Positions 1 to 64,000 of a stretch of 64,000 bases of DNA are shown here, piece after piece. Each line of letters opens with the position of its first letter. Position 1 is the stretch's first letter. Below the pieces are notes generated by a model that was not told the origin of the DNA, made no database searches, and saw nothing but the letters and a program-made list of their open reading frames with translations. A program made the translations under genes and the position numbers. Location of the stretch: contig NC_086108.1 in NCBI RefSeq assembly GCF_963921235.1, positions 58,778,001 to 58,842,000 on the forward strand. Reading direction: 5' to 3'. Source of the stretch: Mobula hypostoma. Taxonomy: Eukaryota.

Positions 1-1456
1 CATTCCAGCCATTCCATGATCTTCCCTGCTTGTTTCACACCCCACTCAGTATTCAAATTTCCATAGGTTAAAATCTGAACATTGATCTCAGTCTCTGCTC
101 TATTCTTTGGAGATGGAACAGATTGTTTTAAATTGTGAAGGATGAAATGTGATTAATGGGCATCAATTTTACATTTGAAATATACTTAGTTGAAGGTCTT
201 GAGATGAGCACCTGGCTACCCCCGATGATCAAAGCATTTTATTACTAAGACTTACAAATGGCAAACAGATTTCACATGCAAACAGAAACTCAGCTGCTAG
301 TCTATGAATACAAGATCTTACATTAGTTGAAAGACCAAGTACAAAATCAAAGATTTTTCTTAGTATGTTTCACAAAGTTCTGAGCAGCTGAATTAAGATC
401 AGAAATTTATGACACAGGAGCCAGTCAAGCCGTCACATCACTGCTGAAGTTATTTCGACTACTTATACTTCACAGCTCTCAAGTCTACAGGTTTCACTTC
501 AAGTGCCATGAGTTTTTCCATGCCCAGATCCCTAGTAAGCTGTGTCAGTAAAAAAAAATCAATTAAGTTTTAAAAGTTTGCCTGACAAAATAATCTGGGC
601 CAGAGCAGGATTAGTCCCACAGGACCTTACCATGCTTAGTATGGGAACCCTACGCAAGGAAAATTGCATCAATCTGACCATTTGTCACCTGCGGATCACA
701 GTTTCTATTTAAATAAGGTTTGATGCCAAATTTGTCTCCGGGTGTGGGAGGGACAGAACAACAAGTTGAGCATATGTTGCACTGATCACTCTCCAGAAGG
801 ATGCAAGAAACTAACCAGTGAAAGTCTTTATACAAATAACCAAAATAGTGAAAGCCAAAAAATGATAAAGCACTTTAAAGCTTCATAAAGCTTTGAGGTT
901 CCTTAATGCTATAAAGGCAGTAGTGGTGAAAGTGCTCATACAGAAACAACATTTAAATTCTGATGATTTTGCCAAATGAGATGATCTTCTGGATGGATAA
1001 GACTCTACTTATTGAAGAAACGCAAACTGTGAAGGTCTTTAGAAATACAACTGTATTTTCACAAATTCAAATGGTGACAAATCCACAAAAAAACTGAAAT
1101 GGTAAATTGCACAGAATCTGACAGTAAGTTTTTCCAAATGTTTCATGATTTCTAAAATCAAACAAACTCAATAAAGGAAGAACAGAAAACATAAAAGATC
1201 TCAATAAACCTACTCTTCTTGATGCAAGATCATTTTGTTATAAGTGTTCTGTGGTTCCTTTCATTCTGGAATATGGAGGATAATAATTGAGGAAGAATAA
1301 AGAGACGAAGATGGGAATAATCTAAGAAAATTACATTGAGGCTAATAGCATTTTCACTCGAACATTTTGGATCTACTGCCAATAAAGTTTACAAAAGTAA
1401 TTCCAAATAGTTACTTTAACACTTAAGTCATGCAACTCACCCCTCCCTCTCAAAGA

Positions 1457-3335
1457 AATAGACAATAGGTGCAGACGTAGACCATTCGGCCCTTCGAGCC
1501 TGCACCGCCATTCTGAGATCATGGCTGATCATCTACTATCAATACCCGGTTCATGCCTTGTCCCCATAACCCTTGATTCCCCTATCCATAAGATACCTAT
1601 CTAGCTCCTTCTTGAAAGCATCCAGAGAATTGGCCTCCACTGCCTTCTGAGGCAGCACATTCCACACCTCCACAACTCTCTGGGAGAAGTTCCTCCTCAA
1701 CTCTGTCCTAAATGACTTACCCCTTATTCTTAAACCATGCCCTCTGGTATTGGACTCTCCCAGCATCTGGAACATATTTCTTGCCTCTATCTTGTCCAAT
1801 CCCTTAATAATCTTATATGTCTCAATCAGATCCCCCCCTCAATCTCCTTAATTCCAGCGTGTACAAGCCCAGTCTCTCTAACCTCTCTGCGTAAGACAGT
1901 CCGGACAGCCCAGGAATTAACCTAGTGAACCTACGCTGCACCTCCTCCACAGCCAGGATGTCCTTCCTTAACCCTGGAGACCAAAACTGCACACAATACT
2001 CCAGGTGTGGTCTCACCAGGGCCCTGTACAAATGCAAAAGGATTTCCTTGCTCTTGTACTCAAATCCCTTTGCAATAAAGGCCAACATTCTATTAGCCTT
2101 CTTCACTGCCTGCTGCACTTGCTCATTCACCTTCAGAGATGAACAAGTACTCCTAGATCTCTTTGCATTTCTCCCTTACCTAACTCCACACCGTTCACAT
2201 AATAATCTGCCTTCCTGTTCTTGCTCCCAAAGTGAATAACCTCACACTTATTCACATCTGCCAAGTTTCTGCCCACTCACCCAGCCTATCCAAGTCACCT
2301 CGAATTCTCCTAACATCCTCATCACATGTCACACTGCCACCCAGCTTAGTATCATCAGCAAACTTGCTGATGTTATTCACAATGCCTTCCTCTAAATCAT
2401 TGACGTAAATCGTAAACAGCTGTGGTCCCAATACCGAGCCCTGTGGCACCCCACTAGTCACCACTTGCCATTCCGAGAAACACCCATTCACTGCTACCCT
2501 TTGCTTTCTATCTGCCAACCAGTTTTCTATCCATGTCAATATCCTCCCCCCAATGCCATGAGCTCTGATTTTACCCACCAATCTCCTATGTGGTACCTTA
2601 TCGAATGCCTTCTGAAAGTCAAGGTACACTACATCCACTGGATCTCCCGCGTCTATCTTCCTGGTTACATACTCGAAAAACTCCAATAGATTAGTCAAGC
2701 ATGATTTGCCCTTGGTAAATCCATGCTGGCTCGGCCCAATCCTATCAATGCTATTAAGATATTCCGCTATTTCATCTTTAATAATGGACACTAGCATCTT
2801 CCCCACTACTGATGTTAGGCTAACAGGGCGATAGTTCGCTGTTTTCTCCCTCCCTCCTTTCTTAAAAAGTGGGATAACATTAGCCATTCGCCAATCCTCA
2901 GGAACTGATCCTGAATCTAAGGAACATTGGAAAATGATCACCAATGCGTCCGTACTTTCCAGAGCCACCTCTTTTAGTACCCTTGGATGCAGACCATCTG
3001 GACCTGAGGATTTGCTAGCCTTCAGTCCCATCAGTCTACTCATCACCGTTCCCTTCCTAATGTCAATCTGTTTCAGTTCCTCTGTTACCCTATGTCCTTG
3101 GCCCATCAATACATCTGGGAGATTGCTTGTATCTTCCCTAGTGAAGACAGATCCAAAGTACTTATTAAATTCATCTGCCATTTCTCTGTTTCCCATAACA
3201 ATTTCTCCCAATTCATTCTTCAAGGGCCCAACATTGTTCTTAACTATCTTCCTTCTCTTCACATACCTAAAAAAAAACTTTTGCTATCCTCCTTTATATT
3301 CCTAGCTAGCTTGCGTTCATAACTCACTTTTTCTC
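1457..3335 (-). mobile_element. 5'-truncated CR1 LINE, relatively young (RT region)
   Basis: ORF 2252-3262 with [50 protein letters not shown]-terminal LVRPHLEYCVQFWSP; 3' UTR ends near 1457. Confidence 0.95.
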
Positions 3336-5292
3336 TGAAAAATGAATGTGAAAGCTAACAAAAAACTAATTTTATAGCCCCTTTACAAAATCCTGCCATG
3401 TATGCTACCAACATATGGAATGTAAAATGTATCTCCTACTACTTGTATTTTTGCTTTGTTATGTTCTCATTCTATGAAATTAATAAAAAGATTGAAAAAG
3501 AAATAAAATAGCAGTACTCTCAAATAAAAGAATATGCTCCCTCTTCCTTAAAGCAGAACAAAAAGCACTAAGTTTAGATGTAATACATTATCTTTAAATG
3601 TCGATGTGAACGCATTCTTATAAAGGACAGGTGCTGCAGATTAACTGCTTAAATAGGCTTAATTATAACATTTGTTTCGACTGAAATGCTCTACACAATT
3701 TAATACACAACTTGACCCTTGTGTAGTTGAGAAAAGTACTAATCAAATTCGTTCCCTATTTGATTAAGTTAAATGAGTAAAACAACAACTTGCAATGTTT
3801 GGTAAAAGCTTCCAGTTTGTTCATACATGTTGCAATGACACATGATGAAACAAAACCGCTTCAATGACTCAAAATAAACCTTGAAACCTTGAATTTCTTT
3901 AATGCTGCCCTATAATAAGAAATCTTCCATCAAACTAAGAGAATACATGGCAATTAGCAATTCAAGTAGATATAGAATTGTACTGTCATTAAAAGTTAAA
4001 CTAATTTTTGAAGTAAACTTTAGGTAGGTGAATTCCAGTCAAGAGTCCTGTGGCATTTAATACCGCTCCCATGTCCTGCCAACATTTTCTAAATTACATG
4101 GAAGCAGGTTCAGGAAAAAAAAGGGGGGTATTTTAACAGACTCATCCAGAACACACAAACTATAACAGGTGCTGAAGATTGTCTACTTCGTCGTTAAAGT
4201 TCTCTATGTATGAAGTGAGGACCAAAGGACAGAATTTGAACATGACAATGCAAAGTGTTTAAACAAGTCTCAGAACCTATTTGTTTGATAGACTATGGAA
4301 TGTCAGCCAAAGATAAATGAGCTGTAAAACAATTTAAATACTGACGCCAAAGAGGAAATTTGGTGAAAAATGGCCTTCTTCTGCCTGTATTTTCTTAACA
4401 TCTTTGCACTCTGTATGTAGCTACAACACTTGTTAAAAGGATCCTTTATACTTTTTTTTTTGAAGTCTCACTTTGGACCAAAAAAATACAAGGAAGAGTG
4501 GATGCTGGGAGGGCAAGTATTTTCATATCCAGGACACCCAAAATTTTCTGTAAAAATTATTTAAAAGCAAATGGAATTTTAGTCTTAATACTCAAAAGTT
4601 TATATTATAAAGGGGATAACACTTTATCACAACTATACATGCCAATTTCATTTGGTGGGGATCTCCAGGAGTTTGAAAAGAATTTACATGGGGTAGGTGG
4701 GGAAGTGGAGGAGGGTGAACCTTTTCAGCCGCGGTAAAGAAAATCCTGCAATATTGGAAGAAGTGGGAGTAGAGTCATTACAAATTAGAAGCATGGGTTA
4801 ATTGAAGTGACTACGAGAAATTACGATCACTACTGCCACAATCAAGACCAGCTAAACTATGGAAAAGAGATTAAACCAAGAGATGAGATATTGCACTTAT
4901 CTAGCAAATACAAAATTTTCGTATCTATCTGTCCATTGGAATTAATAAACAATGGGGCACCTGTATACTCTCAGGCCATTATTCCACAATTAAGAAGGGA
5001 GTAAAAGTGGTGGAGGAGTGAGAACCGCAGATTGTCGATCACCGAAGCAGGATTACTTTTAAATTGAAAATGGGATTAAAGTCAATTCATACACAAAATT
5101 AAAGTGGTGTGGAATAGTACCAACACCTGCAGATTATAAAATATCTTCAGACTAGTAGGTTAAGAAAACTTGTCTGATTTAAATAAAAATGGTGATAGTA
5201 ATGAAATGAACATGTTAAAAGGAGACGAGGTGGTCTTCCCCTAGAAGTACTTTCTAAACTCTCCCAGGAGGAGAGAATGTTACCCCATTCAC

Positions 5293-5379
5293 CTTGACTT
5301 TGACCGGGGTGATCTAGATTGACCTCTGGAGCTGGAACGCGACCGGGATCTGGAAGTAGAAGAACTTCTGGTCCGGGAC
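5293..5379 (-). CDS. ZRANB2: ZRANB2 coding exon 8 (RS domain: SRTRSSSTSRSRSRSSSRGQSRSPRSKS)
   Basis: TTGCAG acceptor, AG|GTGAAT donor, 87 nt, phase 2/2. Downstream exons were not found in the window. Confidence 0.9.
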
Positions 5380-7090
5380 CTGCAATAAAATGGTAATAAT
5401 TTCCAGTGGAAGTTTAAAAAGCAAGCAACATTAAAAACTGGAAAGACAAGTTCTTTTCAACTTCAAAGCCTAGTAAAATCAACTTATAATCAAATGCAAC
5501 AAACAGAATTACCAAGCTGCATGGCAATGCAATTTAACTCTCAGATCTTCCTATGGTTCCATAAACAGATATTTTAACTCAAACCAAGTTTCTCAGAACA
5601 TCAATTAAACATCTAAAAAAAAATCTATTACATGTGCAACTTTAGAGTGGTTATTTAAGAACACATTTAAATGGATCTCAATTTCCTCTACAAGACAGAA
5701 AACATAGCTGAAATTCAAATCAGAGCTACATTTCCAAAAACACCCAAAACGTTGCTTCGCTTCAACCACATGGGAACAGATACAATAAAGCAGTTATATT
5801 CTTTGGACAAAAGATGAATAGAAACAGGACAAAATTTCTCTTAATTTCTTGTTTTCTCCATTTAAAAAAATAAATCAGCAACTTTGATGCCTTTAACAAA
5901 TTTAGACAATTTTTCATAAGATAAAAGCTACCATTAATATGATCAAATAAGCATGGCATTATATGTCTGTTAGTTTATGATAATGAAGCTAGTTGTATTC
6001 AAAATTAACACTAACTTTTAAAAAAGTTTTTCTTATTTATATTAATTGGCCAAATACACGTTAAAAATCAAAGCATTAGTGTCTTGCTGCCTTCTCATGC
6101 AAATGGTTAGGAGCAAAGCACACAAACATGTTAATAAGAGAACAGTCTTTGTAATAAAGAACAATATGATTTTTGCATTTTTAAATAATTTAGATAGCAA
6201 GTAATAGATTAAATTTAACATGGGAAACACAGCTGGTATGGGATCCAGTTGCCAAAGTAATGAGCAATTCCTAAATCAGCTGTCACAAGATAAATTTAAG
6301 AAACCTTGAAATTTTGGAAGTCTCTAAGTGGCACTAATTGAAACGTGCACAAGCCCCAAAAAATTACAATGTATTCAGATATTATCTTAAGCACAATTTA
6401 GTTTTAATATTCAATTAATAAGAACTTTCACTTTTGTCTACCTGAATAATTCTGAACACCAAAGATTTAAGTAAAAACAGAAAAAAAGATTGGTTGGGTT
6501 CAATAGAAATAAAGAAGTCTCAAATATGATCATGTTTGATATTTTCAGCAGTGGTAGAAGACTTAACATTATCAATTCTGTCAAAAGAATTCCAAAAAGA
6601 AGTGGGCTTGTTTACAAATGGAACATTGAATAAATGATCAGGACAGTATGTAATTATAAATAGATTCTGAATATCATTGTTAACTTCTCTGATTAAAATA
6701 GGCAAAAGGGAAACTTCCCTCCACATATATGAAGGGAGAGTAGCAAAAATGTGACAGCATTAAATGAGAAGAGCATATCTTAAAAAAAAACTATTAGGAT
6801 GGGAGGTACAATTTTGATACTCATTCTGAGAACTTTGGAAATGAATACAAACTTTTGGACTCAATTAAAAACTTAAATGCAATGTTTTAGTCCTTATACA
6901 TAATATAACATTTGTTAATATCTTGAATATTCTAATAGAAGCCATCTAAAAGTCATCTCCTAAAGGAAGGAATGTAACTTTATAGATGCAAGACTTCAAA
7001 AATTTGTCACATGAACAATTATTTAAAAGAAAGAAGTTAAACTGATACTGACATTTTGCCCGGTGTCACCCTTGACCTGTACCCGTTTAC

Positions 7091-7245
7091 CTGGACCTTG
7101 AACTGGAATGAGCAGTAGAAGATGATGAAGATCGAGAGGAGCGAGACTTGGAACGACTGCTGCTTTTTGGAGGTTTCTTTTCATCTTCACTTGCATCCAG
7201 ATTGTATTTTGAGAGATCTCCATCTTCATCATCATCATCATCATC
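7091..7245 (-). CDS. ZRANB2: ZRANB2 coding exon 7 (DDDDDDEDGDLSKYNLDASEDEKKPPK...SSSRS)
   Basis: CTAG acceptor, AG|GTAAAC donor, 155 nt; DLSKYNLDAS motif and start of the RS domain. Confidence 0.93.
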
Positions 7246-7279
7246 CTAGGAAATATTGAAGAGTTATGCTTATCATAAA

Positions 7280-7550
7280 TGACATTCAGGTTGGAAGGTG
7301 ATAGGTGAAATCAGGTGAGGATGAAGGTGGGATGAAGTAAGATGCTGGGAGGTGATAGGTGGAAAAGGTAAAAGGAGGAATCTGACAGAAGACAGGGGAC
7401 CATGGAAGAAATGGATGAGAGAAGGGCAACAGAAGGAGTTTAGTGGGCAGGTAAGAAGAAGGGGAGTGACAGGGGAATAAGAATGGGAAATGCAAAGAGA
7501 ATCGCCGGGGGGGTGGGGGGGAGATAAATTACTCTTAAGTTATAGAAACC
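7280..7550 (-). mobile_element. Penelope-like element 3' fragment
   Basis: Purine-rich GAAGGTGATAGGTGAA... tract similar to 63840-64000, which adjoins a hammerhead motif. Confidence 0.5.
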
Positions 7551-7958
7551 AAACTTCTTCCTCTTTAAGAAGAACCCTAAATATACTAGCATGAGACAAC
7601 CTTCTAATGATTAGTTAAGAATAGTATTCCTTTGCAAAAGATAATATGGAAAACTTATGATTCACAAGACCCAGTAAAAAAATTCACCGATCCAAGTTAA
7701 AATTAAAGCTAAAGCTATTTTGAAATAAACAAAAAACCTTGTAGAAGTTAAATTGTCTTTATCCAACTCTAGAGAAAAACGTTCACTCACTAAAAATATG
7801 GCAAGAGCCTGAAATTTCTGAGTATAGAGAAACAACAGAAAAGCTGCACTTGTTTTAACCCCTAACAGCACAGAAGATAAACATTTACAATCTTTCATTC
7901 CTTTGGTATGCCTGATAACTGATGATCTATTACTGATGATCTGCAACTCTTATTGTAC

Positions 7959-8200
7959 AGGGGGAGATTTGGCATAGTGGTAATTACCACTGGATCAGTA
8001 ATTCAGACACCCAGTTATACGCTGGGGACACAAGTTAGAATCCCACCATCGCAGATGGTGAATTTGAATTCAATAAAAATATCTGATGACCATGAAACCA
8101 TGTCGACTGTTGTGAAAACCTAGATGGTTCACTAATGCCCTTCAAGGGAGGAATCTTGCCGTCCTTATCTGGTCTGGCTTATATGTGACTCCAGACCCCC
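7959..8200 (+). mobile_element. tRNA-derived SINE head/body abutting a LINE
   Basis: A-box-like TGGCATAGTGG and B-box-like GTTAGAATCC, followed by a SINE-type body (TGGTTCACTAATGCCCTT...GACTCCAGACC). Confidence 0.6.
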
Positions 8201-9417
8201 TGTAGTCTCAAGGCACCAGGTTAAACATGGGCAAAGAAGCCTCCTGCTGATCACCACATACCGTCCTCCCTCAGCTGATTAATCAGTACTTCTCCATGTT
8301 GAGTAGCACTTGGAGGAGGCATGGACACAGAATGTAGATCTGGGTGGGGGACTTCAATATCCATCACCAAGCATGGCTCCTTAGTACTACAGACAGAGCT
8401 GGTCAGGTCCTACTGGACATAGCGACTAGATTGGGACTACAGCAGGTGGTGAGGGAACCAAAAGAGGGAAAAACACGTGACTTCATTCTCACCAAACTGC
8501 CTGCCATGGAAGCATCTGTCCATGACAGCACTGATAGAAGTGACCACCACACAGTTTTTGTGGAGACTAAATCCCATCTCAACATTGAAGAAACCCTCCA
8601 TCGCATTGTGTCGCACTACCACTGTGCTAAATGGGATAGACTTCAAACAGATCTAGTAGCCCAAGACTGGGCACTATGAGGCGCTGTGAGCCATCAGCAG
8701 CAGCAGAATTGTACTCAACTACCATCTGTAACCTCATGACCCAGAATATCTCCCACTCTAACATTACTACCAGGCCAGAGATCAACCCTGGCTCAATGAA
8801 GAGTGCAGGAGGGCATGCCAAAGAACAACACCAGGCACACCTCAATATGAGGCATCACCCTGATGAAGCCACAATACAGGACTACTTCCATGCCAAACAC
8901 CATAAGCAGCAAGTAACAGACAGCGCCAAGTGGTCCCACAACCAAATGTAAGCTCTGTAGTCCCGCCACATCCAGCCATGAACGGTGGTGGAGAATCAAA
9001 CAACTCACTGGAGGAGGCTCCACAAATATCCCCATCCTCAATGATAGAGGAGCCCAGCACACCTGTGCAAAAGATAAGGTTGAGGCATTTGCTGCAATCT
9101 TCAGTCAGAAGTGCTGAGTAGATGATTCAGCTCGCCCTCTTGGAGCCCAGATGTCAATATGAAGCCAATCCGATTCACTCCACGTGATAGCAAAAAACGG
9201 CTGAAAGCACTGCATACTGTGGGAGCTAAGGGCCCAGACAAAATTCTGGCAATAGTCTTGAAGACTAGTGCTCCAGAACTTGCTGTGCCACCAGCCAAGC
9301 TGTTCCAGTACAGCTACAACACCAACATCAACATCAACCCGGCAATGTGGAAAATTGCCCAGGTATGTCCTGCACACAAGAAACAGGACAAGTCCAACCC
9401 AGCTAATTACCATCCCA

Positions 9418-9672
9418 AGCAACATACATCAAAGTTGCTGGTGAACGCAGCAGGCCAAGCAGCATCTACAGGAAGAGGCGCAGTCGACGTTTCAGGCCGA
9501 GACCCTTCGTCAGGACCAACTTCCTTCAGTTGGTCCTGACGAAGGGTCTCGGCCTGAAACGTCGACTGCGCCTCTTCCTATAGATGCTGCTTGGCCTGCT
9601 GCGTTCACCAGCAACTTTGATGTATGTTGCTTGAATTTCCAGCATCTGCAGAATTCCTATTGTTCGCGTTTA
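9418..9672. mobile_element. Penelope-type palindromic insertion with 13-bp TSD
   Basis: Inverted arms 9416-9521 / 9528-9633 (106 bp, one mismatch, 6-nt spacer); TSD AATTACCATCCCA at 9405-9417 and 9673-9685. Confidence 0.85.
9531..9568 (+). ncRNA. Minimal type I hammerhead ribozyme motif (mirror copy at 9481-9518 on minus strand)
   Basis: TGGTC-CTGACGA-AGG(GTCTCGG)CCT-GAAA-CG-TC-GACTG: CUGANGA and GAAA cores, 3-bp stem II, ACGU palindromic stem III, GUC triplet, stem I TGGTC/GACTG with G-U pairs. Confidence 0.7.
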
Positions 9673-12016
9673 AATTACCATCCCATCAGCCTACTCTCAA
9701 TAATCAGCAAAATAATGTAAGGGGTCATCAACAGTGCTATCACGCAGCATCTACTTGGCAATAATCTGCTTACAGATGCCCAGTTTGGGTTCCATCAAGG
9801 CCACTTAGCTCCTGACCGCATCACCTCCTTGGTCCAACTATGGAAGAAAGAGCTAAATACCAGAGGCGAGATGAGAGTGATAGCCCTCGACATCAAGGCA
9901 GCATTTGACCAAGTAGGCATCAAGGTGCCCTAGCTAGAATGGAGTCAATGGGAATTAGGGGAAAAACCCTCCACTGGTTGAAATCATAGCTGATACAAAG
10001 GAAGGTGGTTATGGCGGTTGGAGGTCAATCATCTCATCCTCAGGACATCACTGCAAGAGTTTTCCAAGGAAGTGTCCTAGGACCAACCATCTTCAGCTGT
10101 TTTTTTTTATCAATGACCTTCCTTCTGTCATAATGTCAGAAATGGGGATGTTCGCAGATGACTGCACAATGTTCTGCACGATTCGTGACTCCTCAGATAG
10201 TGAAACAGTTCATACCCAAATGCAGCAGGACTTGGACAAACCCAAGCTTGGGCTGACAAATGGCAAGTAAGCAAGTGCCAGACAATGACCATTTCCAAAA
10301 AGAGGCTCTAACCATTGTCCCTCGACATTCAGTGACATCACCACTGAATCCCTATCAACATCGTGGCATTACCACTGACAGGACACTGAACTGGTCTAGC
10401 CATATAAACACTGTGGCTACCAGAACAAGTCAAAGGCTAGGAATCCTGCGGCGTGTAACTCACCTGACGTCCCAAAGCCTGTCATCATCTAAAAGGTTCA
10501 GGTCAGGAGTGTAATGGAATACTTGTCACTCGCCTGGATGAGTGCAGCTCCATCAACACTCAAGAAGCTTGACACCATCCAGTACAAGGCAGCCAACTCG
10601 ATTGGTACCCCTTCCACAAGTATCCAATCCCTCCACCATCGACAAACATTTGCAGCAGTGTGAACTATCTACAAGATGCACTGCAACAACAAAAGGTTCC
10701 TAAGGCAGCACCTTCCAGACCCACGACCATTACCAACCAGAAGGATGAGAACAGCAGATACCTGGAAACACCACTAGGAAATCCCCCTCCAAGTCACTCA
10801 CCACCCTGACTTGGAAACATACCACTGCTCCTTCATTGTCACTGTGTCAAAATCATGGAATTTCTTCCCTAAAAGCACTGTGGGTGTACCTATACTTCAG
10901 GGACTACAGCGGTTCAAGGCAATAAATGTTGGCTTAGCTGGTGACTCACATCCCATAAATTAATAAATCAAAATTAATAAATCAAAAGGTGGCCAACAGA
11001 TCAGCTGAGGAATTCAAATAAACAAGAATTTAATTCACTGCAAGTCAAATGGGACAATTTATTGTGATTAGATTTTACTGACCAACTTCTACAGTGCTTC
11101 TTAGGCAATCTGGATGCATACTTGAAGTCAGCAAATTGATAAATATTACCATTCATGTTCTCTTCAATCAGGTCCGTTTACAATTTTGTGGAGCAGAGCG
11201 CATTAAATATTCTACATCAAATCCATTTGGCAGCTAATCCACTAATTTGAAGTCAAAATAATCATCTAAATATTATTCAATTTAAGTTTCACTGCATAAT
11301 GTAATTATACACTCCATATTCATATACAAGTTATGCATTAATAATTTTCTTCAGGGAAAATAACACTATTCTAATGGCTTCTGAAGTTTAAGAAACAGTG
11401 AGGGAACATGACGTACTAGCAGGAAAAACAACTTGGCTAATATCTCAATAACTCAGTATCCCAAGTCTGGCTTGGAAGTGAGTAATTATTCACAAGAGTG
11501 GCGCAAATGCCCAAAAAGTGTGACGTAGAAATCTTAGGTACACGTAAAAGAAATCCAGTAAAGCAAAGATGCTTTCAAAAATAATGAAATTAAAAGTTTC
11601 CAAATATCAAGAGCAGTAAAGAGTGAAAAAACTGAATCAAAATTTGGTGTGACCAAAGTCTTTAAAACTGCATCTACTCTCTTAGGTACACTGATGTGCA
11701 GTTTAAAAGAAAATTGGCTGGTAGGTTGTTCCAAGCACTGAAAGTTTGCTACAGTTCTTCTGCAGACTTTGGCTGTCTCACTTGCTTCTGTCTCTCCAGG
11801 TAATCCCAAGCAGCCTTGATGATGTTGAGATCAGGGCTCTGTAGAGGCCATGCCATCTGATGCAGAACTCCCTGTTCTTCTTTTCGCTGAAGATAGTTCT
11901 TTACGTCCTTGGCAGTGTGTTTGTGATCATTGTCCTGCTGCAGATGAAATTGGGACTGATCAGACACTGCCCTGACGGTATTGCTTGATGGATAAGTACC
12001 TGCTTGTACTTCTCAG

Positions 12017-12247
12017 CGTTGCTGTTGTTCCTTTCCGTGCTTTGTGGCGCATTGGACAGCAACTGTGCCATTTCTTTATAATTTTGTCTATTTTTTCCCC
12101 TTCTCTTCTTTTTAAAAATGAAGCTGAATTGTTAGCTTGATGCTCAACCCAGCGCGGATGAAAAGCATGCAAGAATCTGGCCGGATTTGAACCTGGGATC
12201 ACTTGGCTTGAAGTCCATTGCGGATGCCACTACACAAATGGCCAGCC
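12017..12247 (-). mobile_element. tRNA-derived SINE nested in Tc1
   Basis: Head GGCTGGCC...GGTTCAAATCC on minus strand; flanked by repeated TTCTCAG; resembles SINEs at 13049 and 41345. Confidence 0.7.
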
Positions 12248-12658
12248 ATATTCTCAGTATTGAGGATTCCATTAATTCTGACCAGATCACCAACTCCATT
12301 TGCAGAAATGCAGCCCCAAATCTGCAAGGAACTTCTGCCATGCTTCACTGTCGGCTCCAGACACTCATCTATGTAGCGTTCCTGCTCTTCTATAGACAAA
12401 TTACCTCCTGTTGAGCCAAAAATTTCTAATTTTGACTCATTAGTCCACAGCACTTGCTGCCATTGCTCACCGCCCCAGTCTTTGTGTTTTTGTGCATAGG
12501 TAAAACTCTTGGCTGTTTCCACTTCAGAGGAATGGTGTTATGTACAACTCTTCCATAAAGACCACTTCTGACAAGATTCCTCTGGACTATAGAGGGCTAT
12601 AACTGGACTTCAGTGGTTTCTGAGAGTTCAGAGATGATGGTAGTGCTAGATTTCTTCC

Positions 12659-13048
12659 TGTAACACGCTATAGGGTTTCACTGCTAATATAATGGCCTCT
12701 CTGTAATGGTTTTTCTGTAGCAGCAATGTTTGGGTTATGTCTAGAGATAACAGACGTTTAGCATGTGCACCATCCAATGAGAGGCATGCTGTTCTTTCTT
12801 GTGAATGAGAGTAGGGATTCCGCGGTCTTTTGTCATAGAGACGAAGAGAGAAGACATGAGTGGAGAGAGTTGGTAGACCGGCTGACAGAGTGGACATGGG
12901 GCGAGGGTCTGACGGTCAACGATGTTTGGAGGAGGTTGATGGGGAACGAATGGATGGAACCTTGAGCTCCAACATGCTTCATTAAAATGGGCCCTTTTTC
13001 TTTATTCTCCTTACTAACCCTGTAGTCAGATTAAGATTTATAAAGTTC
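12659..13048. mobile_element. Truncated LTR, same family as 14182-14726 in opposite orientation
   Basis: Starts TGTAAC...GGTTTCACTGCTAAT, the reverse complement of the end of 14182-14726; internal similarity also at ...TTACTAACCCT.TAGTCA. Confidence 0.7.
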
Positions 13049-13482
13049 GGGCCGGCTAGTGGCGCAATGATATCGGTGCCGGACCTGGGAGCAGAGGTTC
13101 CCTGGTTCGAAACTAGTCGGGTCCGCCCCTGAGTACGCTTTCCATTCGTGCCGGGTTGAGTGCCCAGAACACAACACGACCTCGTAAAACAAAGGGAAAA
13201 TACTGCGAAAATGTCTGTGTGCCACAGTCATTTGGCTGGTAGGTTGTTCCAAGCACTGAAAGTTTGCTACAGTTCTTCTGCAGACTTTGGCTGTCTCACT
13301 TGCTTCTGTCTCTCCAGGTAATCCCAAGCAGCCTTGATGATGTTGAGATCAGGGCTCTGTAGAGGCCATGCCATCTGATGCAGATCTGCACTACAGTCTC
13401 TCTCTCTCCGCACCTTGTAAGAGCCATGAAAAAGACATCACGGACACACACACCGACATGCGGATGCACATGCACAGACGCC
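13049..13482 (+). mobile_element. tRNA-derived SINE interrupted by a 153-bp templated insertion
   Basis: GGGCCGGCTAGTGGCGCAATG A-box-like head, GGTTCGAAACT B-box; body continues after 13384. Confidence 0.7.
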
Positions 13483-14181
13483 CATTTCTTTGTGTCATCT
13501 TCAGAAGAGCTCACACAGCACATATTGAAATTCCTGTCTGCCCAAAATTTCTGTTTGGGAGAGACATTACTGACGCAGGACAACCTCATTGTGTCTTGTT
13601 GCTATGTTCACTCTTGCCATGATGCAAGTATCCATGATTTGACCATTAAACTGTCACATCTGCCACAGTCTCACCTTTTAGTTTGGTTGTCTTCACCCAG
13701 ATTGATTCCTTTTACACCTGTTTCAGTTTCATTCATCAACTCATTATCTCACTGATCATTAGCACATTTGTTATCTTTGTTTAAAGATGCACAGGGCTAT
13801 ATATGTACCTAGAAAGTAATCAAGTTTTCTTTGAAAAGTGGTCTATTATTCAATATAGTACTTTCTTTAGTAAAATACAAAGATTTCTGTTATGTTTAAA
13901 TTTTTGGAAAATGAATGTTGAGAAATCCAAAATTTGCTCTTTTCTGATACTAATGCAGAGACAAAAATGAAAATCTAAAACAAAATTTATATTCAAAAGT
14001 TAGGGTGCTCAAGACATTTGCACAGAACTGTACCAAACAATGTTAAGAGCTTTATAGAAAGTGTTGTGGAGCTACTTTGTAATATTCTTTGGGAAAGAAA
14101 GATTTAAATTTCAGGTTACAATGGGTAGTGCAGGGTAAACTATTAAGAATTATTTAACCTCAAGGACAACCACAAATAGTA

Positions 14182-14726
14182 TGTAACCACCAGGTTCGGC
14201 AGGCTGCATTAGTCTACGCGAAGACAGTCGCCACCCCCGCCAAACTGGTGAAATCTCATTGCTTGGGTGCTGCATGTTACAAATCAGTACCACAAAATAA
14301 CAAACAGTACACCATATGCAAGGAAACGATTGAGCTTTATAATTCTTAATTTGACTATAGGGTTAGTAAAGAAAACAAAAGAGAAAAAAGGGCCCATTTG
14401 AAGGAAACAGTCTAATGCACATATTGGAGCTCACAACTATTTCACCTGTTCTTCATTGATTTCCACTGGGTGTTGTCAACTCTGGCCCCATTCCAAGTCC
14501 ACTCTGACCTGTAGTCTACGACCTTTCCGTTCTGACAACTCCTCTCTCCATCTTCTGCCGAACAAAAGCCCGCAAATCCCTCGCTCTCGGGCACACAAGA
14601 AAGAAAAACCTCCCCTCATTAGATGCTGCACATTCTAAAGTCCTCATTATCTCCAGTCATTACCTAAACACAACTGCTACAGAAAAACCACTACATTAGC
14701 AGTGAAACCTTTCCCAGGGCATTACA
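14182..14726. mobile_element. Solo LTR (Gypsy-like, 4-bp TSD)
   Basis: TGTAA...TTACA termini; TSD AGTA at 14178-14181 and 14727-14730. Confidence 0.85.
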
Positions 14727-14844
14727 AGTATATGACAACTTATCTTCCAAGTATTAAGATAATAGTTTTATTTGACATGCCAAATGAGAGGCAATTGGAT
14801 CAATTTCAATATAAAGTTCTTGAGCTGGAAAACAGACTACTCAC

Positions 14845-14976
14845 ATCTAGTTTGTACTTGGAGAGATCTCCATCCTCATCATCTTCATCATCATCTTTTT
14901 CACTTTCAATTTCTTCTTGAAGTATAGTTTTGGGTCCAACTGGCTTTCCACGAAATTTCTTCTTTTTCCTTCCAAA
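14845..14976 (-). CDS. ZRANB2: ZRANB2 coding exon 6 (FGRKKKKFRGKPVGPKTILQEE...DLSKYKLD)
   Basis: TTAG acceptor, GTGAG donor, 132 nt; basic stretch plus acidic region ending DLSKYKLD as in ZRANB2. Confidence 0.95.
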
Positions 14977-15499
14977 CTAATATTGAAAAATCAATGCAAG
15001 AATTAATGTATAACTTTTGCAAATACCAACTTGGATACTCCAATACTTACAAAAAGATTCAGTAAAATTGTTGAGTGAATCTCTGTAGTCTAAAGTAAAT
15101 GAAAATTAAATGAGAAGTAAATGAAAAGTAAATGAATCTCTGTAGTCTAAAGTAAATAAAGTCAAAAGATTTATTTCAAAATAGACTTAATTTTGATACT
15201 AAAATGCCAATGTACATAATATCCTATTTAATCTTTGGAAATTAAATTCAACTATCTCAAGGCAGTAGAGAGAGGACAGTCTGTGATATTTTAGAATTTA
15301 TGTGGAGTAGGGGCTTGTTCAGGAGAGCAAGGGATTAGTGAAGTTTTGGTGTGGAAATGAACTTTACTTGTAGAACAAAATGGTGTTAATGGAACCTGTA
15401 TAGTATCAGAGTGTATTACTTTGGACATTGTCTGGCCGGGGTCGGGGGAGGGGGGCGTGGTTTGAAAATGACCTAACAGGAGTCACAGTGGTCAGGTCT

Positions 15500-16948
15500 C
15501 CAGCACAGAGTTTGCCTCTGAGACTCAAAAGGCAAGGGGGCAGAAGAGCGAGACAATGCTGTGGTAATAGGGGATTCATCAGTTAGAGGACTGGACAAAA
15601 TGACAATGTCACAATAGGCACAAGGAACTTCAATATGCAGGTAGATTAAGAAAAACATTAGGTTGGTGCTGGATTACAGGAGTGGGTAATTTCTAGAGTG
15701 CCTACGAGATGTCTTTTTAGAGCAATTCTTTGAAGGAATAACAAACAGGAAAGACAGAGGAGAATCGGTTGATGTTGTGTACTTGGATTTTCAGAAGGCC
15801 TCTGACAAGGTCTCACACGTGAGGCTACTTCACAAGCTATGAGCCCATGGTATTACAGGAAAGATTGTAGCACGTATAAAGTAGTGGTTGATTGGAAGGA
15901 GGCAAACAGTGGGAATAAAGTGAGTCTTTTCTGGTTGGCTGCCGTTGACTAGTGGCATTCCAAAGGGGAATGTTGGGACCGCTTCATTTTACAGTATATG
16001 TCAATGATTTGGATGATAGAACTGATGGTTTTGTTGCAAAGTTTGCAGACGGTATGAAGCTAGGAGGTGGGGCAGGTAGTTTTGAGGAAGTAGAGAAGCT
16101 ACAGAGGACTTAGATTAGGAGAACTGGCAAAGAAATGGCAGATGGAATAGTGTAAGGAAGTGTATGGTCATGCACTTAGGTAGAAATAATGAAAAGGTTA
16201 ACTACTTTCTAAAGAGAAAAAGCACAAAAAAAAAAGAGGTGCAAAGGGACTTGGGAGTCCTTGTGCTGGATTCCCTAAAGGTTAATTTGCAGTCTGACTC
16301 TATGGTGAGGAAGGCAAATGAGATGTTAGCATTTGTTTCAAGAGGACTAGAATACAAAAGTAAGGATGTGATGTTAAGACTTTATAAAGCACTGGTGAAG
16401 CCTTACTTGGAGTATTGAGTAGTTATATTGGGCCCCTTATCTTAGAAAGGATGTGGTGAAACTGGAGAGAGTTCAAAGGAGGTTCACAAAATGATTCCAG
16501 AATTGAATGGCTTGTCATATGAAGAGCATTTAACTGCTTTAGGCCCGTATTCACTGGAATTCAGAAGAATGAGGGGTGCCCTCATTGAAACCTATTGAAT
16601 GGTGAAGGGCTTTGGAGACCAAGTTTCCTGTGGTGGAAGAGTCTAAGGGAAGAAGACACAGCCTCAGAATAGAGGGGCGTCCTTTTAGAATGGAGCTGAG
16701 GAGGAACTTCTTTAGCCAGAGAGTGGTGAATCTGTGGAATTCTTTACCATTCTTGGCCTATGGAGGCAAAATCTTGTGTATATTTAAGGCAGAAGTTGGT
16801 AGATACTTGATTATCAGGGCATGAAGGGTTATGGGAAGAAGGCAGGATACTGGGGCCAGAGGAATATTGGATCAGCCATGATGAAATGGCAGAGCAGACT
16901 TGATGGGCCAAATAGCCTAATTCTGCACCTAAATCTTATGGTCTTATG
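15500..16948 (+). mobile_element. Decayed, internally deleted CR1 LINE
   Basis: Pieces of ORF1 (VVIGDS) and RT (VYLDFQKA), LYKALVKPYLEY, RRNFFSQRVVNLWN; (CTTATGGT)-type tail ~16940. Confidence 0.85.
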
Positions 16949-19141
16949 CGATAAGATATAGAAAGACAAACAGATGCGTTAGTGGAAGAATGCCAAGTAC
17001 ACTGATTAAGCTAACAAAATGCACCCCGCCTTTGAACTGATAGGCAGTAGCGAACACTTGTGTATAAACAAGTGACTATGCGGTCTGGTTTTTCTAAGCT
17101 ATCATCTGCTCTTGTGTAGAGCTAGTTTTCACTTGCTACAAGTAAAATAACCCACTTATGATTGATCCACTGAGTTACTTGTTATGGGATGTAGTGAAAA
17201 AGTGGTCATCAGAACTTGAAGTTGGGAGCAGATCGAGGGGGATTCTGGTGACCACCTGATCCCAGGGAAATACCGGCACAGGAGGGATCACCAAAAAATA
17301 ACTTGGCTTTTTGCCGAGTGGTCTTTCCAGGCAAGTAGAAAATACCGAGTCCTGACCCGCTTGCGTTTTAAACACTGATCAACGCTGCTGTCTATTGAGT
17401 GGATCAATTTTTCTGTGATTCCACTGCTTTTCGGCATAGTGACCAGAAACATATGGGTATCAATGATTAGATTTAATATGCAAGAGTGTCAGTGACACAC
17501 TGGTAAAATAAGTAAGAGTGGGATTTGTGGAAACTGGTAAATTTAATCCCTACAGGATGCTGTAGGGAACAAAAGAAAGAAAATATGGTAAGCAGGGTGA
17601 GAAAGACTAGAAATTGGACAGGGATTCCACCTGTCCAATAAGGGGACACCAGCATGGTACATGTTTAATTATGGGAAGGGAATGGTGGAAGAATTGGATG
17701 GCAGACGATTTATGGGCCATGGTAGAACAGCCAGATCCAGAGACAGGTTTGGGAAAAGCTATTCAGAAACTTCTGGGCTTTCAAGAACAACCTAACAATC
17801 CCAGGCCAGGACCTGCCACCATGCCAAATGAAGATTTTTATAAAAATATGTACAATGCATTACATGCTGCCTTTCCTAAAAAGGCTAATTGGTCTAAGAT
17901 TATGGCAACATAACAAGGTAGAGGTGTCTCTGTAGAAGAATATGTTATAGAAGATAGTACAGAAAATGGAATAATATTCAAGACAACCAAAAGTGCAGTT
18001 ATGGTCCTACAATTACTATTATTGCAAACAGACTTTGGCCAGAATTGCATTTTGTCCTTCAGAGGACAGCCTATTAATGTCCCAAGATCAGACCCAGAAA
18101 AAGTTAGCATAGGAGACCAGATCCTGTGCTTGTAAACTTAAGTGGAAGAAATTTATTGTGTAAAATGCCAGCTACTATTACCTGCACTCCTGAACGACAA
18201 TGTGTGTATATGTGAGAGCCATTATGGACTATACTATTTCAGTAGTAGTCAACTCATTTTGTCTAAGTGGCATTTACTCACTATATCCAGTTACCAAGGA
18301 GTATGGAACATTTTTATGAGTGTGCCTTGAAAGCCTCCGGAGATTCCTCTAGGTTCTATTTAGACCCAACTCAGTAAGTGGCACATTTATCTTCATTGTA
18401 CTGTTTATTATGACTCGGCCAGAAATGACCATTTAACGCAGCAGAAATTGAACCCTTATATTGGTAAGGAAATTGTTCTCTTCACTTCTGAAATATACGT
18501 GGGCGATTCTGGTATTGTGGCAGAAGTGCGATTCCCCCATGAGGTTCAGTGGAAGTTAAAAGATCAGGGAAACAGGGAATCTTTCCTAATTCTAGCATTT
18601 TTCGGATGCAAGGTAGCAACAGACCTTAGAGCAATGGTTAAGGGTCTGTGAGGACTGCCATGACACAAGACCCTGAAAACGTATGTGAAGATTGGAAAGG
18701 GACAAGAGCTTTCTTTTATTGCTCCTTAATACATTAGGACTAGAGGCATCCTTTGAATAGGAAGTTGCAGGAGAGTTGTTGTTCAGTGCTGATCTGGACT
18801 TTACTCTCCAAAGACCCATTGCAACTTTCGGCTTTCCAGCCAAATGAAATGGACAAGATGCTCACAGTCGAGCTGCATACAGTGAAAATCAACCCAAATA
18901 CTTCACTGCCCTGCAAGGTACAGTACCTTCTTTCCCTGGAGGCTGAAGTGGCTATTGATAAAATCGTACAAATCAAACATGGCATGCCCTGGGTTTATCA
19001 CAAGCTGTACATCACGTTTATGAACAACGTATGATATATATTTTACAAAATCCAGGGAAACTAATGAAGCTGGGAAGATCTTAAAATACTATCCTCTTTG
19101 GACCATTCTTGCAATTATAGTTTTTTTAAAAAATGGAATTA

Positions 19142-20128
19142 CACTGGACAACAAAGGTTTTGCTTCCTAAATATCTTCAGGTGTATCTTATGAATTTTGG
19201 GCTACTGACCATGAAAATCACCATGAAATTTCCCTATCATGCACCATTTTTAAAATAAACTTATGTTTATTATTTCAATTCATAATTCAAGTCAATTAAA
19301 ATGTTGCCTACAATGTAAGCTGGCAAGTTTCCTATCTTGTCCAGGCATGCTTGGGCATGCTTAGGTGGTGTGGCTGCTGCATGGCAGGACAGGTTTTAGT
19401 AATAATTATTGGGTTCAGGACTGCAAGGATGGAATTTGCTATCACCAGCCACACCAATTTCTATGAAGGATTTTGATATTTGAGACAGATGCTTCCCAGA
19501 ATAACTGATGCCAAGATTAAGGAAAGCATTTTTGTTGATCCACAATCAAACAGGTCATCAATGACAGGCAATTTGAAGAATTTCTAGTGGGACCGGAGAA
19601 AATCACATGGAAGGCATTCAAGGAAGTTGAAATTTTTCTCGGCATCTACAGAGCACCAAACTACATGCAGCTGGTTGAAAGCATGCTTCAAGCATATAAA
19701 ACCATGAAATACAACATGTCACCAAAGATTCACTTTCTGCATTCCCATCTAGACTTCCCTGCAAATCTTGGTGCTGTTAGTGACGAGCATGGTGAAAGGT
19801 TTCACCATTGCGGTCATGGAGAAAAGATACCAGGGCAACTGGAATCCATCAATGCTGGCGAATTACTGTTGGACACTTAAGTGAGAAGCCTCAGACACTG
19901 AGTACAAATGAAAATCATTAACAAAATATTTTTAACTTAGTTGAACAGCATCAGCAGCATTATGTAATTAAACACATTATATTCAATAAAAGTTAATTTG
20001 TTGTTTCTCCAAATTCCAACGTAATACAAGTAGTCTGAAATTATATTTGTGTTCATCTTCAAGCAGTCTATCATAAACAAGAAAAATTCTGAGGAAGCAA
20101 CACTTTTGAAAAAATTTGTTGTCCAGTG
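19142..20128 (+). mobile_element. Chapaev3-type DNA transposon, internally deleted
   Basis: TIR CACTGGACAACAAA / TTTGTTGTCCAGTG; 3-bp TSD TTA at 19139-19141 and 20129-20131; transposase C-terminus MSPKIHFLHSHLDFPANLGAVSDEHGERFH. Confidence 0.85.
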
Positions 20129-20281
20129 TTATCTCCACCTGACAGATATCAGTATGTATTAGTCAACACTGATGCATTTTCATGATGGATTGAAGCATTT
20201 CCTTTTAGAAAGAATGTTGCAGTTACAATAGCTAAATATTTTTTAAAAGAAATCATCCCGAGGTTTGGGATCCCTGGGAAA

Positions 20282-22620
20282 GAAAACAAATAGGAGCAGG
20301 TGTAGGCCATTTGGCCCGTCAAGCCTGCTCTGCCATTCAATGAGATCATGGCTGATTTGACTATGGACTCATCTCCTCCTACCTGCCTTTTCCTCATAAT
20401 CCTTAATCCCCCTACTATACAAAAAATCTATCCAACCTGGTCTTAAATATATTGACTGAGGTAGCTACTACTGCTTCATTGGGCAGAGAATTCCATGGAT
20501 TCACCATTCTGGGAAAAGCAGCTCCTCCTCACCTCCATCCTAAACTTACTCCCCCAAATCTTGAGGATATGCCCCCTAGTCCCTAGTTCTAGTCTCACCT
20601 TCTGGTGGAATCAACTATCTTGCCTCTATCTATTCCTTAATCTCTCTTCACAGTCTAACCCCCTCAGCTCTGGAATCAAACTGGAATCTTATGCACCACC
20701 CCCAAAGCCAGCATATCCTTCCTCAAGTAAGGAGAACAGAAGCTCCAAGCGACCTCACCAGTACCATATACAGTTGCAGCCTAGCCTCCCTGCTCTTAAT
20801 TTCAATCCCTCTAACAATGAAGTTCCATTCACCTTCTTGATAGCCTGATGCACCTGTAAACCAACCTTTTGTGTTTCATGCACAAGCACTCTCAAGTCCT
20901 TCTGCACAGCAGCATGCTGCAATCTTTTACTATTTAAATAATAATCTGATCTTCCATTTTCCCTTCCAAAGCGGATGACCTTGCATTTACCAACATTGTA
21001 CTCCATCTGCCAGACCCCTGCCCATTCACTTAACTTACCCATACAGGTTTCCCCCGCTATCCGAAGGTAGAGCATTCCTATGAAACAGTTCATAAGCCGG
21101 AATGTCGTAAAGTGAATAAGCAATTACCATTTATTAATATGGGAAAAATTTTTGAGCGTTCCCAGACCCAAAAAATGACTTATAAAATCATGCCAAATAA
21201 CACACAAAACCTAAAATAACAGTAACATATAGTAAAAGCAGGAATGATAAGATAAATACACAGCCTATATAAAGTAGAAATACTTTTCTGCAGCACTGTC
21301 TAGCGTACTGAAAATCGTGCTGAAGCGCTCTCAGCAGAAACACTCGCTCCAGTAACCTTTAAGCTATGGAGCTGCCAAATCATACCAAATAACACATAAA
21401 AATACACAGCCTATATAAAGTACAAATAATGTATGTACAGTGTAGTGTCACTTACCGGAATCGGGAAGACTCCAATAAATTGCAGTTTCATCACGGATAA
21501 ACACTTGCTTATACGAATAACCACCTGACGAAATCGGTAATCACCTCTGATCTGGGCTGACATTTACGTGCCAGGCAGCACCTAATTAATTAGCTTGTTT
21601 ATTTCAGCTTTTTTCTTAACAATGTGCTGGGTGCATTCTGACTACTGCTGCACCACTGCATTCTTCGCAGCAATGTACCGGTTCATGGCCCGGAGGCTGG
21701 GGACCGCTGCTTAAACTATGAAGCTGCCCTCGCCTCAGAAACTGATCAAACCACCCATGACTACCTTTAAATTCCACTTTCGCAACACTTTCATCACCAT
21801 CGTCCAGTGCTTTCTGTTTCAGCTTATTAAAAAGACTGACTGATTTCTCCTTAAGTATAAGAAAACTTAACGGAACACCACGCTTTGTACACCCATCAAT
21901 CCACTCAAGCAACAGACTTTCCATTTTATCCATTATTGGATACCGACTAAGAAAGACCACTTTGCTACGAGCAGAACCAACAGTAACATCGGCAGCTTTC
22001 AAAATTCTTTCTCTCTGCGTATAAATAGTGCGGATGGTGGATGCAGGCAAGTTCAACGCGCGGACAATGTCCTTACTTCGTTCACCACAATCGAAACGCT
22101 TAATTATGTCTAGTTTTACGCTAAGTGTAACACCCTTACGAGCTCTTTTAGGCTTTTCCGATACCTTAGAACTCATCTTGCTAACGGATGCACAAAATAA
22201 ATCGAGATAAAGCACGTGTTTAAGCAATGCCGGTTAGAATGCAGTTCCGGGGAGGAGCTTGGCTGTTCGGGCGTGCGCTGCCTTTTTTTTGTAACAGTGA
22301 AAACACCTCCTGTTAGCGTAAACAGGTAACTAATGTAGGTCTTTTGAAAATGAGGTGTCGTAAAGCGAACGTTCGGAAAACGGGGGCCACCTGTATCTCT
22401 CTGCAGACTCTCCATATCCTCTGCACAATTTGCTCTTCCAATTCAGCGTAATCAGAAAACTTAGATACACTACACTCGGTCCCCTTTTCCAGATCATTAA
22501 TGCATATCATGAACAGTTGCAGGTCGAGCACTGACCCCTGCAGCACACCACTCATCACTGTTTGCCAACCAGAGAAACACCTGTGTGTCCCAACTCTGTT
22601 TTCTATTGGTTAACCAACAG
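20282..22620 (-). mobile_element. CR1 3' fragment inserted in ERV integrase and split by a Tigger
   Basis: SGVLQGSVL..INDL..SKF at 22394-22560 continues as EWA..WQMEYNVGKC at ~21040; 3' UTR near 20290. Confidence 0.85.
21044..22393 (-). mobile_element. Tigger/pogo DNA transposon, DDE domain deleted
   Basis: Imperfect TIRs CAGGTTTCCCCCGC.. / ..CGGGGGCCACCTG, TA TSD on both sides; ORF 21616-22227 encodes psq and CENP-B type HTH domains (KLDIIKR, LLLEWI, FKGSHGWF). Confidence 0.9.
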
Positions 22621-23930
22621 AAACTGCCTAGTGTCAGCAGTACCCAGTTTACTGGAAAGGTAATAAAAGTACGCAAGGCCTTGCAAACTGATCAACATTT
22701 CCATTGCAGTTACCATCCTCAGTTGACGGATTTAGCAGAAAGGATGAAAGGAATGATTAAAAACAAGCTTAGTAAAATGTGAGGGGAAACTGGATTAAGA
22801 TAGAAACAAGTATCACCTTTGGTCTTTATGACCATTAGGGCTGCAGGCAATAGAACTACTGGATCGTCTCTCTCCACCTCCCCAACAAAATCATAATGGG
22901 TTGGCCATTGTACTTGTCATTTGATGCACCATAAAGAGTTAAGCAAATGGACATGCATAATTTGGATGATAGCATGTTGACTAACTGTGTATCCTTGACA
23001 GAAGGTATCATCAATAGGTGAAAGTAGTACAACAACTAACGGGCAACACCAAGTGTTACAACATAGAGCCTAGAGATTACGTGGTTGTCCTGACATTTCA
23101 GAGTAAGAACTATTTGAGAGAAAGCTTCAAGGATATATGCGTCACACTGTAAAAACAAGCTATCAAGCCAACAAAATGTAGGTCACCTCAACACCACACC
23201 AATTCTCTTGCTCGTAGTGGTGATGCTGGAATTTCCATGGTGAAAGAAGAATCCTACAAATAGGGTTTGTGTACATGTACAGGAATAATTCAGGTATGAG
23301 TGGAGCTGAACTGAAAACGCCAAACAGTTACAGGACAGACATTGATTGCCATTACAGGTGCTTTAATGCTTCCCCCCCACCCCAAGCCCCAAGCATGACT
23401 GGTGCAAAGTACAAGAACTGGAGTCACCACATGACTGTCCGGAGCAGTGGTCAAGGACGTTGATCAGATAACATGTCACAGCAACTGGAAGGGCAAGGGC
23501 CCCTATCTGGGGAGCAGTAAAGGTACATGTATGGAACTGACAAATCTCAGTCCTCCCCGTCTGCTGAATGGCACTTACTGGATATGTGGTTACCAGACCT
23601 ACTCCTGGCTGCCGGGCATGTTCCTACAGTATGAGGGGAAGTGGAGAGAGCAGTGGTCCTGGAAAGACTACTGTCATCTTGCCTACACAATGCCCCACAT
23701 GCAACACCTGGCATCTCTACCTCACCACCCTTTGGTCCAGCAGCACCAGAAGTCCATAACAAAGGCAGAGAGATTCTGGATGATTGCCTTTCTGGAATAT
23801 GGGAATGCGAGATTGTTCTGGGAACTGTTTAATATGGCGTCGTTTTGGGAGAAAATAGTGAATGAAACTGCATATCTCTTTGACCAAACCTACATCCATG
23901 AATCTATGTTTAGGCTGCAATGTGTCTCAC

Positions 23931-24007
23931 CTCATCATATTCATCATCAGATTCTTCACGCTCAATATATTCTACATTTTCTCTTTCATTAAATCCACCT
24001 CCATATC
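23931..24007 (-). CDS. ZRANB2: ZRANB2 coding exon 5 (GYGGGFNERENVEYIEREESDDEYDE)
   Basis: TAG acceptor, GTGAG donor, 77 nt, in phase. Confidence 0.97.
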
Positions 24008-24855
24008 CTATAGGAAAAGAGGTATGAAAGCAGTTAAATATTATAATCAAAAATAACGAACAGGATTATATTCAGCTTCCCTCTTATGTGTATTATACAC
24101 ATTCTCCGTCTAATTTCTAACAAGGTCAAACATTTAAACAATTGCAGATTATCCAGTTACGAATTAATAAACTCCAAATGCAAGATTGTGACAAATACAG
24201 AGCGAGCTAAAAGGTTAAAATTGTTGCAAAGCTCTTCTCCATTTAGTTTTCAAATTACATTTACGACAAAACTATTGACAATCCAATTACAAGATCAGTG
24301 AACTCATCAAGTAAACAACTACACGTTGTCAAACATGATACGTGACTCCAGATTTTCAGGAGCAAGAATAACAATATGCAAGTTAACTACTTCAGAGAAC
24401 TGTGATATGTAATATTCTAATAGCTGCATGAGAACATGCAATAAAAATTAAGCCTTACTTCACCAGAAAATGTCTACACCATTTTCATTGCAAAAATCAT
24501 GTGAGGCTCCCCCTAAAGAAGCATATATTAGGAGAAATGATGTGGATGTTAAATACTGATACAAAAATTCAGAGAGGAGCATCATTCAATAGGACACTGC
24601 TGATTGATATGCATGCAAAAGAAAAATTATCACATTTTCAAATGGCACACAGAATGCCTTCTAAAAACTTGAATTTCAGGTTAAATCCAATTACAATCTG
24701 AGCAAATAAAAAAAAAGGCTACAGCCAAACAAAAGTTCATGATATCAATCTAGCCCATCTTTTTAAAAAATTAATCCACTTATAGTTTTGAAAATGGTTT
24801 CAGAAAGAATTCCATGAAATGCTTTCAAAAGGGGAATTTACACAACCAATCTTAC

Positions 24856-24938
24856 CAGTCCTTTCTTCTAACTTGGCATACTTGGGAGTGTTGCACATGT
24901 TACACTCTGATCTTCTTGCCCAATTCACATTTCCACAG
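24856..24938 (-). CDS. ZRANB2: ZRANB2 coding exon 4 (CGNVNWARRSECNMCNTPKYAKLEERT; zinc finger 2)
   Basis: TAG acceptor, GTAAG donor, 83 nt, in phase. Confidence 0.97.
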
Positions 24939-25262
24939 CTAAAAACAAAATTATCTAATGAGTTATGTCAAAAACACAGCAGTATAGATAAGACACTTAT
25001 TTCAGTTGTAAAAATATTAATGTTAATAAAGAAAGCTCTTACTGAATCAGTTTGAATTTTGTTACACGTCTTGTGCAGCAAAATCAGTTGTTTATAAAGC
25101 CCTATAAATTTCTTGCCCACTTCATAAAATGCCATAAACTTTCAGCATATTTATATGCAAAAAGAATTACAGGAGTCTTGTTTAATAATTTAATAATTAT
25201 GCTTTTGATACAAAAAACTACACTATTTCAAAAGGGGTGCATTACACTGCATTAAACCTCAC

Positions 25263-25371
25263 GTTTTACACTGCCAGTCATTAGCACTGAAAAGGCCACG
25301 GCTTTTTTCTGCAAGAGTCTTTCCAATTTCAGTTCCTCCAGCCTTCATTAGCTTTGCTTCACATGTTCTTT
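25263..25371 (-). CDS. ZRANB2: ZRANB2 coding exon 3 (ERTCEAKLMKAGGTEIGKTLAEKSRGLFSANDWQCKT)
   Basis: AAG acceptor after poly-T, GTGAG donor, 109 nt, in phase; near-identical to the known ZRANB2 linker. Confidence 0.97.
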
Positions 25372-25647
25372 CTTAAAAAAAATAAAGAAAGAATTAAAAA
25401 TTTCCTCAAAGTTGAAATGTTATATTTCAAAATGAATCAACTTTAAGGCTGTCATGTAACTATAGACTATCAGTCTGCCATGAGCCACGGATAATGATAA
25501 CAATCCAAGCAAGAGCAATAAACACGATTCACTCATACAAAGCAATAAACTAGAGACATGATGCATGAAGGTTGACTAAAATTAGTTGCATGGGTGCTAC
25601 ATATTTAGAGATTTATGGTAAATAATTTGCAATTCAGATCAGTTATA

Positions 25648-26525
25648 CAGGCAGTCCCCGGGTTACGAACGAGATCTGTTCTTAAGTCTGTCTTTAAGTC
25701 GAATTTGTAAGCAAGTCGAACAGATATATACGGTTCAGGAATTTTCAGGAAAATCACTCACAGCACTTACAAACGTGTACATCGGCACTCGCTGCTTCAC
25801 CTTGCACTTTAATATTATATAAATTTACCCTCACTTTGAAATGATTAAACCAACCCCTACTCGCAACAAATTCTCCATCACAATTACCTTCACTTGCTGC
25901 ACGTGAGCTTTTAAATCATTGAAAAGACTTTGAGCCTTTTCTTGCACTAAAGTAAAGCTAATAGGCATATTACGCTGATTTTGATCGTCTAACCAAATTA
26001 TCAATAGCCTTTCCATTTCAATAATTAAACCACTGCATTACTTTGTAATAACTATAGCTTTCATCTGGGCAGGGCCTTTCACATGCTCCACTATTCTCAC
26101 TTTATCCTTTAAAATTGTTCCAATCATTGACCGACTGTAGCCTAACACTTTTCCAATGACTGATGGCGTTTCACCTCTTTCCGATCGCTTTATTATTTCC
26201 ACTTTATTTTCAATCGTGATCGTTTTCCTTTTCTTTGATGCATCACCAGCACTTGCATTGGATTTACGCTTTGGAGGCATGGTTACAAGGGTAAATAAGA
26301 GAAAAATTTAAGCCAAATACAAAGTTACACACTCAATACAGTGTTAACGGCAACGTACTGCTGAAGCCGCATAATGTTTTCATGAGCGTCATAAAGTAGT
26401 GCCTGTGTTCTTTATTATGAACCATTGTATTTAACTCAAATTTTTAATATAATAGGCTTTATGGCAGTCCATTCGTAAGTACGAGTTGTCTGTAAGTCGT
26501 ACGTTCTTAACCCGGGAACTTACTG
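25648..26525 (-). mobile_element. Tigger1/TIGD1-like pogo transposon remnant
   Basis: TIRs CAGGCAGTCCCCGGGTTACG / CTTAACCCGGGAACTTACTG with TA TSDs; ORFs KKRKTITIENKVEIIKR and MERLLIIWLDDQ (DNA-binding domains only). Confidence 0.9.
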
Positions 26526-28249
26526 TAGTTTGAAAAATGACATGTCTTGTGGATCTAACAAGCCACCCAAAAGTGCATTTTTAATACTATGATCTTGTTT
26601 CCATTGATACTCATTTCTTTATCTTCAAAAATAGAAATGAGAAATGAATTCATTTCACGAGAAATAAACTGTACCCAATTATCATGGTTCACGCAATAAC
26701 AGAGCACTCGCCTCATTATACAGCAAGCTCACTGTACGTTCGGAAGCCTAGGCTGAGTCACAGCAATGTCCCTCAGTCGCTACTGAAACTCGTCTCCAGT
26801 TGTTCCAAGCACAGACTGATCCAGACTGAGCTGTCCAGACACAAGACAACTGACCTACGCACTCAGCTGTATGGGAAAATTAGCTCAGTAGCCTGCCAAG
26901 TTTCTGCCACTTTGAATAAGTAGCCTCATCATGTTAGATTATTATTACAAAGGCAAGGTAGAGTTAGAAGAGAGGTTTGTATACCATTCATCCTCTGTGG
27001 CAGTTAAACAGAGTAAAGCTGACAGAGAAGTGTTTGTAATTGTACCAGTCTCTATGTTTACCAACCATATGGAGCGGTTCATGTAGAGGATAGAGAGATG
27101 TGGGCCAAATGTATGTTATCTAGGATTAGCACAGCTGGACAAATAGGACAATATGGACAGGTTGGGCCAAAGAGCTGGTTTTCCTGCTATATGACATACA
27201 AATCCAATTTTTAAAGTCAATGTTTGTTATTGTAGTGGGGCTGTGATACCCACAAACAATTACGAAGTCTGGTTTTGCAAACATGACTGCAGAACTAAAC
27301 AAAGCCCAATCTTGAGCCAAGTGCAAGGGGATGTGTAATGTGGTCAGCTCTTAATGCCATTAATGTGAAAAGGCAAGGTACACAATCTTGATTGCTCTAA
27401 ATAATAGTTTTGGAGCATTGAGCATGAGAATTAACCTTTAATAAACTGAATCAATGCTAACTTATCAAATTTATCACAAATGTCTGCCTGAACACAAGTA
27501 CATCTACTCAACATAATACAGGAAGCAATGGAGTTGCTGCAATTAATTATTACGAAGAGAGACAATCTAGTTGATTGGGTCTATGCCAGCTTGCAGCAGA
27601 GTAGTTCCATTCCCCCTATCATTTCCCTGTTACCCTACAATTTATCTCACATGACAATCAACCCCCACCCTTTCTGCCACCGGCATAAACCAAAAGGTAA
27701 TTTTCTGTGGCCAACTGGTCTACCAGCACATCTTTGGAATGCAAGAGGAAATTAGAGCATCTTGTGGAAATCTAGTCATGGGGGTGAACGTGAAAACTTC
27801 ATACAGGTAGCACCCAAGGCCAGAAGTATACCTGGCCAAATTAAGCTGTAAAGCAGCAGGACAAAGCTCTCAGAACAAAACTGCATTGATAACTGATACC
27901 TTATTTCTGTTTCATCTGTCTGGCAGACAAGCTGTCTAATTAGTCTCACTTCATTGTTTCTTCCCAACTGTCTTGAAATTCATTCCCTCCCCCTCCACCC
28001 ACTAATATATATACAAAACCTTTTTAGAGATCACCCTTCACAGTCCCTGCAGGCAATGCATTCCAGATCACCACACTTAATTCTGTGCTCCCTTACAGAC
28101 CAAGTTATTTTGAACTCATTTATCCATTGATGCAAGTGCATAATACTTATTTTGTAAGTACCAGTAAACCTCTCCTGACACATCTCAATTAAGCCTCAAC
28201 ATCCATCCTAATGCACAGAATTGCTCAATCTTTCAAACTTGTTGGAAGG

Positions 28250-29910
28250 GAAAGCCCAAGAGATTTTATATTCTAAAGGGAAAGAGTAACAAGAGAAAAT
28301 AGAGCCCCTCAAAGACCAAAATGGACATCTTTGTGTGGAGTTGCAGGAGATGGGCGAGGTCCTCAATGAATATTCCTCCTGTTTTTATCATGAAAAAGGA
28401 TATGAAAAAATTGGAACTTGAAATAGTTAATATAGGAATAGTCCACATTACAGCAGAGGTGGTTCTGGATGTCTTAAAATACATGAAGGTAGATAAAATG
28501 TCCAGGGCCTGATCAGGTAAATCCAAGATTACCATGGATTACCATGGAAGAACAAATTGGGAGACCCCTGAATGAAAAATGCATCCTCATTAGTGACAGG
28601 TGAAGGACTGGAAGACTGGAGGGTGGCTAATGTTATCCCTTTATGCAAGAAGGGCTGGAAAGATAAACCTGTGAAATATAACAGGAAACCTAACAGGTAA
28701 AATACTAAAGGGGATTCTGAGGGATATGATATACAAGTATTTGGAAAGACAGTGGTTAATTAGGGCCAGTCAGCATGGCTTTGTGCATGGATATTCAAGA
28801 ATGTGACTAAGGTTTTTTGAAGAAGCAACAAAGGTCAACAAGAGCAGGACAGCAGACGTAGTTGGTATAAACTCAATAAGGCCTTTGATAAGGTTCCATA
28901 AGATAGGTTGTGATGAAAAATTAGATTGCAAGGGACCCATGGAGAGCTCGCTAATTGGATACACAAAAGCAGAGGATGATGGTGGAAGGTTGCTCTGTGG
29001 AGTGGATAGCGGTGTTCCCCATGGGTCGATGTTAGGCTATTGCTATTTATCATCTTTATCAATGATTTGAACAAGAATGTACAAGGTACAGTTACTAAGT
29101 TTGCAGGTAGTATAGGTAGTGTCATTGACAGCATCTGGATTTACAGAGGAATTTTCATCAACTGGGTAAGTGGGCTGAGAGGTGGCAAACGGAGATTAAT
29201 TTGGATAAGTGTGAGGTGTTGCATTTTGGGAAGACAAATAATGGTTGGGCTTTCACTGTGAATGGTAGGGCTCAGGAGAGTATTATAGAACAAAAGGATA
29301 TGGTTCCCTGAAACTATAGTCAAGGAGACAGAGTGGTGGTTTTTGACATGTTGGCCTTCATTAGTACGAGCATTCAGTATAGCAGTTGGAATGTTATGTT
29401 GCAGCTGTGTAAGGTGCTGATCAGGCTGCATTCAGCTTTGGTCAACCTGCATTAGGAAAGATGCCATTAAAATGGAAAGAGAGCAGAGGACATTTATGAA
29501 GGTACTGAGCTATAGAGAGATTGAGCAAGCTAAGACTTATCATTTGAACATAGTAGAATGAGGGGTATATAAAATCATGAGAGGCATAGACAGAATGAAA
29601 ACAATCCTTTTTCCCCTCAAGGCTGTGGAATCGAAAACCAGAAGATATAGGTTTAAAGAGAGAGGGAAGAGATCTCACAGGAACCAAAAGACAACTTTCT
29701 CTAACTAGAAGATGGCAAGCATAGGGAATGAACTGCCAGAGGAAGCAGTTGATCAGGTACAGTAGCAACATTTAAAAGGTACTTGAACAGATACATGGAT
29801 AAGGAAGGTTTAGAGGGGTATGGGCCAAATGCAGGCAAATGGACTAGTTTAGTTGGATGTGGTAAGCATGGACCAGTTAGGAACCAGCTGAAGGGCCCTT
29901 TCTGTTCTTA
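28250..29910 (+). mobile_element. Old CR1 LINE fragment
   Basis: Degenerate DWRVANV, QHGF, SGVP, INDL, TKFAG motifs and CR1-type 3' UTR. Confidence 0.8.
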
Positions 29911-30903
29911 TGACCAAGCATATCTATAATCAGCCTCATCTCAAAGACCAACATTGCCAGTAGCGAGGACCTATTTACTATGACTGCATTTGGTAGGCCC
30001 GGACTCAAAACTGACATTCTATGCTAAGTTCCTTCATGGGAGAAGATTGCAGACAAACAGAAAAATAGATCCAAGGACATACTCAAAAAATATTCCTTGA
30101 AGTGCAAGATCCTGAATGAATCCTGGGAATCCTTGGGAAATGACCAAAGTGGAGAAGCAGTATTTCAGTATGGTATGAGGAAGTAGATCAGAAGCTCCTA
30201 GAAGTTTTCAGGGATATTTAACTTTGCATCAAGCAATCAGCCCTACAAGTGGTTAAAAGAACATGTAACTTCAATCTACCAATCCACATGACTGCATGTT
30301 GGGAGAAGCTGCAGTTCCTACCTGGACTTGACTTGCTACTCAAAAAGCCATAAAATCAGAGTGGAAATAAGTCATTCTTGATCCCAAGGACTGCGTAAGA
30401 TTGAGAATCCAGAATGGAGTACAGTACTGTAGCAATTTAATCAATGTTTTATTGTAAGTTAACTTTTGCTTTTGACCGCGTTATTCTTAATGAGAGAAAA
30501 CTGCTAACCTTAAAAACTGGGGACTGCAAATGCTCTAAAGAAAGTTAGTGTTCATGGTTAGACTAGATAGGCAAATAAAGGAAAAGGCATATTGAAACAG
30601 GGTAGCTAACTAAAGACAGAATCATACACATCTGGGAGATAAACTTCAATGCATCAGCTTAGTTAAACTGTGATTCCATGCTGTAACCTGTGCAAGCCAA
30701 GTCTCATGATTGAATAACAGGCAAAACCACATACATGAAGTAACCACTTGAGCAAAATGTTAATGTATCCTGAAAAACATTAATCTTTAGATTTGGGAAA
30801 AAAATTAAAACAACTTAATTCTTCTGCAAACCACCTTAAACATGTATAGAGCACAACATAGAAATGGAGATTAGCAAAATGGACAAAACCTTGCACCACT
30901 TAC

Positions 30904-30956
30904 CTTTTCCACATCTGTTACAGTTTGTTCTTCTTGCAAAATTTACATTTCCACAT
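30904..30956 (-). CDS. ZRANB2: ZRANB2 coding exon 2 (CGNVNFARRTNCNRCGK; zinc finger 1)
   Basis: TTAG acceptor, GTAAG donor, 53 nt, phase continues exon 1; completes the first RanBP2-type finger. Confidence 0.97.
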
Positions 30957-31654
30957 CTAAGACAAAGTAAAAAGAATGAGCAAATAGTTTGCTTTTAAAT
31001 AGATCAATATTTCCACTTTGAGTGCCCATTTTTAGAAAACACTCAAGAATTCAATAGTTTAAGAATTTTCATGTTTACTTTTTGCTTCAGCTCTTAAAAC
31101 GTTTAAAGTGCATATTTTCCAGACACAAACATCCACTGTTCTAGAAATATGGTAAGCAACTTACCACCTTTGTTATTAAGGAGCAATGTAAATGGCAACA
31201 CAGCCAACTATCTCCAAATAAAGACTTCAACCATATATTATTTTCACAATTTAGCTTTATATGCCTCAATGCTGTTTTAACCTAACTGATCATGCAATAC
31301 ATAATTTAAGAAAACAATCCAGGAACTTGGTGTGTATTTTAACAACATCAAACTGAAAAACTTAAATTTTGAGTGTGGAGAAGAGGTCTTCATGAAACAA
31401 TGCAGCAAACATAAATAGAAAATAAGAGGTGCAACATTAAGTATACATAAAAAATACAAAATGTATATCAGCAAACAAGTTATGAGATTCTGATCAAAAG
31501 TGGAATTCGACAGCAATGACCTTTGCAGGCACTATTAAACAGAAGGGAAGACCACAGCACAACACTAGAATATCAAATCTTTCTGCATCCCACTTGCACT
31601 AGTGGTAACTTACAGCAGCCAATTAACCCATCAGCAATATTTTGGGCAAGAACA

Positions 31655-32800
31655 CAAGTAGATGCAGGAATGAGCTACCATCCTCTCAAGCTACCCACAG
31701 TTCAATATGATCATGGCTGATCTACACTTGCGCCAATTCCTCTTCTGTGTCTATTCACCAAACCTGCCCCACCACCTTGGTCTTTCACAAGTTTATCAAG
31801 CTCCACTTTAAATACTTCTAATGATCCCGCCTCCACCACCTTAGCGAGAAGCAGAGGAGGAATTTTCCATGCACTCCAGTTTTAATTACTGGCCCCTTAC
31901 TTAGTAGTATGTCACTTTGTGACTTCCCCCACTGGTAAAAACATCAACACTTACTCTGTCAAGTTCCAGGAGGATCTTATGTTTGAACAGAACACTACTC
32001 ATTTTAATCTCCAAAGAATATAGATCCAAGCTATCAACCCCCACTTGATACGGCAATGATCTCATTTCAGGAATTAGCCTAGAGTATCTCCTTTGAACCA
32101 TCTCCAATGCTACTATATTCTTTGTTTTGTTATTAATTCACGAGTCTCATTCTCTAGGTCAACACACTTAACTGAGGCAGTTTTTCCAATTTATATGCCC
32201 ACAGAAATTCTTACTGTTTGCTTTAATGTTACACAAAAGTTTTCTCTCAAAACCATTCAAGTCTTTTGTTGCTGGATCCAAAACGTTTCCGAGCCCTCCA
32301 GCCTATCACTAGTTCTTACTACTTTGCATGGCCTACTTTTCAATACAACACTATCCCTGACCCTCCTTACTTAACCACAAGTTAGCCTCCATCTCATGGA
32401 ATCCCTCTTTGACTGGAATAAATTCCTACTGAGCAGTATGAACCAACTTTCTGAATATCTGTTACTGTTCACCTTCTGACCTCTTACTTTCCTATTCCAT
32501 TTTGCACAACGATCACAGGATGCTGCGGTGCTCTAGCATTGCACGTTTCACTTTGGCGAGTACACATCAACCCTTGCTAAGAGTAGTTTTGGTCCTGTGG
32601 TGTTCATTGTCAAACTACATCTGCAACTCTATCATATTATGGTCACTACCTCCTAGGAGGCCTTCAACCAGATCTGTTAATCGGTCCTCATTTCATGACC
32701 AAATTTAGTTTCTTGCTTAAGATAGCTTGTTTCTGGGTTTGTATCATAGTGCTCCAAGCAGCAATTGCCAACACACTCCACAGGTATTTCTACGATACCC
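31655..32800 (-). mobile_element. Very old CR1 fragments
   Basis: VQRRYSRLIPEMRSLPY; CR1 3' UTR motif GATCATGGCTGATCT at ~31710. Confidence 0.6.
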
Positions 32801-32929
32801 TTAGCAGTATTATTCATCCAATCAATATGTAGATTAAAATCTCCCTTGACATTTTAAGTTTCCTTCAAACACACCCTGAATATTTCTCCATATTTCACTC
32901 TACCAACAAGTCATATTTTGGGGTCATGT

Positions 32930-33280
32930 CTGGCGAGGGGCATTGATTGTGTGGATAGCCAGAGGCTTTTTCCCCAGGGCTGAAATAGCTAACACGAGGG
33001 GGCAGAGTTTAAAGATGCTTGGACATAGGTACCAAGGGGATGTCAGGGGCAAGTTCTTCCACACACAGAGTGGTGGGTGTGTGGAATGCACCGCCAGCGG
33101 CAGTGGTGGAAGTGTTCAATAGGGTCTTTTTAGAGCCTCTTAGATAGGTACATGAAGCTCAGAAAAGTAGAGGGCTATGTGCTAGGGAAATTCTAAGGAG
33201 TCTCTAGAGTGGGTTACATGGTCGGCACAATATTCTCTTTTGAAGGGCCTGTAATGTGCTGTAAATTTCTATGTTCTATA
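32930..33280 (+). mobile_element. CR1 3' end fragment
   Basis: Similar to the 3' end of the CR1 at 55187-55520; TTCTATG tail. Confidence 0.75.
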
Positions 33281-35029
33281 TCATCTTTCCCATGCTATTC
33301 ACAATTTTAAACCAAAGTGATTCTATACCGCTATCTACTATCTCTGTATCAGAACTCAACACCACTCTGATATCTCTTGATTAACAATGCTATCCTGCCT
33401 CCTCTCCATATAACCATTTAACAATTACAGCATGGAAACAGGCCATCTCAGCCCTTCTAGTCCGTGCTGAACTCTTACCTTCACCTAGTCCCACCGACCT
33501 GCACTCAGCCCATAACCCTCCATTTCTTTCCTGTCCAGATGGCTGTCCAGTTTAACTTTAAACGACAACATCGAACCTGCCTCAACCACTTCTGCTCTCC
33601 TTTTGACTTGCTCTTTTTGAACATTGCAATCAGTAATAGTGAGTGCCCTGTTCTGGTCACCCTCAAACTGCATCTCACAATAGCTATTAGATCATGTTGC
33701 TATTAATCCTGTCATCTATCTTAACACAAACCTTACGTGTGCATTCCAGATAAAAACTGTTAAACTTTGATTTTTTAAACTAACTCTGGTTTTGTCCTAG
33801 GCAATTTCTATTTTCTATTTTTGTTTATGCTTTTTGCCCTAATATTTTATGCTTTGAGGTACTTCTTTACGTAAAGATTGCAAAGGATGCACAGCTAAAA
33901 CAAAGAAAGGTATTGCCAGAAATTCAGAACATTCAACTCCATCGGCTACCCAGCATTTGCAGAGACAAAAAGTTCATTTCAAGTCGATCTCTGGAGAAGA
34001 GGAGGGAGAAGATGGTGAACAATGAGAATTAGATTAGGGGATACAAGACAAGGGGAGGTGGCAATACATCAAGAAATGATGGATCTGAAAAAACTGTTAA
34101 GATGAATAACAGATCCAATACTTGAAATTGTTTTCCTCAATAATGGATCAGATTATCATTAATGGAGAATAAAGTGCTGTTCCTCAAGGACGACCAATGC
34201 TCGTGCATGAAAGAAATGATAATAGCAGCCATGAGGGGAGAGATAAATGGCAAGTACCACCAGATCCAGATAGGATAATGGAAAAGTGCTAGCCGGTGAG
34301 TACCTACCTATGTGTGTAGTGTGTGGATGTAGATTGAAACAAGGAGAAGGGTAACAAGAACGTGGGCAAAATTCGGAGAATTGATGAAAGATTGAAGAGG
34401 GAAACAAAACACAGGAGGGCGAGTTACCTAAAATTGGAAAACTCAATGTTCATGCCATTGAGCTGTAGACTACTCACGCAGATACGACTTGTTGCTCCTC
34501 TAGTCTGCATTGGGCCTCACCCTGTTAATGGAGATGGCCAAGAATAGACAAGGCAATGTAAGAATAGGAAGGGGAATTGAACTAATGTGTAACTGCGAAC
34601 TTGGGATGGCCACTGCAGTGTGTGTGGGTCCTTTGCAAAATGGTAAGAGAGAACAATGGGCATGTGGAAAGACTGGAAACCAGGAGAGAAAGGACCAGCT
34701 GAGAGATGAAGAAGGCTTGTTCATGTCAATTGATTTATCTAGAGGTGCAATAATAAGAGAGAGAGAGGAAAAAGAGAAAACTATGCTGGAACGGAGATAC
34801 ACTGAGAAACAAATCATTTGAAACTTTAAACCAATTCTCTCTCCACTGGAGCAAGCAGCATTTGCAGAGAAAGAAGGTGCTAAAGATACAGGCCAATGAT
34901 CTTTAAGAAGAATACATCAGTTCTGAAACTAAATAGAAAAGTCGGTATCAATAGTTTCAGATAAAGTCCCAAGAACTGTTTTCAATCCTACAGCCAAGAT
35001 ATTGTCTGGTCTCTCAAGCTTGTTGTTGA

Positions 35030-37273
35030 GTCCACTAGGGGATCGGCTGTGCTGGATTGGGTGTTGTGCGTTGATCCGGAGGTGCTAAGAGAGCTTAACG
35101 TTAAAGAACCCTTAGGGAACAGTGATCACAATATGATCGAGTTCACTTTGAAATTTGGGAAGGAGAAACTAAATTCCAATGTGTCTGTATTTCAGTGGTA
35201 TATATAAAGGAAATGACAATGGCATGAGAGGGGAACTGGCCAAGGTTGACTGGAAAGGGACACTAGCAGGAAGGACAGCAGAGCAGAAATGGCTAGAGTT
35301 TCTGTGAAAAATAAGGGAAGTGCAAGACAGATATATTCCAAATAAGAAGAAATTTTCAAATGGAAGGACACTACCATGGCTGACAAGTGAAGTCACAGCC
35401 AAAGTAAAAGCAAAAGAGAGGGCATACAAACAAGCCAAAACTAGTAGCAAGATAGAGGAAGCTGGCAACTAATACCAAAGATACTAAAAGCTTCTTTTAA
35501 GTATACAAAGTGTAAAAGAATCGAGGGTAGATAAAGGACCATAGGAAATTATGCTGGAGATATTGTAATGAGAGACGCAGCGATCGTAGAGGAACTGGAT
35601 GTGTATTTTGCATCAGTCTTCACAGTGGAAGACATCTGTGGTATACCGGACATTCAAGAGTGTCAAGGAAGTGAAGTATATGCAGTGAAAATTACGACTG
35701 AGAAGGTGCTCAGGAAGCTTAATGGTCTGAGGGTGGATAAGTCTCCTGGACGTGATGGAATGCACCCTCGGGTTCTGAAGGAAGTAGCTGGAGAGATTGC
35801 GGAGGCATTAACAATGATCTTTTAAAAATCGATAGAATCTGGCATTGTACCGGATGACTGGAAAATTGCAACTGTTACTCCGCCATTTAAGAAGGGTGGG
35901 AGGCAGCAGAAAGGAAACTTTTGACTTGTTAGCCTGACATCAGTGGTTGGAATCAATAGTTAGGGATGAAATTACAGAGTACCTGGAGGCACATGACAAG
36001 ATAGGCCAGAGCCAGCATGGCTTCCTGAAAGAAAAATCCTGCCTGACTAACCTACTGCAATTTTTTGAGGAAATTACAAGCAAGATAGACAAAGGAGATG
36101 CAGTGTACTTGGATTTTCAGAAGGCTTTTTGACAAGGTGCCACACAGGGGGCTGCTTAGCAAGATAAGAGCCCATGGAATTACAGGGAAGTTACTAGCGT
36201 GGGTGGAACATTGGTCGATCAGCAGAAAGCAGAGAGTGGGAATAAAGGAATCCTATTCTGGCTGGCTGCCGGTTTCCAGTGGAGTTCCACAGGGGTCAGT
36301 GTTGGGACCATTGATTTTACGATGTATATCAATGATTTGGACTATGGGATTAATGTATTTGTGACTAAATTTACCGATGATACAAAGATAGGTGGAGGAG
36401 TGGGTAGTATTGAGGAAACAGAGAGCCTGCAGCGAGACTTAGATAGTTCAGGAGAATGGGCAAAGTGGCAAATGAATTACAATGTTGGAAAGTGTATGGT
36501 CATGCACTTTGGTGGAAGAAATAGACAGACTATTATTTAGATGGAGAGAGAACTCAAAATGCAGAAATCCAAAGGGACTTGGGAGTCCTTGTGCAGCATA
36601 CCTTAAAGGGTAACCTCCAGGTTGAGTTGGTGGGGAAAGTGGCAAATGCAATGTTGGCATTTATTTCTAGAGGTATAGAATACAAGAGCAGAGATGTGAT
36701 GTTGAGGTTCTATAAGGCACTCGTGAGACCACACTTGGAGTATTGTGTGCAGTTTTGGGCTCCTTATTTTAGAAAGGATATACTGAAATTAGGGACGGTT
36801 CAGAGAAGATTCACAAGAATGAAAGGGTTACCATATGAGGAACATCTGGCAGCTTTTGGACTAGATTCCCTGGAGTTCAAGATAATGAGGAGGGATCGCA
36901 TAGCAACGTTCTGAATGTTAAGAGGCCTGAACAGATTAGATATGGTAAAGCGTTTCCCATGATAAGGGAGTCTAGGACAAGAGGGCACGACTTCAGGATT
37001 GAAGGATGTCCATTTAGAATAGAGATGCCGAAAAATTACTTTAGTCAGAGGATGATAAATCTGCGGAATTTGTTGCCACGAGTGGCTGTGGAGGCCAAGT
37101 CATTAGGTGCATTTAAGGCAGAGATAGATAGGTTCTTGATTAGCCAGGGCAGCAAAGGGTATGGGGAGAAGGCAGGGGAGTGGGGATGACTGAAAGAATT
37201 GGATCAGCCATAATTGAATGGCGGAACAGACTCGTGGGCTGAATGGCCTACTTCTGTTCCTATATCTTATGGT
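35030..37273 (+). mobile_element. 5'-truncated CR1 LINE in ZRANB2 intron 1
   Basis: SDHNMIEF endonuclease end, [52 protein letters not shown] tail; frameshifted. Confidence 0.92.
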
Positions 37274-38029
37274 ATCCAGTGTTCAGCCATTTCTTGATAC
37301 CAGCTCGTGAAGGATTAATAGGTTTTGAATCATAGGAAGCCTCCAAACATGCTCTCTCAAATGACTAAGAAATAGATAAGAATTTCTGCAGATGGCAGAT
37401 CAGTTTTAAAATAGTTACCACATCAGTCAGGAGTGTGCTTTCAGCAAGGACTTAAGAAATTGATTTGCAATAATAAGGTATGATATGTTCATTCCATACG
37501 TACATTTAATTACTCAGTTATTTGACTAAAACCATTAACAAATTCAACTTGGTGTTAATTCATCATTTTAGTACTCTTCCCCCCCCCCAATTTGTTGGTA
37601 AAAAAAGTAGGGGAAAAATCTCTCCCTGTGATCGTTTGTTAAACTAAAGAGGGGTGTTGTTAGTTTCAAGAAGCAGGTTGTACGAATTGGAGTAACAACT
37701 TCAGAATTCGAACAACGCGGCAGATGGTAATCGACCTAGCTCGAATTTGCAGGTAGATAACTAGATGTGGTAAAGAAAAAAGGTCCGAATTAAGAAAAAC
37801 ACACACACTAATCGTAATTACACCACAGCCTTTCAAACAGCTTTAGAAACGCAATCTATAAGAGGACATTACGATCCTCAAAGATGAACAGCTATGGCCC
37901 GGAGATGTAAAGCACATCTCCTACTGAAACATAAAAGTGCTATTTCAATAAACAGTAGTATAATCGCTAATAAAACAAAGCGCAAACTTTTCAAATTTGC
38001 TGATTATACACTTGAGATAGGAATCGTTT

Positions 38030-38590
38030 ACTACACACGGGCCCACAACGCAGGTTCTTTATTCCGCCAGTTCTCGTAACTGCAACGCCGCCTTCCCCGT
38101 CCGCAAACCTCACCCTGGGCCCGCTGTACTGCAGACCAGCCCGCCACCCCGTCAGCATTTACACTTCTTACTTTTTATCGGGGCAGATCCAGTCGCCGTC
38201 GCTAACGCGAAAGCTCTTTGCCGACATCTTTTCCGCTTCCATTGAAGAGGCGGAGATCAGGAGGTTGCGGCCGACTCGCTCAAAAGCACAAGAAGCTTTC
38301 ACACTTTCACGGATCCACCGACACCAAGTTCTTACAAGCCGCTTCTCTAGTATCCGGGGAAGAAATACATTACTCTCCTCCCGAATTTACCGCGCGATCT
38401 CTTTCGCCCACAAGAACGGACAGATAGTTAGCTTCCCGCAGGCGGCTCAATCAAAAAAGGCCTGATCATAGCACCACAAAGCTTCCCGGGATACAGGAGG
38501 ACTTCCAGTCTCAGGATTTGATTGGCGGAGTCGCCCACAACCGACTCCAGCCGCAACTCCGGAAGATTGCTAGGCGTAAAGGTACAATGA
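38030..38590 (-). promoter_or_regulatory. CpG-rich promoter / 5' UTR region of ZRANB2
   Basis: High CpG density around exon 1 in an AT-rich background; CCAAT box (ATTGG at 38521-38525 on +) and ETS-like CCGGAAG at ~38559. TSS not determinable. Confidence 0.75.
38172..38227 (-). CDS. ZRANB2: ZRANB2 coding exon 1 (MSAKSFRVSDGDWICPDK-K)
   Basis: ATG at 38227; translation matches the vertebrate ZRANB2 N-terminus (human MSTKNFRVSDGDWICPDKK); 56 nt followed by donor GTAAG; lies in a CpG-rich region. Confidence 0.97.
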
Positions 38591-38908
38591 TTCTGAAAAT
38601 AAAAGTTGACATTCTTCTAAATAGGCAAATTTTCTTTGTTTATAATTAGCAGTATTAAAATTTCAAAAATGTGCATATTTTCTGCCAGCTAACCTGAAAA
38701 GGAAATTTGAAATTTTCTTCAGACATATTGTAAATAGGGTTGAGAGCCAATAAAACAGATGAAAGGGCAAGGCAGAAACATTAAATTACTATTTTGTAAA
38801 GAACTAAATTCTATCCTTAGTTCGGGAGCTAACAGGGATGAATAATAAAAGCTTGTGTTGTAAGCAACATTTTGCCTTGTGAAAGAGCAGGTAAAAAAGG
38901 TTGTCAAA

Positions 38909-39071
38909 CACAAAATAATCTGCAGATGCTGGGGTCAAAGCAACACTCACAACACGCTGGAGGAACTCAGCAGGTCGGGCAGCATCCGTGGAAAAGATCG
39001 GTCGACGTTGAAACGTCGACCGATCTTTTCCACGAATGCTGCCCGACCTGCTGAGTTCCTCCAGCGTGTTG
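38909..39071. mobile_element. Penelope-type palindromic insertion upstream of ZRANB2
   Basis: Arms 38950-39009 / 39012-39071 (60 bp, one mismatch, 2-nt centre); TSD AAAGGT(T/C)GTCAAA at 38896-38908 and 39072-39084. Confidence 0.85.
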
Positions 39072-39129
39072 AAAGGTCGTCAAAGCTATATTTAAATAGG
39101 AAATTGAATGTCCATGTCAAAACGTATGA

Positions 39130-40870
39130 AGTATGCACATCATGAACAGCCCCTTTGGTCCATGATGCTCATGATTAGAGAATGAATGTCTACCCTACCT
39201 ATGTCTCTCATAATTTTATAATCTATTATCAGGTTTCTCCTCTGTCTCTGATGCTACAGAGAGAAAACAATCTAAGTCTGTCCAACCTCCTGTTATAGGT
39301 CATACTCTCTGATCTAGGTAGTGTCCACTCTCCTCTGCACCCTCTCCAAAGCATCCCCATTTCTTCCTGTAATGGAGCGTCCAAAACTGAACACGATACT
39401 CCAAATACAGCTGAGCCAAAGTTTTATAAAGATGCAACATGACTTCCTGATTCATATATTCAATACTACTATCCTCTGTCTTTAATGGCCAAGCTAATTG
39501 TGAATGTAAACTACTGAAGTCACTGGATTCCTTGCATCTTAACCTTCTTAATTACCATAAGGGACCATGTCAAATTCCTCATTCAAATCCTTGTAGACAA
39601 CATCCTACTCTTGTTGACTATCCCTACTAAAATTATAGTTTTCGAAATGTGACTAAATCCTATCCCTAAGAATCCTTTCCAATGGTCCACTACCACAGAT
39701 GTGAGGCTCACTATCCTATAATTTACTGGCTTTCCAGGTTTATTTCTATTATTGTTCTTAAATAAAGGAACATTACAACTCTCCGTTCCTCTGGGAACTT
39801 GCCTGTGGTGAGAAAAAGGTACAAAGCTCTTTGTCAAGGCCCCAACATTTTCTTCACAAGAACAAGCATATAATTAGCTTCTAGCAGGCAGTTCAATTAC
39901 AAGGGGCCTGGTCGTAGCATCATAAAACTTCCCAGGGTGTAGGAGGACATCCAGTCCCGGGATTTGATTGGCTGAATCGCCCACAGCTGACAGCAGTTTT
40001 AACTCCAGCATACTGCAATCCTTAAAGGTACAAAGGTTGCCTCTGTCAACAACCTGGGGACTTATCCACTTTAATGCTCTTCAATAGACCCAACACCTCT
40101 TCCTCCTCCTTGGTCTCAACATGCCCTAGAAATCAGCATACCCTTCCTGATTTCACGATCTTCCGTCCTTCTTGGTGAATATCATTGTGAAATTCTAATT
40201 TAGTACCTCACCCATATCCTCTGGCTCCAGGTATAAATTCAGTCTTTTATCCTTGAGCGGTTCGAGCTCTTTCCCAAGCTATCCTCTTGTTTTTTATATA
40301 TATAATGGCTTTGGATTTTCTTAATCCTACTTGCCAAGATAATTTCATGGCTTCCTTTTTGCCCTCCAATACTCCGCTTGAGTTCTTTCCTATTTTCTTT
40401 ACATTCCCTTAGGATCCTGGTCCGATTTTCAGTTTCCTAAACCTTGTATATGCTTCCTTTTCCTTTTTTGACTAAATTAACAACATCCTTCACTATCCAT
40501 GGTCCCTGAAACTTGCCATCCTCATCTTTCCTCCTGACTGGAACATGACAGTCCTGAATTCTGCTCAGCCAGTTCTTAAACGACTCCTGCACAGCAGATA
40601 TGAACATGTCCAAACACAGCTGTTCCCAATCTACTCTCCCTAGTTTCTGCCAAATAATGCTGTGATTTTCCTTTTCTCGGCTGAGCATTTTCCCTGAGGT
40701 TCATTCTTATCCTTATTCATAACTATCTTAAACCTGTTTCCGAAATGCTTCCCCACTGAAACTCTGATCACCTGGCTCCTCCTCCAGTTGAATTGCCTGC
40801 ATACTTTCACAAGAAACTTACTTGGATGCAAAAAAGTCTGCCCTGTCTAAGCCTCCCTCTAAAGAAGTCC
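39130..40870 (-). mobile_element. Old CR1 LINE fragments
   Basis: NVPLFK..KPG..NYRIVSLTSVV and VDWEQL..VPVRRK motifs; heavily deleted; contains a promoter-derived insert at 39855-40033. Confidence 0.75.
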
Positions 40871-41344
40871 CAGTCATATGATCATGGTCCAGACCAGGAA
40901 TGAAGCAATGGACATAAGTATGGCCGTTACTGGGCGAAGGGAAGGTAGAGAGAGAATGAGAGGGGGTGATGTGGGAAAGGGAACACCTTTTCTAAAAAAT
41001 AACCTGAAATGTCAACTAAGTTAAATTTAATTGAATATAGGAAATGCTGGAAATACTCAACAGGTCTGTTTACATCTATGGAGAGGGATGCAGAGTTAAC
41101 CTTTTTAAGTTGACAGCCCTTCATCAGAACCAGGAAAAGGTAGAAAACAAGCATGTTCTAAATTGCTGAGAAAGTGAGTGATGGAGAGAATAAAGAGAAC
41201 ACCTGTGTTGTTATCACTGAGGGATTCTACCACCGTGAACTCACAGAGTTAAACTATCAAGGCACAGCAAACACTGCCCATAATCAAACTTTATCTCCAT
41301 TTAAAATACAATGCTTGCAATTTTAAATGGGATATTAGGTATAA

Positions 41345-41581
41345 GGGGCCGGCTGGTGGCGCAGTGACATCAGCGCTGGACTCCGGAGCGAAGGTTCCTG
41401 AGTTCGAATCCAGTCGAGCCGGGTTGAGTGTCGAGCTTGCAACTCGGACTCGTAAAAAAAAACTGCGCTGTGAGAAGGACTTAGGGGACCACTCACAGAA
41501 TCTTTCCTCCAAGATAACCACTTGAAAAAAAAGGGGTTGCCGAGGCTCTGGCAGAGTATGGCACAGACAAAAATAAAAATC
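41345..41581 (+). mobile_element. tRNA-derived SINE with 8-bp TSD
   Basis: GGGGCCGGCTGGTGGCGCAGTG A-box, GAGTTCGAATCC B-box, A-rich end; TSD AGGTATAA at 41337-41344 and 41582-41589. Confidence 0.85.
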
Positions 41582-42154
41582 AGGTATAAAGGACATATAC
41601 TAGAAGGACAGGTGATCGTAAAGTAGTAAGTTACTATGTCCAGCATTCTAGCTTGTTAAGTACAAATGGAACATATAAAACTACCCGTTATAATCTTCCA
41701 GTCCTCCATGGGGATGATGTCAGAGGACTGCTGAAAGGCATGTAAGGATACACTCAGGAACAAGATGCTGCCTACTTTAAACTCCTTGAATTAGAAGCAC
41801 ATTGACAACAGAACCAGTGGAGACTAACAAAAAGACTACAAATGCTGAAGAACTGAAATAAAAACAGTAAATGCTGGTAGTGCAGGAGGTCAGGCAGTCT
41901 CCAAGTAAATGGAAACCATGCTTTTCATATGGCTTTGTAGATGTTCCTCCTCATAAAACTATCCAATTCTATTTTAAAGGTTTTAAAGATATATAAGCGG
42001 CACAAGAATGAAGTTATTCATCCAGTGAGTAATCAACCATCTTTCATTGGAAATGGTGTGTTCATAGAGAATATGAGAGATTTTTTTCAAGTGTTCAAAA
42101 TGATGAATGATCTAGACAAATAGAGATTTCCTTTTAAATTGACAGAAACATTGT

Positions 42155-45100
42155 CAGTGTGATTGCGGGACCATCGCAGGAGGAGGAGGAACGAGGGGCT
42201 CGGGAGAGCGCTGAGTGCCGGGAAGCAGCTGAGGAGCTGAGGTGAGTGTGCTTTAAAAGGAGCATGGAGAGCAACTGAAGGGCTAAACAGAGCGTTGACT
42301 AGAGGGAGTGAGTACTTGAGATAATTGGCAGGGACAAATAAACGGAGGGGTAACTGAAGAGGAGTGGCCAGTGAGTGAGTTACTCAGGGTAGGAGTAGAG
42401 CTTTGAGGCTTTGGCTTGAGAGGCTTCGGCGAGCAGAGGCTGAGGATGAGCCTGCTCCCAGTGAGGTAAGGCCAGGTAAGTTCCTTTAATAACTCTAATT
42501 AACTTGGGAGTAGGTAATGGTGGCAGCAGTTAGGGCAGTCAAGTGCTCAGTTTGCAGTATATTGCAAATCAGGGACAGCACAATTGTCCCTGATGACTAC
42601 ACCTGTAAAGGGTGCATCCAGCTGCAGCTCCTGACAAACCGAGTTAGGGAACTGGAGCTGGAGTTGGTTGAACTTCAGATCATTTGTGAGGCAGAGGCAG
42701 AAATAGACAGGAGTTTCAGGGAGATAGTCACCCCTAAAAGTTAGGAGGCAGGTAGCTGGGTGACTGTCAGGAGAGGGAAGGGGAATAGACAGAAAGAGCA
42801 GAGCACCCCTGTGGCTGTTTCCACCAATAATAGGTACATCATTTTGGATACTGCTGGTGGGGATGACCTACCAGGGACAAGTTGCAGTGGTCGCATCTCT
42901 GGCATCGAGATTGGACCCTCGGCTCAGGAAGGAAGGAGGGAAAAGAGGAGAGCAGTAGTGATAGGGGATTTGATAGTTAAGGGGACGGGGAAGAGGTTCT
43001 GTGGGAGAGATCGAGTATCCCAGATGGTCTGTTGCCTCCCTGGTGCCAGGGTCTGTGATATCTCGGATCGAGTTCTCGGTATTCTCAAGAGTGAGGGTGA
43101 GCAGCCAGATGTCGTGGTCCATGTAGGGACCAATGATGTGTATAGGAAGGAGGAGGAGGTCCTGCCAAAGAGAGCTTAGGGAGTTAGGTGCAAAGTTGAA
43201 GGACAGGACCTCCAGCGTTGCAATCTCAGGATTGCTACCTGTGCCAAGTGCTAGTGAGGCTACAAATAGGAAGATAATGCAGCTAAGTACGTGGCTAAGG
43301 AGATGGTACAGGAGGGAGGGCTTCTTGTTTCTAGACAATTGGGCTTTGTTCCAGGGGAGGTGGGATCTGTTCCGACAGGACGGTTTGCACCTGAACTGAA
43401 GGAGAACTAACATCCTTGTGGGTAGATTTGCTAGTGCTGCTCCGGGGGGTTTAAACCAGATTTGCAGGGGGAGGGGAACCAGAGTGTTAGAGCAGATAGT
43501 GAGGTGGAGGAGGATAAAGGTCATGCGAGGACTGCATGTATAGACAGTAATCAAAGGTTTGTACGTGATAAAAATGTTCTCAGGTGCATGTATTTCAATG
43601 TAAGGAATGTTTTAGATAAGGCAGATGAGTTTAGGGTGTGGAGTGGCACGTGGGATTATGACATTATTGCTATTAGTGAGACTTGGTTGCAGAAGGGGCA
43701 GGACTGGCAGCTTAATGTTCCGGGGTTCCGTTGTTTCAGATGTGATAGAGGGGGAGGGATGAAAGGGAGAGGAGTGGCATTGCTAGTCAGGGAGAATATC
43801 ACAGCTGTGCGTAGACAGGACAGCCCAGAGGGCTTGTCTACAGAGGCCATATGGGTGGAGCTGAGGAACAGGAAAGGTGTGACCACACTAATGGGGTTGT
43901 ATTATAGACTGCCCAATAGTCAGAGAGAATTGGGGGAGCAAATCTGTAGAGAGATAGCAGACCAATGTAAGAAACAGAAAGTTGTAATAGTAGGGGATTT
44001 TAACTTTCCACATATTGACTGGGGCTCCCACACTGTGAAAGGGCTAGATGGCTTGGAGTTTGTCAAAGGTGTTCAGGAAAGTTTTCTAAATCAATACATA
44101 GAGGTATCTATGAGAGAGGATGCAATACTTGATCTCCTATTTGGGAACCAGACAGGTCATGTGACAGAAGTATGTGTAGGCGAACATTTTGGGTCCAGTG
44201 ACCATAATGTCATTAGTTTCAAGGTAATTATGGATAAGGATAGGTCTGGTCCTCGAGTTGAGGTTCTAAATTGGAGAAGGGCCAATTTTGTGGAAATGAG
44301 AAAGGATCTAGGAAAAGTGGATTGGGATAAACTGTTTTCTGGCAAGGATGTGTTCAGTAAGTGGAAGGCCTTCAAAGGTGAGATTTTGAGAGTGCAGAGT
44401 TTGTATGTTCCTGCCAGGGTTAAAGGCAAAGTTGGCAGGCATAGGAAACCTTGGTTTTCAAGGGATATTGGCGATCTGGTTAAGAAAAAGAGAGCAGGTA
44501 TAGGCAACAAGGAATAAATGATGTACTTGAAGAGTATAGAAAATGTAAGAAAATACTAAAGAAGGAAATCAGGAAGCAAAAATAAAACATGAGGTTGCTT
44601 TGGCAGATAATGTGAAGGTAAACCCAAGGGTTTCTACAAGTATGTTAAGACTAAAAGGATAGGAAGGGACAAAATTGGTCCCCTAGAGGATCAGAGTGGT
44701 CGTCAATGTGTGGAGCCTCACGAGATGGGGGAGATCTTAAACAGTTTTTTTGCATCAGTATTTACTCAGGAAACTGGCATAGCGTATATGGAAGGAAGGG
44801 AAACAAGCAGCAGTGTCATGGAACATACAGAGATTAAAGAGAAGGAGGTGCTTGCTGCCTCACAGCGAATGAAGGTAGATAAATCCCCCGGGCCTGATAT
44901 GATATTTCCTCGGACCTTGAGAGAGACTAATGTAGAAATTGCAGGGGCTCTGGCAGAAATATTTAAAATGTCCTTAGCCACGGGTGCAGTGCCGGAGGAT
45001 TGGAGGGTAGCTCATGTTGTTCGGTTGTTTAAAAAAGGCTCCAAAGGTAAACCAGGTAATTACAGGCCGTTGAGCCTGACATCAGTAGTAGGTGAATTAT

Positions 45101-46447
45101 TGGAAGGTGTTCTGAGAGATCGGATATACAAGTATTTGGACAGCCAAGGGCTGATTAAGGATAGTCAGCGTGGCTTTGTGCATGGTAGGTCATGTTTAAC
45201 AAATCTTGTAGAGTTTTTCGAGGAGGTTACCAAGAAAGTAGATGAAGGAAAGGCTGTGGATGTTGTCTACATGGACTTTAGTAAGGCCTTGACAAGGTCT
45301 CACATGGGAGTTTAGTTCAGAAGGTTCAGACACTAGATATCCATGGAGAGGTTGTAAACTGGATTCGAAATTGGCTGTGTGGGAGAAGACGGAGTGGTAG
45401 TGGATGATTGCTTCTCAGACTGGAGGCCTGTGACAAGTGGTGTGCCTCAGGGATCTGTGCTGGGACCATTGTTGTTTGTTGAATATGATCAATGATCTAG
45501 ATAATAATGTGGTAAATTGGATCAGCAAGTTTGCTGATGACACTAAGATTGGAGGCGTTGTAGACAGCGAGGAAGGCTTTCAGAGCTTGCAGAGTGATCT
45601 GGACCAACTGGAAAAATGGGCCAGAAAATGGCAGATGGAATTTAATGCAGATAAGTGTGAGGTGTTGCATTTTGGAAGGACAAATCAAGGTAGGACATAT
45701 ACAGTAAATGGCAGGGCACTGAGGAGTACGGAGGAACAAAGAGATCTGGGAGTTCAGATGCATAATTCCTTGAAAGTGGCATCACAGGTAGTCAGGGTTG
45801 TAAAGGAGGCTTTTGGCATCCTGGCATTCATAAATCAAAGTGTTAAGTATAGGAGTTGGGATGTTATGGGGTGGTTGTATAAGACATTGGTGAGGCCAAA
45901 TTTGGAGTATTGTGTACAGTTCTGGTCACCTAACTACAGGAAGGATATCAGTAAGATTGAAAGAGAGTGCAGAGAAGATTTGCTAGGATGTTGCCGGGTC
46001 TTCAGGAGTTGAGTTACAGGAAAAGATTGAACAGGTTAGGACTTTATTCCTTGGAGCGTAGAAGAATGAGGGGGGATTTGATAGAGGTTTACAAAATTAT
46101 GAGGGGTATAGACAGAGTAAATGTGAGTAGGCTCTTTCCACTTAGATTAGGAGAGATAAATACGAGAGGACATGGCTTTAGGGTGAAAGGGGAAAGGCTT
46201 AGGGGGAACATTAGGAGGAACTTCTTCACTCAGAGAGTGGTGGGAGTGTGGAACGAGCTGCCATCTGATGTGGTAAATGCGGACTCACTCTTAAGTTTTA
46301 AGATCAAATTGGATAGATACATGGATGGGAGAGGTCTGGAGGGTTATGGACTGGGTGCAAGTCAATGGGACTAGCGGAATAAAGTTTCGGCACAGACTAG
46401 AAGGGCTGAATGGCCTGTTTTTTTGTGCTGTAGTGTTCTATGGTTTT
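42155..46447 (+). mobile_element. Near full-length CR1 LINE (ORF1 zinc finger + SGNH esterase; ORF2 APE endonuclease + RT), disrupted
   Basis: ORF1: CSVC..CKGC, VIGD, VVHVGTND, DGLHLN; ORF2: ISETW, GDFNFP, SDHN, NYRPLSLTS, KFADDTK, LVRPNLEYCVQFWSP; several stops and frameshifts; TTCTATG tail. Confidence 0.95.
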
Positions 46448-46854
46448 ATTGAGAACAAGAAAGCTTGGGGAGACTGTCAAAACTATCACCTTACCATATT
46501 TTTCACATAGCTCCATAGATGTTCCTCCTTCAAATAGTTATCCAATTCTGTTTTGAAGGTTTTTAAAGAACTGAAGGTGACATGAGGATGAACTTGCTCA
46601 CCCAGCGAGTGGTCATGATTTGGAATTTATTGTCTCCAAAATAGCTGAAAGCAGATTTAGTTGGGTGCTTCGAAAAGGATTCAGATCATTAGTAATGAAA
46701 CCAGGCCAAGGACCATAAATTGTCTAGGTACTGAGGAGAATTCTCCCTTTCATCACACACTTTCACAGTCATACTGTTTATATCCACCCCAAGGGCAACT
46801 AGAACCTTCAATCAACAACTTCTGCCAAAAGGTTCTCCGTCCGTACTGTTCCTC

Positions 46855-47000
46855 ACGTAGTGTTACAGTTCTGCAATACTTCTCCCATAATGCGTAACTC
46901 CCTCAATACTGCCCCTCCCGTGGTGTTGCATTCCCAGGGTACTGCCCCTCTCTCGGTGTGATACTCCCTTTGTACTGCTCCTCTCTCAGTGTTGTGCATC
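46855..47000. repeat. Degenerate tandem repeat (unit ~30-35 bp, ..CTCCCT..TACTGCCCCTC..)
   Basis: About four imperfect copies of TACTGC(C/T)CCTC. Confidence 0.5.
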
Positions 47001-48511
47001 TTCAGCATCACTTGGGGCCAGTAGATTAGAAGGATCTGAGGGTGAATATCTTCCCTAAAGGACGGTTGGGACCTAAAATTCACTGCTGAAAGGGCTGGTA
47101 TAGGCAGAAACTGTCACAATATTTCACAAGTATCTGGGCAAACACGTGATTTGCCAAGTAAATGGATCAAGTGTTGGTCAGTGGAATTGGTTTAGGTAAG
47201 TACTGGATGGTCAGCAAGGCTGTGGTGGGTGAAGAGCCTGTATGACTCTGTGACATCGTTATGGAAGGGGGAAAGTCTAGGGTATGGTGAAAGAGTGATA
47301 AACAGGCCTGACATGATTGTGGCGACTTAAAAGAGTATCAATTATGTCGGAAGAGTATCAAAACCTTGTTAGGGTTTAACAAGTGTATAACAGGTAATGT
47401 TGTGGCCATGACCGAGACTTGGTTGAGAGAGGGACTGGAATAGGTGCTTAATATCCTGGGGTTTCAATGTTTTAGAAAAGATAGGGGGTGAAAGAGCTGG
47501 GAGGGGGTGGAATTGCACCACAAACCAGGGACAATATCAAAACTGCACTCAGATGGACCATAATGGAAGGCTCATCCACAGAGTCTATATGGGTAGAACT
47601 TAAAAATAGGAAGGGTGCAATCACACTGTTCGGATTGTACTACAGACTATCAGGGGGAATAGCTACCAGGATATTGAGGAACAGACATACAGTCAGATTA
47701 AAGCAAGGTGTAAAAGAAATAGGGTTGTTGTCATGCCGACTTCAACTTCCCTAATATAAACTGGGACCTTATTAGTACAAGTTGTTTAGATGGGACAGAA
47801 TTTATTAGGTGCATGCAGGAGCGTTTCTTAAATCAATATGTAGATAGTGCAACAAGAGGAGGGGCTGAACTGGATCTGGTGTTGGGTAATGAGCCTGGCC
47901 AGGTGACTGACCTTTCAGTTGGTGAGCAGTTAGGGAGTCAGAAGGAAGGACAAGGATGGCAAGGTAAGCAAACCTTGGATATCAAGGGAGGTGATGAATT
48001 TAGTCAAGGAAAATAGGGACTAAAGCTTAGGAAGCTGGAATCAAATAGAGCCCTTGAGGATTATAAGAAGCCAGAAAAGAACTCAAGAAGGGATTTTGGA
48101 AAGCCAAGAGGGGCTACAAAAAGTCCTTGGCAAGTAGGATTAAAGAGAATTCCTAGGCATTCTGTACATGTATAAGGAGCAAGAGGATAACTAGGGAGAA
48201 AGTTTGAGCACTCAAAAATAAAGAGGGAACATTTGTTTGGATGCAAAGGAGGTCCATAATAAGTACTTTATATCAGTGTTTACTGAGGAGAAGGACATGG
48301 AGGATATGGAGACCAGTGCTGAGATTATTAATATGCTTGGGTATTTTGAAGTAAAAGAGGAGAGTGTGTTGGGTTTCCTAAAGAACATTAAGGTGGATAA
48401 GCCCCCATACAGACTCCCTGTGCATGACGTCAGAACTGAACTCTGAAGCTCCGAGCTGTAGCAGTGTCACATTAACCATGAGCATTTGGAAAATGATGGG
48501 AAAACATTATC

Positions 48512-49197
48512 CCGTGGCGGGAAGATGGCGGCGCGACGCAGCTCGCAGCGGCCACTCCAGTGGTGATGTCTGTTATTTGTCAAGTAGGGTACCGTGCACA
48601 ATCCTGATTTGATGGAGATGGACGTGAGAGCACGGAGGAACATCTGGTGAAACTTCTGAAATGCCTGCTTCGCTGCTGCTGCTACTGTGTGGTCCAGAAT
48701 CTCCGGAGGAGAAGGCCCCGAGTCCTCGACTTTGCCTGTTGCTTGGCGGCCGGGGCCGGGGTCGAAGCGCTCGGCAGAGGATGGTGCTCGGAGAGGCTGT
48801 GTCGGAGGGTCTGGTCAGAGGCTCGAAGTTTTCGGACGGACTCAGAGTCCGCTGCAGTCGGGTGCTTCTAATAGTGCTGCATCGGCGAGTTGGCAGCGCT
48901 TGGAGGTTCATGGCAGGGAGGGTTTCTTCCTTTTGCCGCCTGCATGGGATGATGAGTCGTTCGGGACTTTGAGACTTTTTTTTTACCGTGCCCACGGTCT
49001 GCTCTTTATCAAATTATGGTATTGCTTTGCACTGTTGTAACTGTATGTTATAATTATGTGGTTTTGTCAGTTTTAGTCTTGGTTTGTCCCGTGTTTTCTT
49101 GTGATATCATTCTGGAGGAAAGTTGTATCATTTTTTAATGCATGCATTTCTAAATGACAATAAACGAGGACTGAGTGTCCTCATAATCTAAATCTAA
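48512..49197 (+). mobile_element. Young CpG-rich non-autonomous retroposon with Rex-like 3' end
   Basis: Starts near AAGATGGCGG; 3' end TCTGGAGGA...ATGACAATAAAC shared with the Rex-Babar at 59870-62815; terminal stem-loop GAGGAC-TGAGT-GTCCTC and AATCT repeats; no credible ORF. Confidence 0.6.
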
Positions 49198-49721
49198 ACC
49201 ACTGTGGCTTTGCGTGGGTAAGTCTTACTAATTTCAGTAAGATGTTTGACAAGGTCCCTCATAGCAGGCTTATCCAGAAGATTAAAATGCATAGGATTAA
49301 CGGTAAATTGGCCATTTGGATTTAGAACTGGCTTGCCCATAGAAAACAGAGGGTGGTGGTCGAAGGGACATGTTTAAGCTGAAGGCCCGTGATTATTGGT
49401 GTTCTGCAGGGATCTGTACTGAGATCTCTGCTGTTTGTGATGTATATAAATGAGCTGGAGGAAAGCCTGGATAATTGGGTTAGTAAGTTTGCAGATGATA
49501 TGAGGAGTGGATAGTGTAGATGACTGGTAAAGAATACAGCAGGACATAGATATGGCAGAGAAATAGCAGAATGAATTTAACCCTAGCCAATGTGAAACAT
49601 TGCACTTTGGTAGATCAAAATTAAAGAAACAATACCCTGTTAAAGGCAAGACCGTGAACAGTGTTGATGTGCAAAATGATTTTACCTCCCGGAAAGTTGC
49701 TACGCAGGTAGATCAGGAAGT

Positions 49722-50518
49722 TATGTTACATACTTTATACTTTACACTTTATTGTCGCCAAACAATTGGTACTAGAACGTACAATCATCACAGCGATATT
49801 TGATTCTGTGCTTCCCACTCCCTGAATTACAAATATTAAATATTAAAAATAGTTAACATTAGTAAATATTAAAAATTAAACTATAAATCATAAATAGAAA
49901 AATGGGAAGTAAGGTAGTGCAAAAAAACCGAGAGGCAGATCCGGATATTTGGAGGGTACGGCCCAGATCCGGGTCAGAATCCGTTCAGCAGTCTTATCAC
50001 AGTTGGAAGGAAGCTGTTCCCAAATCTGGCTGTGCGAGTCTTCAAGCTCCTGAGCCTTCTCCCGGAGGGAAGAGAGATGAAATGTGTGTTAGCTAGGTGG
50101 ATTGTGTCCTTGATTATCCTGGCAGCACTGCTCCGACAGCGTGCGGTGTAAAGTGAGTCCACGGACGGAAGATTGGTTTGTGTGATGTGCTGCGCCGTGT
50201 TCACGATCTTCTGCAGCTTCCTTCGGTCTTGGACAGGACAACTTCCTTACTAGGTTGTGATGCACCCTAGAAGAATGCTTCTTACAGTGCATCTATAAAA
50301 ATTAGTGAGCGTTTTAGGGGACAGCCCAAATTTCTTTAGTTTTCTCAGGAAGTAAAGGCGCTGGTGGGCCTTCTTGGCAGTGAACTCTGCTTGGTTGGAC
50401 CAAGTCAGGTCATTTGTGATATTGATCCCGAGGAATTTAAAGCTGTTGACCTGTTCCACTTGCGCGCCACCGATGTAAATTGGGTCGTGCGGTCCGCTAC
50501 TCCTTCTGAAGTCAACAT
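49722..50518 (-). mobile_element. Rex-Babar LINE 3' fragment
   Basis: FKFLGINITNDLTWS, KKAHQRLYFLRKLKKF, FYRCTV.SIL.GCIT, LPSGRRLRS..R..NSF motifs. Confidence 0.85.
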
Positions 50519-52184
50519 CGTTATAAATCTCTAGTTAGGCCACATCTGGAGTATTGCATACAGTTCTGCTCATTCCATTATAGGAAGGATATTGTGACTT
50601 TGGAGGATCTGGATAAGAGAACATATGCTATAGCGAGAGGTTGGGCAAACTTGGGTTGTTTTCTCTGCCACAGCAGAGGCTGAGGGGAGATCTGATAGAA
50701 GTGCATAAAATTATGAAAGGCATAGATAGAGTAGATAGACAATATCTTTCCCTAAGGGTTAAAATATCTAATACTAAAGGGCATGTATTTAAGGTTAGAG
50801 GGGGCAATTTTAAAGGAGATGTGAGAGGCAAGTTTTTTACACAGTGTGGTGGGTGACTGGAATGGTGGTAGAGGCAGATACATTAAGGGTTTTTAAGAGC
50901 CATTTAGATAGGCACATGAATATGAGGAAAATGGAGGAAGATGTGCATTGTGTCGGCATGAGGGATTAGTTTAGTTGGCCATTTGATTACTAATCAATTA
51001 TTACTTGTTAATGGCCTGTTCCTGTGCTGTACTGTTCTATTTTCTATGTAATCTACAGGGTGCTATAATGCTTTATGAGAAACAGACTGATATTTCTCGG
51101 TTGTATGCTCCTTGTAAGTTAGTAATTACATGTTTTCATGTTTTTGCCTCTATTTGCATCTTGTAAAATACTTTTTAAAGAGTGAGTATAATCTTAAAAT
51201 GTTTTCAATGGAAGAGTTTATGACAGTGCTTTCGTCCATGGACAGCATGGTGCCACGGCAGGTGGTGCTGCTGCCTCATAGCTCCAATGATGTGGGTTTA
51301 ATGCTGTCTGCGTGTTGTTACCATACTCTTCATGACACTACTGGAGTGAAGGGCATGTGGGGGAGGGGGCAACAGGTTTAAACAAGGGAATTTAACTGGT
51401 TGGATTATTCTGAGAGTTAACGTTCTGTGTCGTGAGAAAATATAAGAAAATTTAACAGACCTTCAGATAACTCTACAGTATGCCTCAGCAGTGACTCACT
51501 TTCTCAAACAAAGCTTCACAATGCATAGTTAACTGTTTCAAAAAAAAATCTTGTGGTTGTAGAACCGGAATCAGAATTAAGTTTATTATCACTGATATAT
51601 GTTGTGAAATTCATGTGATTTTGTTTTACCTAGATATCAAATTAACCTTTTAGAGTTTAGGTTAACACTTTCTACAGAAATCTTAAATGATTCATTCCAA
51701 TGCTATAGACGCTAATCTATTTGAACACCATTGCTGAATAACCTAATTGTCACAAGACCAAATCAAACTTTTTACTACTATTCTATTTAGGATCACAAAC
51801 TGAAAAGGTAATGAAGTATACAGATTTATAAAGAAATAGGATATTTAAACAGAGAGGTATTGTTCAATATCTTTAGTCATGAGGTAATACTTGGTGCATG
51901 CATATAGTTTGAATGTATGCTGTGAAAATGAAAGTATTAGGTCACATTGATTTGTATGCTGAGGAGTGTGGCATTGATCATGATGATGATCTAGTTTTGC
52001 AGAAGATTCTCAGCAACAGCTGCAAAGGGGTAACTCATGTATGTTTAATTGCTGTCCTCTGCTAATGGTTGTAATTGCATTTCCTCCAGCTTCAGGCAGA
52101 TAGCAGCTGCTTCAGTCAAGTATGAGAAACAGGAGCAGTAGCCCACAAGCCCCTCAAGCTTACCCTACCACTCTATAAAATCAT

Positions 52185-52273
52185 GGCTGATTTTGTCCAT
52201 CTTGATACCCTGATGGTCATATCCTTTGATATGGGATATGGCCATCAGGGTGTCAAGATAGACAAAATCAGCC
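52185..52273. repeat. 89-bp inverted repeat (40-bp arms, 9-nt loop)
   Basis: Arms 52185-52224 / 52234-52273 with three differences. Confidence 0.85.
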
Positions 52274-52379
52274 CAAAAACTTACAATCTTGATCTGTAGT
52301 ATACTAAGTGATTCACTGTTTCACTTTTCTGTTTACCTCAAGTTTCTGTTTATTTTTGTATTACTGCCTAGCTCGAGTA

Positions 52380-53380
52380 GCAAGAATGGATCCTAGTGCA
52401 TTGATGTGCTCTTCTTGCAAGATGTGGGAGGCCTCCAGTCTCTGATTTCTACACCTGGGTGCAGCCCGTTACAGATTGTGTGAGGGGACTGGAACTAGAG
52501 CTGAATGACATACAGGTCATTCAGGAGAATGAAGAATTGATAGGTAGGAGCTACAGGGAGGCCGTCACACTTAAAGTTGCAGGAGGCGGGTAGCTGGGTG
52601 ACAGTCAGGAGAGGGAAAGGGAATAGGCATACAGTGCAGCGTACCTTGTGGCCTTTCCTTCAATAATAAGTATACTGCTTTGGCTACTGTTGGTGGAAAG
52701 CTGCAGCGACCAGGTCTCTGGCATTGAGTTTGGCTCTGTGGTTTGGAAGGGAAAGTGAAACGGTATGTTGCCTCCCAGGTACCAGCATTGGGGATGTCTC
52801 AAATCAGCTCCAGAGCATTCTTAAGGGGAAGGGTGAGCAGCCAGAAGTCGTGGTACATATTGGTACCAATGACATAGGTAGGAAAATGGAGGAGGCCTCG
52901 AAGGATGAATGTGTGGAACTAGGTAGGAAGCTGAAGCTGCAAAGCAGGACCACAAGAGTGGTAATCTCTGGATTACTGCTGGTGCCAAATGCCATCAAGG
53001 GGAAGAATACAATGATATGGCAGATGAATGTGTGGCTGAGGAATTGATGGAGGGGGCAGGGTTTCGGATTTGTGGATCATTGGGACATCTACTGGGGAAA
53101 CGGTATGACATATATAAAGGGAAGGGTTAGACCTGAACTTGAATGGGAGCAATATCCTTGTGGGTAGGGTTGCTTGGGCTGTTGCAGAGCATTTGAACCA
53201 GGTTAGCAGGGCGATGGGAACCAAAGTGATAGATCAGAAGATGGAGCATTTGGTGCAACATGTGAGGAAGGATAGGCAGTGGATAGAGCATAATTGCAGT
53301 CAGTTGGATGACTTAAAATGTGTCTATTTCAATGCAAGAAATATCGGGATTAAGGGTGATAAACTTGGAGCATGGATCAG
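52380..53380 (+). mobile_element. CR1 5' remnant (ORF1 esterase region, start of ORF2)
   Basis: CCLPG, VVVHIGTNDIGRK, VISGLL, KCVYFNARNI. Confidence 0.85.
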
Positions 53381-54352
53381 TATTTTTTCAGTCTTTATAC
53401 TAGTAACTGGTATTCCTTAAACTTTTCCCATGTTTTTCTGTTACCTTGACTACAAATGTTTCTCTTCTCTCTCCTTCATTTACAGTGAGGGATCATTTCC
53501 CAATTAAGTATTATTCATTATTTAACCAACTCTCTAGTTTACATCTTAGGTGATAGTTCAATTCTGTTTCATACTCAATTTAATATCAAATGATTTGAAT
53601 GTGATGAGAAATCTAAGTTATTAATTATTTTACTCAGCTTAAAATCAAAATATTCTGAGCTCAGGTCATACCTTAGCAGTTTGAGGGTATGAATTTACTT
53701 TATAAACCTGTTGGTATCAGTTAGAATGATCATGAAGCTAAGGGAATATGGTTAACTTTCCAATTGTTTCACCAACGTGCTTTAGGGAGAGAACCCTGTC
53801 ACTGCTATATTCTCCTGTTCAAATCTTCTTCCAGTCACACACCATCGTGAAAGATTCTTTACTCTCTCTGTCATGGCCTGAAGGTTACTCAGTGGTACCG
53901 AAACAAGGAAGGTGGTATGTGATGACCTTCCAGGAATACTTAGAGATGGGCAACAATTGCCAAATAAAATAGATTTAAAATATTTATGATTTTATTCAGT
54001 ACACTCCGTAACCTGCATCATTCGTTCAGAACTCCTGTCAAGTACCACCATTCAGTAGTGCTTTCAATTTGCTGTAAACAGGGTGTGCCCTAAATGTTAT
54101 TCTGGTTTGTCATAGTATTTGCTTGTCCTCAGGGGCCTCCCATTGTAAACTTCAGTAGTGTTTAAGACAAAGCCATAGGCTCTACTGAATGCATGTTGCA
54201 TTGTTTAATGAACAAAGATTTGATGCCCTGAAATGAGGGTGTGGTGGGAGAGAGAACTGGTTATTGTAGACCTGATCAGAACCTGGGATCTGGATTATAG
54301 TCACCCATCAAGCAAGTTGGTGGAGTTTTCTTGTTGGGAGAAGGGAGCAAGG

Positions 54353-54610
54353 TGTTATGTTTTGTAACTTCAAAACAAAAACTAATTGCAATAAAAAGAT
54401 GGGAATCCAAAATGAAGTGAGTCTGTGAGTCTTTATTCATGGTTTCTTTAAGTGAGGCATGCATATATCATGTGGTAGCATCATGACGTATGCAACTCAA
54501 GTATTTTCACATCTAACCCATAATGAATTGTTTAAGCAAACAAGAATGCTTAATCAAACAATATATTTACAATATTACTCAAATACTACTGTGATATTAA
54601 CTGCGCAATA
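54353..54610. mobile_element. Probable short solo LTR
   Basis: Starts TGTT, ends AATA (CA>TA?); flanked by direct repeat CAAGG at 54348-54352 and 54611-54615. Confidence 0.45.
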
Positions 54611-54799
54611 CAAGGAAATTGGAAATAATTTGAGGTCTTGATCAGGTAAGTGTCTGGGGTGAACACAAGTACATGAGAAATAGGAGCAGGAGTTGGCCAT
54701 CTGGCCTGTTGAGTCTGCTCCACCATTCAATAAGATCATGCCTGAGGTTGCAGATTATAGGGTCCCTTGGCTGCTGGAGAGTCGTGAGATTAATAAGAA

Positions 54800-57700
54800 A
54801 ATCAACAAAAGAATGAGTGATTGGTGAAGGAGTCATTTCTGAGGACATATTGGGTGTCTGGGTATTTTGAATGGAACCTTGGGAAAATTATAGAGTTGGA
54901 GGCCAAGAGGACCACAATCTCGTCATGGTTTGGAGGATTACATATCTCAGTGACCCAGAGAGCTATGTTGACTGGAGTCTGGGCTTTATGCTTTGGCTCT
55001 CTGTACGGTCACCCATGCCAATCAGGTCAAAGGACAGAGGTCAGACTAAGAGTGCTGCACTGGTCCTCCAGGTTCAGGAGTCTGCTCAAGGCTAACAACC
55101 CTGAATGGTCAAACAAACAGCGATGAAGAATCCGTCTGCATCTGAGTGAGAGGGTATTCCTGAGTCTCTACCCAAGACTTGCATAGAAACATGGAAACAT
55201 AGAAAACCTACAGCACAATACAGGCCCTATGGCCCACAAAGCTGTGCCGAACATGTCCCCACCTTAGAAATTACTAGACTTACCCATTGCCCTATATTTT
55301 TCTAAGCTCCATGTACCTATCTAATAGTCTCTTAAAAGACCCTATCGTATCCGCCTTCACCACCATTGCTGGCAGTCCATTCCATGCACTTACCACTCTC
55401 TGAGTAAAAAAACTTACCCCTGATGTCTCCTCGGTACCTACTCCCCAGCACCTTAAACCTGTGTCCTCTTGTGGCAACCATTTCAGTTCCGGGAAAAAGC
55501 CTCTGACTATCCAAACGATCAATGCCTCTCATCATCTTATACACCTCTATCAGATCAACTCTCATCCTCCATCGCTCCAAGGAGAAAAGACCGAGTTCAC
55601 TCAACCTGTTTTCATAAAGGCATCCTCCCCAATTCAGGCAACATCTTTGTAAATCTCCTCTGCACCCTTTCTATGGCTTCCACATCCTTCCTGTAGTGAG
55701 GCGACCAGAACTGAGCACAGTACTCTACAAGTGAGGTCTGACCAGGGTCCTATATAGCTGCAACATCATCTCTCGACTCCTGAATTCAGTTCCACGATTG
55801 ATGAAGGCCAATATACTGTACGCCTTCTTAACCACAGAGTCAAGCTGCGCAGCTGCTTTGAGCGTCCTATGGACTTGGACCCCAAGATCAATGTCCCGCT
55901 GTAACCTCTGACAGCCTTCCACACTATCCACAACACCTCCAACCTTTGTGTCATCAACAAACTTACTAACCCATCCCTCCACTTCCTCATCAGGTTATTT
56001 ATAAAAATCACAAAGAGTAGGGGTCCCAGAACCAATCCCTGAGGCACACCACTGGTCACTGACCTCCATGCAGAATATGACCTGTCTACAACCACTCTTT
56101 GCCTTCTGTGGGCAAGCCAGTTCTGGATCCACAAAGCAATGTCCTCTTGGATCCCATGCCTTTTTACTTTCTCAATAAGCCTTGCTGAAATCCATATACA
56201 CTACATCTACTGCTCTTCCTTCATCTATGTGTTTAGTCACATCCTCAAAATATTCAATCAGGCTCGTAAGGCACGACCTGCCCTTGACAAAGCCATGCTG
56301 ACTATTTCTAATCATGTTATACCTCTCCAAATGTTCATAAATCCTGCCTCTCAGGATCTTCTCTTTCAACTTACCAACCACTGAAGTAAGACTCACTGGT
56401 CTATAATTTCCTGGGCTATCTCTACTCCCTTTGTTGAATTAAGGAACAACATTCGCAACCCTCCAATCCTCTGGAACCTCTCCCGTCCCCATTGATGATG
56501 CAAAGATAATCGCTAGAGGCTCAGCAATCTCCTCCCTCACCTCCCACAGTAGCCTGGGGTACACCTCATCTGGTCCCAGCGACTTATCCAACTTGATGCT
56601 TTCCAAAAGCTCCAGCATATCCTCTTTCTTAGTATCTACATACTCAAGCTTTTCAGTCTGCTGCAAGTCATCACTACGATCACCAAGATCCTTTTCCATA
56701 GTGAATACTGAAGTAAAGTATTCATTAAGTATCTCTGCTATTTCCTCCGGTTCCATACACAGTTTCCCACTGTCACACTTCATAGGTCCTATTCTTTAAC
56801 GTCTTATCCTCTTGCTCTTCACATATTTGTAGAATGCCTTGGGGTTTTCCTTAATCCTGCTCCCCATGGCCCCTTCTGGCTCTCCTAATTTCCTTCTTAA
56901 GCTTCTTCCTGCTAGCTTTATAATCTTCTAGATCTCTAACATTACCTAGCTCTCTGAACCTTTTGTAAGCTTATCTTTTATTCTTGTCAAGATTTATTAC
57001 AGCTTTTGTACACCACGGTTCCTGTACCCTATCATTAACTTCCCTGTCTCATTGGAATGTACCAGTGCGGAACTCCACACAAATATCTGCTGAACATTTG
57101 CCACACTTCTTCCGTACTTTTCCCTGAGAACATCTGTTCCCAATTTAAGCTTCTAATTTCCTGCCTGATAGCCTCATAGTTCTTACTCCAATTAACTGCT
57201 TTTCTAATTTGTCTGTTCCTAACTCTCTCCAATGCTATTGTAAAGGAGATAGAATTATGATCACTATCTCCTAAATGCTCTCCCACTGAGAGATCTGACA
57301 CCTGACCAGGTTCATTTTCCAACACCAAATCAAGTACAGCCTCTCCTCTTGTAGGCTTATCTATATATTGTGTCAAGAAACCTTCCTGAACACACCGAAC
57401 AAACTGCACCCCATCTAAACCCCTTGCTCTAGGGAGATGCCAATCGATATTTGGGAAATTAAAATCTCCCATCACAACAACTCTGTTATTATTACACCTT
57501 TTCAGGATCTGTTTCCCTATCTGCTCCTCGATATCCCTGTTACTATTGGGCGGCCTATAAAAAACACCCAGTATAGTTATTGACCCTTTCTTGTTCCGAA
57601 CCTCCACCCAAAGAGACTCCGTAGATAATCCCTCCATGGCGTCCACCTTTTCTGCAGCCGTTACACTATCTCTGATCAACAGTGCCACGCCCCCACCTGT

Positions 57701-59340
57701 TTTGCCTCCCTCCCTGTCCTTTCTGAAACATCTAAAACCCGGCACTTGAAGTAACCATTCCTGTCCCTGAGCCATCCAAGTCTCTGTAATGGCCACCAGA
57801 TCATGGCTCTAAGTACTGATCCACGCTCAAAGCTCATCCGTTTTGTTCACAATACTCCTTCCGTTAAAATAGACACATCTCAAATCGTTGGTCTGAGTGT
57901 GTCCCTTCTCTATCACCTGCCTATACTCCCTCTTGCACTATCTACAAGCTTTCTCTATTTGTGAGCCAACCGCCTCTTCCCCAGTATCTTCAGTTCGGTT
58001 CCCACCCCCCAACAATTCTAGTCTAAACTCTCACCAGTAGCCTTAGCAAACCTCCCAGCCAGGATATTGGTCCCCCTGGGATTCAAGTGCAACCCGTCCT
58101 TTTTGTACAGGTCACACCTGCCCCAAAAGAGGTCCCAATGATCCAGAAATCTGAATCCCTGCCCCCTGCTCCAATCCCTCAGCCACACATTTATCCTCCA
58201 CCTCATTCTATTCCTATACTCACTGTCGCATGGCACAGGCAGTAATCCTGAGATTATTACCTTTGTGGTCCTGCTTCTCAGCTTCCTGCCTAACTTTCCG
58301 TAGTCTTTTTTCAGGACCTCTTCCCTTTTCCTACCTATGTCATTGGTACCAATATGTACCACAACCTCTGGCTGGTCTCCCTCCCACTGCAGGATATCTT
58401 GGACACAATCTGAAACATCCCGGACCCTGGTGCCTGGGAGGCAAACTACCATCCTAGTTTCTTTCCTGTGTCCACAGAATTGCCTGTCTGACCCCCTAAC
58501 TATAGATTCCCCTATGACTACTGCCTTCCTCTTCCTTTCCCTAGCCTTCTGAGCCACAGGGCCGGACTCTGTTCCAGAAGCACAACCACTGTTGCTTCCC
58601 CCAGGTAGGCTGTTCCCCCAACAGTACTCAAACAGGAGTACTTATTGTCAAGGGGTACAGCCACAGGAGTACTCTCTAGTACCTGACTCTTCCCCTTCCC
58701 CCTCCTGACAGTGACCCACTTGTCTGTCTCCCGTGGCACTGGTGTGACAACTTTCTATCACCTATAACTCCTTTCTATCACCTCCTCGCTCTCCCTGACC
58801 AGACGAAGGTCATCGAGCTGCATCTCCAGTTCCCTAATGCGGTCCCTTAGCAGCTGCAGTTCGACACACCGGGTGCAGATATGGCCGTCCAGGAGGCTGG
58901 GAGACTCCAGGACCTCCCACTTCTGACACCGAGCACAGGAAACCGGCCTCACACACATACTACTTCCTTTCCACAATTAACACAGATAAATCTACCTCGC
59001 TTTGCCTCGTTACTGCCTAAGCCCGTTGAGCCAAAGCCCTAGCACTCTGCCACCTTTCACTCGGCTGCCCGCTGGATTTGGCAGTCTTCTCTTTAAACTT
59101 TTCCCGCTCTACTGACTGATGTCACATGCCTGCGCAGTCTTGCCTCTCTTTTACCCCGAGTAGTAAAACTGCCTTTGTTCTGGAAATCCTTAGCTGTTCA
59201 CCTGCAGCCTTCTTGCTTCTTGCTCCATGCTTGCATAGCTGAGAGGAAGCTACTGGTATGATGAAGAAAGCCCTGAACATGACCAGAGATGGAGGACCTT
59301 CACTGATGCTCTAAACACCAGCAGCATCATGGGCTGTAAT
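54800..59340 (+). mobile_element. RTE-like non-autonomous element split by the CR1 (pieces ~54800-55186 and 59230-59340)
   Basis: Sequence reads continuously across the CR1 TSD; RTE assignment from recalled 5'/3' end character only. Confidence 0.4.
55187..59229 (-). mobile_element. Near full-length CR1 LINE with 9-bp TSD, inserted in an RTE-like element
   Basis: ORF1 (CARC..CTRC, VVHIGTND, DGLHLN), endonuclease (ITETW, GDFNFP, SDHN), RT (QHGF, KFVDDTK); TSD CTTGCATAG at 55178-55186 and 59230-59238. Confidence 0.95.
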
Positions 59341-60788
59341 CAAGGCCAGGTCTGGGAAGTGCTTATTCAAATTTCCAAAGTAAAATTATCTTTATAGATT
59401 TCACAACATGATAGGTCAATTTTCAAACAATGTTTTTTGATCTAATTTCCAGGCAAGTTTGTATATTCAATTAACACTACTGTCTAAAGGGACCAATAAT
59501 TCAATACCTATCTCAGAACTCTTTAACTGTATAAAGAAGTCATTCATTCAGTTTTGTACTCAATAGATACTAATGCATGAACAGGCTGTTTATTTAGTAC
59601 TGAGCTTAATATAACTGTATAAGTAGGCTATTTATTCAGTACTCTACCAAATACTATCATTTAATGGGGCTGTTTATTCTAATTTACACTTAGTAGTTCT
59701 GCTAAAAAAAATGTATATCCAGTGCTGTGCAAAATACCAATGGCTGTCCATAATTTTTCAAAGTACATTTAGTGTTATGCATAATTGAAGTTAGTTTGCT
59801 GTTAAATGTCAGGTTTATGATATAAGATGTTCACTTATTGAAAATATTGAAACAGCTATTGTTAGGAAGCATCAATGATAGTGACACATCCCTTCCTGAT
59901 GGGCTGAATGCCTTCTATGCACGATTTGACGCAATGAATGATGTGACATCAAGGAAAGCCCCCTCTCCCCCTGAGGGACAGGTATCCTGTTTGGCTGCAG
60001 ATGAAGTGAGGAGAATCCTAGCAAGGGTAAACCTTCCCGTGGAAAGCTGTGGGGCCAGACAACACACCTGGTCAGGTGCTAAGGGATTGTGCAGCCCAGC
60101 TAACTGAGGTCCTAACGGACACTTTTAATATCTCTTTGCAATGGTCTACTGTCCCTGCAGGCCTCAGGGCAACCACCATAATTCCGGTGCCCAAGAGAGC
60201 AAGAGTAACTGGCCTAAACCATTACCGCCCAGTGTCGCTGACCTCAACAATCCTGAAGCCCTTTGAGCATCTGGTAATGTATCATATAAAATCCTACCTT
60301 CCAGCTACATTGGACCTTCTCCAGTTCGCCTACTCAAATTGATCCACTGATGTTGGCATAGCCTCAGCCCTCCACTTCATCCTGTGCCACCTAGAAAAAG
60401 ATGCCTCATACATCAAGATGTGGTTCATCGACCTCAGCTCAGCGTTTAGCATGATCATAGCTCAGAGGCTGGTTTGGTGAACGGTTTTCATTGATACTCA
60501 ACACTCCCTTCTGTAAATGGGTCTTGGCCTTCTTGACAGAAATACCCCAGTCGGTCTGAGTTGGCAGCAACATTTCAAGCTCTGTCATGCTGAGAACTGC
60601 CGCTCCATCCTCACCCTCCATCCCCCCACCAGGGCTATCTGCTCAGCCCGCTGCTGACTCACAACTGCACTGCCAGATCCAGCTCAAACCGCATCATTGA
60701 GCTTGCTGATGATACAACAGTGGTTGGCCTCATCAGCAACAATAATGAGTTGGCATATAGAGAGGTGCCTCCTGAGCAACAATGAGGA

Positions 60789-61490
60789 TGTAACCCCCCC
60801 CCGCTCCCCCCCCCCGGCTAGCCTCCAGGGTTGCTCAACTCGCTGTCGTCTAGGGAAACAGCCCCCGGCCCCGCCAAACTAGGTAATTAAGTTTGTATGG
60901 ATGCTGTGTGATGTACCCCACCCCGCCAAGTAACAGACAATACACCATGTACGAATAAATGAATTACAGTTTATAGATGTTACTGGAACTATATAATTAA
61001 TAGAGATAAAATATAAAAGGAAAATAAAAGGCGCCACACTTATCAAAGTTCAATCTCTTCGTGCACAAACAGTTGGAGCTCTAGTAATGATCCTGTCTTC
61101 ACCATTCGATCCCCTCTGACCACCTCGACCTGCTGCCTGGGACCAACCATGGTGGTCGACCAGATGCTCCACAAGAGTCTGTCTCTGTCTCCTCCCCTTG
61201 CCGAAGACCCTGGACCTCGGACTCCTGCTCGGGGTCCGACCCCGTTAGCTGGCTCACAGCACCTTGTCTTCTCTCTCTCTCTCGCGCCTTCTGCCCAAAA
61301 ACCCACGCATCACAATAACTTATAGACACACTAGAAAGAATAACATCTATCCCAATTGGTTCGTTTGCTCTATTATCAATCATATAACCCAAACAAGCTG
61401 CTAGCAGGTGGACTTTCTCAGCATTTAACATAACAAAGAAGCCATTTTAATTAGCCTACGCAGTAACATAAAAGGAAGAAACCCCTTACG
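60789..61490. mobile_element. Solo LTR (4-bp TSD), related to 14182-14726
   Basis: TGTAA...TTACG termini; TSD AGGA at 60785-60788 and 61491-61494; shares CCCCGCCAAACT with the 14182 LTR. Confidence 0.8.
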
Positions 61491-62259
61491 AGGACAAGCC
61501 AAAAGAGATGATGGTGGACTTCTGGAAGGTGCAGGTCAACCACTCTCAACTACACAACGATGGCTCTGCTGTGGGGAGAGTGAAGAGTGCAAAGTTCCTT
61601 AGTGTGCACATAACAGAGATCTAACCTGGACCCACAACACCTCACCAGTCAAGAAGGCAACAGCAGTGTCTATGCTTTCTGAGGAGATTGAGGTGTACAA
61701 GGCTCCCTGCCCCCATTCTAACAACTTTCTACAGGAGCACCATCGAGAGTGCCCTGTCTGGCTGCATCACCGTGTGGTACGGAAGCTGCAAAGCATCGGA
61801 AAGACCCTGCAGAGGATAGTAAAAACTGCTGAGAGGATCACTGGGGTCTCCCCCAGCCCTTCCCCCATTTGTGACATTTACTGGGAGCATTGTATACGAA
61901 GGCCCCGAAGCATTGTTGGGATCCTACCACCCATCCAACAATCTCTTTGACCTACTATTATCAGGAAGAATGTTCAGGAGTGTCAGGAAAAAAATGCCAG
62001 ACTGAGTATCAGCTTTCTCTTCCAGGCTGTGAGACGAATGAATACCCTGCCGCTACAGAGGTCTCTTTACTAGGACAGTGAGCCGCTCACTGTTTGCTAT
62101 TTACCTGTGCTGTGCACTTCACATGCATTTTTAATTATATTTTATTAACTTATTTGTGGTAATATTTTGTTTTATGTGCTGTGTGAGATATACGTATTGT
62201 GGACGAACAGTAGTCTGGAGGAGCATTTTGATTGGTTGTCTATATATATATATATATAT

Positions 62260-62776
62260 GTTGTTCGTCCATCATTGACGTCGATGAGGACCTCGACACC
62301 ATTATGGTGGTGTCGAGACTAGCGAGTGATTTGGATTTAAGTGAGCGAGAGTTGCGCAGCGTCAGCCTCACTCTCTCTTTCCAATTCCCATCTGGATCCA
62401 GTGGCAAGACAGAGTCCAGACGGCTGGAGATGGGACTAGGCGCAGTGGATGACCAGGACGTCTTCTGTGTCTTGTCCTGCTCTACACGTTCCATGACGCT
62501 TGCAGAGACCGCCTTCTTGACCGTTGGACCTTCCATAGGACTCGTCCACTCAATCTGCGGGAGTCTGTCTTCACATGCTGGGATAGGCAACTCCCTATCT
62601 CACCGAGGGTTTGAGACCCGTCGGCTACCCTCACCTGGTTTAGCCGGCTTGTTGAAGCCGTTGCCCGGGGTGTGGCCACTGTCGCATGCAAACAGCTACG
62701 GGGAGCCACAGGTGAGAGCTGAGTGCCAGGTGGGGACCAAGCATGTCGCGTCCTTTTCAGGGCGGTTAGTCCACCT
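62260..62776 (-). mobile_element. CpG-rich short retroposon (possibly RTE-derived) inserted in a (TA)n tract
   Basis: Flanked by (TA)n on both sides within the Rex 3' UTR; family assignment tentative. Confidence 0.45.
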
Positions 62777-63704
62777 TATATATATAGTCAGATGACAATA
62801 AACTTGAACTTCAGCTTCAGCCTGAACCTGTTTACTTTCATTCTGGTGGAGCTGGATAACTACTAGGAAATAATGTATTGTTTTCTCTATCATGTTACAG
62901 GTAAAAATATGACTGGAGTCTTAGTTAAACTTTCTGCAGGCTTCTGCTACCCTCAGAATAACTTTATAAAGAGTCAAATGACTTTAAGCTAAACTTTGAT
63001 CTAGTGTATAATGTGGTCATTACTAAATTCGTAGTTCTGTTTGAGATACTACTTAGTGCCACCTCAGACACAAACTTATTCATTGTTGTGCTTTGTCATT
63101 GTCTCCTACCTTAACTGTATGAACACTTATTTAATTAGTTCTGATGTGAAAGTCACAGAATAGTGTTTTATTTCTGTTAATTCTGCTCTCAAACTAATTG
63201 CTAAAGTAACAAGAGCAGAGTAGACCAGGATTTCAAGAGGCAACAGATGGCATGATAGAAATAGAAATAGATGATCAATGTGGCAGACAGTATGTTGAAT
63301 TGGGATCTCAAATTCAATTTAGGCTTTAGAATGAATAAGTTTCGTGTGCTTCAATCTAGTTCCTCATGTGCACAGAGAAGAATAGGAAACTGGCATGAAG
63401 AGTTCAGAATTTGTGGTAGTGACTAAGAAAAATAGCCTTAGTTGGAGAAAATTGTGACTCACTATAATTGGACATCTGAACAAACTTCTGCCCAGTACTT
63501 GTCAATTGCATTGCCCTAATTTATTGTTCATAATGGGGATATGACATAGAGTTGCTGCTTTGATGTAGTCAGCATTTTCTATGTAAATTGAAAATAGCAC
63601 CATCTTTTCAAATTGACTTAATAGTTCAAATCCCAGCTTAAACTCATTTGCATAAATTCAAATATAAAATTGGCCAGGAAACAATACAATGAAGTGCAGC
63701 ACAT

Positions 63705-64000
63705 GCACAGTGCTGGAAGAACTCAGCAGGTCAGGTAGGAATAAACAGTTGACGTTTCGGGTAGTGACCTTTCTTCAGGACTGGAAGGGAAGGGGGAAGA
63801 TGCCGGAATAAAAAAGGTGGGGGAGTGGAAGGATGACTAACTAGAAGGTGATAGATGAAGCCATGGGTGGGAAAGATGAGGGGCTGAAGAAGAAGGAATC
63901 TGATAGGACAGGAGAATGTGGTTGTTACTACATAGGAGAATGAGAAGAAGGAGGGGCACTGGGGGAGGTGATAGGCAGGTGAGGAGAAGCGCTAAGTGGC
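63705..64000 (-). mobile_element. Penelope-like element end with degenerate hammerhead motif (63746-63783)
   Basis: Minus strand CAGTC-CTGAAGA-AAGGTCACTACCC-GAAA-CG-TC-AACTG; flanks similar to the palindromes at 9418 and 38909. Confidence 0.7.

What the first reader, a model, noticed from the sequence alone, without database searches (positions are those of the whole stretch)
18382..18651. ERV pol carries a CNPase-like 2H phosphodiesterase domain just upstream of RT
Seen: an open frame HIYLHCTVYYDSARNDHLTQQKLNPYIGKEIVLFTSEIYVGDSGIVAEVRF...ESFLILAFFGCKVATDLRAMVKGL lying after gag and before the RT N-terminus. Known: vertebrate CNPase has LHCT...YAQQ..LKKSYSK.F.L.IS..FV....GARV.L...AHITLG, and viral 2H phosphodiesterases (coronavirus ns2, rotavirus VP3) degrade 2-5A to antagonise OAS/RNase L. 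Inference: the first HxT motif and spacing match CNPase by eye, while the second motif has decayed to SFLILA. This would be an accessory enzyme in a cartilaginous-fish retroviral lineage. I recall 2H domains being noted in some fish/amphibian retroviruses, so the novelty may be the host lineage rather than the architecture.
Basis: partly seen in the sequence, partly recalled or inferred. Interest (0 to 1): 0.75.

Follow-up and report, generated by a model that had tools for sequence, protein, structure and literature searches.

The report
Dead CNPase-like domain in fish retrovirus
A decayed endogenous retrovirus carries, between its protease and reverse-transcriptase remnants, a broken relative of the two-histidine phosphodiesterase domain already reported in fish retroviruses; the live virus likely used it to open 2',3'-cyclic phosphates, and this copy is predicted to be inactive.

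Summary
The 89-aa frame is real. It lies between protease and RT remnants of a heavily broken, internally deleted ERV. Alone it hits nothing in Pfam, PDB or 1.84 billion proteins. I fetched three natural fish-type retroviral pols that carry a two-motif 2H-like insert (L014, L031, L038). Their profiles pick this frame as the best of 858 six-frame pieces of the window, and 0 of 1000 shuffles match it. With the window frame added, all 17 PDB hits are CNPase, each weak (E 0.13-1.8); none is AKAP7, ns2 or VP3. The first HxT motif is present, the second is absent, and the frame holds six stops. This copy is a pseudogene with no sign of co-option. Related copies and probably the same insertion occur in sibling species. 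The architecture is in print for bony-fish retroviruses (PMC4977317, PMC9503650). The 2-5A/RNase L reading is unsupported. The shark or ray host is not shown by any tool. Verdict: new, dead member of a known, functionally untested domain family.

The parts
17000..17460 (+). Multi-copy segment, likely 5' LTR end and leader of the ERV; primer-binding-site-like stretch near 17214-17235 (by eye, type recalled)
   Evidence: Covered by several related contigs in all 4 runs laid; sequence; no matching 3' LTR found
17611..17950 (+). gag (capsid-like) remnant with stops, followed by an internal deletion
   Evidence: Frame read; only a weak match to a retroviral Gag (3.5 bits, E 0.23); label mostly by eye
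18049..18203 (+). Protease remnant, C-terminal half, frameshifted
   Evidence: blastx to L038 pol residues 54-79 and 91-111, E 0.006; best window hit of a 15-sequence protease profile, 7.0 bits, E 0.31
18300..18762 (+). Decayed CNPase-like 2H domain; core 18388-18654; six in-frame stops in 18199-18762
18394..18402 (+). First HxT motif, present
   Evidence: Aligns with the first motif of all three natural domains and of CNPase through the profile
18580..18600 (+). Site of the second HxT/S motif, which is absent in this copy
   Evidence: Same 63-residue spacing from motif 1 as in L014 and L038; alignments
18783..18975 (+). RT N-terminal remnant; RT core not found, RNase H inferred lost in the same deletion
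   Evidence: Weak best hit at 18882-18971 (4.1 bits, E 2.5); the RT-core profile finds nothing above 1.1 bits in the window
19138..20132 (.). Inserted DNA transposon with 24-nt terminal inverted repeats, interrupting the element just before the integrase core
   Evidence: very high depth from 19079 on
20138..20287 (+). Integrase core remnant, first piece
   Evidence: blastx to retroviral integrases, E 4e-9 to 1e-5; up to 41 bits
22618..22878 (+). Integrase core remnant, second piece, beyond further inserted repeats
   Evidence: E 9e-7 to the L017 integrase; 32 bits
23435..23900 (+). env remnant (surface/transmembrane junction region)
   Evidence: Weak matches to gamma-type Env, 5.5 bits, E 0.027; label partly by eye

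Best explanation
The frame is the broken relic of a CNPase-like two-histidine (2H) phosphodiesterase domain between the protease and RT remnants of a decayed endogenous retrovirus; it keeps one of its two motifs and is predicted to be inactive. Shown: homology to the pol inserts of natural fish-type retroviruses, position, motif spacing, loss of motif 2, in-frame stops, no RT core in the window. Inferred: in the ancestral virus the domain would be made inside Gag-Pol, be cut out by the viral protease and be packaged. It most likely hydrolysed 2',3'-cyclic phosphates (CNPase chemistry) on cut RNA ends, such as nicked primer tRNA or genomic RNA, or on free 2',3'-cNMPs. I put about 0.9 on the domain identity, about 0.97 on this copy being dead, and about 0.5 on that substrate.
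For: A profile from L031+L014 ranks the frame first of 858 six-frame pieces (16.3 bits; best elsewhere 1.5), and 0 of 1000 shuffles reach 18.6 bits (max 5.3). The three-domain profile gives 14.4 bits against 6.4 elsewhere, 0 of 1000. A profile without L031, the one domain picked by likeness to the query, still ranks it first (9.8 bits, E 0.024; 0 of 1000). hhalign: probability 73.5, E 3e-5, 86 columns. Motif spacing is 63 in L014, L038 and the window. Links to CNPase: RICH 2i3e E 0.84 with motif 2 in register; human CNPase 1woj E 0.94 with motif 1 in register; 17 of 17 hits CNPase with the window included; the L038 domain hits Pfam 2_5_RNA_ligase2 (0.098) and CNPase (0.19). The Atlas feature search gives 2H families for the window frame and for the L014 domain (tRNA_lig_CPD, 188 shared features, 9 of 10 agree). 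The architecture is in print. Dead copy: 6 stops in 188 codons; a 95-codon open run arises in 50% of simulations at the element's own stop rate; the only Met is codon 91 of 95.
Against: No single search reaches library-wide significance: Pfam, PHROGs, NCBIfam, PDB sequences, the 5.8-billion and the 1.84-billion searches are blank for the window frame. All CNPase links have E of 0.1 or more, and unrelated proteins outrank CNPase; a profile of window+L031+L014 gave 0 of 5 hits in the 2H family. In one search a 25-residue chance hit scores 8.3 bits against 9.8. The Atlas result for the window frame is below its own reliability marks (131-160 shared features; only 5 of 10 agree). Pairwise, the frame does not hit L014. 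The substrate is untested, and I found no functional study in the searches made.
Confidence: 0.75

Rival explanations
1. The ancestral domain destroyed cyclic dinucleotides (2'3'-cGAMP) to blunt cGAS-STING sensing of retroviral cDNA, working like phage Acb1 and avian poxvirus 2H enzymes; a Pol domain would be delivered with the particle.
For: Avian poxvirus 2H PDEs and Acb1 degrade cGAMP (figure legend of bioRxiv 10.1101/2025.08.21.671373). An Acb1 cluster is at rank 23 in the Atlas list for the frame. That cGAS senses retroviral cDNA is recalled, not from a call.
Against: No Acb1-type structure appears among the PDB profile hits. The nearest families are CNPase and the tRNA-ligase cyclic phosphodiesterase.
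Confidence: 0.15
2. One reading: the ancestral domain was a 2',5'-phosphodiesterase that degraded 2-5A and antagonised OAS/RNase L, like coronavirus ns2 and rotavirus VP3.
For: Viral 2H enzymes repeatedly acquired this role (abstract of PMC10835031). Elephant shark has an OAS protein (passage in PMC6307210).
Against: Those enzymes are linked to AKAP7, while 0 of the 5, 3 and 17 PDB hits is AKAP7, ns2 or VP3. That paper has 0 occurrences of 'retrovir' or 'CNP'. From recall only, teleosts, which host most known carriers, lack OAS; searches did not confirm this.
Confidence: 0.12
3. The stretch is an ordinary decayed spacer of pol with a chance HxT, unrelated to 2H enzymes.
For: All large-library searches are blank. 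The fold searches gave nothing.
Against: Best window hit for three profiles, 0 of 1000 shuffles each; exact motif spacing; right position. 13 of 15 reference retrovirus records have no such insert, so a spacer here is not generic.
Confidence: 0.07
4. The host has domesticated this open frame as a small gene.
For: The stretch is stop-free for 95 codons, and what is probably the same insertion persists in related species.
Against: An open run of this length is expected in 50% of simulations; the window has 82 stop-free frames of 95 aa or more; the only Met is at codon 91; motif 2 is lost.
Confidence: 0.03

Closest known systems
CNPase-like/2H domain of fish retroviruses and epsilon-like ERVs (Mazumder 2002 and Basta 2009, seen only as cited in PMC9503650 and PMC4977317; records L014, L038, L031 here)
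   Same: Homologous sequence and same motif spacing; same place between protease and RT as in L014 and L038
   Different: This copy has lost motif 2 and is broken by stops; the host is probably a cartilaginous fish rather than a teleost (not tool-confirmed); L031 carries its domain between RNase H and integrase instead
Vertebrate CNPase catalytic domain and goldfish RICH (PDB 1woj, 2xmi, 2i3e; Pfam PF05881)
   Same: Nearest solved structures by profile, motifs in register
   Different: Only weak similarity (E 0.13-1.8); embedded in a retroviral pol, without CNPase's other parts; no activity shown
AKAP7-like viral 2',5'-phosphodiesterases (coronavirus ns2/NS4b, rotavirus VP3)
   Same: Same 2H superfamily; a cellular enzyme type carried by an RNA virus
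   Different: Described as AKAP7-derived (PMC10835031); no profile hit to them here; 2-5A cleavage untested
Acb1 and avian poxvirus cGAMP phosphodiesterases
   Same: Small viral 2H domains; an Acb1 cluster appears low in the Atlas list
   Different: No PDB profile hit; the retroviral domain is part of a polyprotein; substrate unknown

Membership tests
Fish-retroviral pol 2H (CNPase-like) domain | Sequence homology to the natural pol inserts | tested here: met
   Best of 858 pieces for 3 profiles, 0 of 1000 shuffles; hhalign E 3e-5; narrow margin without L031 (9.8 vs 8.3 bits)
Fish-retroviral pol 2H (CNPase-like) domain | Located in pol between protease and RT | tested here: met
   Protease remnant upstream, weak RT N-terminal remnant downstream; protease motif to first His 83 codons vs 87 and 97 in L014 and L038
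Fish-retroviral pol 2H (CNPase-like) domain | Open reading frame continuous with pol | tested here: not met
   Six stops in 18199-18762 and frame changes on both sides: a pseudogene member
Active 2H phosphoesterase | Two HxT/S motifs | tested here: not met
   Motif 1 present, motif 2 absent at the aligned site
Active 2H phosphoesterase | Two-lobed 2H fold | tested here: inconclusive
   Single-sequence models poor (pLDDT 56 and 36); fold searches uninformative
Active 2H phosphoesterase | Phosphodiesterase activity | not testable with these tools
   Needs an enzyme assay
Vertebrate CNPase (PF05881) | Significant profile match to the catalytic domain | tested here: inconclusive
   17 of 17 PDB hits are CNPase but E 0.13-1.8; Pfam blank for the window frame, E 0.19 for L038
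Vertebrate CNPase (PF05881) | Cellular gene with an N-terminal kinase-like domain and C-terminal lipid anchor (features recalled) | tested here: not met
   The flanks are protease and RT remnants: like CNPase, but not a CNP gene
AKAP7-like viral 2',5'-PDE | AKAP7-type sequence relationship | tested here: inconclusive
   No such hit at E up to 10; shallow profiles cannot exclude it
AKAP7-like viral 2',5'-PDE | Cleaves 2-5A and blocks RNase L | not testable with these tools
   Needs an assay
Class I (gamma/epsilon-like) endogenous retrovirus | gag-pro-pol-env order with retroviral integrase | tested here: met
   Integrase pieces E 4e-9 and 9e-7; gag, protease and env pieces weak but in order
Class I (gamma/epsilon-like) endogenous retrovirus | RT-based phylogenetic placement | not testable with these tools
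   RT core not found in the window; no host genome held
Class I (gamma/epsilon-like) endogenous retrovirus | Paired LTRs | tested here: inconclusive
   No pair found; the element is old and heavily interrupted

The most novel reading that the evidence does not exclude
A multi-copy retroviral family of cartilaginous fish, old enough to be shared by several species, carried a virion-packaged CNPase-type domain that destroyed nucleotide immune signals (cGAMP or 2',3'-cyclic nucleotides). Fish retroviruses would then have captured or moved this domain into two different places in pol, making it a long-overlooked retroviral counterpart of Acb1 and the poxviral phosphodiesterases.
Probability: 0.15. 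Interest if true: 0.6.

Novelty: new member of a known kind. Interest (0 to 1): 0.22.

Why it matters
The locus itself is a fossil. It would extend a CNPase-like pol domain, reported in bony-fish retroviruses since 2002-2009, to a probably cartilaginous-fish ERV family shared by several species, so the capture would be widespread among fish retroviruses. The open question is what the domain does; I found no functional test in the paper searches made (open-access library only). Intact natural versions (L014, L031, L038) are better material for that question than this broken copy.

Tried and rejected
Blank searches for the window frame: Pfam, PHROGs and NCBIfam, PDB sequences, 5.8-billion protein set (12: 25 candidates; 33: 17 candidates; none scored), 1.84-billion phmmer, viral contigs, phage tblastn (65: 26 records, best E about 1, taken as chance). 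The integrase-piece searches gave no fish ERV pols (35: 34 candidates, none scored; 52: 4 loci, judged spurious 19-residue matches). Single-sequence AlphaFold models were poor and four fold searches found no 2H match; this is no evidence against the fold. The window+L031+L014 profile gave 5 PDB hits, none 2H (77). Of 5 metagenome matches to the motif-2 pattern, 4 were unrelated and were dropped; 1 (L038) was kept. Of 31 loci from the RT-motif scan, 15 were retrovirus records and 16 were left out. Expression: no RNA holder is on record. One run guessed to be RNA has 4 contigs identical to the window at depth 3.6-5.3 that cover the leader and reach the transposon edge; DNA can explain this, so it is not counted as evidence. 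Orthology: the stretch laid held little unique host flank, so a shared insertion site is not shown. No 3' LTR (23, 110), tRNA gene (24) or Rfam hit. A processed host CNP insertion was rejected: similarity to CNPase is remote and the segment is part of a multi-copy ERV family. Basta 2009 and Mazumder 2002 are not held. PMC2684134 and PMC4616055 have 0 occurrences of 'phosphodiesterase' or 'CNP'. The statement in PMC9503650 naming Walleye dermal sarcoma virus as a carrier was not tested. No host genome is held.

Full report
Observation. The frame 18382-18651(+) translates as quoted, 89 residues and a stop; stop to stop it is 18364-18651. Read with X at stops, the same frame runs 18199-18762 with six stops in 188 codons.

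The element. It is a broken, internally deleted provirus: gag-like piece (weak), frameshifted protease half (E 0.006 against the L038 pol among three targets), the frame in question, a weak RT N-terminus (4.1 bits, best in the window), no RT core, two integrase pieces (E 4e-9 and 9e-7) split by transposons, and an env remnant (5.5 bits). No LTR pair was found. No host genome is held. The window is rich in LINE fragments (CR1 label by eye), and a SINE-tail motif that I recall as shark/ray type matches 4 times against 0 in 100 shuffles. A cartilaginous fish is therefore likely but not shown.

Direct searches failed. Pfam, PHROGs, NCBIfam, PDB sequences, the 5.8-billion-protein search and phmmer over 1.84 billion representatives were blank. 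Single-sequence models were poor (pLDDT 56 and 36) and fold searches showed nothing. The Atlas feature search listed 2H families (2H-SAK on 16% of members, LigT_PEase 24%, tRNA_lig_CPD 63%, Acb1 60%) at 0.90-0.91. It did so with only 131-160 shared features and 5 of 10 agreeing, which the tool itself calls unreliable.

Natural homologues. An RT-motif scan of viral contigs gave 31 loci, 15 of them retrovirus records. Two of the 15 carry an extra domain with two HxT/S motifs: L014 between protease and RT, L031 between RNase H and integrase; the other 13 do not. A motif-2 pattern scan of metagenomes gave 5 matches, of which 1, L038, is a fish-type pol with protease-insert-RT order.

Homology tests. 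The L031+L014 profile ranks the window frame first of 858 six-frame pieces (18388-18642, 16.3 bits; best elsewhere 1.5), and 0 of 1000 shuffles reach its score. With all three domains it scores 14.4 bits against 6.4, 0 of 1000. L031 had been noticed through its likeness to the query (E 0.006), so I repeated the test without it: still first, 9.8 bits, E 0.024, 0 of 1000 shuffles, but a short chance hit scores 8.3. hhalign gives probability 73.5 and E 3e-5 over 86 columns. The two motifs are 63 residues apart in L014 and L038; at that distance the window lacks the motif.

Which 2H family. The natural domains link weakly to CNPase: RICH at E 0.84, rank 4 of 5; human CNPase at E 0.94, rank 2 of 3; Pfam CNPase 0.19 and 2_5_RNA_ligase2 0.098 for L038, nothing for L014 or L031; tRNA-ligase cyclic phosphodiesterase in the Atlas for L014, 188 shared features, 9 of 10 agreeing. 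With the window frame in a four-sequence profile, 17 of 17 hits are CNPase chains at E 0.13-1.8 with motif 1 in register; these are variants of essentially one protein, so they count as one link. One profile (window+L031+L014) gave 0 of 5 2H hits. No hit in any of these lists is AKAP7, ns2, VP3 or Acb1. The assignment rests on several weak, concordant results plus the literature, not on one significant score.

Copies and age. Runs of organism A hold up to 0.99 of the sampled words, organism B 0.57-0.60, organisms C-G 0.09-0.16. I laid 4 of the 24 runs listed. In the three larger runs 10-22 contigs differ at shared positions over 18224-18504, so this is a multi-copy family whose bulk copies are about 80-85% alike. 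Cover collapses at 18540-18616, so the data do not show whether other copies keep motif 2. Separate contigs at about 98% (B) and 93-96% (C, D) follow the window, in C and D across its gag-protease deletion; these are probably the same insertion, but a unique host flank was not bridged.

No co-option. At the element's own stop rate (14 in 812 codons) a 95-codon open run in a 188-codon frame arises in 50% of simulations; the window has 82 such frames; the only Met is codon 91.

Mechanism. Shown: a decayed pol domain with one motif left. Inferred from retroviral biology (recalled): as part of Gag-Pol the domain would be cleaved out and packaged. Inferred from its nearest relatives: it opened 2',3'-cyclic phosphates on cut RNA or on free nucleotides (about 0.5). 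PMC9503650 makes a similar suggestion for a subset of RNA-viral 2H domains. Rivals are cGAMP breakdown (0.15) and 2-5A breakdown (0.12); the known 2-5A enzymes are linked to AKAP7. Host CNP is listed as binding HIV-1 matrix and blocking particle formation (table row in PMC7471995), so a non-catalytic role in assembly is also conceivable.

What is known. PMC4977317 (passages read) says that epsilon-like ERVs of ray-finned fish can encode a CNPase or macro domain, citing Basta 2009. PMC9503650 (passages) lists 2H domains in certain fish retroviruses, citing Mazumder 2002. Neither primary paper is held. PMC4422223 on elephant-shark ERVs (part 1 of 2 read, supplements not read) does not mention the domain in what I read. 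PMC10835031 (abstract, outline and term search) has no occurrence of 'retrovir'; nor has the bioRxiv survey 10.1101/2025.08.21.671373 (term search; its supplements are closed and may list retroviral entries). PMC6307210 was seen as passages. Searches found no report for cartilaginous fish and no functional test. Two earlier notes of this scan (e1-7858212, a shark ERV; e1-7811984, a young fish-type ERV) describe the same architecture; they are leads, not independent evidence.

Verdict. Real, correctly spotted, but a dead copy of a known architecture: new member of a known kind, interest 0.22. The domain family's function is still worth testing on intact natural members.

Noticed in passing
L031:4585-5130 (pol residues about 798-979): This retrovirus record carries its two-motif 2H-like domain between RNase H and integrase, not between protease and RT. 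The window's domain scores best on it pairwise (7.9 bits vs 4.2 for L038). This hints at two captures or a move within pol.
   Followed up: partly
L038:2-2845 (-): Metagenome contig with a fish-type ERV pol open for 948 codons, protease-2H-RT-RNase H, both motifs present.
   Followed up: partly
window 18540-18616: Cover by related copies collapses here (143 vs 950-1495 summed depth in the five bins before it in X6; 2-5 contigs vs 10-22), right at the site of motif 2; other copies differ strongly or have indels here.
   Followed up: no
window 19138-20132, 20290-21120, 21616-22233: A TIR transposon, CR1-like pieces (label by eye) and a Tigger-like element (CENP-B_N, HTH_Tnp_Tc5) are nested in the integrase region, showing that the provirus is old.
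   Followed up: partly
window 11714-11869 and 13232-13387: 156-bp direct repeat at 99% identity around a Tc1-like transposase fragment (label by eye); unexplained.
   Followed up: no
window 18962-19138: By eye this reads as the integrase N-terminal region, implying that RT and RNase H were lost in one deletion near 18990; the profile test was not significant.
   Followed up: partly
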